Assembly (NCBI GenBank): GCA_964578585.1
Contig: CAZODM010000004.1
Location: 1-56,191 of the forward strand
Length of the DNA stretch: 56,191 bases
Source of the DNA: an uncultured Desulfobacterales bacterium
GTDB taxonomy: Bacteria > Desulfobacterota > Dissulfuribacteria > Dissulfuribacterales > JAMONC01
Direction: 5' to 3'
Below are positions 1 through 56,191 of the stretch, piece by piece. Made by a program: the position numbers and the translations under genes. Position 1 is the stretch's first letter. Every line of letters begins with the position of its first letter. The notes under the pieces were generated by a model that was given only the letters and a program-made list of their open reading frames with translations, made no database searches and was not told the origin of the DNA.

Positions 1-96
1 TGAGATTGGGCTAAAACGTCTAGATAAGACCCATTTAGCTCTATTAGCTATGATACTTGATTAAGGGGTCTTATATCTTTTATCCAATTATTTTTG

Positions 97-879
97 TTAT
101 TTATATAATTTTAAGATTAAACTATGATCACTTATTATGATATCAGAGTCAATAGCTTTAGAAGAATAGTTGAGCAGATTTATAATAACCGATTGTTCTA
201 AGCTTATAACATCATCAGCATTCATGAATATATCTAAAATCCTATTATTAGTTATATACTCATTAAAACTTTTACCAGATTGATATAACTCTATAATAAT
301 ACAGTCCTCTTTTATACTTGTTTCAATAGTTATAGAAGGAGTATCTAAATCTTTAATTGAGGTAATTGCAGCAGCTAACATTAAATCTATAACAGTACGA
401 AGGTTGGTTTCATCTGTTTGAATAACTATAGGCTCTTCTGATAACTTGATGTGTTTTTTAACATTATGTTTAAAAAATAGATCTGCCTGCCAAAATAATA
501 ATTCTTCTTCAATAAGTTGATTAACAAGTACTGTATTATTTGATGCTTCATGAGTTCTACATCTTTTAGCTATTATATTTACAATATCTTCCATCCTATT
601 TATAGTCAATTCAACTTGTTCGATTCTTTGAACACGCTTCTGTAGTTTATCTATCAAATTAGCTATTATAGACTTTTGACTATCATTAGTTAATTCTCTT
701 TCAATACTTTGTAAATCAGATATCTCCTTTTTTACTTCTCTATTAAATAATTCTATTTGCATAGAAAGTATCTGTAGAGGCCCATTTAAATTGTGTACTA
801 TTCCACTTGTAAGTCTTCCCACCAAGCTGAAACTAATATGATTATATAAATACTGTTCCAGTTTATCATTCTTAAACAT
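97..879 (-). CDS. Histidine-kinase-like protein (HisKA with degenerate HATPase; possible phosphotransferase)
   Basis: H-box SGIVHNLNGPL followed by a coiled coil. The C-terminal region follows the HATPase layout but lacks recognisable N, DxGxG and GxGxG boxes. Confidence 0.75.
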   Translation of the reverse strand: MFKNDKLEQYLYNHISFSLVGRLTSGIVHNLNGPLQILSMQIELFNREVKKEISDLQSIERELTNDSQKSIIANLIDKLQKRVQRIEQVELTINRMEDIVNIIAKRCRTHEASNNTVLVNQLIEEELLFWQADLFFKHNVKKHIKLSEEPIVIQTDETNLRTVIDLMLAAAITSIKDLDTPSITIETSIKEDCIIIELYQSGKSFNEYITNNRILDIFMNADDVISLEQSVIINLLNYSSKAIDSDIIISDHSLILKLYK

Positions 880-897
880 TATACTACCTCGTCTATA

Positions 898-2502
898 TTA
901 ATTAGCTATTTTTTTATCTTTTGTTTTATCAGTTAATAAAACCAACTTAGGAGTTAAAATTCCCTTTTTCTTCATATATGATTCTAATGCTTTAACCACT
1001 TCTGGGTCAAATTGAGTCCCTGCATTTTTCTTTATTTCTTTAAATGCTTCAATAGGAGATCTCGCATCCCTATAGGGACGTTTGGATGTAACAGCATCAT
1101 AAGTATCTGCCACCGCAAGTATTCTAGCAAGTTTTGGTATCTCCTGACCTTTGAGTCCATCAGGATACCCTCTACCATCCCATCTCTCATGATGATGTCT
1201 TATTATAGATTTTTCCACAGGGAGAAGTCCTAAATGGCTTACAATATCTTCACCTATAATAGTATGAGTCTTTATAATTTCATATTCTTCTTTAGTAAGT
1301 TTCCCTGGCTTCATCAATATGTGATCTCTAATTCCTATCTTTCCTATGTCATGAAGATAACCAGCAATATTCAAAGAGTCTAGCTCTTCTTCACTTAAAT
1401 TCATTTCTTTTGCTATTTCAACTGCTAATTGAGTCACTCTGTGAGAGTGTTCCTTAGTATAAGGATCTTTGGCCTCAAGGGTTCTAACTAAAGCCTTTAA
1501 TGTAGCATGTAGATTTAATGTGACGCTTTCATATAAAAACAGATTTTCTACTGTTAAACTAGCTCCTTCTTCAAGCAGACTTAATAAAAATAGGGTATCT
1601 TCACCAAGAGTTCTATCTTTATCAATGGGATTTGCAATGCATAAGACACCGAATATCTCATTTCGTATCTTAAAAGGTACATAGACTTGCCCACCTTCTA
1701 ATGTTAACCCACATTTTATGCCCGGCTTGCTTTTAAGAAGCATAGGAATTTTCTCTTTTACTACTCTTACAGGAGGAGACTCGTTATTATTTAGATCTAT
1801 GGTTATTATGTTAGTTATAGGATTTTTGCAAGCAGTTAATATGAGCTTATTTTCACTTTGATTTACTACCCAGAAACATGCAGATTTTGTTCTAGTTAGT
1901 GAACATGCTAGTTCTATTACTTTATTGTAGAGTTCTTGAGTACTTCGGACTCCACTTAACTTCTTAAATATGCTAAATAAGATGTTTTGTTCATGATTTT
2001 TTTGTTTTAATTTATTTACTAATTCTTCTAGAGCCTTTTTCTCTTTTAGTTCTTCTGTTAAAGTCAAATTTTCAATAAGTATTTGACGTTCTTTTTTTAA
2101 CCTTTGTATAGCTACTTCAAGATTTTTTAACTTAAAGGGCTTTTTTAGAAAATCAGAAGCACCTACTCTCAATGCATCTACTATAATATCCATTGAAGGA
2201 TAGCCTGTAATAATTATAGCAACTATAGTTCTATCAATTTCCTTTATCTTTTTTACAAAGGTGAGCCCATCCATCCCTGGCATATTTACATCTACAAACA
2301 CTCCGTCTACAGGATCTAACTTGCGGACTAGTGTTAGACCTTCATAAGCATTGGTAGCCTCATACGCCTCTATATTACCTAGACTTTCTAGATATTCTAT
2401 AAGACCTTTTCTTACCAGAGCATCATCATCTATTATTATTATTTTTAATGGTAAGTCTTTTTCTTGTAATTGTAATATCTTTTTTTTATTGTTGTTATCC
2501 AC
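898..2502 (-). CDS. Response regulator with GAF and HD-GYP c-di-GMP phosphodiesterase domains
   Basis: REC motifs (IIDDD, DVNMPGMDG, KPF), central GAF-like region, HDIGK and HHERWDGRGYP motifs. Confidence 0.92.
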   Translation of the reverse strand: MDNNNKKKILQLQEKDLPLKIIIIDDDALVRKGLIEYLESLGNIEAYEATNAYEGLTLVRKLDPVDGVFVDVNMPGMDGLTFVKKIKEIDRTIVAIIITGYPSMDIIVDALRVGASDFLKKPFKLKNLEVAIQRLKKERQILIENLTLTEELKEKKALEELVNKLKQKNHEQNILFSIFKKLSGVRSTQELYNKVIELACSLTRTKSACFWVVNQSENKLILTACKNPITNIITIDLNNNESPPVRVVKEKIPMLLKSKPGIKCGLTLEGGQVYVPFKIRNEIFGVLCIANPIDKDRTLGEDTLFLLSLLEEGASLTVENLFLYESVTLNLHATLKALVRTLEAKDPYTKEHSHRVTQLAVEIAKEMNLSEEELDSLNIAGYLHDIGKIGIRDHILMKPGKLTKEEYEIIKTHTIIGEDIVSHLGLLPVEKSIIRHHHERWDGRGYPDGLKGQEIPKLARILAVADTYDAVTSKRPYRDARSPIEAFKEIKKNAGTQFDPEVVKALESYMKKKGILTPKLVLLTDKTKDKKIAN

Positions 2503-2520
2503 TATTGCTCCCTTAAAAAT

Positions 2521-3192
2521 CTAAGATAATTGTTCTAGAAGTTTCCGTTTAAGAAAAGAAAATTCACTATCTGTTATTAGCCCTTGTTGTTTTAGCATTC
2601 CTAATCGTTCTAGTTCTGTTAATGTAAATTTAGCACTGGTTTTAGGAGGTAAAAAATAATGAGGGATATCATTAAGATACGATAGTAACTCTAAGGGCAC
2701 TTCTGGCTCTTTTGCACTACTCGTATTTGATAATACATTTTGGTTCTCATAAGCCTTTTTTAATTGTTTTATTAGTAACCTATTTTCTTTCATTAAATAT
2801 ATATGTTCACAGGCATTATCAACACTAATTTTCAACTCTTCTAGTTTAAATGGTTTTCTTAAGTAATCATATGCCCCCTCTTTTACAGCTTGTATCGCTG
2901 TTTCTAAGGAAGCATAACCAGTAATGATAATTATCAATATTTGAGGATAAAGCCGCTTAGCAATATGGAGTACTTTCATACCATCTACTTTAGGCATCAT
3001 TAAATCAGTAATTAACAAATCATAAGGTCTCTGTTTAAGCGTTTCTATGGCTTGTTGCCCATCATGAACAATTGAGATATCTCTATCTTCTTGAGATAAA
3101 AGTTCTACCAATAAGTCAGCAATTTCTTGTTCATCTTCTGCAATTAAAATATTTAATTTTTCTCTATTTGTTAGATAATATTTATTGTCCAT
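2521..3192 (-). CDS. Response regulator (REC) with C-terminal SHOCT-like domain
   Basis: IAEDE, TDLMMPKVDG, KPF. C-terminal ELERLGMLKQQGLITDSEFSFLKRKLL matches the SHOCT pattern. Confidence 0.88.
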   Translation of the reverse strand: MDNKYYLTNREKLNILIAEDEQEIADLLVELLSQEDRDISIVHDGQQAIETLKQRPYDLLITDLMMPKVDGMKVLHIAKRLYPQILIIIITGYASLETAIQAVKEGAYDYLRKPFKLEELKISVDNACEHIYLMKENRLLIKQLKKAYENQNVLSNTSSAKEPEVPLELLSYLNDIPHYFLPPKTSAKFTLTELERLGMLKQQGLITDSEFSFLKRKLLEQLS

Positions 3193-3289
3193 TTTTGACC
3201 CCTATTTAGCACTATCCCCCCTTGTAAATCTAAAAAAGAATACTTAATATTAATTTTTGTCTATTAAGCTTTAATATTAATCTAAATCT

Positions 3290-3317
3290 ATATCGGGCAA
3301 AGTAGTATAAAACTTGA
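3290..3317 (-). promoter_or_regulatory. Putative sigma28 (FliA) promoter for the REC-SHOCT/HD-GYP operon
   Basis: Minus strand TCAAG-N15-CCCGATAT versus consensus TAAA-N15-GCCGATAA, about 100 nt upstream of the ORF start at 3192. Confidence 0.6.
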
Positions 3318-3445
3318 TTTCATAACTTTATTAATATTAGCCCTAGTATATAGTTATAACTTGTTTATTTAGTTTATAGTTTAAGCTTAACATAAATGTA
3401 TAAAGAAATAACATTAAAAATAACCTCTTAATTTAGGAGAATATC

Positions 3446-5224
3446 ATGGCAGATATAGAGCTTTGGCAAAAGCTTTCAAGACAACCAGAATCTTTATTAA
3501 AAATGCATCCTAAAGAGGCTGAAGAGATATTTAATAAGCTAAGTCTTGAACAACAAGCAAGTCTCATTTTGCTTGCTCCGTGGGAAAAGAGGCAAGAGTT
3601 GATCCTCTTATCTACAAAAGCTCAACAATTAGTTCAAGCAATGCCTACAGAAGAACTGTTTTGGACCATAAAAGCCATAGGTATACAAGATTGTCTTGAA
3701 CTCTTACGCATGGCAAGGGCTGACCAACTTCAATTTATGTTTGATTTAGACTGGTGGTTTAAAGATAAAATAGTACCAGAAAAGATCGTAGCATGGCTTT
3801 TACTTTTGTTTGAAGCAAGTGAAAATGTAGTCGCTAGATGGCTTGAGTGGATTTTAAAAAAGGATGAGACACTACTTCCAACAATAATGCATCCTTTTTT
3901 AACTATTTATAAAAGACCTGATGACATGGATATTCAAGAAGCAAGAGATATTTTCCCTGCTTTTACTTTGGATGATACATATTTCATTGAGTTTAAGAAT
4001 AAAAAACTAGCACCTTTATGGATTAGAATGATTGAGATATTAATAGACTTTTTCCCCTCAGATTATAGAGACTTAATGGAATCAATACTAGTTGACATCC
4101 CAGCAGAGACACTTGAGTTTTCATATAGATGGAGAAACAGTAGATTAGCTGATTGGGGTATACCAGAATACTTTGAAGCAATAGATATATATGCTCCTTT
4201 AGATAAGGCAAAGTTAAAACGTATAGAAGTTCCTTTAAATGACATAGAAACAAATCAAGAACTTGTTATGCCAGCATTTGTTCCCACACTTTATATAGAA
4301 GATCTACCTTATTTAAGGGGTGCACTTGATATATTAGCAGGAACACATACAATGGGTCGAATTATAAAAGAATGGGTTTGGGTAGCTAATAAACTCTTAA
4401 TAGCAGACTTAATAGATTTAGATGATCCTATTCAACTAAAACAAGTTATATTTAGGACTGCAGGACTCATTAATATAGCACTAGAAGATTTACATAAAGA
4501 CACTAAAGAAGCACCTGAATCTATTTTAACCCATGTCTCACTTGAAGACCTTGTTAGGATTGCAAACACATCCATAAGGAATCTTAAATCTAATGCAATT
4601 CGACTTATTGATAGTAATATGGTACATCCAGAAGGCTGGTATTTAGAAGAAGAGGCCCAAAATAAATTCTTGGGACTTTTAACAAGACAGGTCCTGTATT
4701 GGGATAACGATGTTCAAGACTATAGGGGCTTTAAATCCCTAGATGAGATATCAGAGATACACCAATTACTTGCTAGTATAGAGGATTGGGCAAAAGTTAT
4801 AAATCTTATAACTCCCCATTGGTCTAAGTGGCATAAGGGTATATTTGACCATACAAATATAGGAACAGCTAGAGAACTTACATGGAAAATAGCTTTTGCT
4901 ACCTTTTTAGCCCAGATTTCTCTAAATAACATGTATGAGCTTAAACCTCTTAACAAAAAAGAACTTTTAAGTTTAAAGGACAAATGGTTTGATGAAAATA
5001 TCAGGCTGAAAACTAAAATTATAAATGAATTAGTAGATTTTCTTTATAATAAAGAGCCAGGGCTTGATAAGAATAGATTTTATGAGATAATATATTCTAC
5101 ATTAAAGCCTTTGGAGGAATATTTTTATTCTTTAAAGGATAAAGAGATAGATCCTAGGTTTGTCGAGTCGTTATGGACTATTATAGACAACAATGTCTAT
5201 AGAGATTCTATGAAAGATTTATAA
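3446..5224 (+). CDS. Conserved hypothetical helical protein, DUF6178-like
   Basis: 592-aa ORF with AGGAG RBS. Segments such as LQFMFDLDWW, RWRNSRLADWG and VANKLLIAD recall DUF6178 proteins of deltaproteobacteria (assigned from recall, not searched). Confidence 0.65.
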   Translation: MADIELWQKLSRQPESLLKMHPKEAEEIFNKLSLEQQASLILLAPWEKRQELILLSTKAQQLVQAMPTEELFWTIKAIGIQDCLELLRMARADQLQFMFDLDWWFKDKIVPEKIVAWLLLLFEASENVVARWLEWILKKDETLLPTIMHPFLTIYKRPDDMDIQEARDIFPAFTLDDTYFIEFKNKKLAPLWIRMIEILIDFFPSDYRDLMESILVDIPAETLEFSYRWRNSRLADWGIPEYFEAIDIYAPLDKAKLKRIEVPLNDIETNQELVMPAFVPTLYIEDLPYLRGALDILAGTHTMGRIIKEWVWVANKLLIADLIDLDDPIQLKQVIFRTAGLINIALEDLHKDTKEAPESILTHVSLEDLVRIANTSIRNLKSNAIRLIDSNMVHPEGWYLEEEAQNKFLGLLTRQVLYWDNDVQDYRGFKSLDEISEIHQLLASIEDWAKVINLITPHWSKWHKGIFDHTNIGTARELTWKIAFATFLAQISLNNMYELKPLNKKELLSLKDKWFDENIRLKTKIINELVDFLYNKEPGLDKNRFYEIIYSTLKPLEEYFYSLKDKEIDPRFVESLWTIIDNNVYRDSMKDL

Positions 5225-5257
5225 ACAATAACAAATTAAAAAGGGAAAAATATTCTA

Positions 5258-5989
5258 ATGGAAAAAGCTATTAATAGCATAGGTACACTGTATGCTATAG
5301 GAGTAGGTCCAGGAGATTCAGAACTTCTAACGCTTAAGGCTGTAAGGATATTAAAAAATATATCAAATATATTTAGTGTTACATCTAGCTCTGAGTCAAA
5401 AAGTACAGCATTTGATATTGTTGCCCAGTATATTGGATCCAAAGCCAAATGCGTTCAACTTCACTTTCCAATGACAAAAAATAAACGTGTATTAGAAAAT
5501 GCGTGGTATAACAATGCTAAGCAAGTATACAATGTTTTACGTCAAGGAGAAGATGCTGCCTTTATTACACTAGGAGATCCAAGCATTTATTCTACTTATT
5601 CTTATTTATGGGAGTATTTGTATAAAATTGATAGTAATATAAAAGTAGAGGTAATACCAGGTATTACCTCGTTTCAAGCTGCATCCGCACGTTTAAATAT
5701 TCCATTAGTAAAAGGAGATGAATCTTTAACAGTCCTAACAGGTGTAAATGGCAACAAAAAATTAGAAGAAATATTTTCTATGTCCGATAACATAGTCATT
5801 ATGAAGCTATATAGACATTGGAAAGAAATAGTTGAATTCTTAAGTTCTAAAAAAGATATAACACTAGCTCCAGTTATAAGTAGGTGTGGTCTAGATGGAG
5901 AAACGATATGGACAGATATAAGAAAGTTAGATCTAAATAAGCCTCCTTCTTATTTTACACTTTCTATTATAAAAAGGCTGGTTAAATGA
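5258..5989 (+). CDS. cobI: Precorrin-2/cobalt-sirohydrochlorin C20-methyltransferase
   Basis: GVGPGDSELLTLKA, FPMTK, LGDPSIYST, IPGITS tetrapyrrole methylase motifs typical of CobI/CbiL. Confidence 0.88.
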   Translation: MEKAINSIGTLYAIGVGPGDSELLTLKAVRILKNISNIFSVTSSSESKSTAFDIVAQYIGSKAKCVQLHFPMTKNKRVLENAWYNNAKQVYNVLRQGEDAAFITLGDPSIYSTYSYLWEYLYKIDSNIKVEVIPGITSFQAASARLNIPLVKGDESLTVLTGVNGNKKLEEIFSMSDNIVIMKLYRHWKEIVEFLSSKKDITLAPVISRCGLDGETIWTDIRKLDLNKPPSYFTLSIIKRLVK

Positions 5990-6777
5990 AAAACCAACTA
6001 TACCAAAAGACCTACAAAAAGCAATATAACTTCATAAGCTTCTTTGCTTTACTTGTCTTAATCCTTTCCATTTTTCAAGCCTGTAACTGGATTGAGCCCC
6101 AAAAGGTAAATGCCAGAAGATTTAAAGCGTTTGTTCGTTATGTCATAGATGGTGATACTATTGTTTTAGCAAATGGAGAAAAAGTCCGCTACTTGGGTAT
6201 CAATGCTCCAGAGATAGCCCATTATGATCAACCTGCTCAGCCTTTTGGTATGGCAGCTACAAAATTTAACAAATCCATGGTATATCACAAGTGGGTTATT
6301 ATTGATACAAAAGATGAAGGTAAAGATCAGTATGGAAGGCTTCTTGGCTTTATTTATTTAAAAAATGGTACATTTGTAAATCTACTGCTAATCAAAAATG
6401 GGCTTGCTTACTGTGATCTTACATGTGATATGCCCTTTCGTGATAGATTCATCAATGCCCAACGAATGGCAATGAGACAAAGGATTGGGATATGGTCTTT
6501 ACCAATTAAAAATCCTGCACCTTATTATATTGGTAATAGGCGCTCTATGAGATTTCATTGTCCATGGTGTCCTTTGGGTAGACAGACCTCTAGGAGAAAT
6601 CGTATAATCTTTAAAAATGCTTGGGATGCATACTGGAATGGTTATTTCCCTTGCAAACACTGTATCCTTAAAGAGTTAAAAAAGGGCTTAAATTATGAAG
6701 GAAAACATGGAAAAACCCATAGTAGTAGTACAAGATCCAATATTTCTAAAACACTATGCAGGTGCTACTCATATTGA
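5986..6777 (+). CDS. Thermonuclease (SNase) family lipoprotein with C-terminal Ada-type metal-binding domain
   Basis: Lipobox-like FQAC, VIDGDT, VRYLGINAPE, DQYGRLL. C-terminal FHCPWC and GYFPCKHC. Confidence 0.85.
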   Translation: MKNQLYQKTYKKQYNFISFFALLVLILSIFQACNWIEPQKVNARRFKAFVRYVIDGDTIVLANGEKVRYLGINAPEIAHYDQPAQPFGMAATKFNKSMVYHKWVIIDTKDEGKDQYGRLLGFIYLKNGTFVNLLLIKNGLAYCDLTCDMPFRDRFINAQRMAMRQRIGIWSLPIKNPAPYYIGNRRSMRFHCPWCPLGRQTSRRNRIIFKNAWDAYWNGYFPCKHCILKELKKGLNYEGKHGKTHSSSTRSNISKTLCRCYSY

Positions 6778-7756
6778 ATCTCCAAGAAGATTAGAAGTAA
6801 TATATAAAAGATTAGAAGAGCCTGATATAAAAGGGCTGTACAAAAGAATTAAACCTAGGGCTGCTAAGATAGAAGAAATTTTGTGGAATCATAGCCAGCA
6901 ACATATAGATAAAGTCGCTAATAGCAAAGGCAAGGACATAACTCAGTTTGACCCAGATACTTACGCAGGTCCTTATTCGTGGGATGCTGCAATTAATGCA
7001 GTAGGAGCATGTTTTAATTGTCTAGATGAATTATATAATAATAATTTTTATGCAGGCTTTGCCCTAGTAAGGCCACCAGGACACCATGCAGAGTATTCTA
7101 AGGCAAAGGGCTTTTGTCTTTTTAATAATGTAGCCTTGGCTGCACACTATGCAATTAATAAACTTGGAGCTAATAGGGTCTTAATTGTTGACTTTGATCT
7201 TCATCATGGGAATGGTACTCAATGGAGTTTTTATGAGGACCCAAATGTAGTTTATTTTTCAACACATCAATTTCCTTACTACCCTGGGACAGGAAGCCTT
7301 GATGAAGTTGGAAAAGCAGATGGTGAAGGCTTTACCGTTAATGTACCCCTTTTTAGAGGTATTAAAGATGGAGATATAGCCAATATATATGAACAAATAC
7401 TTATGCCCATAGCCTATTCTTATAATCCAGATTTTATCTTAGTATCTGCTGGATTTGATATATATGAAGATGATCCTTTAGGTGGATTTCAAGTCTCAAT
7501 CCGTGGATTTTCTCTCATTGCAAATTATTTATTTGATATCTCTAAACATGTATGTCCTGGACGTCTATTTTTTGTCTTAGAAGGTGGCTATAATATGTAT
7601 GGATTAAGTGAGGGGGTTGCTACTATAATAAAAGAAATAGCTTTAACCCAAAGAGATAGGATATTTGATGCAGAATTATCCCTCTCCCCTTCTGTTGGGA
7701 TCCTTGATGTAATTTCCGAGGTCAAAAAGATCTATAGTAACTACTGGAAATTCTAA
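6695..7756 (+). CDS. Histone deacetylase / acetylpolyamine amidohydrolase family protein
   Basis: RPPGHHA, GFCLFNNVA, DFDLHHGNGTQ, SAGFD, LEGGY. True start may be the Met at 6707. Confidence 0.92.
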   Translation: MKENMEKPIVVVQDPIFLKHYAGATHIESPRRLEVIYKRLEEPDIKGLYKRIKPRAAKIEEILWNHSQQHIDKVANSKGKDITQFDPDTYAGPYSWDAAINAVGACFNCLDELYNNNFYAGFALVRPPGHHAEYSKAKGFCLFNNVALAAHYAINKLGANRVLIVDFDLHHGNGTQWSFYEDPNVVYFSTHQFPYYPGTGSLDEVGKADGEGFTVNVPLFRGIKDGDIANIYEQILMPIAYSYNPDFILVSAGFDIYEDDPLGGFQVSIRGFSLIANYLFDISKHVCPGRLFFVLEGGYNMYGLSEGVATIIKEIALTQRDRIFDAELSLSPSVGILDVISEVKKIYSNYWKF

Positions 7757-7777
7757 TAATAAACATAAAATGTCAAT

Positions 7778-7814
7778 AAAAAAGAGGGTAAGCATTTATC
7801 TTACCCTCTTTTTT
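7778..7814. terminator. Bidirectional intrinsic terminator
   Basis: A6-GAGGGTAAG-loop-CTTACCCTC-T6 between convergent genes. Confidence 0.85.
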
Positions 7815-7833
7815 AGCTTAAGAAAAATTAATT

Positions 7834-9321
7834 TTAGAAGCGGAATTGATACATTACTCTAAATCTGTAGTCATTTTGGCTAGATGTGCTTGTAGCATAA
7901 TTTGTAATTCCTGCAGCAGCAGCTTCAGATGGACTAATACCATCTAGATTTCTGTATAACCAAGAGACATCCACTGCAATCATCTGATTAAATCCATCTA
8001 TATAGTAGTTTGCACCAAGTACATACTGTTGAAGATCTTTTTCTACAGTGTAACCATGAGTTGTTGGAACTAACCCTAATCCAGTCTCAAGAGATTTTGT
8101 TACATCGTTGTCATATATCCTTTGTAGATATGCATACTTAGCAGTGAGTTCAATCTTTTTGGGTACTATGAAATAACCAAGATTAAGTCTTGCTCCAACT
8201 TTATCCCAATGTCTTTCTGGAATTCCAGCAACACTTGCATTTGGATTTCTTACATACTCTTCCCATGCACCTTCTAGATCACAAGAGAAGCCCTTGTAAC
8301 GGAAAAGGAGGGCAGAATCAAAACCATAGTTTGCAACATCATAAGTAGCACTATGAGGGCTACCAGTAGAATCATAATATTTGGTCAATCTATCCTTAGT
8401 AGTAAATCCTGCTACAACAAATGCAGCCAAAGGCTTTGTATTGTAAGCATAGTCTCCTTGGGTAGTATAGTTATGAAATCCCTTTTTCCCCATAGGTCCT
8501 TTTGGATCAGAACCTGGTAAGAAGTTTATACCTAAACGGAAACAATAAAGCATATCTGGGCTTGTACCCGCATATTCCTTAGTATCTCTACCATTATAGA
8601 CGCCTAACCAATATGCTAAAAACTGCTTTCTACCAAAAAGATCTACATAACCATTGAGTTCTATGCCCTGAGAACGATAAAGCTCTATCCCACCTGTTGG
8701 GAATAAAGTAGTCTTATTGTAGTTACTACCAACACTAATACCTGAATTTCCGCCAGGGAAATCATAATATTTATTCCCTAATACATCTTTATATTCTTCA
8801 GAATCACCAGTAAAGATAGTTCTGTCTGTACCATCTTGGGCAAAACCACTCTGCCAAAATTCAATGCTAAAAGGTATCTTCATGCGTCCAAGCTGGACAC
8901 GAGCAAAGCTATATTTTTGCCACCTTAAAAAGGCATCCATTGCATAGGTAGTTTTTTCTAACTGAATCTGTAAGAAGTATTTCCAGTTAGGTGTTGGAGC
9001 TGTTCCATCAATTAGCAAACGACAACGTCTCATTGTAAATGAGCTATAGTTTTCTTGATTTGTAGAGATAATGTTGTCTGTATCAACATAAGTGTAGCGA
9101 AGCTGTATAGCACTTCTTATACGTAACTTATAACTATAGTTACTGTTTTCTGGTTTATACTCAAACCTAAAACCATTCTTCCAATACACCTTTGTCGCGG
9201 CTATTGACGACACCGTCCAACAGATACACATAACCGCGGCAACCAGTGCACCCAAAAACTTCCATCTTGAACTGTTACGTGCGCCTCTTTCTTTGAGCTT
9301 TCTCATAACATCGCCTCCCAT
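7834..9321 (-). CDS. Outer-membrane beta-barrel porin (OprO/OprP-like)
   Basis: Signal peptide, IQLRYTY, RRCRLLIDG, GRMKIPFS, C-terminal YQFRF. Likely start is the ATG at 9306 after GGAGG. Confidence 0.75.
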   Translation of the reverse strand: MGGDVMRKLKERGARNSSRWKFLGALVAAVMCICWTVSSIAATKVYWKNGFRFEYKPENSNYSYKLRIRSAIQLRYTYVDTDNIISTNQENYSSFTMRRCRLLIDGTAPTPNWKYFLQIQLEKTTYAMDAFLRWQKYSFARVQLGRMKIPFSIEFWQSGFAQDGTDRTIFTGDSEEYKDVLGNKYYDFPGGNSGISVGSNYNKTTLFPTGGIELYRSQGIELNGYVDLFGRKQFLAYWLGVYNGRDTKEYAGTSPDMLYCFRLGINFLPGSDPKGPMGKKGFHNYTTQGDYAYNTKPLAAFVVAGFTTKDRLTKYYDSTGSPHSATYDVANYGFDSALLFRYKGFSCDLEGAWEEYVRNPNASVAGIPERHWDKVGARLNLGYFIVPKKIELTAKYAYLQRIYDNDVTKSLETGLGLVPTTHGYTVEKDLQQYVLGANYYIDGFNQMIAVDVSWLYRNLDGISPSEAAAAGITNYATSTSSQNDYRFRVMYQFRF

Positions 9322-9342
9322 ATGATTTAGTATTTTAGGTGT

Positions 9343-9359
9343 CGCAAAGCCCTTGCCCC
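9343..9359 (-). promoter_or_regulatory. Putative sigma54 promoter for the porin gene
   Basis: Minus strand GGGCAAGGGCTTTGCG gives GG-N10-GC with TTGC, correctly placed upstream of the RBS. Confidence 0.45.
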
Positions 9360-9560
9360 CTTGAGTTACAGAAAACGAGCAAAGCTGTCAAGTTGAAAAT
9401 TATAAAAATGCTCAAATAATTACATGTGTGTATATATAAATATAGTTCTAAGAGGATAAATAGTTTTTCTTTGATTTAATTCTTGTAATATCAGGATTAT
9501 AAATCAGAAGGCATTAGATGACATTATTAGAGGAGAATAAGGAATCTAAGATACCATTAA

Positions 9561-10181
9561 TTAATGTAAAAATTTCATAGATGTTACAATTGCTTCTGCT
9601 AAATCTTTTAACTTAATATGTTGCCTTCTACTTTCCTTTTGCATTATACGCATTGCTTCATTACCATCAATACCCCTTAACCTCATCAAAACTTCCTTTG
9701 CCCTTTCAACTATCTTTCTATCTCTTAACTGTTCTTCTAAATCTATGACTTGGTTTTTCATATTATTTAAATCCTGAGCATTACTATAAGCAGTCTCTAA
9801 TGCGAGTATTACATCATCAATAAAAACAGGCTTTACTAAGTAACCTAATACTCCAGCATTTTTAATCTTTTTAATATTATCTCTATCTGTATGTGCAGTA
9901 ATTAAGACTACGGGGATAAAAGAGCTTCTATCCTTATTAATCTTTCTTGCTGCCTCTATACCATCTAATTTAGGCATTCGAATATCCATTAAAATTAAAT
10001 CAGGATTAAATCTCTTGGCAAGCTCTACTGCTTCTATACCATTTTTAGCTATATCAATTACTTCATATCCAGCTTCTATGAGCCCTTTTTTTAATTCATT
10101 AGCAAAAAACTTATCATCTTCTACTATAAGAATCTTTTTTAACGATGAGGGACTTTCTTTTTTAGATACCATCTCCACCAT
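9561..10181 (-). CDS. ANTAR-domain response regulator (NasT/EutV/PdtaR-like)
   Basis: REC (VEDD, MDIRMPKLDG, VKP), coiled coil, ANTAR (RKIVERAKEVLM ... MQKESRRQHIKLKDLAEAIV). Confidence 0.92.
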   Translation of the reverse strand: MVEMVSKKESPSSLKKILIVEDDKFFANELKKGLIEAGYEVIDIAKNGIEAVELAKRFNPDLILMDIRMPKLDGIEAARKINKDRSSFIPVVLITAHTDRDNIKKIKNAGVLGYLVKPVFIDDVILALETAYSNAQDLNNMKNQVIDLEEQLRDRKIVERAKEVLMRLRGIDGNEAMRIMQKESRRQHIKLKDLAEAIVTSMKFLH

Positions 10182-10233
10182 TTAAACACTCTTAAATAGT
10201 CAAAGCTTTTTAAGCTAACCCCCCTAAAAAAAT

Positions 10234-10307
10234 TGGCTGGGGGACTAGGATTCGAACCTAGATAAGCAGATCCAGAGTCTGCTGTCCTGCCGTTAGACGA
10301 TCCCCCA
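10234..10307 (-). tRNA. tRNA-Gln(CTG)
   Basis: TGGGGGATCGTCTAACGGCAGGACAGCAGACTCTGGATCTGCTTATCTAGGTTCGAATCCTAGTCCCCCAGCCA; anticodon arm GCAGA-CTCTGGA-TCTGC, encoded CCA. Confidence 0.96.
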
Positions 10308-10322
10308 GCTCATCACGAACAA

Positions 10323-10350
10323 AAGATACATGAACACCTTTAAATGTCAA
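10323..10350 (-). promoter_or_regulatory. Putative sigma70 promoter for tRNA-Gln
   Basis: Minus strand TTGACA-N16-TATCTT just upstream of the tRNA. Confidence 0.45.
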
Positions 10351-10358
10351 GAGAAAAA

Positions 10359-11048
10359 TTAATAACTCTCTCTTTCTACAGGTGCAGTAAGCCTTATTGT
10401 CTCTACCACCTGTTCTGGATCATCTACAATATGAAATATAGAAAGATCTTCTTTATTTATTGCTTTATTTTCAAGCAATGACTGCGAAATCCAATCAACT
10501 AACCCTTTCCAATACTCACTATTTACCAAAATAACAGGTATAGGCTTGATCTTTTTTGTCTGAATAAGGGTTATTGTTTCAAAAAATTCATCTAGAGTCC
10601 CAAAACCTCCTGGCATACACACAATAGCTACGGCATAGCGTATGAGCATTACCTTTCGTACAAAAAAATATCTAAATTCAACATGCAGATTGGTATATGG
10701 ATTTAAAGACTGTTCATGAGGAAGCTTAATATTAAGCCCTGCAGAAAGTCCCCCTGCTTCAAAACAACCCTTATTAGCTGCCTCCATAACCCCTGGGCCA
10801 CCACCAGTTACTACAGAAAAACCTGCCTTAGCAAGCCCTTTACCTATTTTATAGGCATCTTTATATATCTTGCTGTTAGAGTCTACCCTAGCTGAACCAA
10901 ATATTGTAACTGCTGGATAAACCTGACAAAGTGTCTCAAAGCCCTCTACAAATTCTGCCAATATCCTAAACATGCGCCAAGACTCTTGTGCACTTAGAGT
11001 CTCAAGCACATAAGGATGATCAGGTTTTGTCTTACTACCACAAAACAT
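10359..11048 (-). CDS. LOG family nucleotide-monophosphate phosphoribohydrolase (TIGR00730 type)
   Basis: FGSAR, TGGGPGVMEAANKG, RKVML, PGGFGTLDE. Confidence 0.92.
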   Translation of the reverse strand: MFCGSKTKPDHPYVLETLSAQESWRMFRILAEFVEGFETLCQVYPAVTIFGSARVDSNSKIYKDAYKIGKGLAKAGFSVVTGGGPGVMEAANKGCFEAGGLSAGLNIKLPHEQSLNPYTNLHVEFRYFFVRKVMLIRYAVAIVCMPGGFGTLDEFFETITLIQTKKIKPIPVILVNSEYWKGLVDWISQSLLENKAINKEDLSIFHIVDDPEQVVETIRLTAPVERESY

Positions 11049-11072
11049 CTAAAATAAAACTCCTTTTAAAAT

Positions 11073-12377
11073 TTATAATTTAGGAAGAATTCTACTAACC
11101 CTTTCAAAAAGATCCTCTTCATTTATAGTTACAAGCCTTTTATCTTCCATAAGAATACGCCCAGAGACAATTACATCCCTTACATCAGATTTAGATGCTG
11201 AATAAACAATCAATGAGATTGGATTATGGCATGGAAACAGATGAGGCTTATCTAACTCTATTGTAATTATATCTGCTAAAGCCCCAGGAGAAATAACCCC
11301 TAGATCACTTCTTCCTAAACATCTTGCTGCTCCAGATGTAGCCATTTCTAAAACCTTAGTAGCAGGTAAGAGTGTAGGATCATGATTAACTCCCTTTTGA
11401 AGCTTTGCTACAACATCCATCTCTCCAAACATATCTAAATCGTTGTTACTTGCAGCCCCATCTGTGCCCAAAAATACATCCACATCCTTAGACAAGAGCT
11501 CTTTTATAGGGGCAATTCCTGAAGCAAGTTTTAAATTGCTTTCTGGACAATGAGCAACCTTTACCTTATGCCTACTTAGAGCCTCTATATCTTGCTCCTC
11601 TAAAACTACACAATGTGCAAATATAGAATTGGGTCTTAATAATCCTAGGCTTTCAAGATATTGTACCGGTGTTAAACCTCTTTTAAACTTTATCTCATTA
11701 AACTCCCACTGTGTCTCAGATACATGAATATGTAAAATTAGCCCGTCTTCATCTGCCTGATTAAGAGCTGCCTTTAAAAGCTCTTCATCACAAGTATAGG
11801 GAGTATGAGGACAAACTGTAACAGTAATCCTAGGATGCCCCTTCCACTTATTAAAAAGCCTCTTAGTCTCCTTTAATGCATCATAACCAGATGGAAAGGC
11901 AGGAGTTGCAAAATCAAACAACCCCTCCCCTATCCACGCCCTCATTCCTACCTTATCAACAACCTCTGCTACATGGTCTTCAAAAATATACATATCGACA
12001 AAAGAAGTCGTACCACTTCTTATCATCTCAGCACATGCTAGTTCTGTCCCTAATGCTACTTTCTCTGGTGTAAGTTTAGTCTCTGCTGGGAATATGTACT
12101 CCTCTAACCACTTTTTAAGAGGTAAATCATCTGCAAGACCTCTAAATAAAGTCATTGGAACATGAGTGTGGGCATTTATAAGCCCTGGCATCAAAAGGGC
12201 ATTTGTCCTATCTAAAACCTTAAGAGGTTCATATCTTTCAAGTAACTTATTCGTAGGTCCAATCTCTATTATCTTTTCTTTATCAATTGCTACAGCCTCA
12301 TTTTCTATTGGCTCAACAAAAGGATCTGTAATTATATATCTTGCCCTTATCAAAAGAGAAATCTTCTTTTTCGACAT
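11073..12377 (-). CDS. mtaD: 5-methylthioadenosine/S-adenosylhomocysteine deaminase (amidohydrolase)
   Basis: PGLINAHTH, HIHVSET, HCPESNLKLASG, GTDGAASNN; adjacent to a purine nucleoside phosphorylase. Confidence 0.82.
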   Translation of the reverse strand: MSKKKISLLIRARYIITDPFVEPIENEAVAIDKEKIIEIGPTNKLLERYEPLKVLDRTNALLMPGLINAHTHVPMTLFRGLADDLPLKKWLEEYIFPAETKLTPEKVALGTELACAEMIRSGTTSFVDMYIFEDHVAEVVDKVGMRAWIGEGLFDFATPAFPSGYDALKETKRLFNKWKGHPRITVTVCPHTPYTCDEELLKAALNQADEDGLILHIHVSETQWEFNEIKFKRGLTPVQYLESLGLLRPNSIFAHCVVLEEQDIEALSRHKVKVAHCPESNLKLASGIAPIKELLSKDVDVFLGTDGAASNNDLDMFGEMDVVAKLQKGVNHDPTLLPATKVLEMATSGAARCLGRSDLGVISPGALADIITIELDKPHLFPCHNPISLIVYSASKSDVRDVIVSGRILMEDKRLVTINEEDLFERVSRILPKL

Positions 12378-13241
12378 CTATAAATCCTCCAAAATTGCCC
12401 TTATTAAAAGGGCTAGCTTTTCTTCAGCACGACTTGCCTTTTCTATAACATCTTCTATCAAAATAGGATTAAAATTATCTGGATCATTTACATTTGCTAT
12501 AACACTTATGCCTAAAACATCTAAGCCTGAATGAACTGCTGCTATCACCTCTGGTACAAGAGACATTGCAACTGCATCCGCACCTATTAACCTTAAAAAT
12601 CTCGTCTCTGCAGGTGTTTCAAGACTAGGTCCTGCAACTGCTACAAATACACCCTCTTTAAGATTGATACCAAGAAGTTTGGCCTTACTGTGTGCAAGCT
12701 CTCTTAATTCTCTTTTATATGCCCTTGACATATCAGGAAATCTTTCACCCCAATTGGGATTATTTTCACCCCTTAAAGGATTATCAGGGATTAGATTTAT
12801 ATGGTCTTTTATGAGCATTAGGTCCCCTGCACAAAAAGATAGATTAAGCCCACCAGAGGCATTTGATGTAATTAGAACCTGAGCGCCACACTCTTTAAGA
12901 ACCCTTACAGGGAAAGCAACCTCTTTGGCACTATATCCTTCATAATAATGAAATCTACCTTGAAATATAAATACTGGTACACCTGATAAAAATCCTATAT
13001 TAAGACAACCAGCATGAGATGGAGATGTGGAACGCAAAAATCCAGGGATGTCCTTGTAAGCTAAACAATAGCTGTCTTCAAGCCTTTTTGCTAAAGCACC
13101 AAGGCCTGTTCCCAAAATAATACCTACCTTAGGCTTAATAGATACCTTAGAACAAATAAAATCCACCGCTTTTAAAACTTTACTTGTATAATCGTCCATA
13201 ATTAGGTATGGATAGAAGAAAGAAGAAAAATTGTCAATCAC
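12378..13241 (-). CDS. punA: Purine nucleoside phosphorylase (trimeric type)
   Basis: GIILGTGLG, QGRFHYYEG, DHIN, GPSLETPAE, MSLVPE. Likely start is the Met at about 13199. Confidence 0.9.
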   Translation of the reverse strand: MIDNFSSFFYPYLIMDDYTSKVLKAVDFICSKVSIKPKVGIILGTGLGALAKRLEDSYCLAYKDIPGFLRSTSPSHAGCLNIGFLSGVPVFIFQGRFHYYEGYSAKEVAFPVRVLKECGAQVLITSNASGGLNLSFCAGDLMLIKDHINLIPDNPLRGENNPNWGERFPDMSRAYKRELRELAHSKAKLLGINLKEGVFVAVAGPSLETPAETRFLRLIGADAVAMSLVPEVIAAVHSGLDVLGISVIANVNDPDNFNPILIEDVIEKASRAEEKLALLIRAILEDL

Positions 13242-13265
13242 TGAAATACAAAAAAGAGAAATAAA

Positions 13266-13448
13266 ATGTATAATAAAGACACAACCAAAGATGAAAAAAC
13301 AACTAAAATAAGTTTTCCATGGATTCCTGTTATAGCCTTTTTAACAGGCTTTGCAGGTATGAGGATAGGACTTGATCTTTTAAGGTATAAAAGGCAAAAC
13401 AAAGACAATAACCCTAATCAAAAAAAGGAGGAAGAAGATGTCTCTTAA
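13266..13448 (+). CDS. Small hypothetical protein with one predicted transmembrane segment
   Basis: 60-aa ORF with hydrophobic FPWIPVIAFLTGFAGM; overlaps the start of the next gene. Confidence 0.5.
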   Translation: MYNKDTTKDEKTTKISFPWIPVIAFLTGFAGMRIGLDLLRYKRQNKDNNPNQKKEEEDVS

Positions 13449-13683
13449 GGCCTATATACTCATAAACACTAATATTGGGAAAACAGATGAGGTGATAGAG
13501 TCTCTATCCAAAATGCCGGAGGTAAAACATCTAGATGTTATTATGGGCCCTTATGACATTATAGCACAGATCGAAACTGAAGATCATGAAAGCCTTGCAG
13601 AAACTGTTATGACAAAGCTTCAAAAGATTGAAGCAATAAGACACACTATGACCTGCCCTGTTGTAAAAAGTGGAACCATATAA
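13438..13683 (+). CDS. Stand-alone Lrp/AsnC ligand-binding (RAM) domain protein
   Basis: KAYILIN ... MGPYDIIAQIE ... IRHTMT, no HTH; GGAGG RBS. Confidence 0.85.
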   Translation: MSLKAYILINTNIGKTDEVIESLSKMPEVKHLDVIMGPYDIIAQIETEDHESLAETVMTKLQKIEAIRHTMTCPVVKSGTI

Positions 13684-13719
13684 AAACTTTGTTTTAATTC
13701 ATAAGAGCTAATCACATAC

Positions 13720-13752
13720 AGGAAGGAGGCCTTAAAATACCTCCTTCCTTTT
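13720..13752 (+). terminator. Intrinsic terminator
   Basis: AGGAAGGAGG-loop-CCTCCTTCCT followed by T-rich sequence. Confidence 0.7.
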
Positions 13753-13802
13753 CTATTAATACTTTTTTATTCTACATTATGTAAAAAGCCGAGGTCCTAA
13801 GA

Positions 13803-15062
13803 ATGAACCCTTATCTTGCGTTTATAATTGGAGCAATACTTTTAGATTATGGACTAAATCTCTTAGTGTCTATTTTAACTATTAAATCATTAGATCCTAA
13901 TTTGCCTCAAGAATTTAAAGATGTATTTGATGAAAAAAAGTATCTAACTTCTCAAGAATATACCAAGACTGTCAATAAATTCTCTATAGTTAAAGATACT
14001 ATAATGACCATAATAGTCTTATGCTTTATCCTATTAGGTGGCTTTAATAAGTTAGATGTGTGGGTAAGAAGCCTTGGCTTTTCTGAAATAATAACAGGAT
14101 TAATATTTATTGGCGTGTTATTCTTAGGTATGATGTTATTAGAACTCCCATTTTCTTTATATTCCACATTTGTAATTGAAGAGCGTTTTGGTTTTAACAA
14201 AACAACTATTAAGACCTTTATATTAGATACTATAAAGACACTTTTTCTTTCTGTAATAATAGGTGCTCCAATTATCTATGCTATTTTATGGTTCTTTGAT
14301 TGGGCAGGAACTAGTGCTTGGCTTTATTGTTGGGCAACTGTTACGATCATCTTAATAATAATCCAATTCTTGGCTCCTGTTATAATTTTCCCTCTATTTA
14401 ATAAATTTACCCCATTACCAGATGGTGAATTAAAAGATGCCATAATGAGCTATGTAAAAGAACAAAAATTCCCTATAAAAGGCGTTTATACAATGGATAG
14501 CTCTAAAAGATCTACAAAATTAAATGCCTTTTTTACTGGGTTTGGACGATTTAGAAGGATTGTCTTCTTTGACACCCTTATAGATAAATTAACTCCAAAA
14601 GAAATAGTAGCTGTATTAGCCCATGAAACAGGTCATTTTAAATTAAAGCATATCTTTAAAATCATGTTTGTGTCTATAATTCAAATGGGGGTTATGTTTT
14701 ATCTATTGTCCATTTTCATAAATAACCGCTTACTCTTTAACGCTTTTAAAATGACCCATCTATCTGTATATGCATCTTTAGTATTTTTTGCATTTTTATA
14801 CACTCCAATATCAAATATTTTATCTATAGTTTTTAACTATATATCAAAAAGACACGAATTTGAGGCAGATAAATTTGCAGTACTTACTACAAAGAATTCA
14901 AAAGACTTAATAACAGCGCTAAAAAAATTAAGTGTTAATAATATGTCTAATCTTACTCCCCATCCATTGGATGTGTTTTTAAATTATTCTCATCCTCCTA
15001 TACTAAGAAGGATAAACTATATTAAGGAGATAGGAGAAAAACTAGAAAGCAATTCAAAATGA
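13803..15062 (+). CDS. M48 family Zn metalloprotease (Ste24/CAAX protease-like)
   Basis: Multiple TM helices, NAFFTG, AHETGH (HEXXH), HEFEAD, SHPP. Confidence 0.92.
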   Translation: MNPYLAFIIGAILLDYGLNLLVSILTIKSLDPNLPQEFKDVFDEKKYLTSQEYTKTVNKFSIVKDTIMTIIVLCFILLGGFNKLDVWVRSLGFSEIITGLIFIGVLFLGMMLLELPFSLYSTFVIEERFGFNKTTIKTFILDTIKTLFLSVIIGAPIIYAILWFFDWAGTSAWLYCWATVTIILIIIQFLAPVIIFPLFNKFTPLPDGELKDAIMSYVKEQKFPIKGVYTMDSSKRSTKLNAFFTGFGRFRRIVFFDTLIDKLTPKEIVAVLAHETGHFKLKHIFKIMFVSIIQMGVMFYLLSIFINNRLLFNAFKMTHLSVYASLVFFAFLYTPISNILSIVFNYISKRHEFEADKFAVLTTKNSKDLITALKKLSVNNMSNLTPHPLDVFLNYSHPPILRRINYIKEIGEKLESNSK

Positions 15063-15165
15063 TAAAAAAATATCTTGAAATAAAAAAAAATTAAAAAATC
15101 AAATTGACGATTTAAAAGATTTACAGTATTTCTTTTAGGGCTAACTCAGATAGCGATCTTTAAAA

Positions 15166-15253
15166 GCCCGGGTGGTGGAATTGGTAGACACAAGGGACTT
15201 AAAATCCCTTGGGGCTTTGCCCCGTGCGAGTTCGACTCTCGCCCCGGGCACCA
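15166..15253 (+). tRNA. tRNA-Leu(TAA)
   Basis: GCCCGGGTGGTGGAATTGGTAGACAC...; anticodon arm AGGGA-CTTAAAA-TCCCT, long variable arm, GTTCGA, CCA end. Confidence 0.96.
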
Positions 15254-15258
15254 AAAAG

Positions 15259-15296
15259 AAAAAAAGCCAGTTAGATATTTTCTAACTGGCTTTTTT
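15259..15296. terminator. Bidirectional intrinsic terminator after tRNA-Leu
   Basis: A-run-GCCAGTTAGA-loop-TCTAACTGGC-T-run. Confidence 0.85.
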
Positions 15297-15362
15297 GGTT
15301 TTTTTATTTATTTTTTATATCTTAAAATTTATTACTTTGTTTTGCTTTATCTTTATATTTTA

Positions 15363-17306
15363 CTAATTTAACTTATCTAATGCTTCAAGTATCATAAGTC
15401 CAGCCTCATTTACACTGGATTTACCTGCAAGTTTTGAAGCCCTTAATATAAGCATTTCTTTCCCAAATGTTACAGGATCTAAACCAGATATCTTTACAGC
15501 TTGTTTTATATTTTTAGGTAGCACCCTAATCTTATGTTCTTTTGTATAAACAGTTCCTACTTCTCTTAAGGCCTCTAGAACTCTAACAGCAAGAGGAGTA
15601 ATTGGGTTTGCAAAGCCTTCAGGTGTTCCTGATAATGCCCTTTTTATAAGGGCTCCAGCTTCTGTTAATGCAATAGCTTCATTTTGAAGTATATCTATAT
15701 AACCCCTTGCCTCTAACTTATTTAGAGCATAGCTAAGTTCTTCTTGCCATGTTTCGTCAAACTTTGAGTATACATCCGAAATGAAAAAGCCTTTTTCTGG
15801 AATAGTTTGTAACACTTTTAGTTCAAATCTAGTTATGTGTGGCAATCTTCTTATGTTATAGGCTAAATCTGCATATAGTTTTCCAGCTTCTGTTGGCTCT
15901 GCAACTCCTATTAGTAATCTATCTTTTGCTTCCTCATACCAGTTTATATTAGGTGCACCAAATTCTTTATTTGTGATAGTTATAGCCTTAACTGATGTAG
16001 AAGGAATGTCTCTAACTCCTCTTTTATCTACATCTTCTAAGACCTTTTTACCAAATTCTGTTAAATAATATACCTTTTTTTCTTCTAACTCTTTAGTTCT
16101 AATAAGATTAAAAGATTCTAATGTGTATAAGGATTCTTGGACAACATCACCCATCTTTTCTCGCCATCTGTTTCCCTTTTCATAAAAGCTTTTAAAGAGT
16201 TCTTCTACGTTTTTTACATCTTCAAATTTCTTTTTTATTTCTTCTTTTCGTTGATATCCAATATCTTGATATATCCTTCTACCATAATAGTTAAATAGAT
16301 GTTTATATTCTTTAGCTGGCTTATATAATAAAATATCTATTAGTTGATCTGATGTAGGTAATATTTCTGGATTATCCTTATGTTTATCCCAGCATTCTCT
16401 AATACCTTTTAAGAGTTCAATATCTATTAAATCAACATTAAATGTCTTAACAGGTTTAAATTCATGTTCTTTCCATATTCTATATGCCTCTAATATATAT
16501 TCTCCAGCAGGTAATAGGTCTCCATTTTCATTAATGTACGCACAGGCTAAAAGAAATTCTTTTTCAGTATCAGTTAATTCTTCTGTTCCGTAATCTACCA
16601 CTTTTTCCACAGATAACATAATATCTTCAGATACTAATATATCAAAAGCAGGTGCTATATAGTTGCAAGCTTCTTTTACATTTTTACCTAAAGCAGTTAC
16701 ATTATATATATCTGATGTTGGAACAGAAAAGGCAATTAATCGCATAGACTCTAGTATGAGGGGGAATCTACCACCAGCAGGAAGTCTAGAGGAATTAGTT
16801 GGTCCTGCAGGCATATTTTTAATATATTCATATAATTCTTTGTTAATTATAAGTTTGGGATGAGCATTTATAAATACCTCGTATATATCTTTAGCATATT
16901 TATTTATGACTTTAAATATACCTTTTTTTTCTATTTTTCTTTCTTCAATAAAGCCTCTCTTTTCTAATTCATTTAATGTTAATTCACCTGGTATATCATC
17001 GTTTTTAATAGCAGTTTCAATCATCATTAATATTTCTGAGCCTATCCATCTATATTTTTCATCCCAATTAGATGGATGATCTATAAGATTATTATTTATC
17101 ATTTCTTTTATTATATTAGCTAAAGCTCTACCCCAGTAAGTTAGAGTATATTCTAATGGCCTTTCCATTCTCATTAAGTTTGCAAATTCTAACTCAATAA
17201 ATGGAGTAGCTTCACTATCGGTTGATAGTTGATGTATTGGATGTTTATTTAATTCGTCTTCTCTTGTTATAATTAGAGCAAGAGCATGTTCTTTTCTTAT
17301 TATCAT
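15363..17306 (-). CDS. DUF505-like protein with repeated winged-helix-like segments
   Basis: 647-aa ORF with GGAGG RBS. N-terminus MIIRKEHALAL and repeated LT..G motifs resemble DUF505 (family assigned from recall). Confidence 0.7.
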   Translation of the reverse strand: MIIRKEHALALIITREDELNKHPIHQLSTDSEATPFIELEFANLMRMERPLEYTLTYWGRALANIIKEMINNNLIDHPSNWDEKYRWIGSEILMMIETAIKNDDIPGELTLNELEKRGFIEERKIEKKGIFKVINKYAKDIYEVFINAHPKLIINKELYEYIKNMPAGPTNSSRLPAGGRFPLILESMRLIAFSVPTSDIYNVTALGKNVKEACNYIAPAFDILVSEDIMLSVEKVVDYGTEELTDTEKEFLLACAYINENGDLLPAGEYILEAYRIWKEHEFKPVKTFNVDLIDIELLKGIRECWDKHKDNPEILPTSDQLIDILLYKPAKEYKHLFNYYGRRIYQDIGYQRKEEIKKKFEDVKNVEELFKSFYEKGNRWREKMGDVVQESLYTLESFNLIRTKELEEKKVYYLTEFGKKVLEDVDKRGVRDIPSTSVKAITITNKEFGAPNINWYEEAKDRLLIGVAEPTEAGKLYADLAYNIRRLPHITRFELKVLQTIPEKGFFISDVYSKFDETWQEELSYALNKLEARGYIDILQNEAIALTEAGALIKRALSGTPEGFANPITPLAVRVLEALREVGTVYTKEHKIRVLPKNIKQAVKISGLDPVTFGKEMLILRASKLAGKSSVNEAGLMILEALDKLN

Positions 17307-17558
17307 ATATATTATCCTCCTACTTTTTTCTTTTGTTTTTGATTGTATATATCAATCTCAGAATTAGTTATTTAGAATATAAGATTTGTATTTTTAAATG
17401 CAAGACTATAATAATAATCTTATATTTATAAGCCGACTTATGACATAAAAACAAATTATGCTAGCAGTAAAATAACCGAATTGTACTGATTTTTTAATTC
17501 TAACTTAAGCTATGAATTATTCTTAATTACAAATAACCTGTCTAATTTTTCCTTTGAT

Positions 17559-17602
17559 TTTGTAACAGTTTTGTAAAGACTTTAACAACAATTTGACCTT
17601 AA
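17559..17602 (+). promoter_or_regulatory. Four tandem 11-bp-period repeats (OmpR/PhoB-type boxes) overlapping a -35-like TTGACC
   Basis: TTTGTAACAGT / TTTGTAAAGAC / TTTAACAACAA / TTTGACCTTAA upstream of the napC-like gene. Confidence 0.55.
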
Positions 17603-17766
17603 ATATTTGTATAAAATACTTAATAGGATCGACAAGTGAAGTGATAACCCATAACAAATGTTCATATTGAAAGGGGGTGAGAGTTAAAAATTTAGGGAGA
17701 CAAATACGGTTTGGGATCAGTCTTTGACTGGGCTTTAAAGAGTAACAACTTGTAAGGAGTTAACCT

Positions 17767-18312
17767 ATGAGTGATATAGGAGGGACAAAGGGAGCGGTAA
17801 TAGTTGGATTTATTATAGGCTTTTTTATAGCTATACTTTTAGCCCTATTTGCCGCCTCTAAGATTGAATCTACAAGCACTGTTAAGTTTTGTTCTTCCTG
17901 CCATGAGATGAAGATCTTTCGAGATACATGGGCTGAAGCTGTACATGGATCAGATCAACTAGGTGTTATGAAGGCAAAATGTGTAGATTGTCATCTGCCT
18001 CATGAGGGAGTAGTTGATTATCTCATAACAAAATCGGAAGCTGGGATCCATGACTATTTAGCACATATTCGTGGCAAAAAGACTGATTGGATCTCCAAAT
18101 GGAAAAACAGAGGCCCTCATGCTCATGGTGCGTATGAGTCTGGCTGTAAAAGGTGTCATAAAGAACTTATTGCTCCAGGGATTCCAATAAAGGCCTTTAC
18201 TGCTCACAGAGCATATGAATTAGGGGAGACAAAACTTAATTGTATAGATTGTCATCATATGGCTGGACATGGAGATTTAGTCCTAGCCATTATGGAGTCA
18301 AAGAATAAATGA
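17767..18312 (+). CDS. napC: NapC/NirT family membrane-anchored tetraheme quinol dehydrogenase
   Basis: N-terminal TM helix; four CxxCH (CSSCH, CVDCH, CKRCH, CIDCH), first followed by EM. Confidence 0.85.
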   Translation: MSDIGGTKGAVIVGFIIGFFIAILLALFAASKIESTSTVKFCSSCHEMKIFRDTWAEAVHGSDQLGVMKAKCVDCHLPHEGVVDYLITKSEAGIHDYLAHIRGKKTDWISKWKNRGPHAHGAYESGCKRCHKELIAPGIPIKAFTAHRAYELGETKLNCIDCHHMAGHGDLVLAIMESKNK

Positions 18313-18340
18313 AATAAATGTTAAATGTTAAGGAGGGATT

Positions 18341-19708
18341 ATGTGTCTTTCTAAAAGACCGCTCTTGTTTGTAATTTGTTTAAGTTTTTTAACAATGGTT
18401 ATGGCTAATTCCGCTTTAGCCGCTAAGGATAAAAAGGTCTATTATCCTGATTTGTCTAAGGTAAAAAAGATACTTATAAAAAGGGGTTACTCAAAAGTAG
18501 CTATTAAGTGTATAGAGTGTCATGCTAAAAAGACCCCAGGGATTGTTGAAGATTGGAAGTCCAGCCGCATGGCCCATGCAGGGGTGTCATGTTATGATTG
18601 CCATGTTGTTCCAAAGAGTTCTCCTTTGGCAAGTCAGTGTGAAGGGATGAGAGGAAGCAATGTCTATACAACCCCTGTTGTTACTCCTAAGACATGCGGA
18701 CGTTGTCATCCTACAGAGGTTAAGCAATTTGAAAAAAGTGGTCATGCAAAGCTTGCTAGTGCACCAGTAGTAGAGAAGAAAAAGTTTATAAAGCTTTGTT
18801 ACTACCTTGAAGGTGGTCAATTTGCTGGTGTTCCAGAAGGTAGCAAATTGACACTTGCACCAAGACAAACTGGATGTCAGATGTGTCATGGTTGTGTTGT
18901 AAAGCTTGGACCAGATAAGAAACCAGTAGATGGTTGGACTGGTGGAATTGGTACAAGATACCCTGATGGCTCTATTGGAAACTGCATTGTATGTCATAAC
19001 CGTCATGCATTTAGCATCGCAGAGGCTAGAAAGCCTGAGGCATGTGGAAAATGTCACTTAGGTCCTGATCATCCAGATATTGAAATCTATTATGAGAGTA
19101 GCCATGGACAAAGATTCTTAACAGAGGGTGAGCATTGGAAATGGGATAGTGCTCCAGATACATGGGAGCCTGGAGATTATTCTGCTCCTACTTGTGCTAC
19201 CTGTCATATGAGTGGAATTGGTAAGTTAAGTCCTACTCATAATATCAGCGAACGTCTTAAATGGGATTTAGTGCATCCAAAGAGTGTTATAAGAAGTGGA
19301 CTTCGTGGAGATGGTGTAAAAGGTCGCCAGCTTATGAGAGAAGTTTGTCTAAATTGTCATAGCAAACTCTTTGTAGATACTCAATTTGATAAGCTTGATA
19401 GAACTGTTGAACTTTATAACTTCTACGAAACCAATGCTAAAAAGATGTTAACCACTCTCAAGTCAAAAGGACTTCTTAAAAAAGATCCTTGGAGTGATCC
19501 AATACAAGAACTCTACTACTACTTATGGCACCACTGTGGTCGTCGTATAAGACATGGTGCTGCAATGGATGGTCCAGACTATGCTCATTGGCATGGATTC
19601 TTCCAGCTCTTCCAGATGTATAAAGATATGCAAGCCCTTTATAACTATAGGATGAAACACAATAAGATCGAAGAGTTAAGCCCAGTAATGTCAACAGGTC
19701 CTCTTTAA
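18341..19708 (+). CDS. hao: Octaheme hydroxylamine oxidoreductase-like cytochrome c (reductive, epsilon-Hao type)
   Basis: Signal peptide; eight CxxCH (CIECH, CYDCH, CGRCH, CQMCH, CIVCH, CGKCH, CATCH, CLNCH); GPDHP; GPDYAHWHG. Confidence 0.88.
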
Positions 19709-19716
19709 TAGGTAAG

Positions 19717-19744
19717 ACTGTGGGTGGGAGTGCCCACCCACAGT
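19717..19744 (+). other. Perfect 12-bp intercistronic stem-loop after hao
   Basis: ACTGTGGGTGGG-AGTG-CCCACCCACAGT, no U-tract. Confidence 0.75.
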
Positions 19745-19763
19745 AATCTAAAAAATAAAAAGC

Positions 19764-21080
19764 TTGGGGAGGGATGTTATGTTTAATACCTATAAGATAA
19801 AAAGATGGAGTATTTTTATAGTTTTGTTTTTGGTTGCTGTTTTCTGGAATGTTCAATTTGCTAGCGCAGGTATAGTAGAAGATTTTTCTAATGCCTTAAA
19901 AAGTGGAAAACCAACATTAGAGTTGAGACTTGCCTATGAATATGTAAATAACAATGAACTTTCTTATCCGAATAAACATCCAGGTAATGAAATAAGTCTT
20001 AGAACAAGGGTTGGATATAGAACTGGCGAGTTTTTAAAGACTACAGCATATATTCAGCTTCAAAATGTTACTAATTTAATGGAACAGTTTAGTTTTAAAA
20101 AGGGCTATCCTGCCAAATTAGAAGGTGATACGGCTCAAGATTTTATTGGTGATCCTGATGGTAGCCGTGTTCAACAGGCATATTTAGATTTTCATTTTAT
20201 TCCTCAGACACTCATTCGTCTAGGTCGTCAAGAAATTACACTTGATGATCATAGACTTATTGGAAATGTAAATTGGCGTCAAAATGGTCAGTCTTTTGAT
20301 GCCTTAACAATTATAAATCATTCTGTACCAAATCTTACACTTTTTGCAAGCTACATAAATCAAGTAAATACAATATTTTTAGGACATATGGACTTAGATG
20401 CATTTTATCTCTTCCACGCTACTTATACAGGGATTAAGGGACAAAGTATTAGCGCATTTGTGTATCTTTTAGATACAGAAGATGATACTCCAAGCGCAAG
20501 AGATTGTAGTACTTATGGGGTAAGAGCAAATGGTAATGTGCCAATATTAAAGTCCTTTGCACTTAAATATGCAGTTGACTATGCACATCAAGGGGATTTT
20601 CAAGATGGAGAAGACCACAATGCAAATATGTTTAATATGTTTTTAGGTGCAAAAGTCAATGTATTTAATATAGGCGCAGGCTTTAGTTACATATCTGGAC
20701 AAGATGGCAAGGATCGTCCTTTTGATACTCTATTTAGCACAGCACACAAGTTTAATGGCTGGGCAGATGAGTTTTTAGCAACAAATGGTGGCAAATTGAC
20801 CCCAGGACTTGAAGACTACTATGTACAGGCAGGTGTTCAAGCTATAGGAATAAAGTTTTTAGCTGTTTATCACTATTTTGATACTACAGATGAGAAGAAT
20901 CAATTTGATGGTACATATGGAGATGAGATAGATCTTCTTGCTGCAAGAAAGCTCACCAAAAATCTAAGTACTTTATTAAAGTTTGCTTATTACAATCGTA
21001 AAGACAATGAATCTAGTGGGTATTTAAATCCAACTACAGATAAGACAGTTGTTTGGGCAAGACTTATCTATAAATTTTAA
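19764..21080 (+). CDS. Alginate-export-family outer-membrane porin
   Basis: Signal peptide, RLGRQEITLDDHRLIGNVNWRQNGQSFDA, TAHKFNGWADEF, C-terminal YKF. Likely start is the ATG at about 19779. Confidence 0.82.
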   Translation: MGRDVMFNTYKIKRWSIFIVLFLVAVFWNVQFASAGIVEDFSNALKSGKPTLELRLAYEYVNNNELSYPNKHPGNEISLRTRVGYRTGEFLKTTAYIQLQNVTNLMEQFSFKKGYPAKLEGDTAQDFIGDPDGSRVQQAYLDFHFIPQTLIRLGRQEITLDDHRLIGNVNWRQNGQSFDALTIINHSVPNLTLFASYINQVNTIFLGHMDLDAFYLFHATYTGIKGQSISAFVYLLDTEDDTPSARDCSTYGVRANGNVPILKSFALKYAVDYAHQGDFQDGEDHNANMFNMFLGAKVNVFNIGAGFSYISGQDGKDRPFDTLFSTAHKFNGWADEFLATNGGKLTPGLEDYYVQAGVQAIGIKFLAVYHYFDTTDEKNQFDGTYGDEIDLLAARKLTKNLSTLLKFAYYNRKDNESSGYLNPTTDKTVVWARLIYKF

Positions 21081-21103
21081 GCCTTTTTAATAAGGAGGAG
21101 GTT

Positions 21104-21541
21104 GTGAAAAGAATAATATTATCTCTAGTTGTCTTGCTCTTTATGGTGTCAATTATTGGGGCGTGTGCATTTAGATGTCCATGTGGTTGTTTTAGAGCTA
21201 AGGATTCTAATACTAATACAAATAGACAAATAGCACTCAACAAAGATCCTAAGCCTAAAACACTACGCAAACATCCTAAGCTATCTTCTCAACAAAAACT
21301 TATTGCATGTGCTACATGCCATAAAGAGGTTACACCAAAGATATATAAGCAGTGGTACAACTCAGGCCATGGACTAGATAATGTCAAATGTTTTCAGTGC
21401 CATGGTACATATGAGAATTTTAGGGCTATCCCAGACCCAAGTACATGTGCAGCCTGCCATGCAAAAGAATATAAGAAGAGTGTAACTGGTAAAACATGCT
21501 GGCAGTGTCATCCTGCACATAGGTTTACTGTCCATAAGTAG
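21104..21541 (+). CDS. napM: Small tetraheme cytochrome c, NapM-like
   Basis: Signal/lipobox IGAC; four CxxCH (CATCH, CFQCH, CAACH, CWQCH); directly upstream of napA. Confidence 0.75.
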   Translation: MKRIILSLVVLLFMVSIIGACAFRCPCGCFRAKDSNTNTNRQIALNKDPKPKTLRKHPKLSSQQKLIACATCHKEVTPKIYKQWYNSGHGLDNVKCFQCHGTYENFRAIPDPSTCAACHAKEYKKSVTGKTCWQCHPAHRFTVHK

Positions 21542-21556
21542 CTTAGGAGGTTAAGC

Positions 21557-23980
21557 ATGGGAATTACTAGACGTGAATTTATAAAAAGGGCAGCAGCTTT
21601 AACTGCTGCTTCATATATAGGTATGAACCTACCTGATGGTTTTGAAGATATAGCCCATGCAACAGATGTTGATAAGTGGGTACGCGGTTCTTGTCGTTTT
21701 TGTGGTGTTGGTTGCAGGGTAGAGTTAGGTGTTAAAAATGGAAGGGCGGTTGCTATAAGAGGAGTTTCTGATTCTAGAACTAATATGGGTTTTTTGTGTA
21801 TGAAAGGGATGCTTTTTTATAAGTTAATGTCTCACCCTGAGCGTCTAAAGAAACCCCTTTATAGAGCAAACAAAAACCAGCCCTTTAAAGAGATATCTTG
21901 GGATCAAGCGCTTGATATTGCTGCTAAAGAATTTGCTAAGGCTGTTAAGAGTTATGGTAGTAACTCTGTTGCATATTATGGTTCAGGTCAAGCCCTAACT
22001 GAAGAGACATATATATTCCAAAAGGTGATGAGGGCTGGCCTTAAAACAAATAATGTAGAGGGTAATCCAAGACTATGTATGGCAAGTGCTGTTGGTGGTT
22101 ATGTGACATCTTTTGGTGCTGATGAACCAATAGGTGCATATCGAGACATAGAAAAATGTAACTGTTTCTTTATTATTGGGAGTAATATGGCAGAAGCCCA
22201 CCCTGTACTATTTAGAAGGGTGATGAGACGTAAATTAAATAATCCAGACACAGTTAAAGTAATAAATGCTGATCCTCGGGTGTCTCCTACATCAAGAATT
22301 GCAGATATACATCTTAAGTTTGAACCTGGTACAGATCTAGCCCTTTTAAATGCAATGGCTTATGTAATTCTTGATGAAAAGTTATATAATGAGGATTTTA
22401 TAAAAAACTATGCTACGTTTCGTGTTGGTAAAAAGGTTGAGGTAAGCTTTGAAAAATATAAGGAATTTATTTCTAAATATAGTCCAGAAAAGGCTGCTAG
22501 GATATGTGGTGGCAATATTACTGCTGAAAACATAAGGAAAGTTGCCCGTTGGTTTGCCAATTCCATGGCTACAATGAGTATGTGGACAATGGGCATAAAC
22601 CAGCGTAAGAGAGGTGTATGGGCAAATAACCTTATTCATAATCTACATATCCTTACAGGACAGCTTTGTAAGCCAGGGGCAGATAGCTTTTCCTTAACAG
22701 GACAGCCTAATGCCTGTGGTGGGGTTAGAGAAGGTGGAGGGCTTTGTCATATATTACCAGCTCATAGGCTTGTTAAAAATGATAAGGAGCGTCACGAAGT
22801 AGAAGAACTCTGGGGAGTACCTAAAGGAAGAATTCCTGCCAAACCTGGCTATCACACAATTGCCATGTTTAAGGCAGTAAATGAGGGCAAGATAAAGGCC
22901 ATTTGGATAAATTGTACTAGTCCTGCTCAAAGCCTTCCAAACTGTGATCCTTATAGAAGAGGAATGCTAAGGGATGATGTCTTTATGGTTGTTACAGACA
23001 TCTTTCCTACAAAGACTACAGAGCTTGCCAATCTAATATTGCCAACAGCATTTCATTTTGAAAAAACAGGTGTCTTTGGCTGCACTGAACGTAGATCCCA
23101 ACTTACTACAAAGGCGGTTGATCCACCTGGTGAAGCCAAGCCAGAGGTATGGATTGTACGTGAATGGGCACTTAGATTAGCAAAAGAATTAAATGATCCT
23201 GTAATAAAGAAATGTGTAGAGCCATTTTTAGGAAAAGAGGAAGGCTATGAGCTTTCTAAAGCAATATGGGAAGAATATACACAAAAACTTACTAAAAATA
23301 GAGATAATGATCTAAGTGGTGCTACTTATGATGTACTTAAGAAGTTACCTGATGGAGTGCAATGGCCAGCTCCAACAAAAGAATTTGCTTTAAAAGGTGG
23401 TACATATAAAAAGTTTGTAAGAGGGATAGATCCTCTAGCAGATAAATATGCTATAAACGATTTGCCATACCAGTTTTATGGTGAAGCCCATCATGATAAA
23501 AAATTATGGATATGGCTTAGACCATATAAGGGTCCTGCAGAACCACCTGATGAACAATATCCATTTTACTTATCAACAGGAAGGGTTATTGATCACTGGC
23601 ATACAAGCAGTATGACCGGAAGAATCTTAGAACTTATGAGGGCTAACCCTTATGCATTTGTAGAGATAAATCCCAAAGACGCAAAGAAATTGGGAATAAG
23701 CCCTGGAGATATGGTTTTAGTTGAATCCAGACGAGGCAAGAATTTACTTCCTGCCAAGATATATGAGGGGCCAATAGAAGGTATGGTGTTTGTCTATTGG
23801 CATGATATGTTTGAAGACAGGATGATAAACAAGGTTACAAAGGATGCCTATGATCCTGGTTCAAAAGAGCCAGAGTTTAAGATTTGTGCTTGTAGAATAA
23901 GGCGTGTATCTGGTCCCAAACCTTTAACCCCCTACATCGTACGGAAGAATTGGCCAAGTGATTGGCATCCTTCTTCCTAG
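21557..23980 (+). CDS. napA: Periplasmic nitrate reductase catalytic subunit
   Basis: Tat signal TRREFIK; CRFCGVGC...CMKG [4Fe-4S]; NPRLCMASA (Mo ligand Cys); SLTGQPNACG; TGRVIDHWH; SKEPEFK. Confidence 0.96.
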   Translation: MGITRREFIKRAAALTAASYIGMNLPDGFEDIAHATDVDKWVRGSCRFCGVGCRVELGVKNGRAVAIRGVSDSRTNMGFLCMKGMLFYKLMSHPERLKKPLYRANKNQPFKEISWDQALDIAAKEFAKAVKSYGSNSVAYYGSGQALTEETYIFQKVMRAGLKTNNVEGNPRLCMASAVGGYVTSFGADEPIGAYRDIEKCNCFFIIGSNMAEAHPVLFRRVMRRKLNNPDTVKVINADPRVSPTSRIADIHLKFEPGTDLALLNAMAYVILDEKLYNEDFIKNYATFRVGKKVEVSFEKYKEFISKYSPEKAARICGGNITAENIRKVARWFANSMATMSMWTMGINQRKRGVWANNLIHNLHILTGQLCKPGADSFSLTGQPNACGGVREGGGLCHILPAHRLVKNDKERHEVEELWGVPKGRIPAKPGYHTIAMFKAVNEGKIKAIWINCTSPAQSLPNCDPYRRGMLRDDVFMVVTDIFPTKTTELANLILPTAFHFEKTGVFGCTERRSQLTTKAVDPPGEAKPEVWIVREWALRLAKELNDPVIKKCVEPFLGKEEGYELSKAIWEEYTQKLTKNRDNDLSGATYDVLKKLPDGVQWPAPTKEFALKGGTYKKFVRGIDPLADKYAINDLPYQFYGEAHHDKKLWIWLRPYKGPAEPPDEQYPFYLSTGRVIDHWHTSSMTGRILELMRANPYAFVEINPKDAKKLGISPGDMVLVESRRGKNLLPAKIYEGPIEGMVFVYWHDMFEDRMINKVTKDAYDPGSKEPEFKICACRIRRVSGPKPLTPYIVRKNWPSDWHPSS

Positions 23981-23996
23981 TTAGGTTATACACTTT

Positions 23997-24022
23997 GGGG
24001 ATGGGGATTCCCATCCCCTTTT
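23997..24022 (+). other. GC-rich intercistronic stem-loop after napA
   Basis: GGGGATGGG-GATT-CCCATCCCC followed by TTTT. Confidence 0.7.
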
Positions 24023-24040
24023 AAATTATGGAGGCTATTT

Positions 24041-24340
24041 ATGCCTATAGGTGGTTTTGTTGTAATGGTAGATCCAAAAGAACAAGATTTAGTAGTTAAA
24101 AAGCTTAAGCACAAAGATTTTGTTGAAGTATATGGTTCAGATAAAAAAGGAAACATTGTCATTGTAATAGATACACATAGTTCAGATGAAATGGAAGATA
24201 TAGTAAAAGAGATCTCTCTTATAAGTGGGGTATTATCTGTTGGTCTAACATATTTACATGCCGAAGATGAAGTAGAGAGGATTGAAAAAGGTGAATACAT
24301 CCCAAAAATCAAAGGAAGACAAAGAGGATTCTTACACTAG
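24041..24340 (+). CDS. napD: NapA chaperone NapD
   Basis: 99 aa, MPIGGFVV...GNIVIVID...ISGVLSVGLTY, directly after napA. Confidence 0.88.
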   Translation: MPIGGFVVMVDPKEQDLVVKKLKHKDFVEVYGSDKKGNIVIVIDTHSSDEMEDIVKEISLISGVLSVGLTYLHAEDEVERIEKGEYIPKIKGRQRGFLH

Positions 24341-24920
24341 GAGAGATTTTTTACTAACGGCTTCTATAGGAGGATTTTCTCTTTTAAACACCTTTAAAAG
24401 TGGTGATATTAGATCTCACTCTCCAGTGAAGACAAATGTATTAAGACCTCCTGGAGCAGTTTGTGAAGATATTTTTTTAAGTAAATGTATTCGTTGTGGA
24501 AGATGTGTAGAGGTTTGTCCTTATAGAGCAATAAAACCTTTAGATATTCGTTATGGTGTATATGCAGGCAGTCCCCTTATACATGTGTTAGATATCCCGT
24601 GTTATCTATGTATGAAGTGTGTCCATATATGTCCTACTGGTACTCTTAGACCTGTTGCTATGAAAGATGTAAGGATGGGACTTGCTGTAATAGATAAACA
24701 CACATGCATTACTTGGAAAGGAGAGGCACTTTGTAGGACATGCTATAATGTATGCCCTTTTAAGGAAAAAGCAATCCATTTAGATGAGTTACGTCCTGTT
24801 GTAGACGAAAGATACTGTACTGGTTGTGGTATATGTGCACATGGTTGTCCTGTTACAAATAAGGAAGGCTTAAAAGGTATAAATATAAGACCTATTTACG
24901 CATTTAAGTCCCAAAGATGA
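24282..24920 (+). CDS. napG: Ferredoxin-type protein NapG
   Basis: Tat-like TRRDFLL, LRPPGA, four Fe-S Cys clusters. Exact start uncertain because it overlaps napD. Confidence 0.88.
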   Translation: MKKVNTSQKSKEDKEDSYTRRDFLLTASIGGFSLLNTFKSGDIRSHSPVKTNVLRPPGAVCEDIFLSKCIRCGRCVEVCPYRAIKPLDIRYGVYAGSPLIHVLDIPCYLCMKCVHICPTGTLRPVAMKDVRMGLAVIDKHTCITWKGEALCRTCYNVCPFKEKAIHLDELRPVVDERYCTGCGICAHGCPVTNKEGLKGINIRPIYAFKSQR

Positions 24921-25804
24921 AAAATAAAAAAAGAAATAAAAGTTATAAATGGAGTAATAGGCGATTCTTAATACAATTTGGAGCCTTCTTGTTGATACTT
25001 ATAGCTCCATTTTTAAACTACTATCTTCGTATAAATTTTGTTCAAGGTTGGTATCAATCTATAAGTATAGGAAGACTTTGGTTTGTATCTCCACTTGAGG
25101 GACTTGAAAGTATCCTTACTTCTAAACTTATATATCTACCACTCCTAATAGGTATGGCACTGCCTATCTTACTTGCTCTTTTGTTAGGAAGAGTCTTTTG
25201 TGCATGGATATGTCCTATAAGCTTTTTAAGCGAACTTATTGATAGATTAATTAGAATCTTTTCTAAAAAAAGATATAGAAAAGACTTAATTAAGCTTCCT
25301 AAAAGGCTATTTTGGTTTTCTCTTATTATTGAAATAACATTAGCTATGATACTTGGTACTCCAATATTTGTCTTTTTATCTCCACCAGGATTAGTTGGAA
25401 GAGAGATTATGATGGCGGTATTCTTTCATACCTTTGTATTAGAGGGTATTGTTGTATTTATAGTGCTCGGACTTCATATGCTAACTAGGCGTTTTTTCTG
25501 TCGTTATTTATGCCCTCTTGGAGCATTACTTGGAATAATAGGAGCAAAAAGAAGGCTTGTAGTAATACATAATCCATCTATTTGTAATAGATGTGGAATG
25601 TGTAAAAATGCCTGTCCACTTGATCTTAACCCCACAAAGGGTGATAGTTTATCGGCTTATTGTTGGAATTGCGGGGAGTGCATAGATGTTTGTAAAAAAA
25701 GGGCATTAGATTTTTATTGGGCAGAGCTAAGGGTTAAACCGTTATGTAATACTAATCTCCATCAGGTTCAAAACGATACCCAACCCCTGGATGAGTCAAG
25801 ATGA
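24917..25804 (+). CDS. napH: Quinol dehydrogenase membrane subunit NapH
   Basis: TM helices, GRVFCAWICP, FCRYLCPLG, two C-terminal CxxCxxCxxxC clusters. Confidence 0.9.
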   Translation: MKNKKRNKSYKWSNRRFLIQFGAFLLILIAPFLNYYLRINFVQGWYQSISIGRLWFVSPLEGLESILTSKLIYLPLLIGMALPILLALLLGRVFCAWICPISFLSELIDRLIRIFSKKRYRKDLIKLPKRLFWFSLIIEITLAMILGTPIFVFLSPPGLVGREIMMAVFFHTFVLEGIVVFIVLGLHMLTRRFFCRYLCPLGALLGIIGAKRRLVVIHNPSICNRCGMCKNACPLDLNPTKGDSLSAYCWNCGECIDVCKKRALDFYWAELRVKPLCNTNLHQVQNDTQPLDESR

Positions 25805-26441
25805 ATCTAGGGTTTTCTGGATCGGGTTCAATCTTTTTTCTAAGCCTTCTTATATGAACATCTAAAGCCCTACTCCAAGAGTAGACTTCTTTGTTAGGCC
25901 AAAGCTGGCCACATAAAAAATCTCTTGAAAGGACTTTTCCTTGATTAGATGCCATGAGATCAAGAAGGTCATACTCCTTTTTGGTAAGTTTAATAGGCTT
26001 ATCATTTAGAAATACTTGTCTCTTGGCATGATCTATTTTAATAGCCCCATAGGAGATCTTTTTATCTTCTCCCATAGAACTTCTTCTTAAGCAGGCTTTA
26101 ATACGTGCTTCAAGTTCTAGATATTCAAAAGGTTTTATTACATAGTCATCTGCTCCTACCTCAAGCCCTCTTATCCTGTCTTGAAGAGCATCTCTAGCTG
26201 TAAGCATGATTATTGGTACATTAGATTTTTTTCTGATTTGTTGGCAGACAATTATGCCGTCTATATCTGGTAACATCAAATCAAGTAAGATGAGGTCTGG
26301 GGCAAAAGTTTCAAAGAGTTTTAATGCGTTTTTCCCTGTAGTTGCCCCCTCTACTTCATAACCATCTAGTTTGAGTTGTTCTTTTAAAATCGTAAGGATA
26401 TCTTGATCATCTTCAACTATTAGTATTTTTCTTTGATTCAC
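25752..26441 (-). CDS. OmpR/PhoB family DNA-binding response regulator
   Basis: REC (VEDD, LDLMLPDIDG, GADDYVIKPF) plus wHTH (DVHIRRLRKKIE, GVGYRF). Confidence 0.93.
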   Translation of the reverse strand: MNQRKILIVEDDQDILTILKEQLKLDGYEVEGATTGKNALKLFETFAPDLILLDLMLPDIDGIIVCQQIRKKSNVPIIMLTARDALQDRIRGLEVGADDYVIKPFEYLELEARIKACLRRSSMGEDKKISYGAIKIDHAKRQVFLNDKPIKLTKKEYDLLDLMASNQGKVLSRDFLCGQLWPNKEVYSWSRALDVHIRRLRKKIEPDPENPRFILTHPGVGYRFEPDGD

Positions 26442-28011
26442 TAAATACCTCCTGTTTGTTTTTATTAATAAGAGGTATGGTTATGTTAAATGCTGTTCCC
26501 TTATGGGTTGGCTGAGAGATCCAAACTCGTCCTCCATGGGCTTCAATTATTGCTTTTACAATAGCAAGTCCTAAGCCAATACCCTCACTTGCCTTTTCCC
26601 CTGCACGTCTAAAAAATTTCATAAATACTTTATCCCATTCTTCTTTAGGTATCCCTGGGCCATAATCTTCTACAGTAATTTGAGCAAAATTTTTATTGGA
26701 ACTAAGTTTTACTTCTACACTTTTGTTTTTAGGAGAAAACCTTATAGCATTTGATAATAGGTTTGAAATAGCCTGTTCAATACGGTTTCTATCTATCATG
26801 GCAATCAATGGTTGTTCTGGAGGGCTATATTCTAACTTTACCTTTTTATCCCATGAAATAGGCATAACCATAAGCACTGCGTCTTCTATTACCTCAGAAA
26901 TATCTGCTTCCTCAAGATTTAATTCTAGTTTGCCAGCTTCTATTTTGGCACAGTCAAGTAGATTCCCAACCATTGTGGATAATTTTTCTATATTCCTCTG
27001 TTGTATCTCTAGATAAGACTTAATATCTGGATTATTTCCATATTTTTTATACATTAGTTCTGTAGCCCCTTTTATGGCTGTTATAGGGGTTTTTAGGTCA
27101 TGTGTGACATTTGAAAAAAAGTCTGATTTATATCTTTCAACTTGTTTTAATTCGTCATAGGCCTTTGAGAGTTCCTTTACAGCCTTTTCAACTTCGTGTT
27201 TTAAGATCCTTTGTTGGTTTGCTAAAGAGCTTATCATACGATTAAAGCTATGAGCGACCTTTTCCCATTCTTTACTTGCTTTTAGTTCGACTTTTACATC
27301 TAGGTTCCCTTGTTCAATTTGATCTGAGGCATCTTTTAGATGATTTAATGGAGCAATAACAAATCGTCTTAACATTAAATATAGCAAAGAAAGCATGAAC
27401 AAAAATATAGCTAACAAATAGAATGAAAAGGTGCGTCTTGTCTCAGAGATTGTCTGATATATAGAGTCTGCAGGGAAAGAGATACTTATACATCCTAATA
27501 CCTCTTTGTTTAGATATAACTTTTTAGCATGGCAGTTTATACACTCATTTTCAAAAATGAGTGGTGCAGCATACTTAAATAATATATGTCCCTTAATTTT
27601 TATAAGTTGACAGTAAGATGTTGCTTTTTTTGCCTCAAATAGATTAATAGCCTTTTGTTCAAATTTAGATGGAGAGTGGTCAGGATTTATTGCATTGTTG
27701 ACAGCAATTTTTACTCGGTATGGCATTTTTTTAGCAGCAAATCTTGCTATTTTTTTAGTAAAGGCAGAAGGGGTGATCTTTTCATAGTCTCCGTCTTTTG
27801 TTTTTATATACAATCCTCCAACACTTGATATCCACTGCCGTGTTAAAACAATATAGTGATATATACCTAGAGCTTGGTGTTTAAGCTGAGCAATTAAAAT
27901 ATAATTTTGTTGCTTATCAAGCCAATAAAAAAATATTGACCAAAGGATGCCAAAGATTACTAATAGCCATAAAATGATCTTTTTACCTAAAGAAGAAGGT
28001 AATAGCTTCAT
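26413..28011 (-). CDS. Sensor histidine kinase with periplasmic c-type heme-binding domain (DUF3365/Tll0287-like) and HAMP
   Basis: Two TM helices flanking a domain containing CINCH; HAMP; THDLKTP; NLLSNA; DYGPGI; GIGLGL. Confidence 0.9.
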   Translation of the reverse strand: MKLLPSSLGKKIILWLLVIFGILWSIFFYWLDKQQNYILIAQLKHQALGIYHYIVLTRQWISSVGGLYIKTKDGDYEKITPSAFTKKIARFAAKKMPYRVKIAVNNAINPDHSPSKFEQKAINLFEAKKATSYCQLIKIKGHILFKYAAPLIFENECINCHAKKLYLNKEVLGCISISFPADSIYQTISETRRTFSFYLLAIFLFMLSLLYLMLRRFVIAPLNHLKDASDQIEQGNLDVKVELKASKEWEKVAHSFNRMISSLANQQRILKHEVEKAVKELSKAYDELKQVERYKSDFFSNVTHDLKTPITAIKGATELMYKKYGNNPDIKSYLEIQQRNIEKLSTMVGNLLDCAKIEAGKLELNLEEADISEVIEDAVLMVMPISWDKKVKLEYSPPEQPLIAMIDRNRIEQAISNLLSNAIRFSPKNKSVEVKLSSNKNFAQITVEDYGPGIPKEEWDKVFMKFFRRAGEKASEGIGLGLAIVKAIIEAHGGRVWISQPTHKGTAFNITIPLINKNKQEVFSESKKNTNS

Positions 28012-28030
28012 TTTTCATTACCAAATTTTT

Positions 28031-31000
28031 TTAATATACTAATTTTTTGTTAATAGTTTCAATAAGTTCAATTAAGTTTTTTTTGGTTACTTGTTGTCTT
28101 GTCTTAATCTCAGGAGAAAATATTTTAATCTTTAGTTCTTCAAACATTATATCAAGTTTTTTTATAAGGTTAAGGAGTTGTGTATTATCAAGTTGATTGG
28201 CAATAATTTTATTTTTTATACTATCGAATTCTTCTTTTATTTTTAAGATTTCTTGTTGTTTTTGAAATTCTTTTGCTGGATTATTATAAGCTCTTTGTAT
28301 TCTTATACGAAAAGCCTCTAAATATCTAGGTAGTTGATAGAGTTTTTCTATATCTATACTTTGAGGGAAGTTATACGGTACCAATATATTCAATTCATCT
28401 AATAAATGATTAAACAGAGTATCTTTTTTATAGATTTTTAGTCTATTTATATGTAAATTTTTTAATTCTTGATATATATCAACTTTTAAGGACAATATTT
28501 TAATAATTTGTTTTATTAAGTTTGTAGCATTAGCTACTAAATTGCTTCTTATAGATTCTAATATTAAAGAAATTTTCTTAGGATTTTTTAATATCTCTTC
28601 AACGTCTATATTAATGATATTATCAACAACATAGTTAAATATATCATTATGTAGTTCTTTTGAGTGTCCGCAATTTAGAAGTTTTAATATTAGATCTTTA
28701 GGAGGTTTTGATATTTTATAAATGTAATTTAGTTGCTGAGATAGTTTCTTTTTTAGATATTCTTTTATTGCATAGTGGGTATGATTTTTAGCATCTTTTA
28801 AGGTAGGGAATAGTTTTATCCATAACTTTTTATCTATCAACTCTAAACCAAAGTATAACTTTTGTTCTGTTTTAACTCCATCTAAAGGCTTAGTTATTGT
28901 TATATGGTCTGAAAATTGAGGAAGGCTTTCTAACTCAAATGGACCTTTTTCATATATCTTTTTTACATCTTTTATTGTTTTGTCTTTGTCAAATTCCTTT
29001 TTTAGCTTTATATCAAATTGTTGTTTTAACCCTCTTAAATCTCTACTATGGGCAATAATCTTATCTGCCTTACCAATGATCTCAAATCTCATCAGTAAAT
29101 GTCTAGGAAGATTGTCTAGAGACCACATTGTCCTTTCAACTTTGACTCCCCGTTTTTTTAGCACCAGTTCTAAGGCTTCTAACAAAGGCGCTTTAGCAAA
29201 CTCCAATTCTTTTACTATCTCAGATGCTGTCTGATTAATAGGAATAAGTTTTTTCCTTATATTTTTAGGAAGAGATTTTAATAAGTATTGAACTTTTTCT
29301 TCCAAAAATCCGGGCACAAGCCATTCAAATGGCCAAGGATCTATATCTGGCAAATCCTTTAGAGGTATTTTTACACTTATACCATCTTCTTCTTTAGATG
29401 GAGAAAATCTATATGTAAGTTCAAACTCTTTACCATTTATTTTGATAGTGCCTGGGAATAATCTTAGCTCTTCTTCTTTTGGATAGGATTTTAATATTTG
29501 TTCCTTAGAAAATTTTAAGATATCCTGTGATCCAAATCGGCTTAGTACCAACTTTAGACATCTTTCATTTACAATTAGTCCTGAAGGTAGTTTCTTTTTT
29601 TCATGTATATTAAGATGGGATGTTGCCCATTGTTCTAACTTAGAAATAGCCTTTTCATATATAGAAAAGATAATTTCTTCTTCTACTAAGATATCTGGTC
29701 GTCTAGTTCGATCTTCAAGTTCTTTTATCTCTTCTATAATCTTTCTGTTGTGTTCTAAGAATTCATATTTACCTAATAGTTCACCTCTTACAAGCCCTTG
29801 TTGTATAAATATCTTTCTTGATTCATGTGGATCAATTCTTGAGAAGTCTACAAGACGCTTTTCTACAATTGTAAGTCCATATAGGCTTACTCTTTCCCAT
29901 GCTACAACACTAGCCCGTCCCCTGTGCCATCGTGGTTCAGACCAAATCCTTGTACAAAGGTGTGGGGCAAGCTCTTCAACCCATTTAGGATTTATTTTAG
30001 CTACTGTCCTGGCAAAGAGTTTTGTTGTACGTACAAGTTCATAGGATACTATCCATTTAGGTTGGGCTTTAAACAAATATGAAGAAGGGTGAATATAAAG
30101 CTCCTTTCCCCTTGCTCCAATATACTTATGTCCCTCTTTATTAAGGGCTATATGACTTAAAAATCCTGCTAATATGGCCATATGGATTTGTTCATAATTG
30201 GCAGGGCTGTCATTTATTGGAAAGTCTCCACACTCTTCTAATATATCCAAAAGCTGCTTGTAAATATCCTCCCATTGTCGCATATGGTTATATGAGAGAA
30301 AGTGTTCTTTACAAAAGTTTCTTATTTCTCTATTACTTGCCCCTTTTTCTTTTAACCTTTTATAACTATTCCATATACGTAAAAAACCTAGAAAGTCTGA
30401 TGAAGTATCTGAAAATTTATTGTGCATTTGCTGGGCTTTTAATTGCATTTCTATAGGACGTTCTCTGGGATCTTGAATGCTAAGGGCTGCAGCAATAATT
30501 AAGATTTCTTTTAAAGCATTTTGTTTTCTTGCTTCAATAATTATTCTTGATATACGAGGATCTAATGGCAGTTTTGCCATCTGATGGCCAATATGAGTAA
30601 GTTTATTATGATGGTTTATTGCTCCTAATTCTCTTAATGTAAGGTAGCCTTCTTTAATTGCTTTTGGTGATGGGGGGTCTATAAATGGAAAATCTGATGC
30701 AGAGCCAAGTCCTAGGTATAAAAGTTTTAGTATAACTTCAGCAAGATTTGATCTTAATATCTCTGGTGGAGTAAATTGGGGCATGTCTTCATAGTCTTTT
30801 TCACTATAAAGTCTTATACATACGCCAGGTGCAAGTCTGCCAGCTCTACCGGCTCTTTGATCTGCACTTGCTTTAGAGATAGGTTGTACAGGAAGGGCCT
30901 TGGTATGAGAGCTTATGTTATATCTAGCAATCCTTGCTAGTCCAGAATCTACTACATATTTTATACCAGGTACGGTTATAGATGTTTCTGCTACATTAGT

Positions 31001-31882
31001 TGCTAAAACAATCTTTTGTCCTGAAAATGGCTTAAATATCTTCTGTTGTTCAAAGGAGGCAAGCCTACCAAACATTGGAAGTACCAAAACATCTTTATTT
31101 TTGAACCTATCTTTTAAGAGATTTAAGGTGTCAACAATATCATTTTCTGTAGGCAAAAATACTAGAATATCGCCCAAGACATCTTGTTTTCTGATTTCAT
31201 ATACCGCTCTTAATACTTGTTCACTAAGAGGAAGTTCTTCTTCTGAATCTTCAAAAGTCATATATCTTATATCTACCGGAAAGCTTCTTCCTGACACCTT
31301 TATAACAGGAGCATTTTTAAAGGCCTTTGAAAATTGTTGAGTATCTATTGTGGCTGATGTAATAATAACTTTTAGATCAGGCCTTTTAGGTAGGATTTTT
31401 CTTAGTAACCCTAATAAAAAATCAATATTTAAGCTTCTTTCATGAGCTTCATCTACAATGATTGTGTCATAGTTTTTAAGTAGCTTATCTCTATGTACTT
31501 GGGCTAATAACAGTCCGTCTGTAGCATATATTATGCGAGAAAGAGGGCCTGTTTTGTCTTTAAATCTTATTTTATATCCTACAATCTGTGGACCAAATTC
31601 ACCAAGCTCTTGAGCCACTTTTTGAGAGATGGTAATAGCTGCTATTCTCCTAGGTTGTGTGCATACAATTGGAGCCTTTTTACCTCTGCCTGCTTTAAGA
31701 CACAACTTAGGTAGTTGGGTAGTTTTCCCTGAGCCAGTCTCACCTGTAATTATAAGTACTTGATGTGTTTTTAGTGCTTCAATAATTTCATCTTGATGGT
31801 TATATATTGGTAGTTCTTTTGGACATGACAAATCCAATTTATTCCAGACTTCATCTGGTATTTCTCTTGTTCTATAAGTCAT
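28031..31882 (-). CDS. hrpA: ATP-dependent RNA helicase HrpA
   Basis: GETGSGKT, TQPRRIAA, DEAH, SAT, QRAGRAGR, HA2 region and long C-terminal extension. Confidence 0.93.
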   Translation of the reverse strand: MTYRTREIPDEVWNKLDLSCPKELPIYNHQDEIIEALKTHQVLIITGETGSGKTTQLPKLCLKAGRGKKAPIVCTQPRRIAAITISQKVAQELGEFGPQIVGYKIRFKDKTGPLSRIIYATDGLLLAQVHRDKLLKNYDTIIVDEAHERSLNIDFLLGLLRKILPKRPDLKVIITSATIDTQQFSKAFKNAPVIKVSGRSFPVDIRYMTFEDSEEELPLSEQVLRAVYEIRKQDVLGDILVFLPTENDIVDTLNLLKDRFKNKDVLVLPMFGRLASFEQQKIFKPFSGQKIVLATNVAETSITVPGIKYVVDSGLARIARYNISSHTKALPVQPISKASADQRAGRAGRLAPGVCIRLYSEKDYEDMPQFTPPEILRSNLAEVILKLLYLGLGSASDFPFIDPPSPKAIKEGYLTLRELGAINHHNKLTHIGHQMAKLPLDPRISRIIIEARKQNALKEILIIAAALSIQDPRERPIEMQLKAQQMHNKFSDTSSDFLGFLRIWNSYKRLKEKGASNREIRNFCKEHFLSYNHMRQWEDIYKQLLDILEECGDFPINDSPANYEQIHMAILAGFLSHIALNKEGHKYIGARGKELYIHPSSYLFKAQPKWIVSYELVRTTKLFARTVAKINPKWVEELAPHLCTRIWSEPRWHRGRASVVAWERVSLYGLTIVEKRLVDFSRIDPHESRKIFIQQGLVRGELLGKYEFLEHNRKIIEEIKELEDRTRRPDILVEEEIIFSIYEKAISKLEQWATSHLNIHEKKKLPSGLIVNERCLKLVLSRFGSQDILKFSKEQILKSYPKEEELRLFPGTIKINGKEFELTYRFSPSKEEDGISVKIPLKDLPDIDPWPFEWLVPGFLEEKVQYLLKSLPKNIRKKLIPINQTASEIVKELEFAKAPLLEALELVLKKRGVKVERTMWSLDNLPRHLLMRFEIIGKADKIIAHSRDLRGLKQQFDIKLKKEFDKDKTIKDVKKIYEKGPFELESLPQFSDHITITKPLDGVKTEQKLYFGLELIDKKLWIKLFPTLKDAKNHTHYAIKEYLKKKLSQQLNYIYKISKPPKDLILKLLNCGHSKELHNDIFNYVVDNIINIDVEEILKNPKKISLILESIRSNLVANATNLIKQIIKILSLKVDIYQELKNLHINRLKIYKKDTLFNHLLDELNILVPYNFPQSIDIEKLYQLPRYLEAFRIRIQRAYNNPAKEFQKQQEILKIKEEFDSIKNKIIANQLDNTQLLNLIKKLDIMFEELKIKIFSPEIKTRQQVTKKNLIELIETINKKLVY

Positions 31883-31887
31883 AAATT

Positions 31888-33234
31888 CTATGCGGAAAGT
31901 TCTTTTAGTACCTGTTGCTGGAGTTCTCTTAATCCTCTACTTGGCTTTACTTCCATGTTAGGTGTTTTTTCTATATCTTTAAATTCGTTAGGAAGACTTT
32001 CTAATTCACTAGAAGCTCTAGCTTTTATAGTATTTAGGTTCTCTTGGTGTACAATCTTTCCTTTTTCCATAACAGGGATAAGGAGAGGGATTGCCCCTTT
32101 TACCTTTTCATCTCTAAGTCCTAATATGTCTCTTTTTATAAACCCTTTTTCATCAAGGCATCTATAGATTTGTTTTTTACCGCTCCATGTAACCTTTTTT
32201 GGGGAAAGTTTTGCTACTGCTCTATCTCCTATTTCAACCATTTTATATACAGTATTTAGATATGGTGCATCTGCTGATACCCCCATCTTTGTACCTACAC
32301 CAAAGGCATCTATTGGAGAATCTTCTTTAATAAGTTGATTTATCTTGTATTCATCAAGCCCTCCGCTTACAAATATTTTAACATATTTTAATCCTGCTTC
32401 ATCTAAGAGCTTTCTAGCCTTTTTACTCATTTCAACAAGATCTCCGCTGTCTATCCTGATCCCTATGAGTTTTTTACCTTTTTTTTCCATCTCTTTTGCA
32501 ACTTTTATAGCACTGTGTGTACCTTTTATAGTGTCATAAGTATCTACTAAAAAGACACTATTATTAGGAAAAAGTTTACAAAATGCTCTAAAGGCATCTT
32601 CTTCTTTATCAAAGGACTCAACAAAAGAGTGTGCCATTGTACCTGTAACAGGTATACCAAACATCTTTCCTGCAAGACAATTGCTAGTTGCTACAAAACC
32701 CGCAATATAGCTTGATCTAGCTACTTTTAATCCTGCTTCTATACCTTGAGTCCTTCTTGCAGAAAAATCTATCACTGCTTTATTTTTAGCGGCTAATACA
32801 CATCTAGCTGCTTTAGATGCAATCATAGTTTCAAGATTTATGGCATTTATTATAAGTGTTTCAACAAGTTGAGCCTGTATAAGTGGTGCTGTTACCTCAA
32901 GTACTGGTTCATTTGGGAAAAATATAGTTCCTTCAGGCAGTGCCCAAACATCACCTTCAAAATGGAATGTCCTTAAAAATTCTAAAAAGTCTTCAGGAAA
33001 CATCTTAAGAGATTTTAAATATAAAAGCTCTTCTTTTGAAAATGAAAATGATTCTAATATACTTAATGCTTCATATAATCCTGCTGAAATAAAAAAGGAT
33101 CTATCAGCAGGGGGCTTTCTCATAAAAAGGGAAAATGTAGCTTTTTTATTTAGATTTAGCTTAAAGTAGCTTGCTGCCATTGTAAACTCATATAAATCTG
33201 TAGCTAGGCAAAGAGAGCTCTGTCGAATCTCCAC
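31888..33234 (-). CDS. pncB: Nicotinate phosphoribosyltransferase
   Basis: TDLYEFTM, DFSARR, GTMAHS, VDTYD, RIDSGD, FGVGT. Confidence 0.93.
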   Translation of the reverse strand: MEIRQSSLCLATDLYEFTMAASYFKLNLNKKATFSLFMRKPPADRSFFISAGLYEALSILESFSFSKEELLYLKSLKMFPEDFLEFLRTFHFEGDVWALPEGTIFFPNEPVLEVTAPLIQAQLVETLIINAINLETMIASKAARCVLAAKNKAVIDFSARRTQGIEAGLKVARSSYIAGFVATSNCLAGKMFGIPVTGTMAHSFVESFDKEEDAFRAFCKLFPNNSVFLVDTYDTIKGTHSAIKVAKEMEKKGKKLIGIRIDSGDLVEMSKKARKLLDEAGLKYVKIFVSGGLDEYKINQLIKEDSPIDAFGVGTKMGVSADAPYLNTVYKMVEIGDRAVAKLSPKKVTWSGKKQIYRCLDEKGFIKRDILGLRDEKVKGAIPLLIPVMEKGKIVHQENLNTIKARASSELESLPNEFKDIEKTPNMEVKPSRGLRELQQQVLKELSA

Positions 33235-33323
33235 TATCTCCTCCTTTTAAGGGCTTTATAAAGAATTTTGAGACATTTATAACCTAAAATTTGTTCTAGT
33301 ACAAAGAAAATAGGTAACTGAGT

Positions 33324-34079
33324 TTGACAATATTGGCAATGGTATTTAGAATGATTTTTATGTTACTAGAGAAGATTACAATGTTAGAATTTGAACAAGG
33401 GCTTAGACAGACAAAGTCTGTAATAGTACCTTTTGGTTCTGTAGAAGAACATGGTAACCATCTCCCTCTTGGTACAGATACTGTCCATGCCTATGAACTT
33501 GCACATCTAGTAAGTCAAAAAAGGCCAGTATTTGTTGCTCCGCCCTTATGGTATGGGCTTTGTAGAAGCACAAGCAGGCATCCTGGTACACTAACTATTA
33601 CTCAGCCTGTGTTAAGATCTATTACAATAGAGATAATAAAGAGTCTTTATCAACAAGGACTTAGAAATTTCATTTTACTTTCAGGACATGCTGGTTCTAC
33701 TCACATGGCAGCTATCATAGATGCTGCAGATACAGTAATAAAAGAGATAGAAGATATAAACATTGCCGCCCTTTCTATAATTGATCTTATAAAGATGTTA
33801 GATGATAAGCTTATTGAAACTGAGGGGGATTCCCATGCAGGAGAGGTAGAGACTTCCTTGATGATGTTTTTAAGACCAAAAGATGTCAAAGGAACTAGCC
33901 CAAAAGAGTTTCCCACCTTTCCAGCATTTATAATTACAAGAGATAAAAGAAGATTTTGGCCTAATGGGGTTTGGGGAGATCCTTCAAAGGCTAGTATTCA
34001 AAAAGGAAAAGATATATTGGAAAAAGAAGCGCAACTATTAGTTGATTTATTAATTAAACTTGAGACAAATAAATTTTAA
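33324..34079 (+). CDS. Creatininase/creatinine amidohydrolase family protein
   Basis: GSVEEHGNHLPLGTD, GHAG, HAGEVETS, GVWGDP. Likely start at about 33360. Confidence 0.9.
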   Translation: MTILAMVFRMIFMLLEKITMLEFEQGLRQTKSVIVPFGSVEEHGNHLPLGTDTVHAYELAHLVSQKRPVFVAPPLWYGLCRSTSRHPGTLTITQPVLRSITIEIIKSLYQQGLRNFILLSGHAGSTHMAAIIDAADTVIKEIEDINIAALSIIDLIKMLDDKLIETEGDSHAGEVETSLMMFLRPKDVKGTSPKEFPTFPAFIITRDKRRFWPNGVWGDPSKASIQKGKDILEKEAQLLVDLLIKLETNKF

Positions 34080-34111
34080 GTTAAAACCTCTTATAAAAGA
34101 AAGGGTATATT

Positions 34112-34627
34112 ATGAGGCAAATAGATCGAATAAAGTTATTTATACCAATCATATTGGCAGTTTTTTTAGTTTCTGCTTGTCATGCTCAAAAAAAGCCTAA
34201 GGAAAGGGGTCCTAAAGCACCTGACTTTACTCTTGAGGATCTCAATGGCACAGTGGTACATCTTTCAGATTTTAAGGGGAAGGTGGTACTTTTAAACTTT
34301 TTTGGTACATATTGTCCACCTTGTAGAATGGAAATTCCTGGTTTTGTAAGGCTTCAAAAAGAATTTGGGCCAAAAGGCTTTCAAGTTATAGGAGTTAGTG
34401 TTGATCAAAATCCTCTTTTAGTTCTTCCAAGGTTTATAGGAATATATCATATAAATTATCCAATACTTTGTGCTACAGATAAGGTCTTAAGGGATTATGG
34501 TAATATATATGCAATCCCTGTGACAGTACTTATAAGTAGAGATGGTATTGTATTAAAACGATATGTTGGTATGGTTACAGAAAATACTCTTATCCCTGAG
34601 ATTAAAAAGGCTTTAAAAGAACATTAA
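34112..34627 (+). CDS. TlpA/ResA-like thiol-disulfide oxidoreductase lipoprotein
   Basis: Lipobox VSAC, APDFTL, GKVVLLNF, CPPC. Confidence 0.9.
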   Translation: MRQIDRIKLFIPIILAVFLVSACHAQKKPKERGPKAPDFTLEDLNGTVVHLSDFKGKVVLLNFFGTYCPPCRMEIPGFVRLQKEFGPKGFQVIGVSVDQNPLLVLPRFIGIYHINYPILCATDKVLRDYGNIYAIPVTVLISRDGIVLKRYVGMVTENTLIPEIKKALKEH

Positions 34628-34687
34628 GGCTTTAAAAAGCCTTGACAAAACCAAAAAAAGTGTTAAGTAGTCTCTCACACAGAACAA

Positions 34688-34763
34688 GGGCCGTTAGCTC
34701 AATTGGTAGAGCAACTGACTCTTAATCAGTAGGTTCGGGGTTCGAGACCCTGACGGCCCACCA
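34688..34763 (+). tRNA. tRNA-Lys(CTT)
   Basis: GGGCCGTTAGCTCAATTGGTAGAGCAACTGACTCTTAATCAGTAGGTTCGGGGTTCGAGACCCTGACGGCCCACCA. Confidence 0.96.
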
Positions 34764-34773
34764 AGAAGAAAGT

Positions 34774-34805
34774 AAAGGGTTAGAGGTTTTCCTCTAACCC
34801 TTTTT
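34774..34805. terminator. Intrinsic terminator after tRNA-Lys
   Basis: AAAGGGTTAGAGG-TTTT-CCTCTAACCCTTTTT. Confidence 0.85.
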
Positions 34806-34973
34806 GTTTTGTAGAGAATTTTCTATAATCTATTAAAAATAAGCTTATAAGTAATAATCATAAGAAGTATTAAAGCTCAATAAGTACCATCTGAGCTAAG
34901 AGGATATCTACTTTGGTTATATAACTTAAAAAACAACAAAGAAGATAGGATTCCATCTCTATTCAAGTTAATC

Positions 34974-35498
34974 TTAACGTATATTCTGGTAGGTCATAGT
35001 TAATATTGTTTTTAGTTCTCTATTCTCATACATCATAGAAATAATATCTTTCTTTGTTAAAGTAATATCTATATTACTTGGAAGTTTCCACATTGCTCCT
35101 GTAGCAGGATCTACTATTAAGAACCCAATAAGCCCTCCAAAAATTATGTTTCCTATATACCAACCGTCTAATGTTGCATCTAAGGTGACTAATTTTGTAT
35201 TATATCCAGGCAAATTAAAACATACATCATATTGAGCTGGAGAAAAGAAGCCATGTTTTGCTTTTAATGTGACAATGCAGGGTGTCTTACCTTTATATAT
35301 TACCCTCCCAGCTTTAGCATCCTTTATTGTCACTTGAGCTCCTGAAGGAGCGCTATTAAAAGATACAGGATAGTCAGATTTGCTAATGATACTTGCGCAA
35401 CCACTAATCAATAGAAGGGAAATTAAACAACTAGTTAATAAAAAATTTCTTTTCATTTTATGAATCCTTTTGTCCTTTTGATGTATTTTGGTAATCAA
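34974..35498 (-). CDS. PEGA-like domain lipoprotein
   Basis: Likely start MKRNFLL (about 35456); lipobox ISGC; SAPSGA, GKTP, WYIGNIIFGGLIGFLIVDPATGAMW. Confidence 0.75.
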   Translation of the reverse strand: MITKIHQKDKRIHKMKRNFLLTSCLISLLLISGCASIISKSDYPVSFNSAPSGAQVTIKDAKAGRVIYKGKTPCIVTLKAKHGFFSPAQYDVCFNLPGYNTKLVTLDATLDGWYIGNIIFGGLIGFLIVDPATGAMWKLPSNIDITLTKKDIISMMYENRELKTILTMTYQNIR

Positions 35499-35614
35499 TA
35501 TGTATAATAACCAAAACAGTTAGTTTTATAACCTTAACTAATCTATAAACTTTTTCTTATTTTACAAAAATTTTTAACTAAAAAATTAATAATGTAACTC
35601 TTGTATAGAATATA

Positions 35615-36720
35615 TCAGTAGTTGTCAATCAAGATGTTGCCTAAAAGAGTAGTAAATTAAGCAGTCATAGCTACAGCATTTTAGGGTTTGATGAGGTAAG
35701 ATTAAGATGTACTGCCTCAATCAGTAACCAATGTCTGGTTTTTCCTGCCCAGCGTTTTGGATGTTTAGCTCTGGCATAGTTATAGGTTCGTTGCCTTTTG
35801 CATAATATATTAATATCTTTACCTCTATGTTGTTGTTCAGGAGTGAGGAATCTAATAGCACTATGTCTATATTGATAATTATACTAATTAATGAAATCTA
35901 ATGTCCAGTCTCATGCATATTCCAGGGAATCAAAATGTCCAGGATAGCCAGGAAAATATTTATTTTAAAAAAGGATTCACAAAAGGGATTGTTATCACCA
36001 ACATGAGCTCTGGAGAATAAAGGTGTTATACTCACTCTCTGCATAGTAGCTAGCACTAGGTCAAAATGGAGCACCAGATTGTTGTGAGAAATCGTTTTTC
36101 AAGATATAGTAACGTCTTAGAAGTTGTAATGCCAATATATCACTTTGAGTCTCATAAACTTCAAAGCCAACAATTTTACGACTAAAGATAAACATATAAA
36201 GATAGTAAAATTGTCCACGAACAGTTGTAGCAAGTAAGTAATATCCCATGACTATACCTGATTGGACGCTGTAGCAGTAAAATGCCTGGGTTTAGAATGG
36301 GTTCCGGGTCTGGTAGGAGTTCTGTTAGTAAATTGATTGAACCATTTCAATACACTATAGAAGAACTTTTTTCTTTTTATCAAGAGATTTGGAAGATGGA
36401 TTATCAATATTGTTTAAACAAGCCTGTTTCTAGGTTTCAAGCATATGAAAATAACCACCTTTATTTCTACAAAATTCAGAGATCTAAACTTCAGACATGG
36501 AAGCAGTAGCAAAAAGATATCCAGTTTTTCCTGGGAAGAAAATTTGTGTTGTTTCATAGTGTCTACTTGAGGCAAAAGTTGAGATTTCCATAAAGGGTAG
36601 AGTAAGCGATATTGTTCATTTTAGCAATCTCAGTCAGGGAGTAAAAGCCATCAAGGATTTGTTTACAAACACTTTGTTTAAATGTTAACTGCTTTTTATC
36701 CTTTTGTTTATTTTATCAGA
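35615..36720 (-). pseudogene. Decayed IS3-family insertion sequence (orfA and orfB fragments)
   Basis: Minus-strand fragments: SLTEIAKMNNIAYSTLY (HTH), SEV*ISEFCRNKG (orfA), YYLYMFIFSRKIVGFEV, DNNPFCESFFK, RHSAIRFLTPEQQHRG, ARAKHPKRWAGKTRHW (orfB). Many stops and frameshifts; boundaries approximate. Confidence 0.8.
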
Positions 36721-36826
36721 ATATGGTCTATTGATTTAGTAGTTTTAAAATTCTTATTCTTCATTAAAAAAGCATTTGCATTTATTATAATCTTTCCAAA
36801 ATAGTCTAAAAATCCTAATTCAATAC

Positions 36827-37663
36827 TCAGATTATCTTTTTATTTTCTAATATAGAAACAGGATCTACTAAATGATAAGAAAACCAAGACTGCCAATTTT
36901 GTGCACCTAAGGCTATTGCCAGTAGTTCTGTGAAATGAAAAGTTGGTATCTTTTCCTTAAGAGTGCATCTAATCTCAAGGTTTAACTGACACATTGCACA
37001 TGCAGTTACTAAACACTCTGCCCCACTTTCTATTGCAGTACCAATAATTTGATTCACCGCTTCTATTGTAGCAGGAGGTTTGGCAGCAGACAAAAATGTA
37101 CCACAACACTTAGTAAGGTTGGGCCACAAAACTGTCTGTGCACCAAAGGATTCCATTAATCTCTCAATTAGCCCCCGGTAGCAATGATAAAAACTTACAA
37201 GCGGTGGTCGAGAAAGCATGCAACCATAATAAGGTGCGACCTTTAAACCTTTAAGTTCTCTTTTTGCCCTTGATTGTAAAAACTTTGGATCCATCTCTGC
37301 TAATATCTCTAAAAAATGCATTACAGGCGCATTGGGATCAATAGGTCTTTGCCATCTGTTTTCTAAGACAAATCTTCGATGAGGATCAACCTTGACCATC
37401 TGTTGTGATTGGTGGAAATTGTGAAGACAATTTGGGCACATAACCATAAGTATTTCATCTGGTGGTAAAAGTGATAGATTCCTTAAAGATAGATCTAGAG
37501 CAATCCTTCTTTCAATACTATGGGCAGAGGTAGAACCACAACAGTTCCAGTCTGGTATATCTATAAGCTCTAAATCTAAAAATTTGGTTACTTCCATTAG
37601 AGAACGATTACATTCTTTTGCAGTAGTAGCAAGTGAACATCCAGGATAGTAATATAGTCTCAT
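36827..37663 (-). CDS. hdrB: Heterodisulfide reductase subunit B-like (two CCG domains)
   Basis: YYPGCSL, WNCCG, CPNC; YYGCML, KCCG, CAMC. Confidence 0.88.
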   Translation of the reverse strand: MRLYYYPGCSLATTAKECNRSLMEVTKFLDLELIDIPDWNCCGSTSAHSIERRIALDLSLRNLSLLPPDEILMVMCPNCLHNFHQSQQMVKVDPHRRFVLENRWQRPIDPNAPVMHFLEILAEMDPKFLQSRAKRELKGLKVAPYYGCMLSRPPLVSFYHCYRGLIERLMESFGAQTVLWPNLTKCCGTFLSAAKPPATIEAVNQIIGTAIESGAECLVTACAMCQLNLEIRCTLKEKIPTFHFTELLAIALGAQNWQSWFSYHLVDPVSILENKKII

Positions 37664-37667
37664 ACTC

Positions 37668-38243
37668 TTAAAGCTCCCATCTTCTAGTAAATATCTCTTT
37701 TATTTCTTTATTGTTTTTCACCTTAGAGGGACTAAGATCAAGCTTTCTTCTCGATAGCATTTTAAGTCCTAGATTAAAATCCTCAAACCACTTATGAGTT
37801 CTAGTCTTATAATCCAACATTATTTCAAGTTTGTGGGTTCTACCATGATTCTCTATGGAATTCATAACAGAACGATGAAATTCTAAGATTGTTGGTTCTG
37901 GAATGTTTCTTTTTTCTTCTATAGCAATGCTTCTTAGAGTATCCATTAGAGAAACAATATCTATAGCCTGCGGACATTGGTTTGAACAGGTATGACAACC
38001 AACACAAAGCCAAATTGTAGAGGAAGAAAGTACCTCATCTCTTAGATCATATTGGATAAGTCTAATGAGTCTGTTTGGAGGATATTCCATAGAAGTTGCA
38101 AATGGACATACACTTGTACATCCTTGACACTGAATACAACGCATTACCTCAATTCCTGATAGCTTCTCAATCTCCTTTGCAAAACTAAAGTTTATATCCT
38201 TTTTCTTTATGTTTAAACTTAAAGTACTTACTTGATCCTTCAT
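37668..38243 (-). CDS. hdrC: Heterodisulfide reductase subunit C-like (2x[4Fe-4S])
   Basis: CIQCQGCTSVCP and IWLCVGCHTCSNQCP; directly upstream of hdrB. Confidence 0.88.
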   Translation of the reverse strand: MKDQVSTLSLNIKKKDINFSFAKEIEKLSGIEVMRCIQCQGCTSVCPFATSMEYPPNRLIRLIQYDLRDEVLSSSTIWLCVGCHTCSNQCPQAIDIVSLMDTLRSIAIEEKRNIPEPTILEFHRSVMNSIENHGRTHKLEIMLDYKTRTHKWFEDFNLGLKMLSRRKLDLSPSKVKNNKEIKEIFTRRWEL

Positions 38244-38316
38244 TTCTCAACTCTTTCTCAGTTAGTTGGTTAAAAACTAAAAAATGTTTAACTCCAACTT
38301 ATTAAATCTTTAACAA

Positions 38317-38344
38317 GTATCGGATATGTTCACAAAAGCCTAAA
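38317..38344 (-). promoter_or_regulatory. Putative sigma28 promoter for hdrCB
   Basis: Minus strand TTTAG-N15-TCCGATAC, about 75 nt upstream of hdrC. Confidence 0.45.
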
Positions 38345-38357
38345 GCTATTTTAGTGA

Positions 38358-39674
38358 TCAAAACTGCTCCTTCCATCTTTTTGGAAAAGCAAATATAATC
38401 ATAGTTCCACCTTCTTTTCTGTCTTCAAATAAAAGTCTACCTTGATGCTCAATAAGTATCTGACGAACTACACTAAGTCCAAGTCCTTTTGTAGTTGGGG
38501 TTTTACCCTCTAAAATTATTTCTCTTATCTCTTTAGGTAATCCTGGACCCCTATCACCTACTATTACCCTGGGGCCTTCTTCATTTAATTCTACTCTTAT
38601 TAGTACTTCCTTTCCTTCATCAGAAACATCTAGAGCATTTCTAAGCACATGCAATAGAGCTATCTTTAATATTTTTTTATTCGCCTTTATAATTATAGGT
38701 TCTTTTGAAAGCTCTAACTTAACTTTTATTCCTTTTTTAGCCTCAAGCCTAGGTAAAAACTCTTCTACCACTTCCTTTACCAGTTGATTTAAATCCTGCT
38801 TTGTAAAAAATTGAACATTAAGCCTTGCAACATTTTCAAAGTTTCTAACAATCTCTTCAAGTTTTTTAGCTTCATTAAAAATCGCCTTTATCTTTACCTT
38901 TGTAGACTCATCTACCTTTGCCTTTTTTAAAAGTGCTCTAGAAAGCCCTCCTATAGCTGTAGCAGGATTTCTAATCTTATCTGCTACCTTAAGAGCCATT
39001 TCAGCCAAAGTTCTCTCTTGTGCAAGTGCTTCAATATCTCTAGATAAACTTAAAAGTTCCTTATTCATTCTCTCAAGTCTACGATTCTGTCGAGCCTTTT
39101 CCTTTAATAATCTAAGGACTTCCTCATGTTTTATCCTAAGATTTTCAATATATGCATCTTCATCTTTTGGAAATATTTCATCCCTAATCTCTTTTTCTCG
39201 TCTCTGTAGATCTTCCCAAGAAATCCTCTCACTCCACTTTATACCAACCACCTTAAGAGGAGTTCCGTTATAGCCACCTAATACCTCCATATAATCAAAT
39301 ATCTTAGAAAGGCCCAAAAAAGGATGTAGCTCTTTTAAGTCCTTAAGAGAAAGTACACATAGATTACCGCCTTCTTTTTCTTGTTTATAGCAAGGGCTAT
39401 TCCCTTCAACACTAATCTCAATCCCAGCTCTGCCTTTATGTGAAGATACAAAATAAAATGAAATTTTCCCTCCATTTGATAGTTTGACTAATGCCCTTGC
39501 AAGCTCTGAGGCAGAGGTTGAAACTTCAATTACCTTTAACTTTCTGAAATAACTTACTTGGGCAAGCATCTTTGCCTTAAGACGCACCTTTGGTATATCT
39601 GAATCTTTACTAACTAACAGCGTAAAGATATGAAGTCTATCCTTAACTATATCTTTTGTAGTTAAAGTCTCCAC
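38358..39674 (-). CDS. RsbT-like N-terminal domain fused to a histidine-kinase-like module lacking the phospho-His
   Basis: N-terminal DIPKVR...STSASELAR (degenerate RsbT fold), coiled coil, H-box reading VADKIRNP, HATPase boxes RNA, DRGPG, GLGL. Confidence 0.8.
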   Translation of the reverse strand: METLTTKDIVKDRLHIFTLLVSKDSDIPKVRLKAKMLAQVSYFRKLKVIEVSTSASELARALVKLSNGGKISFYFVSSHKGRAGIEISVEGNSPCYKQEKEGGNLCVLSLKDLKELHPFLGLSKIFDYMEVLGGYNGTPLKVVGIKWSERISWEDLQRREKEIRDEIFPKDEDAYIENLRIKHEEVLRLLKEKARQNRRLERMNKELLSLSRDIEALAQERTLAEMALKVADKIRNPATAIGGLSRALLKKAKVDESTKVKIKAIFNEAKKLEEIVRNFENVARLNVQFFTKQDLNQLVKEVVEEFLPRLEAKKGIKVKLELSKEPIIIKANKKILKIALLHVLRNALDVSDEGKEVLIRVELNEEGPRVIVGDRGPGLPKEIREIILEGKTPTTKGLGLSVVRQILIEHQGRLLFEDRKEGGTMIIFAFPKRWKEQF

Positions 39675-40735
39675 TTGATCACCAAAATAGCCGCATCATC
39701 CTTGATATTTAAGTGTCTAAAAAGCAATTGGGTCCAGATTAGTGTAGATATATCCTTTAACATATCTGAATTCTCAAATCTTGGAATCCTACCAACTCCA
39801 TCAGTATAAAGAACAGCAAATACACTTTGGTTCTTTGATAGATCAATTGGTTCTTTGAATCTAAAAAAATCAACAGGATGAGAAAATTCATATAATTTAT
39901 CATCTAATCCTAAGGTTAACCTTAAAGACCCCTTAGCCTGTATATGTAATCTCCTTGACTTATGATCTAATTGTAACATTATCATTGCTAAGCCCTGGGT
40001 ATCACTTAAAGAAAACTCAAGGCTTTCTAATATATGTTTAATAGGCATCTGTGCTGGTATCATATTTAGCATCTTTATAGCTTGGCAAACTGCCTCTGCT
40101 GCACCATTTCCACGACCAGAACCATCCATTAAAACAAATCTGGTAAAAAATGGATTACTCACAACATGTACTCCATCTCCACATACACTGCTTCCCTGCA
40201 TTGGCTCTAATAAAGATGAAAACTCTACTTCATCATTCATAAGGGGTAAATGAGCATCCTCATCCCAAATCTGACTCACCAATATAGTGTTCCAATCAAT
40301 ATCACTAACATGAGGACAAGATTTATTAATATCACTTTTAGAACATATAGCTACACGATTTGACAACCTGTAAATAGCCCCAAGACCAGTACCAAGGGTT
40401 TCTGTAGCACTTACTCCATCTAACATAGCCCTTTTTATGGATGATATACCAGGACCTTTATCAAAACTAGAGATAGACAGAAAAGGGATGTGATTCAAAA
40501 AAGATAGATTAATCTTTAATAGTCCTCCTTGTTTGGCATGTTTCACAAGGTTTGTTCCAATCTCACTAACAACAATGGAGACTTGAGCACATCGCCTTTG
40601 GCTAAAACCAGCCTGTTGTGCTATGTTAAGAGCTATGCGTCTTGAGATAGCTACATCAGCTTGTGTAGTAATAAAAATCTGTTCAGATATGGGGCTATGT
40701 CCTCTTCTATGTGTTTCTATACAAGACCTATTCAC
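39662..40735 (-). CDS. RsbT-type Ser/Thr kinase fused to SpoIIE/RsbX-type PP2C phosphatase
   Basis: SEIGTNLVKHA, DKGPGI, LGTGLG; then CGDG, DGSGRG, YTDGV, DDAAIL. Confidence 0.82.
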   Translation of the reverse strand: MNRSCIETHRRGHSPISEQIFITTQADVAISRRIALNIAQQAGFSQRRCAQVSIVVSEIGTNLVKHAKQGGLLKINLSFLNHIPFLSISSFDKGPGISSIKRAMLDGVSATETLGTGLGAIYRLSNRVAICSKSDINKSCPHVSDIDWNTILVSQIWDEDAHLPLMNDEVEFSSLLEPMQGSSVCGDGVHVVSNPFFTRFVLMDGSGRGNGAAEAVCQAIKMLNMIPAQMPIKHILESLEFSLSDTQGLAMIMLQLDHKSRRLHIQAKGSLRLTLGLDDKLYEFSHPVDFFRFKEPIDLSKNQSVFAVLYTDGVGRIPRFENSDMLKDISTLIWTQLLFRHLNIKDDAAILVIKWRL

Positions 40736-41091
40736 ATCAATCTTTCCAAAGCGTGATCTACATCTATAGCAAAATCCACCCCGGAAATCTTTATACCAAA
40801 TTCTAAAAGGGTGATTATGGTGGGAGCTTTGAGTCCACTTATAACTGCCTTAGCCTTTAGCAGGGAGGCAATCGATGCAATATTAGAAAGTTTCGATGCA
40901 AGATACGAATCAACAACATCTATATTAGATAAATCAACTATTATTCCTTTTGCACTGCTTCGCACTATTTCTTTAGATAAACAATCTAGTAAAGTATTTA
41001 TATCAGTGTCGTCTATCTCTTCACTGATATGCACCAAAAGTATTGAACCAATTGGTGAGATAGAGAATTTAGAATCTCTTTTCGGCTCCAT
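40732..41091 (-). CDS. rsbS: Stressosome STAS antagonist RsbS
   Basis: 119-aa STAS, GIIVDLSNIDVVDSYLA (phospho-Ser motif). Confidence 0.85.
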   Translation of the reverse strand: MEPKRDSKFSISPIGSILLVHISEEIDDTDINTLLDCLSKEIVRSSAKGIIVDLSNIDVVDSYLASKLSNIASIASLLKAKAVISGLKAPTIITLLEFGIKISGVDFAIDVDHALERLM

Positions 41092-41961
41092 TTATCTCTT
41101 AACTAATTTCTTTATAGTATCTTCTGAAGAGCTATATTTAATAAACTCAGAAAGTGCCATGTGTAAGGCATCACTCATTCTTCCTTGAACAACTATATTG
41201 CTCATATCCACTCCAATTTGAGCCATTGTACGTGCTATATGGGGACTAATACCTGTAAGTATAGCCCTACTTCCCATCAGTTTTACTGCATCTACTGTTT
41301 GTAGTATGTGATTTGCCACCTCTTCATCAACAGTAGGAACCCCTGTAATATCAATTATTACAAATGGTGATCTTGTTCTCTCTATAGCTTCAAGGAGTCT
41401 TTCAGTAGCAAGTTTTGCTCTATGACTATCTAAAGTACCTACCAAAGGCAGGGCTAAAACTCCATCCCATACCTCTATGACAGGAGTAGAAAGCTCAAGT
41501 ATCTCTTCTTGAAGATGCCTTATGTCTTCCTCTCTCTTTTTTAAGAGTTCTTCTTGTTGCTTTACGATTATTCGTTCCTTTTCAAGACGTTCACTTATAT
41601 CAATAAAGTGTTCTACACAACCTATAGTCTTACCTTCAAAATTTTTAAGTGGACGAGCTGCATACTCTATAGGAATTTCCTTTCCATCTTTATACATTAC
41701 TGAGAGTCCTCTTATAGTGGAATTCGACTCCACAGCCCTTCTACAAGTACACTCTTCAGTATTACACATAGGAGTCTTAAATATCTCCCAACACTTTCGA
41801 TCAAAACACTCTCCAGGACTCTTCCCTACCATCTCTGCAGCGGCCTTATTGACCATTAATATATTGTGTTCTTTATCAATAACAAAAATTCCAGATGGAA
41901 CAGCATTTATAACTTGATCCAAAAAGGGATCTTGATCAAAATCAATAGCGATCTTACTCAT
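41092..41961 (-). CDS. rsbR: Stressosome sensor RsbR (PAS + STAS)
   Basis: Cys-rich PAS ending FIDISER; ELSTPVI, PLVGTLDS, IDITGV, TGISP STAS motifs. Confidence 0.88.
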   Translation of the reverse strand: MSKIAIDFDQDPFLDQVINAVPSGIFVIDKEHNILMVNKAAAEMVGKSPGECFDRKCWEIFKTPMCNTEECTCRRAVESNSTIRGLSVMYKDGKEIPIEYAARPLKNFEGKTIGCVEHFIDISERLEKERIIVKQQEELLKKREEDIRHLQEEILELSTPVIEVWDGVLALPLVGTLDSHRAKLATERLLEAIERTRSPFVIIDITGVPTVDEEVANHILQTVDAVKLMGSRAILTGISPHIARTMAQIGVDMSNIVVQGRMSDALHMALSEFIKYSSSEDTIKKLVKR

Positions 41962-42122
41962 GAATAGATCCTTTTGTTAAAAATGATACAATCTTATAAT
42001 TTAAGAATGCACTAGAATCTACACTAGGGTCAAGCAAAAAATCCCTGCTTGGGTTTAAAATTAAAAATGAAGGGCAAAACAGATAAGCAATAAGATAAAT
42101 TAAAATTAACTACACTATAAAA

Positions 42123-42350
42123 TTAAATAGCACATTGTTTATTAATAAATCTTTTATTTTGAGATCTTATAAGTGCCTGATTAAAAGCAATTTGAATAGG
42201 ATCTGCCTTTTTAAAGAATCTACATTTTATAACTGGCAAATTTATAATAGATGCAGTCTTACAAGAGGCTCTATGTCTACAACTTATACATATAGAGGAA
42301 CTTGTAAACGTAAAATCTAATACTATATCCTTAACTGTAGGTTTTATCAT
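42123..42350 (-). CDS. Small Cys-rich hypothetical protein (putative metal-binding)
   Basis: Strong RBS AGAGGAGAGGAG; C-x2-C-x5-C-x12-C pattern. Confidence 0.55.
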   Translation of the reverse strand: MIKPTVKDIVLDFTFTSSSICISCRHRASCKTASIINLPVIKCRFFKKADPIQIAFNQALIRSQNKRFINKQCAI

Positions 42351-42363
42351 GCTCCTCTCCTCT

Positions 42364-42389
42364 AAAGTGTAGATTTTTGCCTACATTTT
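42364..42389. promoter_or_regulatory. Inverted repeat (operator or hairpin) between pilS and the small ORF
   Basis: AAAG-TGTAG-N8-CTACA-TTTT. Confidence 0.4.
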
Positions 42390-42419
42390 TTAGCTTTAAA
42401 TTTTAACCAAAGCTAAGTT

Positions 42420-44192
42420 TCATCCTCTTATTCCTACATCTTTTATATTATTTGCAATAGATATGCCCTTATTTATTTTTCGGAAAGATATTGGATCAAT
42501 CTTAACAGGTTCCTCTATTTCTTCTTTATCAAGTTTATAGGGTTTATAAGGTAGTTTTATAATAAAAGTTGTACCCTTGCCTAATTCTGATTTTACCTGA
42601 ATATCTCCACCATGAGCATTTATCAATCTATGTACAACAGAAAGGCCTAATCCTGTACCATCTGCCCTTGTTGTAAAAAAGGGATCAAAGATATGTGGTA
42701 TATCCTTTGGATCTATCCCCTTGCCCGTATCTTTTATAATTATTTCTACAAAGTTGTCTCGCTTATGTGCATGAATACTGATTTCACCTCCTTGTTGAGA
42801 TAAGGCTTGTCTTGCATTTAATACTAAATTCAATATTACCTGCCTAAATTGGTCTGGATCCATTACTACATTTAGATCCTCACTTATATCTAAATTAAAC
42901 TTACAAGGCGGGAGCCCCTTTCTCTGGGATATAAGTTCAATGATTGTCTTTATCTCTTTTAATATAGCAACGGGTTTACCTGCCCCTTTTTCTGGTCTAG
43001 CATAAAGCAAAAACGTCTCTGTTAGCCTGTTTAATCGCTCACTTTCTCTAGTTATAATCTTAATAAGTCTTTCACCTTCTGGTTTTATAAGATCTGCTTC
43101 TGCCAAAAACTGAGCTGCACCACAAAGAGAAGCCAAGGGATTTCTAATTTCATGAGCAAGTCCTGCTGCCATCTCCCCTAGTGCTGCAAGCTTATCCATG
43201 CGTTGAAGTCTCTCTTCTCTAGCCTTAATCTCTGTTATGTCTTGAAATATAAGTCCAAAGCCAATACTATGGCCTTCTTCATCCGTAAGAGGGAAAATAG
43301 AAATACCTAAAAATTTCTCCCTACCTGTTTTATCTTTTAAGATTAATTCATTTCTATTCATGTTATTATCCTGATTAATAGGAGTTACAAGTAACTTGTA
43401 TGCCTCTGGCCATATATCTTTTAAGGGTTTTGCATAAAATAGCCCAATATCAATATCTAATATCTCTGAAGCAGCTTGATTAAAGAATGTAATCCTTAAC
43501 TCATTATCTACAGTGATAAGACCAGATCTAATACTCCTTGCTAAGTGACGCTGTATTTGCTCCATTCTTCTAAGGTCTACCTGCGCCTTACTAAGCCTTG
43601 ACTGAATAAGCTTAAGCCTTTGAGCAAGAGTTACACCAAGGGCAGCTGTTATGTTAAAAGCAGCCATGTTTAAAAAAAAGGTAAACATACTACTGTTTGA
43701 ATTAATATGAGGCCAAAGACAAAGAAGAGCGAATGCTATGGTACTTAAAACAGCAGATACTGTACCGCCAGTTCTCCCCATTAATAAAGAGGCGCTTACT
43801 ATTATGAGTGGATACAAAAAAGTAAAAGGGCTTCTTGATTCTCCCGTCCAATAAACAGCAAGTGTTACAAGTAGCACATCGATTATGATCTGAGACCAAA
43901 TTAAAATAGAAGTAGCCCTACCCCACTTTGCCCAAATGGCATATATAGCAGAAAGCAAAAAAGAAAGTCCTAATAAGAGACTTAATCTTATAGTTGCAGG
44001 ATTTGTTGAATTAGAAAAACGGGCTCCTACATAGGTTACAACCAAAAGTAAAAGTAAGATTATAACCCTTCCTAGGGTTAGCCAATTTAAAAGCCTAAGT
44101 CTTTGTCCTTTAGAGTCTATGTTTTGCAAGTCTATACCTAAAAGACCTAAAATTAATCCCCAAAAGTTTTGCTGCCTCTGTCTTAACACCAC
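42420..44192 (-). CDS. pilS: PilS-like membrane sensor histidine kinase (multi-TM, PAS, HisKA, HATPase)
   Basis: GESRSPFTFLYPL membrane motif, PAS, AHEIRNPLAS, DPFFTT, GTGLGL. True start is probably near 44129, at the end of pilR. Confidence 0.8.
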   Translation of the reverse strand: MVLRQRQQNFWGLILGLLGIDLQNIDSKGQRLRLLNWLTLGRVIILLLLLVVTYVGARFSNSTNPATIRLSLLLGLSFLLSAIYAIWAKWGRATSILIWSQIIIDVLLVTLAVYWTGESRSPFTFLYPLIIVSASLLMGRTGGTVSAVLSTIAFALLCLWPHINSNSSMFTFFLNMAAFNITAALGVTLAQRLKLIQSRLSKAQVDLRRMEQIQRHLARSIRSGLITVDNELRITFFNQAASEILDIDIGLFYAKPLKDIWPEAYKLLVTPINQDNNMNRNELILKDKTGREKFLGISIFPLTDEEGHSIGFGLIFQDITEIKAREERLQRMDKLAALGEMAAGLAHEIRNPLASLCGAAQFLAEADLIKPEGERLIKIITRESERLNRLTETFLLYARPEKGAGKPVAILKEIKTIIELISQRKGLPPCKFNLDISEDLNVVMDPDQFRQVILNLVLNARQALSQQGGEISIHAHKRDNFVEIIIKDTGKGIDPKDIPHIFDPFFTTRADGTGLGLSVVHRLINAHGGDIQVKSELGKGTTFIIKLPYKPYKLDKEEIEEPVKIDPISFRKINKGISIANNIKDVGIRG

Positions 44193-45549
44193 CTGTACGT
44201 TCTAGTGCCTGCTTTAAAAATCTTCTTTCAATGGAGTCCAAAAAGGCATCTAGATCAATTCCTTCTGCAGGTAACTCAAAGGGATTTGTTTCTTTTTCTT
44301 GTTGTTTATTATTTTGTTTAGCCTTATACTGAGCAAGAGAAAGACTCTCTGGCAATATTAAATTTGATGTAGAAAGTGCAACACTTCTTTCTATGATATT
44401 TTCAAGCTCTCTAACATTCCCAGGAAATGGATATTCCATAAGGGCTTTCATTGCATAACTTGAAATCCCCTGTAGAGACTTCCCTTGTTCTTTAGAATAC
44501 TTATCTAAAAAATACTGAACTAATACAGGAATATCTTCCTTTCTCTCCCTAAGCGGTGGCATATGAATATTGATTACATTCAATCTATAGTAGAGATCCT
44601 CTCTAAATCTGCCTTCCATCACTTCTTTCTCAAGATCTCTATTGGTAGCGGAGATTATCCTTACATCTACCTTTATCTCCTTAGTACTCCCCAATGGTGT
44701 AAATGCCCTATTTTGTACAACCCTTAATAGTTTAACCTGAAGCGTGGGCGGAAGCTCTCCTATCTCATCTAAAAATATTGTTCCATAATGGGCTAATGCA
44801 AAAAGCCCTTTTTTCTCACTAACCGCTCCTGTAAATGCACCTTTTGCATGACCAAAAAGCTCACTTTCTAAAAGATTTTCTGGGATTCCACCACAATTTA
44901 CTACTACAAAAGGCTTATCCTTGCGAGGACTAAGATCATGTATAGCCCTTGCTACAAGCTCTTTACCTGTTCCGCTTTCACCAGTTATAAGAACATTTGA
45001 GTTACTCTGTGCTACACGAGGAATAAGTTGAAAGACCTTTAACATAGAGGGACTTTTAGCTATCATCCCTCCTAACCTATAAACCTTCTCACCTTGAGAA
45101 GTCCCAAAACTCTGAGGCTTTGATGAGACCAATAAAGCCTGCCTTACAACCTTTCTTAGTTCATCTAGATTAAATGGCTTTGTAATATAGTCCCAAGCTC
45201 CCTCCTTCATTGCAGAAACAGCAGTCTCCATAGAGGCAAAGGCTGTTATTAAAATTACTGGTAAGGAGGGATACTCTGCCTTTATATGTCTTAATAAAGA
45301 AACACCATCCATACCAGGAAGGCGCACATCACTTAGGACCAAATCTATAGACTCTTCAGCCATTACTTGAATAGCTTCCTCTGCTGAAGCAGCAAGAAAG
45401 ACACGGTAGCCCTCTCTTTTAAAAAAGATCTCTAAAAATTCTCTTAAACTAGTATCATCATCTACAACTAATACACTAGTAGTATCTTCCTGTTGTGCTT
45501 TATTGAGCTCGTTTTTATCAAAGATTAATTCTGCAATATCCATAACCAA
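44110..45549 (-). CDS. pilR: Sigma54-dependent response regulator, PilR-like
   Basis: REC; GESGTGKE; GAFTGA; FREDLYYRL; C-terminal HTH FRSFRYRLAK typical of PilR. Confidence 0.85.
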   Translation of the reverse strand: MVMDIAELIFDKNELNKAQQEDTTSVLVVDDDTSLREFLEIFFKREGYRVFLAASAEEAIQVMAEESIDLVLSDVRLPGMDGVSLLRHIKAEYPSLPVILITAFASMETAVSAMKEGAWDYITKPFNLDELRKVVRQALLVSSKPQSFGTSQGEKVYRLGGMIAKSPSMLKVFQLIPRVAQSNSNVLITGESGTGKELVARAIHDLSPRKDKPFVVVNCGGIPENLLESELFGHAKGAFTGAVSEKKGLFALAHYGTIFLDEIGELPPTLQVKLLRVVQNRAFTPLGSTKEIKVDVRIISATNRDLEKEVMEGRFREDLYYRLNVINIHMPPLRERKEDIPVLVQYFLDKYSKEQGKSLQGISSYAMKALMEYPFPGNVRELENIIERSVALSTSNLILPESLSLAQYKAKQNNKQQEKETNPFELPAEGIDLDAFLDSIERRFLKQALERTGGVKTEAAKLLGINFRSFRYRLAKHRL

Positions 45550-45567
45550 CTTGCCTCCTCACCTTTC

Positions 45568-45595
45568 TTATCGTCAAAAGAGGACAGCAATTAAT
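45568..45595 (-). promoter_or_regulatory. Putative sigma28 promoter for pilR-pilS
   Basis: Minus strand ATTAA-N15-GACGATAA immediately upstream of the GAGGAGG RBS. Confidence 0.4.
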
Positions 45596-45669
45596 ATTTC
45601 AGATAACTATGAAGTGAAAACAGAGGGATAAAAAGAAATGAAAATAAAATATAGGAAAGAGATTAAAGA

Positions 45670-46980
45670 TTATAAAAGATTAAGTAGATCAAAAGTTATA
45701 AAAGAATCACATACAGTAAGTATTGCTCTACCCTTTAAGGTCTTACCCAAAAATGGTGAATTATAGCTTTTACTATATAGATTTTCTTTGCTAACTTTAA
45801 ATTCTAAGTCTGGATCAATAATAACAAAACTTGCTGGCTCACCAATAGTTAAAGAGCTTGGCTTTAGTCCAAGGATTTTATATGGATTTAAAGATAGTTT
45901 TGCTATAAGCTCCATTGGAGTTAGATATCCATTTCTCACAAGTTCAAGAGAAAGTGGGATACTTGTCTCAAGTCCTATAATACCATTAGCAGCTAGAGGA
46001 AATTCTAGATCCTTTTCAAGCTCACTGTGAGGAGCATGATCTGTAGCAATAACATCTATTGTCCCATCTCTTAACCCATCGATAATAGCCTCTACATCTT
46101 CTTTAGATCTTAATGGTGGATTCATTTTAGCATTTGTATTATAGCCAATAACTGCCTCATGAGTTAGAGAAAAATAATGAGGAGCTGTCTCTGCACTTAC
46201 TCTTATCCCTTGTTTTTTAGCCTCTCTTATAATGTTTACAGACTCTTTTGTACTAACATGTGCAATATGAAGCCTTGCTCCAGTAAAGGCTGAAAGCCTA
46301 ATATCTCTGTAAATAGCCACTTCCTCTGCTGCAGAAGGAATGCCTTTTAACCCTAACATAGTAGAAATAGGGCCTTCATTCATACAACCTTCTTTACTGA
46401 GTTCAAGCTCTTCAGAATGAGAAATGATGAGCATGTTAAACCCAAGTGCATATTCAAGTGCTACACGCATTACATTTGCATTTACTACAGGACGTCCATC
46501 ATCTGAAAGAGCTATTGCACCAGCCTCTTTCAGGTCTCCAAATTCTGTAAGGCTTTCTCCTTTTTGTCCTTTAGTAATTGCAGCAATGGGATATACTTTA
46601 CAAAAGCCCTCTTTTTCTGCCTTTTCTAAAATAAATCTAGTAACAGATGGACTATCATTTACAGGATTGGTATTTGGCATACAACAAACAGCATTAAATC
46701 CACCAGCAGCAGCAGCTCTTGTACCTGTAAGGATAGTCTCTTTATATTCTTCACCAGGCTCCCTTAAGTGAACATGCATATCTATAAGCGCAGGACAAAA
46801 CCACTTACCTCTTAGTTCAACTGTCTTTACCCCTTCAATATCTTCAACATGTCCAATAGATGCTATTTTTCCATCTTTTATAAGGATATCTGTCTCTTGA
46901 TCAATGTTGTTAAGAGGATCAATAATCCTTACACCCTTAAAAACTACGGGAATATCTAACTTGTTTACATCTCTATTCAT
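45670..46980 (-). CDS. pyrC: Dihydroorotase (long type)
   Basis: DMHVHLREPG, MPNT, KMNPPLR, TDHAPH. Confidence 0.95.
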   Translation of the reverse strand: MNRDVNKLDIPVVFKGVRIIDPLNNIDQETDILIKDGKIASIGHVEDIEGVKTVELRGKWFCPALIDMHVHLREPGEEYKETILTGTRAAAAGGFNAVCCMPNTNPVNDSPSVTRFILEKAEKEGFCKVYPIAAITKGQKGESLTEFGDLKEAGAIALSDDGRPVVNANVMRVALEYALGFNMLIISHSEELELSKEGCMNEGPISTMLGLKGIPSAAEEVAIYRDIRLSAFTGARLHIAHVSTKESVNIIREAKKQGIRVSAETAPHYFSLTHEAVIGYNTNAKMNPPLRSKEDVEAIIDGLRDGTIDVIATDHAPHSELEKDLEFPLAANGIIGLETSIPLSLELVRNGYLTPMELIAKLSLNPYKILGLKPSSLTIGEPASFVIIDPDLEFKVSKENLYSKSYNSPFLGKTLKGRAILTVCDSFITFDLLNLL

Positions 46981-47909
46981 CTATAACTCTCCCCTGAAAG
47001 TAATAACACTAAAAGTGCCATCCTAACTGCTACACCATTTGTTACCTGATCAAGTATTATGGAATTAGTAGCATCTGCTACATCAGGGGTCATCTCAACG
47101 CCTCTATTAATTGGACCAGGATGCATAATTAGTACATCTTTAGATGCAAGCTTAACACGCTTTTTATTTATTCCATAACGAATCGAATACTCTCTAATAG
47201 AGGGTATTAATACTTTACCCTGCCTTTCTTTTTGTATTCTAAGGGCTATTATTACATCTGCTCCATCTAATGCTTTATCTATATCTAGCTCTAGCCTTGC
47301 TCCAAGCCTTTCTATATCGCGTGGGATTAAAGTTGCAGGACCACAAACAGTTACTAAGGCACCCATCTTATTAAAGGCTAATATATCTGAATGAGCTACT
47401 CTACTGTGTTTTATATCACCAACAATTACTACCTTTAGTCCTTTAAAACCTCCCTTTTTTTCTCGTACAGACATTAAATCTAATAAGGCCTGAGTGGGAT
47501 GTTCATTCATTCCATCACCAGCATTAATCACACTTGCATTTATCCTATTAGCTATAAGATGAGGGGCTCCAGAACAAAAATGACGCATAATTACAATGTC
47601 TGGCTTCATTGCCTCTATATTTCTAGCAGTATCTATGAGAGTTTCACCCTTAACTACACTGGATGTACTAGCAGATACAGATACAGTATCTGCACTTAGC
47701 CTCTTAGCAGCTAGCTCAAAGGAAAGACGTGTACGAGTACTTGGTTCAAAAAATAGATGTACAACTGTTCGACCTCTAAGGGTTGGAACCTTTTTAATAG
47801 GACGATCTAATATCTCTTTTAAAGAATCTGCTGTATCCAAGATAAAAGCTATATCTTGTGTACTTAATTGATTAATACTCAATATATGGCGGTGAGAAAA
47901 TTGTATCAT
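46977..47909 (-). CDS. pyrB: Aspartate carbamoyltransferase catalytic subunit
   Basis: FEPSTRT, HPTQALLD, RIQKER, HPGP. Confidence 0.96.
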   Translation of the reverse strand: MIQFSHRHILSINQLSTQDIAFILDTADSLKEILDRPIKKVPTLRGRTVVHLFFEPSTRTRLSFELAAKRLSADTVSVSASTSSVVKGETLIDTARNIEAMKPDIVIMRHFCSGAPHLIANRINASVINAGDGMNEHPTQALLDLMSVREKKGGFKGLKVVIVGDIKHSRVAHSDILAFNKMGALVTVCGPATLIPRDIERLGARLELDIDKALDGADVIIALRIQKERQGKVLIPSIREYSIRYGINKKRVKLASKDVLIMHPGPINRGVEMTPDVADATNSIILDQVTNGVAVRMALLVLLLSGESYR

Positions 47910-47912
47910 GAC

Positions 47913-47945
47913 AAAAAAAAACCTCCTTTCATATTAATAGGAGGC
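47913..47945 (-). terminator. Terminator-like hairpin sequestering the pyrB RBS (candidate attenuator)
   Basis: Minus strand GCCTCCT-ATTAATATGAA-AGGAGG-T9-GTC-ATG(pyrB). Confidence 0.65.
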
Positions 47946-48049
47946 ATGAATCTAAAAAATTTTTATGTATGTTTATTTTTAGATAAACCATAAGTTAATT
48001 AAACATGTATCATAATTACTAATTATTAGTCAAGAAAAGTATTATTACA

Positions 48050-48733
48050 TCAATGAATTACCATGCCAATCCTATTCCACCTGACATCAAATGTAATAGG
48101 ATTCCATGACCAATATATTAAAAATGCCTTTCCTAATACATTTTTTACAGGCACAAATCCCCAAAATCTACTATCATAACTCTCATCTCTATTGTCTCCC
48201 ATTACAAAAAGTTCACCTTTTGGGACCTTAACAGGTCCATAATTATCGCGTGGACTCATACTTGCTGGCAGTATTTTGGGATCAAGATGTATTACACCTG
48301 GAGGGTCATGAAATAATTTCCCATCTACATACACTTTTTTATTTATAATTTGAACAGTATCTCCTCCAAGTCCAATTACCCTTTTTATAAAATCTTTTGA
48401 CGGATCAAGTGGAAATATAAATACTATTACATCTCCTCTTTTTATCTTACCTCCTGGAATCCAAAGGGCACGAGTAAAAGGATTCCTAACCCCATAGGCA
48501 AATTTGTCTACTAATATATGATCACCAATAAGCAAGGTTTTTATCATTGAACCAGAGGGGATCTTAAAAGCCTGAACAATAAAAGTCCTTATAAAGAGGG
48601 CTAGAATAAGGGCTATAATAATAGCCTGAACATATTCCCAGACACTCTGTCTAAAGTCTTTTTTTGGTGGATCTGACTTTTTATTTTGGTTTGATCTTAA
48701 GCTCATGAACATGAAACAGGATAATAGACCCAA
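48050..48733 (-). CDS. lepB: Signal peptidase I
   Basis: IPSGSM, FIKRVIG, GDNRDESYDSR. Likely start at about 48705. Confidence 0.95.
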   Translation of the reverse strand: MGLLSCFMFMSLRSNQNKKSDPPKKDFRQSVWEYVQAIIIALILALFIRTFIVQAFKIPSGSMIKTLLIGDHILVDKFAYGVRNPFTRALWIPGGKIKRGDVIVFIFPLDPSKDFIKRVIGLGGDTVQIINKKVYVDGKLFHDPPGVIHLDPKILPASMSPRDNYGPVKVPKGELFVMGDNRDESYDSRFWGFVPVKNVLGKAFLIYWSWNPITFDVRWNRIGMVIH

Positions 48734-48782
48734 GCCTAGAGTTATGCAAGCCCTTTAAAGAAATATTTTATTAACCATAAAA

Positions 48783-50579
48783 CTAGACCTTTAATACACT
48801 TAAAAATGCCTCTTGAGGAATCTCTACCCTACCTACTTGTTTCATACGTTTTTTACCTTCTTTTTGCTTTTCAAGTAATTTCCTCTTACGGGTAATATCT
48901 CCACCATAACATTTAGCTGTAACATCCTTTCTAAGTGGAGCTATACGTTCTCTAGCAAGCACCTTAGAGCCAATAGCCGCCTGAATAACTACTTCATAAA
49001 GCTGTCTTGGAATAACCTTCCTTAACCGACTTACAAGCTCTCTACCTCTATAGTAAGCTTTATCTTTATGAACAATAATAGATAAGGCATCCACTGGTTG
49101 TTTATTTATAAGAACATCAAGTTTTACAAGTTTTGACTCTTTATATCCTAAAAATTCATAGTCCATAGAGGCATAACCACGACTAATTGATTTGAGTCTA
49201 TCATAAAAATCTAAGACAATTTCATTAAAAGGTATCTCATATATAAGCTGTACACGGTCTGTAGTGATATACCTCATATCTATTTGTTGCCCTCTTTTCT
49301 CATCACAAAGGGTCATAATACCACCAACATATTCCTTCGGAACATATATTTCCATTCTCACATAAGGCTCGGCAATCTTAGCTATCTTATCTGGACGAGG
49401 CATCTGTGCAGGATTTTGGATATATATTACACTTCCATCTGTTAAAATTACTTCATAAGAAACAGAAGGCGCTGTTGTTATAAGAGAAAGTCCATATTCA
49501 CGCTCAAGCCTCTCTTGTACAATTTCCATATGAAGAAGTCCTAAAAAACCACATCTAAATCCAAAACCAAGAGCTGCAGAGGTCTCTGGTTCATAAGTAA
49601 ATGCTGGATCGTTTAACCATAGTCTTTCAACTGCATCTTTTAGTTGGTCATATTGTGCAGATTCTACTGGATATAGACCGCAAAAGACCATTGCCTTTGC
49701 AGGCTTAAACCCTGGAAGAGGCTTCTGCGCAGGCCGTTGCGCATCTGTTATAGTATCTCCAATTTGTGTATCACGTACACTTTTAATACTAGCAGTTAAA
49801 AAACCAACCTCTCCTACACTTAGTTTGGAAGTCTCTAGGGTATGAGGAGTAAAAACCCCAACCTTAGATACCTCATAAACCTTACCAGTAGACATCATTT
49901 TGATCTTTTGCCCTAGATATATCTCACCATCTACCACCCTTATCATTGCAACAGTGCCTTGGTAATGATCAAACCAAGAATCAAATATTAGGGCTTTTAA
50001 AGGGGCATTGGGATCACCCTTAGGAGGAGGAATCCTCTTTACAATTGCCTCTAGGATTTCTTTAGTACCAATACCCTCTTTTGCACTAGCTAAGATAATA
50101 CCTTCTGTATCAAGCCCTATTATTTCTTCAATCTCTCTTTTTACCCTTTCAGGATCAGCACTTGGAAGATCAATCTTATTTAAGACAGGGATTATCTCCA
50201 GATCGTTTTCAATTGCAAGATAAACATTAGCAAGTGTTTGAGCCTCCACCCCTTGACTTGCATCAACAACTAAAAGCGCCCCCTCACAAGCTGCTAAGGA
50301 ACGAGAGACCTCATAAGAAAAATCTACATGGCCTGGAGTATCTATTAGATTTAGCTCATAAGTTTCTCCATCATCAGCTTTATATTTAAGACGCACAGTT
50401 TGGGCCTTTATAGTAATACCTCTCTCTCGCTCGATGTCCATTTTATCCAAGAACTGTTCCTTCATCTCTCTTTTTGAAACAGCTCCTGTAAATTCAAGAA
50501 TCCTATCTGCAAGAGTAGATTTACCATGGTCAATATGAGCAATTATAGAAAAATTTCTGATCTTTTTGGGATCTGTCAT
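48783..50579 (-). CDS. lepA: Translation elongation factor 4
   Basis: [42 protein letters not shown]. Confidence 0.98.
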
Positions 50580-50712
50580 ACTTTTTTATAAATGTACTCC
50601 TTTATTTGATATAAAAAACCGTTGTATGTGTAACGCAAAATATTAACTCTTTCAAACCCTTTCTTAAAAGCTAGCCATTTTTAGAAGATTATAGAATATC
50701 GCAGACAAAAGT

Positions 50713-50740
50713 TTAAGTGTCTCCAAGATCCTGCCGATTG
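50713..50740 (+). promoter_or_regulatory. Putative sigma28 promoter for the pilM operon
   Basis: TTAAG-N15-GCCGATTG about 60 nt upstream of pilM. Confidence 0.6.
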
Positions 50741-50801
50741 TATGGGTGAACTAAAAAAATAAATTTTAAAAAAATTAACTATATTCTTAAATGGAGCATT
50801 C

Positions 50802-51899
50802 ATGAAAATTTCTCTATTTGATCAAATAAAAAGGGCTCCAAAGTTAACTCTTGGATTAGATATAGGTTCTCATAGCATAAAACTAGTAGAATTAGTTAGA
50901 GACAAATCCTCTGATGGAGAAATTTCTTATACAATAAGAAAAGTAGGAAGAATCATTCTTCCAGAAGACACAGTTATAGACGGCTCTATAGTAGTCCAGG
51001 ATACTCTAAAAGACATTTTATTAAATTTAATAAAGAATCTAAAACCTAAGTATCGATATGCTGCTACTTCTATAGCTGGTTACTCAGTAATTGTAAAAAA
51101 GATAGGAGTACCATTTATAGATGAAAAAGAAATAGAAGAAAATCTAATTATAGAGGCTGAAAATTATGTACCTTTTGAAATAGAAGACGTATACGTAGAT
51201 TTTCATATTATAGGAACATCCTCAGATGAAAAAGAAAAACTAAGTTCAGAAATCTTTTTAGTTGCTGCCAAAAAAGAAGTTGTTGATGAATATGCCAATG
51301 TACTTCAAGAAGTTGGACTTGTCCCTGCAGTAGTAGATGTAGATGCATTTGCTCTAGGCAATGCATTTGAGGTTTCTTATGGGGATCCTGATGAAGCAGT
51401 TGTGTTAGTTGATATAGGTGCTAGCAAAACCAATTTAAATATCGTATTTCATGGTAACTCCCTATTTACTAGAGATATGGCAATAGGTGGTAACCAATTA
51501 ACTGAGGCTATAGCTGATGAATTAAATCTTACTCATAGTGAAGCTGAAATATTAAAGATTAAAGGAACTCAAGATCAAGACATATTTAACAGAGTACAAA
51601 ATATATGTAAAGACATTGCACAAATGTGGGTAGATGAAATTAAAAAAGCTATAGATTTTTATAAAAAAGGAAATGAAAATGAAGAAGCATATCCTAAACA
51701 TATAATCATTAGTGGTGGATGTGCTTTAATGAAAGATTTAGATAAATTCTTTAAAAAAGAATTAAATATTAATGTACAACAGTTTAATCCTTGGAAAACA
51801 ATAAAGATAGATAAACATATAAATCCAGAATACTTACAGTCTATAGCTCCTCAAATGGTTATAGCAACAGGATTAGCTTTAAGAACGGTGGATGTATGA
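50802..51899 (+). CDS. pilM: Type IV pilus assembly protein PilM
   Basis: GLDIGSHSIK, VDIGASKT, SGG, ATGLALR (actin-like fold). Confidence 0.93.
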   Translation: MKISLFDQIKRAPKLTLGLDIGSHSIKLVELVRDKSSDGEISYTIRKVGRIILPEDTVIDGSIVVQDTLKDILLNLIKNLKPKYRYAATSIAGYSVIVKKIGVPFIDEKEIEENLIIEAENYVPFEIEDVYVDFHIIGTSSDEKEKLSSEIFLVAAKKEVVDEYANVLQEVGLVPAVVDVDAFALGNAFEVSYGDPDEAVVLVDIGASKTNLNIVFHGNSLFTRDMAIGGNQLTEAIADELNLTHSEAEILKIKGTQDQDIFNRVQNICKDIAQMWVDEIKKAIDFYKKGNENEEAYPKHIIISGGCALMKDLDKFFKKELNINVQQFNPWKTIKIDKHINPEYLQSIAPQMVIATGLALRTVDV

Positions 51900-52471
51900 T
51901 TCGTATAAATTTACTACCAGTTAGAGAATGGCGCAAAAAGGAAGAAGTTAGACAACAGATATCTATCTATATTTTATCTATTATTCTTTTGTTATGTATA
52001 TTTTTAGGAATAAGTATTACAATACAAAAACAAATAGATTCTAAGCAGGAGAAATTAACTAATTTACAAACTAAAATAGTTAAATTAAAAAAAATAAAAG
52101 CTGATATTAATAAGATTAATATAGCTAAAAAACGTATTAAAGAGAGGTTTAATATTATAGAGAAATTACAAGCTAATAGACAGATAACTGTTAAACTATT
52201 AGATCAATTAGTTACGGCTATACCAATAGATAGACTATCATTAACACATATAACATTTAGAGATAAAATTCTTAGATTAAATGGTATAGCATTAGATAAT
52301 CACACAGTAGCATTATATATGAAAAGATTAGAAAATTTACCAACTTTTAAAACAGTAGAACTTATAAACACAAAAAGAAGAGCTATAAATGGTCATGATT
52401 TAATGGCATTTAGTTTAAAAGCAATTATTAAAACTAATTCTCCTAATTCTAAGCGGAAACGAAATAAATAA
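51896..52471 (+). CDS. pilN: Type IV pilus assembly protein PilN
   Basis: MIRINLLP motif, TM helix, coiled coil. Confidence 0.92.
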   Translation: MIRINLLPVREWRKKEEVRQQISIYILSIILLLCIFLGISITIQKQIDSKQEKLTNLQTKIVKLKKIKADINKINIAKKRIKERFNIIEKLQANRQITVKLLDQLVTAIPIDRLSLTHITFRDKILRLNGIALDNHTVALYMKRLENLPTFKTVELINTKRRAINGHDLMAFSLKAIIKTNSPNSKRKRNK

Positions 52472-52483
52472 AGGAGAATAAAT

Positions 52484-53218
52484 GTGAGGACACAACAACT
52501 ATCAATAAAAATTCCTCCTACTATATTTGAGTTTGTATATCAATTAGAATCATGGCAAAAGGTAACTATATTTGTAATATCTTTGATTATACCAATAGTA
52601 ATATTTTGGTTTTTATTCTTAGGACCTAAAATTAATCAGTTAAATACTCTTAATGAACGTATTCCACAATTAGAAAAACAAGTAAATATCTTAGAAACAA
52701 AAGCACAAAAATTACCATTAATAAAAGAAGAGTTAAAACTTATGCAAAAAATTCTAAAAAGAGCTTTACAATTGCTTCCAACTAAAAAGGATATTCCATC
52801 TGTATTAACTCAGATTTCCACTTTAGGGAATGAATGTCATTTAGAGTTTATATCATTTCAACCTAAAAAAGAAATTATAAAAGGTTTTTATGCAGCTATT
52901 CCAGTATCAATTGTAGTTCAAGGTCCATTCCACAATACCATAAGCTTTTTTGATAAGGTTACCAGAATGGCACGCATCGTACATATTGAATCAATTGATA
53001 TGGGTGGAGCCAAACAAAGCAAAGCAATATGGTCACAGACTGTTAATAGCATATCTAGTTCTAAAACAAGTAATAATACAAGTAATAATAAATCCACTTC
53101 AGATAAAAGTGTAGGTGGTAGTTGGATTATAAAGACTACATGTCAAGCTATAACTTATAGATTTTTAACTAAACAAGAGATAGCAAAACAGAAGAAAAAG
53201 AGACATCATAGAAGATGA
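52484..53218 (+). CDS. pilO: Type IV pilus assembly protein PilO
   Basis: TM, coiled coil, QLLPTKKDIP, FYAAIPV, RIVHI, ITYRF. Confidence 0.9.
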   Translation: MRTQQLSIKIPPTIFEFVYQLESWQKVTIFVISLIIPIVIFWFLFLGPKINQLNTLNERIPQLEKQVNILETKAQKLPLIKEELKLMQKILKRALQLLPTKKDIPSVLTQISTLGNECHLEFISFQPKKEIIKGFYAAIPVSIVVQGPFHNTISFFDKVTRMARIVHIESIDMGGAKQSKAIWSQTVNSISSSKTSNNTSNNKSTSDKSVGGSWIIKTTCQAITYRFLTKQEIAKQKKKRHHRR

Positions 53219-53244
53219 TAGAATAAAGAGGTAGGATTTAAAAT

Positions 53245-53823
53245 ATGAAAACGATACATATTAATAAATTACTATATTTGATTATTCTATTGTTGAGCTC
53301 TATAGTTATATTTAGTTGTAGTTATAATAACAAAATTAAAATAGTACCTCACAAAATTAACAAAATAAATATAAAAAAGGCTGCTGAAACTTCACCAGAA
53401 ATTGTAAAACTTAAGGCTAGATTAAAATCGCTAATAAATCCTCATTTATATGTATACAACCCTATAGGTAAAGTTGATCCTTTCCATCCATTTTGGGATG
53501 TTGGTATAGTTCAAGTAAAAACATCACCTATGGCCAAGAATAATAATAAAAGATGTCTTACTTCACTAGCATGTATGGATGTAGGACAATTAACATTAGT
53601 TGGTGTAATTCTACCTAAACACGGTAGACCACTAGCTATGGTACAAGATGCTGCTGGCTTAGGATATGTAGTACATATTGGCACAAGAGTGGGTACACAT
53701 AATGGAAGGGTATATAAAATATTACCTGATAGAATCATCATAAGAGAAAAAATTAAAAACTTAAATGGTAGATTTGTTTATAAAAATACTGTTATGCTCT
53801 TACATCCGGAGGGTGAACAATGA
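53245..53823 (+). CDS. pilP: Type IV pilus lipoprotein PilP
   Basis: Lipobox IFSC, YNPIGKVDPF, AMVQD, GTRVGTHNGRV. Confidence 0.88.
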   Translation: MKTIHINKLLYLIILLLSSIVIFSCSYNNKIKIVPHKINKINIKKAAETSPEIVKLKARLKSLINPHLYVYNPIGKVDPFHPFWDVGIVQVKTSPMAKNNNKRCLTSLACMDVGQLTLVGVILPKHGRPLAMVQDAAGLGYVVHIGTRVGTHNGRVYKILPDRIIIREKIKNLNGRFVYKNTVMLLHPEGEQ

Positions 53824-55112
53824 GAGTCTGTTTAAGGTACAGACATATATTTATTATGTTTATAATTATAAGCTTACAAGTCTTTATAACAACTAATAGT
53901 TTAGCTAGAGAAAAATATGCTAATAATATTAATAGTTGGATATCAGAATTAAAAACAAATATCTCTAAATCTAGACTACTAGTTATAAGTAGCAAAGTAA
54001 AACATAAAAAGACATTGAAAAATTCATACAAAAAATGGACTAATAGAATTAAATATAGAACCATTAAAAATTATACTATTAATAATCCATTTAATATATA
54101 TGGAAAAGCTACAAGGATAAGTGTAGATTTCTATAAAGCTGATTTACATAATGTATTTAGATTACTAGGGCAAGTAAGTGGAAAAAATATAGTTGTAGAT
54201 GAAGGAGTAAAAGGAACAATAACACTTTCGATGAAAAATGTGCCTTGGCCATTTGTATTACAAGTTATTGAGAACTTAAAAAATCTTCAATGTATTGAAA
54301 GATATAATACTCTTTTAATATATCCTAAAAATAAATCTATAGAATGGAATCCTGAAGGTGTAGAAGGAGCAACAGGGGAATTAATATTAGGCAATAATTC
54401 AGTATTTAATCATACATCTAATAATTTAATTATAACAAAAAAACTGATGCATACTGCTCTAGCGCCTAAAAGCTCTGAGGCCTTCTATCTTATTTCTAGA
54501 GCTGAATATGCCCAAGAAAAAGGCAACTATGAAGAGGCAAAAAGATATTTTGAAAAAGCATTTACCTTTTGGCCTGAAAATGCTCTACTTGCTGAAAAAA
54601 TAGCTGCGATTTGTCTAAGTAAATTACATGATAATTTGTATGCACTTAAATGGGCACAAAAAGCATTAAAGATAAACCCTTATAGTTCAGTAGCTGCTTC
54701 ATATGCTGCTATAGCATTAGCACGTATGGGAAAAAACAATGAAGCTAGAGCATATTTTGAGAGATCTCTTTTAGCTCATAATCCTCCACCTTCAGTATAT
54801 TATAACTATAGTATCTTTTTAGAAAAACAAAAAAACTATAGGCAAGCCTTAAGAATATTAAATAGATATGAGAACATAGCTGGTCCATCTGTATCTACTA
54901 TGCTTATAAAAGCACGAATTTATAATAAAATAGGACGTAAGAAAGCAGCAATAGATGAATATAGAGCTGTACTATTAGCTGGACCTGATGTAGATCAAAA
55001 TCTAAAAAAATTTGCTAAAGTTCAGATTAATAAAATAAAAAAAGAGTTGAATAAAAAATCTACAATTAAAACTAAAAAATTAAATAAGGGGGCAAAAGAA
55101 AATGTTCAATAG
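53820..55112 (+). CDS. PilQ N0/STN domain fused to TPR repeats (no secretin domain)
   Basis: ISVDFYKADLHNVFRLLGQVSGKNIVVDEGVKGTITLSMKNVPW (PilQ N0), then several TPR-like helical repeats. Confidence 0.8.
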   Translation: MRVCLRYRHIFIMFIIISLQVFITTNSLAREKYANNINSWISELKTNISKSRLLVISSKVKHKKTLKNSYKKWTNRIKYRTIKNYTINNPFNIYGKATRISVDFYKADLHNVFRLLGQVSGKNIVVDEGVKGTITLSMKNVPWPFVLQVIENLKNLQCIERYNTLLIYPKNKSIEWNPEGVEGATGELILGNNSVFNHTSNNLIITKKLMHTALAPKSSEAFYLISRAEYAQEKGNYEEAKRYFEKAFTFWPENALLAEKIAAICLSKLHDNLYALKWAQKALKINPYSSVAASYAAIALARMGKNNEARAYFERSLLAHNPPPSVYYNYSIFLEKQKNYRQALRILNRYENIAGPSVSTMLIKARIYNKIGRKKAAIDEYRAVLLAGPDVDQNLKKFAKVQINKIKKELNKKSTIKTKKLNKGAKENVQ

Positions 55113-56191
55113 TAGCAAGCTCCTCAATAAAGATAGGATATCAAGAAATTATATACTGCTATATTCAATAATTATAAGTATTATAATATCTTTATCTAGT
55201 TGTGCTAACCTAAATACAAAACCTAAAATTGTTAACAACTCCAAAAGTCATATAAATAAAACAAAAGAAATAAAGAAAGACCAAAATACTAATAATGATT
55301 TATTTTCTTTTTCTCAACTTTCAGATCTATCTTCCAATAATACAACTACTACATATACAAAATGGCAAGCTCAATATCAAATAAGTGATATCCAGCTAGC
55401 CGAAAGAAATAGTGGTAGGCCGAAAATTAAGGTAGGGGCTGATATAATAAGTAAAAATGGTCCGGTTACACTGTGTCAAGTTATCAAGACACTTGCTCAA
55501 TTAAAAGGAATGAATGTTAGTTGGGCTAGTGATGTAAATCAAAAAGCTTTAGTTGATGTAGATATAAAAGCTGACGATGATTTTTGGGATGCATTAGATA
55601 ATGTCCTAAGACAACTGGATTATTATTATATCTATAAAAATAACACGATTATTATAGGCTATAAAGAAACAAAAAGGTTTTATTTACCTATGCCATTTTT
55701 ATCCAGTACTTATAATAGTAGTGTAGGAGGAGATTTATTAGGTGGAGACCAAACAAATTCTGGTATTATGAAAGGTAATTTGTCTTTAAATTATACAGGT
55801 AAATCAATGGATATATGGGATGCTGTAGCGAAAAATTTAAATGAAATATTACAATTAGGTGTAACTCAAGGTGCAGAAGATACAAATTCTACTATGGTTA
55901 GTAAAAATAAAAAAAATCATAAGTCTTCTAAACGTGTAATCGTGTCTAAAAGTAATAATAGAGGATTTTTCTATACAATAGATAAGCCTCTGGGGATAAT
56001 TACTGTAACTGCACCAAGGTCTATATTAGAACAAGTAGCAGAATACATAAAGGCATTAAAGAAAGAATTATATAAAGAAGTTACCATAGAAGCAAAAATT
56101 ATAGAGGTCCAACTCAATAGAGATTCTCAAACAGGGATAGATTGGGCTAATTTATTATCAAATTCAGGAATATCTGGACATATATACTTTG
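55102..56191 (+). CDS. mshL: MshL-type lipoprotein secretin, 5' part (truncated by the window end; absent from the ORF track)
   Basis: Open from ATG 55102 (MFNSSKLL...); lipobox LSSC; YKETKRFYLP, SSVGGDLLG, DKPLGIITVTAP, VTIEAKIIEVQL, GIDW. Confidence 0.78.
   Translation, partial: MFNSSKLLNKDRISRNYILLYSIIISIIISLSSCANLNTKPKIVNNSKSHINKTKEIKKDQNTNNDLFSFSQLSDLSSNNTTTTYTKWQAQYQISDIQLAERNSGRPKIKVGADIISKNGPVTLCQVIKTLAQLKGMNVSWASDVNQKALVDVDIKADDDFWDALDNVLRQLDYYYIYKNNTIIIGYKETKRFYLPMPFLSSTYNSSVGGDLLGGDQTNSGIMKGNLSLNYTGKSMDIWDAVAKNLNEILQLGVTQGAEDTNSTMVSKNKKNHKSSKRVIVSKSNNRGFFYTIDKPLGIITVTAPRSILEQVAEYIKALKKELYKEVTIEAKIIEVQLNRDSQTGIDWANLLSNSGISGHIYF

Follow-up and report, generated by a model that had tools for sequence, protein, structure and literature searches.

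The window, by which we mean the whole analysed stretch of 56,191 nucleotides, carries on its reverse strand a stressosome operon. Its last gene encodes a histidine-kinase look-alike with an aspartate at the position of the phospho-accepting histidine, which we call the Asp-type output (Table 1). The operon is conserved and reads RsbR, RsbS, an RsbT-like kinase fused to a PP2C phosphatase and the Asp-type protein, and 22 related loci additionally have a stand-alone RsbT after RsbS.

Table 1. Features of the stressosome operon and of its upstream neighbours, in window coordinates
Feature	Position	Strand	Basis
Asp-type histidine-kinase look-alike, 438 aa	38358..39674	-	ORF, Pfam, AF2 model, Foldseek
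CA (ATP-binding) domain, aa 290-432	38379..38807	-	Pfam HATPase_c, motif positions, alignment
DHp helical hairpin, ~aa 205-287	38814..39062	-	DSSP of AF2 model
H-box ADKIRNP, aa 231-237	38964..38984	-	ThkA alignment, DNA, family counts
N-terminal domain, aa 1-165, SpoIIAB/RsbW/RsbT-like GHKL fold	39180..39674	-	Model, Foldseek, consensus
RsbT/RsbW-type serine kinase (aa ~25-130) fused to PP2C phosphatase (aa ~175-357)	39662..40735	-	Pfam, alignment
RsbS, single STAS domain	40732..41091	-	Pfam STAS 31.8 bits, alignment of 35 sequences
RsbR-like sensor, cysteine-rich PAS + STAS with DITG motif	41092..41961	-	Pfam, alignment
PilS-like kinase (AHEIRNP) and NtrC-type sigma-54 activator, upstream	42420..45549	-	ORFs, Pfam

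The sensor has the domains of an RsbR, with Pfam scores of 62.5 bits for PAS_4 and 55.5 bits for STAS. C52, C66, C115 and T206 are invariant among 23 sequences, and C57, C71 and C73 are conserved in at least 90% of them. In the alignment of the next protein Asp61 is invariant and is followed by Ser62 in the window, or by Ser or Thr in the relatives shown. A single STAS domain with a phosphorylatable Ser/Thr identifies it, by sequence, as RsbS. The gene for the fusion protein overlaps the Asp-type gene by 13 nt. Its product scored 33.9 bits with HATPase_c_2, while SpoIIE reached 15.2 bits in the window, which is under the cut-off, and 29-31 bits, over the cut-off, in loci L002 and L007. In the kinase part E58, N62, D92, G94 and G117 are invariant and G96 and G115 at least 90% conserved (31 sequences), which is the intact ATP site of an RsbT-type kinase. 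The aspartates by which a PP2C feedback phosphatase binds metal (D187, D204, D312 and D346-D347) are conserved in at least 90% of the same 31 sequences, as is G313 next to D312. The earlier note, made from the DNA alone, needs amending here: in this operon the RsbT-like kinase and a PP2C phosphatase form a single protein.

The stressosomes of Bacillus, Listeria and Vibrio are built from the same parts, namely RsbR with sensor and STAS domains, RsbS with a phospho-serine, an RsbT-type kinase and a PP2C phosphatase. There, RsbR-RsbS-RsbT comes with RsbX and signals to RsbU or to the two-component system VvD1/VvD2; passages of PMC9237108 and PMC10014275 describe outputs of the two-component type downstream of RSTX modules. 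In contrast, here the kinase and the phosphatase are fused in one protein, and the output has its own ATP-dead RsbT/RsbW-like domain instead of RsbU_N and an Asp for the His. The window genome, 99.98% complete by marker genes, also differs in having neither a sigma factor nor RsbV/RsbW. Its only STAS proteins are the two of the stressosome operon, and the whole-genome search revealed no further RsbW-type kinase over the cut-off except the CA domains of kinases, and no further SpoIIE-type phosphatase. The Asp-type gene is followed by genes for a 4Fe-4S protein and a CCG-domain protein, with no response regulator or sigma factor, in agreement with the earlier note, which had remarked that no response regulator or sigmaB/RsbV/RsbW follows. 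Scans for sigma-70 promoters and terminators between 36500 and 42600 stayed at shuffle level.

The output protein consists of a pseudo-RsbW domain, a long helix, a DHp with Asp232 and a CA domain, in this order. Pfam matched HisKA (PF00512) at residues 225-285 with 29.2 bits (cut-off 26.9) and HATPase_c at residues 334-432 with 55.2 bits. The AF2 model of the whole protein (pLDDT 86) matched DHp-CA structures of histidine kinases in Foldseek, so that Pfam, AF2 and Foldseek all indicate a DHp hairpin with an H-box. DSSP assigned helices to residues 172-251 and 256-287 of the model, and the continuous helix from residue 172 leads into the DHp. When compared with ThkA (3a0r) by phmmer (E 8.6e-25), the query EMALKVADKIRNPATAIGG aligned on EMTARVAHEIRNPITIIGG. 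This alignment puts Asp232 on the phospho-His and Lys233 on the catalytic Glu, while Asn236 is kept; DivL (4q20) and RetS (6dk7) were among the other sequence matches. The phospho-accepting His is therefore replaced by Asp232, and Lys233 stands where a kinase has its specific acidic residue at +1. In PilS of the same window the H-box reads AHEIRNP.

These two replacements, H to D and E to K, had been read from the sequence before, and they are borne out by the ThkA alignment and by the DNA (gca gat aag att aga aat cct). The Asp codon, GAT at 38979-38981, reads the same in the contigs of four other runs (X3-X6, spread over four studies), which bears out the base calls; the differences of those contigs are sited at 38456, 38470, 38556, 39048 and 39402. 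We could also locate the ATP boxes that were said to be kept, i.e. the N-box LHVLRNA at residue 341 (N346), G1 DRGPG at residue 374 and G2 KGLGLS at residue 396. The lid is indeed shortened, by 3 residues compared with most relatives, and the alignment with close relatives shows that the output protein lacks the phenylalanines of the F-box.

The substitution is a trait of the family. Asp takes the His position in 30 of 31 close relatives, in 79 of 80 genome loci (from a scan biased towards Asp), in all 80 metagenome loci retrieved with an 8-sequence alignment and in 71 of the best 150 representatives of 50% clusters. A tree of 143 modules requires no more than 3 changes of state. Three relatives (L077, P0084 and P0026) have His and Glu, and these may be a reversion. 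Since the Asp is conserved in homologues and changes so rarely on the tree, we consider that the protein gives an RsbR-RsbS-RsbT-type module an output that is conserved and non-canonical, as the earlier note had proposed; its worry that the homologues might all carry His did not materialise. The Asp could still be a private loss-of-function allele or a sequencing error in an ordinary histidine kinase, since GAT (Asp) is one base apart from CAT (His). However, the codon is the same in four other runs, three collections show the Asp, which is kept even by relatives of only 34% identity, and the neighbouring Glu is altered too. We rejected this explanation, whose probability is negligible, because of the family conservation and the identity of the codon in the four runs.

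We then counted the residues around the Asp in 167 distinct Asp-type modules. Position +1 is R in 84, K in 41, Q in 30, G in 5, N in 3, S in 3 and C in 1, and is never acidic (0/167). Position +4 is N in 162 modules and T in 5, and +5 is P throughout (167/167). Among the His-type relatives, 52 of 62 have an acidic +1, and every one of the 62 has N or T at +4. The N-box and G1 are intact in 123 of the 167 Asp-type modules, and many modules outside the stressosome clade keep canonical F and G2 boxes. The other 44 have lost the N-box Asn and/or G1, and all of them keep D..RNP. This implies that the conserved function does not always depend on the module's own ATP site. The Asp-type module is apparently an undescribed, large and conserved family of HisKA-derived transmitters. 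Our search of freely accessible main texts found no paper on an Asp-for-His kinase, and relatives of the output protein are annotated 'sensor histidine kinase'.

The N-terminal domain was modelled with a pLDDT of 91. Its best Foldseek matches were SpoIIAB (1l0o/1th8) and RsbW (6m36), with E values from 8e-6 to 1.6e-4 and a probability of 1.0. A profile search of the PDB gave no match to solved anti-sigma kinases at E up to 10, and the assignment comes from the fold search; PF13581 is precomputed for several relatives of the output protein. The consensus of 44 sequences has neither the N-box Asn nor DxGxG, and H15, D26, R31, K33, K35, S56, E57 and R60 are invariant in it. The suspicion of a degenerate RsbT-like N-terminus was thus justified: the fold is that of anti-sigma kinases and the ATP motifs are absent.

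In the predicted 1:1 complex of this domain with RsbS the ipSAE was 0.78, compared to 0.01 for the best control; of 157 solved complexes 116 attained this mark, and of 215 mismatched pairs 2 did. At least 96% of contacts are common to the runs, the partner pLDDT is at least 87, and the invariant R31, E57 and R60 touch D61 and S62 of RsbS. Since the model resembles the solved SpoIIAB-SpoIIAA and RsbW-RsbV complexes, the prediction may merely echo those known structures. The predicted docking site of the N-terminal domain on RsbS is the phospho-serine. SpoIIAB and RsbW bound to SpoIIAA and RsbV share this fold and the predicted interface centred on the STAS phospho-serine. Unlike them, the N-terminal domain lacks the N-box Asn and DxGxG, has no detectable sequence similarity to them and is fused to a DHp-CA.

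We favour the interpretation that a two-component pathway is split here and that the output protein is its phosphatase arm, dead as a kinase and gated by the stressosome, and give it a probability of about 0.45. The ATP-dead RsbW/RsbT-like domain would dock on the phospho-serine face of RsbS. The fused kinase/phosphatase would set the phosphorylation of Ser62, and the output protein would be held or released according to the Ser62 state, which we infer by analogy with the capture of RsbT in Bacillus. The DHp-CA, which would not autophosphorylate on His and whose motif reads D-x-x-x-N, would then take phosphate from a phosphorylated receiver domain, as a phosphatase or as a phosphate sink that is gated by stress. 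According to passages by Willett and Kirby (2012, PMC3510030), HisKA proteins need the T/N for their phosphatase activity alone and the acid beside the His for their kinase activity alone, and CheZ and NarX use a DxxxQ motif. Since the Asp-type modules have lost the residue needed only by the kinase and kept the Asn needed only by the phosphatase, the DHp-CA can be read as a phosphatase or phosphate sink. Of the options listed before, the phosphatase-only protein is the one favoured by the invariant Asn/Thr at +4 without an acidic +1; the activity itself is deduced from these residues.

Bifunctional HisKA kinases in their phosphatase state, such as HK853, EnvZ and CrdS in the parts of PMC3510030 that describe them, share with the output protein the DHp-CA fold, the H-box frame x-x-R-N-P and the Asn/Thr at +4. 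Unlike in these kinases, Asp is fixed at the His position, +1 is not acidic and the phosphatase activity is putative. With no phospho-His and no acidic +1, neither the kinase nor the phosphotransfer half-reaction is possible. As in the DxxxQ motif of CheZ and NarX (HisKA_3), described in the same excerpts of PMC3510030, an acid and an amide lie four residues apart on one helix (D232-x-x-x-N236). However, the amide is Asn and not Gln, and the Asp of NarX adjoins a His which is still there; the likeness is one of spacing only.

Several observations count against a phosphatase. A pure phosphatase has no obvious need for the complete ATP site found in 123 of the 167 modules. No receiver gene is a conserved neighbour across the 80 genome loci or the 80 metagenome loci. 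In P0064, a protein in which the Asp-type module is followed by a PAS kinase, the kinase half retains the Asn at +4. The window genome has no kinase missing the phosphatase residue, with N, T or S at +4 in 18 of 18 parsable H-boxes. For the strict invariance of the Asp, the analogy with DxxxQ is the only explanation. Known His-less mutants that retain phosphatase activity have various residues at the His position.

The complete ATP sites and the invariant Asp would fit with aspartate chemistry. The CA domain would move the gamma-phosphate of ATP to Asp232, and the acyl phosphate would be passed on or hydrolysed as a timer. Besides the N-box and G1 kept in 123/167 modules and the canonical F and G2 boxes of many, the chemistry itself would allow this, as a carboxylate nucleophile should not need the general-base Glu and the Arg/Lys in 125/167 could offset the charge. 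On the other hand, 44/167 modules keep the Asp though their ATP-binding residues are lost, and some modules have Gly, Asn, Ser or Cys at +1. We know of no precedent for the CA domain of a histidine kinase phosphorylating a carboxylate, and a search of freely accessible main texts found none either. We consider aspartate chemistry decidedly improbable.

The ATP site, whose N, G1 and G2 boxes are present in the window copy, could also serve a protein serine/threonine kinase that phosphorylates another protein, in the manner of RsbT, SpoIIAB or mitochondrial PDK/BCKDK. Serine-phosphorylating GHKL kinases that contain helical bundles are known. A possible substrate would be RsbS or RsbR held by the N-terminal domain, whose predicted complex with RsbS has Ser62 at the interface. 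This reading is highly improbable, because the operon already has an intact RsbT-type kinase, the ATP motifs are missing in 44/167 modules and the invariant D..RNP motif would be left unexplained.

The Asp-type module is not special to stressosomes, and the earlier note needs amending in this respect as well: we found the module behind at least ten other input architectures. Across several phyla, its inputs include stressosomes, receivers, Cache, MASE3, NIT and haem sensors. Receivers and kinases are fused to it as REC-D, REC-PAS-D and kinase-REC-REC-D (P0065, P0068, P0069 and L151). In P0086 it is joined to RsbU_N, which makes a second tie to RsbT signalling.

In eight loci (L022, L023, L028, L034, L039, L044, L045 and L059) the gene after the Asp-type gene encodes a PAS-HisKA-HATPase kinase. 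The H-box of these eight kinases reads HDLK[A/V]P, with the His and the acid kept and the phosphatase T/N replaced by Ala/Val. Such a neighbour is present at 8 of 21 Asp-type loci with degenerate ATP motifs and at 0 of 31 intact ones, after 9 loci with a short flank were dropped. The eight complementary pairs form one clade and so count as about one evolutionary event. Neighbour clustering of the 80 metagenome loci gave no group in more than 9 loci, the largest being secretin, M48 peptidase and TPR proteins, so a conserved partner gene beside the Asp-type genes outside the stressosome clade was rejected.

These pairs also bear on the possibility that the output protein is a pseudokinase like RetS or DivL. 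Its Asp-type DHp would form a heterodimer with a genuine histidine kinase, or bind it side-on, and would switch that kinase non-catalytically between the kinase and phosphatase states. RetS and DivL work in such a manner according to excerpts of PMC12189002. In the eight loci the PAS kinase genes adjoin the Asp-type genes and partly overlap them, P0064 joins both parts in one protein, PilS-like kinases lie beside the operon in the window, L002, L012 and L040, and 44/167 modules have lost the ATP motifs. However, most Asp-type genes have no adjoining kinase gene. A pseudokinase would also leave unexplained the invariance of the Asp and the Asn/Thr at +4 (167/167) together with the loss of the kinase Glu, as well as the specific loss of the phosphatase residue in the partner kinases. 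We regard it as unlikely. DivL of Caulobacter and RetS of Pseudomonas, as those excerpts of PMC12189002 present them, do resemble the output protein in having a kinase-like body, in not signalling by His autophosphorylation and in acting on another two-component protein. They differ in the substituting residue (Tyr at the His position of DivL), and the output protein has a pseudo-RsbW input. They are also confined to narrow lineages, whereas the Asp-type family is broad and has many input domains.

If the Asp-type proteins are dedicated phosphatases, as we favour, Thermodesulfobacteriota, Nitrospirota and other groups would contain many pairs in which the kinase and the phosphatase are naturally split. 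The pairs with a kinase missing the phosphatase residue would then put the Willett-Kirby rule to a clean natural test, and annotations and network models that count Asp-type proteins as kinases would be wrong. The family is hidden among 'sensor histidine kinase' annotations and comprises at least 71 clusters at 50% identity. If instead Asp232 were a phospho-acceptor, the module would be an 'aspartate-kinase transmitter' and would add a third kind of phosphotransfer module to His kinases and receiver domains. For stressosome signalling in bacteria without SigB, the operon offers a concrete, testable wiring, in which the output protein would dock through a dead copy of the stressosome kinase that it carries itself. 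In Vibrio, according to passages of PMC9237108, contact between RsbT and the downstream kinase could not be shown.

The pair of PilS-like kinase and NtrC-type regulator directly upstream of the operon, on the same strand, was unremarked in the earlier note. Specificity residues common to PilS of the window and the Asp-type DHp found no support, as the two differ by eye at +7, +8, +12 and +15. We also searched for the sigma-54 promoter TGGCAC-N5-TTGCW with up to 2 mismatches and obtained 23 matches, compared to 18.5 expected. None of them lies within 41962-42419, so a promoter between PilS and RsbR that would tie the NtrC-type activator to the operon was rejected. The same pair is found upstream of RsbR in L002, L012 and L040, and it is a possible partner in the pathway.

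The protein lacks the His that defines a histidine kinase, and we filed it as a HisKA-derived pseudokinase or phosphatase. Pfam places HisKA at residues 225-285 (29.2 bits, just above the cut-off of 26.9) and HATPase_c at 334-432 (55.2 bits). Among solved structures, the best match is ThkA of Thermotoga (3a0r, E 8.6e-25), on whose H-box stretch EMTARVAHEIRNPITIIGG the query EMALKVADKIRNPATAIGG is aligned. Therefore, Asp232 stands at the phospho-His position and Lys233 at that of the catalytic Glu, encoded by gca gat aag att aga aat cct. The N-box N346, G1 DRGPG and G2 GLGL were all found, whereas the lid has three residues fewer than that of most relatives and the alignment shows no F-box phenylalanines. 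The earlier note had read the H-box, the ATP boxes and the shortened lid in this way, and its description is right on every testable point. It also named a private allele or sequencing error. This can be set aside for practical purposes, since the Asp codon shows zero difference in contigs of four other coded runs (four studies), which differ from the gene at five other places, and Asp recurs across relatives.

Coordinates of the features discussed
Feature	Position	Strand	Remarks
4Fe-4S dicluster and CCG-domain proteins	36827-38243	-	heterodisulfide-reductase-like pair
Asp-type ORF	38358-39674	-	438 aa, GTG start, last of four tightly packed genes
Asp codon	38979-38981	-	Asp232
Fusion protein	39662-40735	-	357 aa; N-half RsbT/RsbW-type kinase, C-half PP2C
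Fusion linker	about 40298-40354	-	between kinase and PP2C halves
RsbS	40732-41091	-	invariant Asp61, then Ser62 (Ser/Thr in relatives shown)
RsbR-like protein	41092-41961	-	PAS and STAS domains (Pfam)
75-codon ORF	42123-42350	-	Cys- and Lys-rich
PilS-like kinase and NtrC-type regulator	42420-45549	-	
Other kinase of the window's genome	G000:C47:2253-3389	-	
Stretch with a large downstream protein, example	L004:8284-11363		
His-Glu relative	L077:6328-7566		

A word-indexed search gave 29 full-length relatives (37-78% identity) from Thermodesulfobacteriota records and metagenomes, called 'sensor histidine kinase' or 'hypothetical protein' where named. Asp was present in 30 of 31 aligned sequences, the exception being protein P0026 with His-Glu. 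Scanning one genome per species, we confirmed 97 relatives and kept 80; profile alignment found Asp in 79 of these, a figure biased towards Asp because one of the three search patterns contained 'AD', and His-Glu in locus L077. The metagenome scan started from an alignment of non-stressosome Asp-type proteins and confirmed 143 relatives, with Asp in 80 of the 80 kept loci (one of two patterns held 'VAD'). Searching 1.84 billion cluster representatives with a DHp-CA profile (A3) yielded 4,839 proteins with E-values up to 1e-30. The best 150 comprised 71 Asp, 60 His, 1 Asn and 18 without a residue aligned at the site, and their Asp-type proteins were 215 to 1,399 residues long.

A FastTree tree was built from 143 modules (84 Asp, 59 His) with both H-box columns removed. 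It holds representatives, only 15 loci and the window; rows were excluded if they had under 200 filled columns or a residue other than Asp or His at the site. Its root is arbitrary and its support values are local only. Just 3 changes suffice for the Asp state, compared with 45 on average when the labels were shuffled. The main clade contains 80 Asp-type rows and three His-Glu proteins, the latter placed as sister to the group linked to stressosomes; Asp-Gly and Asp-Cys rows make up a small second clade. The His-Glu trio (L077, P0026, P0084) is full-length and has the same pseudo-RsbW N-domain, branches basally to the Asp group linked to stressosomes, and may be a reversion or the ancestral state. 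No stressosome genes lie near L077. The second clade (P0141, P0142, P0147, P0149) sits inside the His-type rows with P0194 (His-Val) nearest, and closely similar fragments in the motif table differ, with Asp-Gly in P0159 and P0160 but His-Gly in P0162 and P0176. Together, the clade and the fragments point to an independent His/Asp switch.

Next to the site itself, residues were counted in 167 distinct Asp-type modules, rows gapped at the site being dropped, with 62 His-type relatives as comparators. At +1, acidic in 52 of the His-type relatives, no Asp-type module is acidic (R 84, K 41, Q 30, G 5, N 3, S 3, C 1). Position +4 is Asn (162) or Thr (5), and Asn/Thr in all 62 comparators; +3 is Arg in 163 and +5 Pro in 167 of 167, both counted for the Asp type only. 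Both the N-box Asn and the G1 DxGxG remain in 123 modules. One or both are lost in 44 (mostly stressosome-linked proteins, Desulfobulbia-like records), where D..RNP..GG is still kept. In HisKA proteins, according to passages of Willett and Kirby (PMC3510030), Thr/Asn at +4 is needed only for phosphatase activity and the acidic residue beside His only for kinase activity. Thus, the Asp-type family has lost both kinase determinants, and partly the ATP site too, while the phosphatase determinant is kept without exception. The ATP site fully conserved in 123 modules argues against a phosphatase or sink. It would suit autophosphorylation on the Asp, and the intact site of the window's copy would suit a protein serine kinase; we consider both improbable, the latter slightly more so. 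Asp232 and Asn236 of the window protein form D-x-x-x-N, which would be like the DxxxQ pair used by CheZ and NarX (in the same passages of PMC3510030) in spacing only. The H-box SHQIRNP of another kinase in the window's genome has Gln after His, and this kinase therefore lacks the acid on which kinase activity depends.

Among the operon's proteins, RsbR shows the strongest conservation (59-73% identity); its STAS domain has a DITG motif. Of six conserved cysteines in its PAS domain (residues 52-115), three are invariant (C52, C66, C115) and three at least 90% conserved (C57, C71, C73; 23 sequences), which suggests a metal, iron-sulfur or redox input. The kinase half of the fusion protein has an intact ATP site, with E58, N62, D92, G94 and G117 invariant and G96 and G115 at least 90% conserved, as are all four aspartate motifs of the PP2C half (31 sequences each). 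The SpoIIE profile is weak on the window's protein and over the cut-off in relatives. The linker has the conserved consensus ICSGxxGxxPCP (31 sequences), where Ser is invariant and the two Cys are the majority residue.

Neighbour clustering placed the fusion gene directly before the Asp-type gene in 50 of the 61 full-length loci, and found RsbR in 44 loci, RsbS in 34 and a stand-alone RsbT (142-150 aa) in 22. All these counts are too low, since many contigs are short and the simple gene caller produces antisense-ORF artefacts. With tblastn, RsbR and RsbS turn up at almost every locus whose flank is long enough. In the lineage of the window RsbT does not occur as a separate gene, and the fusion gene abuts RsbS. 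The stressosome module is absent at loci L031 and L077, and the fusion gene at L049, L056 and L057. In the genome of the window (2.42 Mb, marker completeness 99.98%) we found no other STAS protein, no other SpoIIE-type phosphatase and, apart from kinase CA domains, no other RsbW-type kinase above the cut-off. Therefore, the organism has no partner-switching set besides this operon, whose output must go through the Asp-type protein or the fusion protein.

The degenerate RsbT-like N-terminus of the earlier note corresponds to residues 1-165, predicted with pLDDT 91 alone (whole protein 86). Foldseek groups this domain with SpoIIAB (1l0o, 1th8) and RsbW (6m36) at E 8e-6 to 1.6e-4; a sequence profile found no solved relative. 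Its consensus (44 sequences) lacks the N-box Asn and DxGxG, and H15, D26, R31, K33, K35, S56, E57 and R60 are invariant. The predicted complex with RsbS reached an ipSAE of 0.78, whereas the best of three controls scored 0.01. Among solved complexes 116 of 157 come up to this mark, as do 2 of 215 mismatched pairs; the calibration is only rough here because we supplied our own alignments. Runs agreed on at least 96% of contacts, and partner pLDDT was at least 87. N-domain residues 24-35, 45-60 and 117-125 would meet RsbS 24-29, 58-64 and 90-99, with R31, E57 and R60 contacting D61 and S62. The interface is the classical one of anti-sigma/anti-anti-sigma complexes, so the high score may stem from likeness to solved complexes. 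The prediction supports, but does not show, binding of the N-domain to RsbS. Protein P0086, with an Asp-type module behind RsbU_N (26.2 bits, cut-off 25.5), is, judged by this domain match, a second, independent tie of Asp-type modules to RsbT signalling.

Our best reading, with a probability of about 45%, is a stressosome-gated output. The fused kinase/phosphatase would set the phosphorylation of RsbS Ser62, and the Ser62 state would decide, by capture or release, whether the output protein is held through its dead kinase-like N-domain. The DHp-CA part would be a kinase-dead phosphatase or a sink for a phosphorylated receiver of a putative target regulator. This builds on observed residues, residue conservation, folds and gene order, and on a predicted N-domain/RsbS contact. 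No regulator is a conserved neighbour, which argues against a phosphatase or sink, as does the strictly invariant Asp, which would be explained by analogy only. In parts of the literature on Vibrio and in surveys (PMC9237108, PMC10014275), RsbRSTX modules are described with two-component systems as their downstream outputs. One candidate pathway is formed by the PilS-like kinase and NtrC-type regulator encoded immediately upstream. The pair also lies upstream in L002, L012 and L040, from three different parts of the tree, and nothing besides this gene order, in four loci only with the window, ties it to the Asp-type output. Between rsbR and the gene for the PilS-like kinase, a gap of 459 nt holds the 75-codon ORF, below the ORF-list length, with a ribosome-binding-like stretch, GGAGAGGAG.

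The most direct hint to Asp-type function comes from a gene pairing. A PAS-HisKA-HATPase gene (about 340-380 aa; domains called by Pfam for L022) lies right after the Asp-type gene in L022, L023, L028, L034, L039, L044, L045 and L059, overlapping it by 8 nt in L022 and starting 23-50 nt downstream in most others. Its H-box is T-H-D-L-K-[A/V]-P, with His and acid present and Ala/Val where the comparators have Asn/Thr at +4. Thus, the PAS kinase looks kinase-only and its Asp-type neighbour phosphatase-only. It accompanies 8 of 21 ATP-degenerate Asp-type proteins against 0 of 31 intact ones (nine loci whose downstream flank is under 1.2 kb were left out), and the eight loci are one clade, so about one evolutionary event. 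The window's genome has no kinase without the phosphatase residue among its 18 parsed H-x-x-x-x-P H-boxes (+4 is N, T or S in all). A binder of a partner kinase would also suit such a neighbourhood, and His-less pseudokinases, DivL and RetS, are already known (from sections of PMC12189002); beside the retained phosphatase residue we consider a RetS/DivL-like role unlikely.

Elsewhere, the inputs ahead of the Asp-type DHp-CA are REC, REC-REC or REC-PAS, one to three PAS, HAMP, dCache with or without HAMP, MASE3, Tll0287-like domains (Nitrospirota), NIT-HAMP-PAS and ETR1_N-PAS, and HisKA is undetected by Pfam in most of these proteins. Complete hybrid kinases carry the module at their end (dCache-HAMP-PAS-HisKA-HATPase-REC-REC-[Asp module]; P0065, P0068, P0069, L151), and in P0064 it precedes PAS-HisKA-HATPase. 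A full-text search that covered few subscription journals turned up no description of a kinase family with Asp for His or of this stressosome output. Added here are the wide range of architectures, the phosphatase residue strictly kept while both kinase residues are lost, the subset with degenerate ATP motifs, the predicted docking on RsbS and the adjoining kinases without the phosphatase residue.

No neighbour gene was common to more than nine of the 80 metagenome loci. At 18 loci a large protein (about 530-890 aa, judged from ORF coordinates) follows the Asp-type gene on the same strand, often overlapping it, with no Pfam match at E up to 1e-5, and a DUF1318 protein comes next in 17 of them. 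L031 has this pair, yet no stressosome genes. In the window, a 114-nt gap separates the Asp-type gene from the 4Fe-4S/CCG pair, which recurs in the closest relative, L001, alone (89-90% identity).
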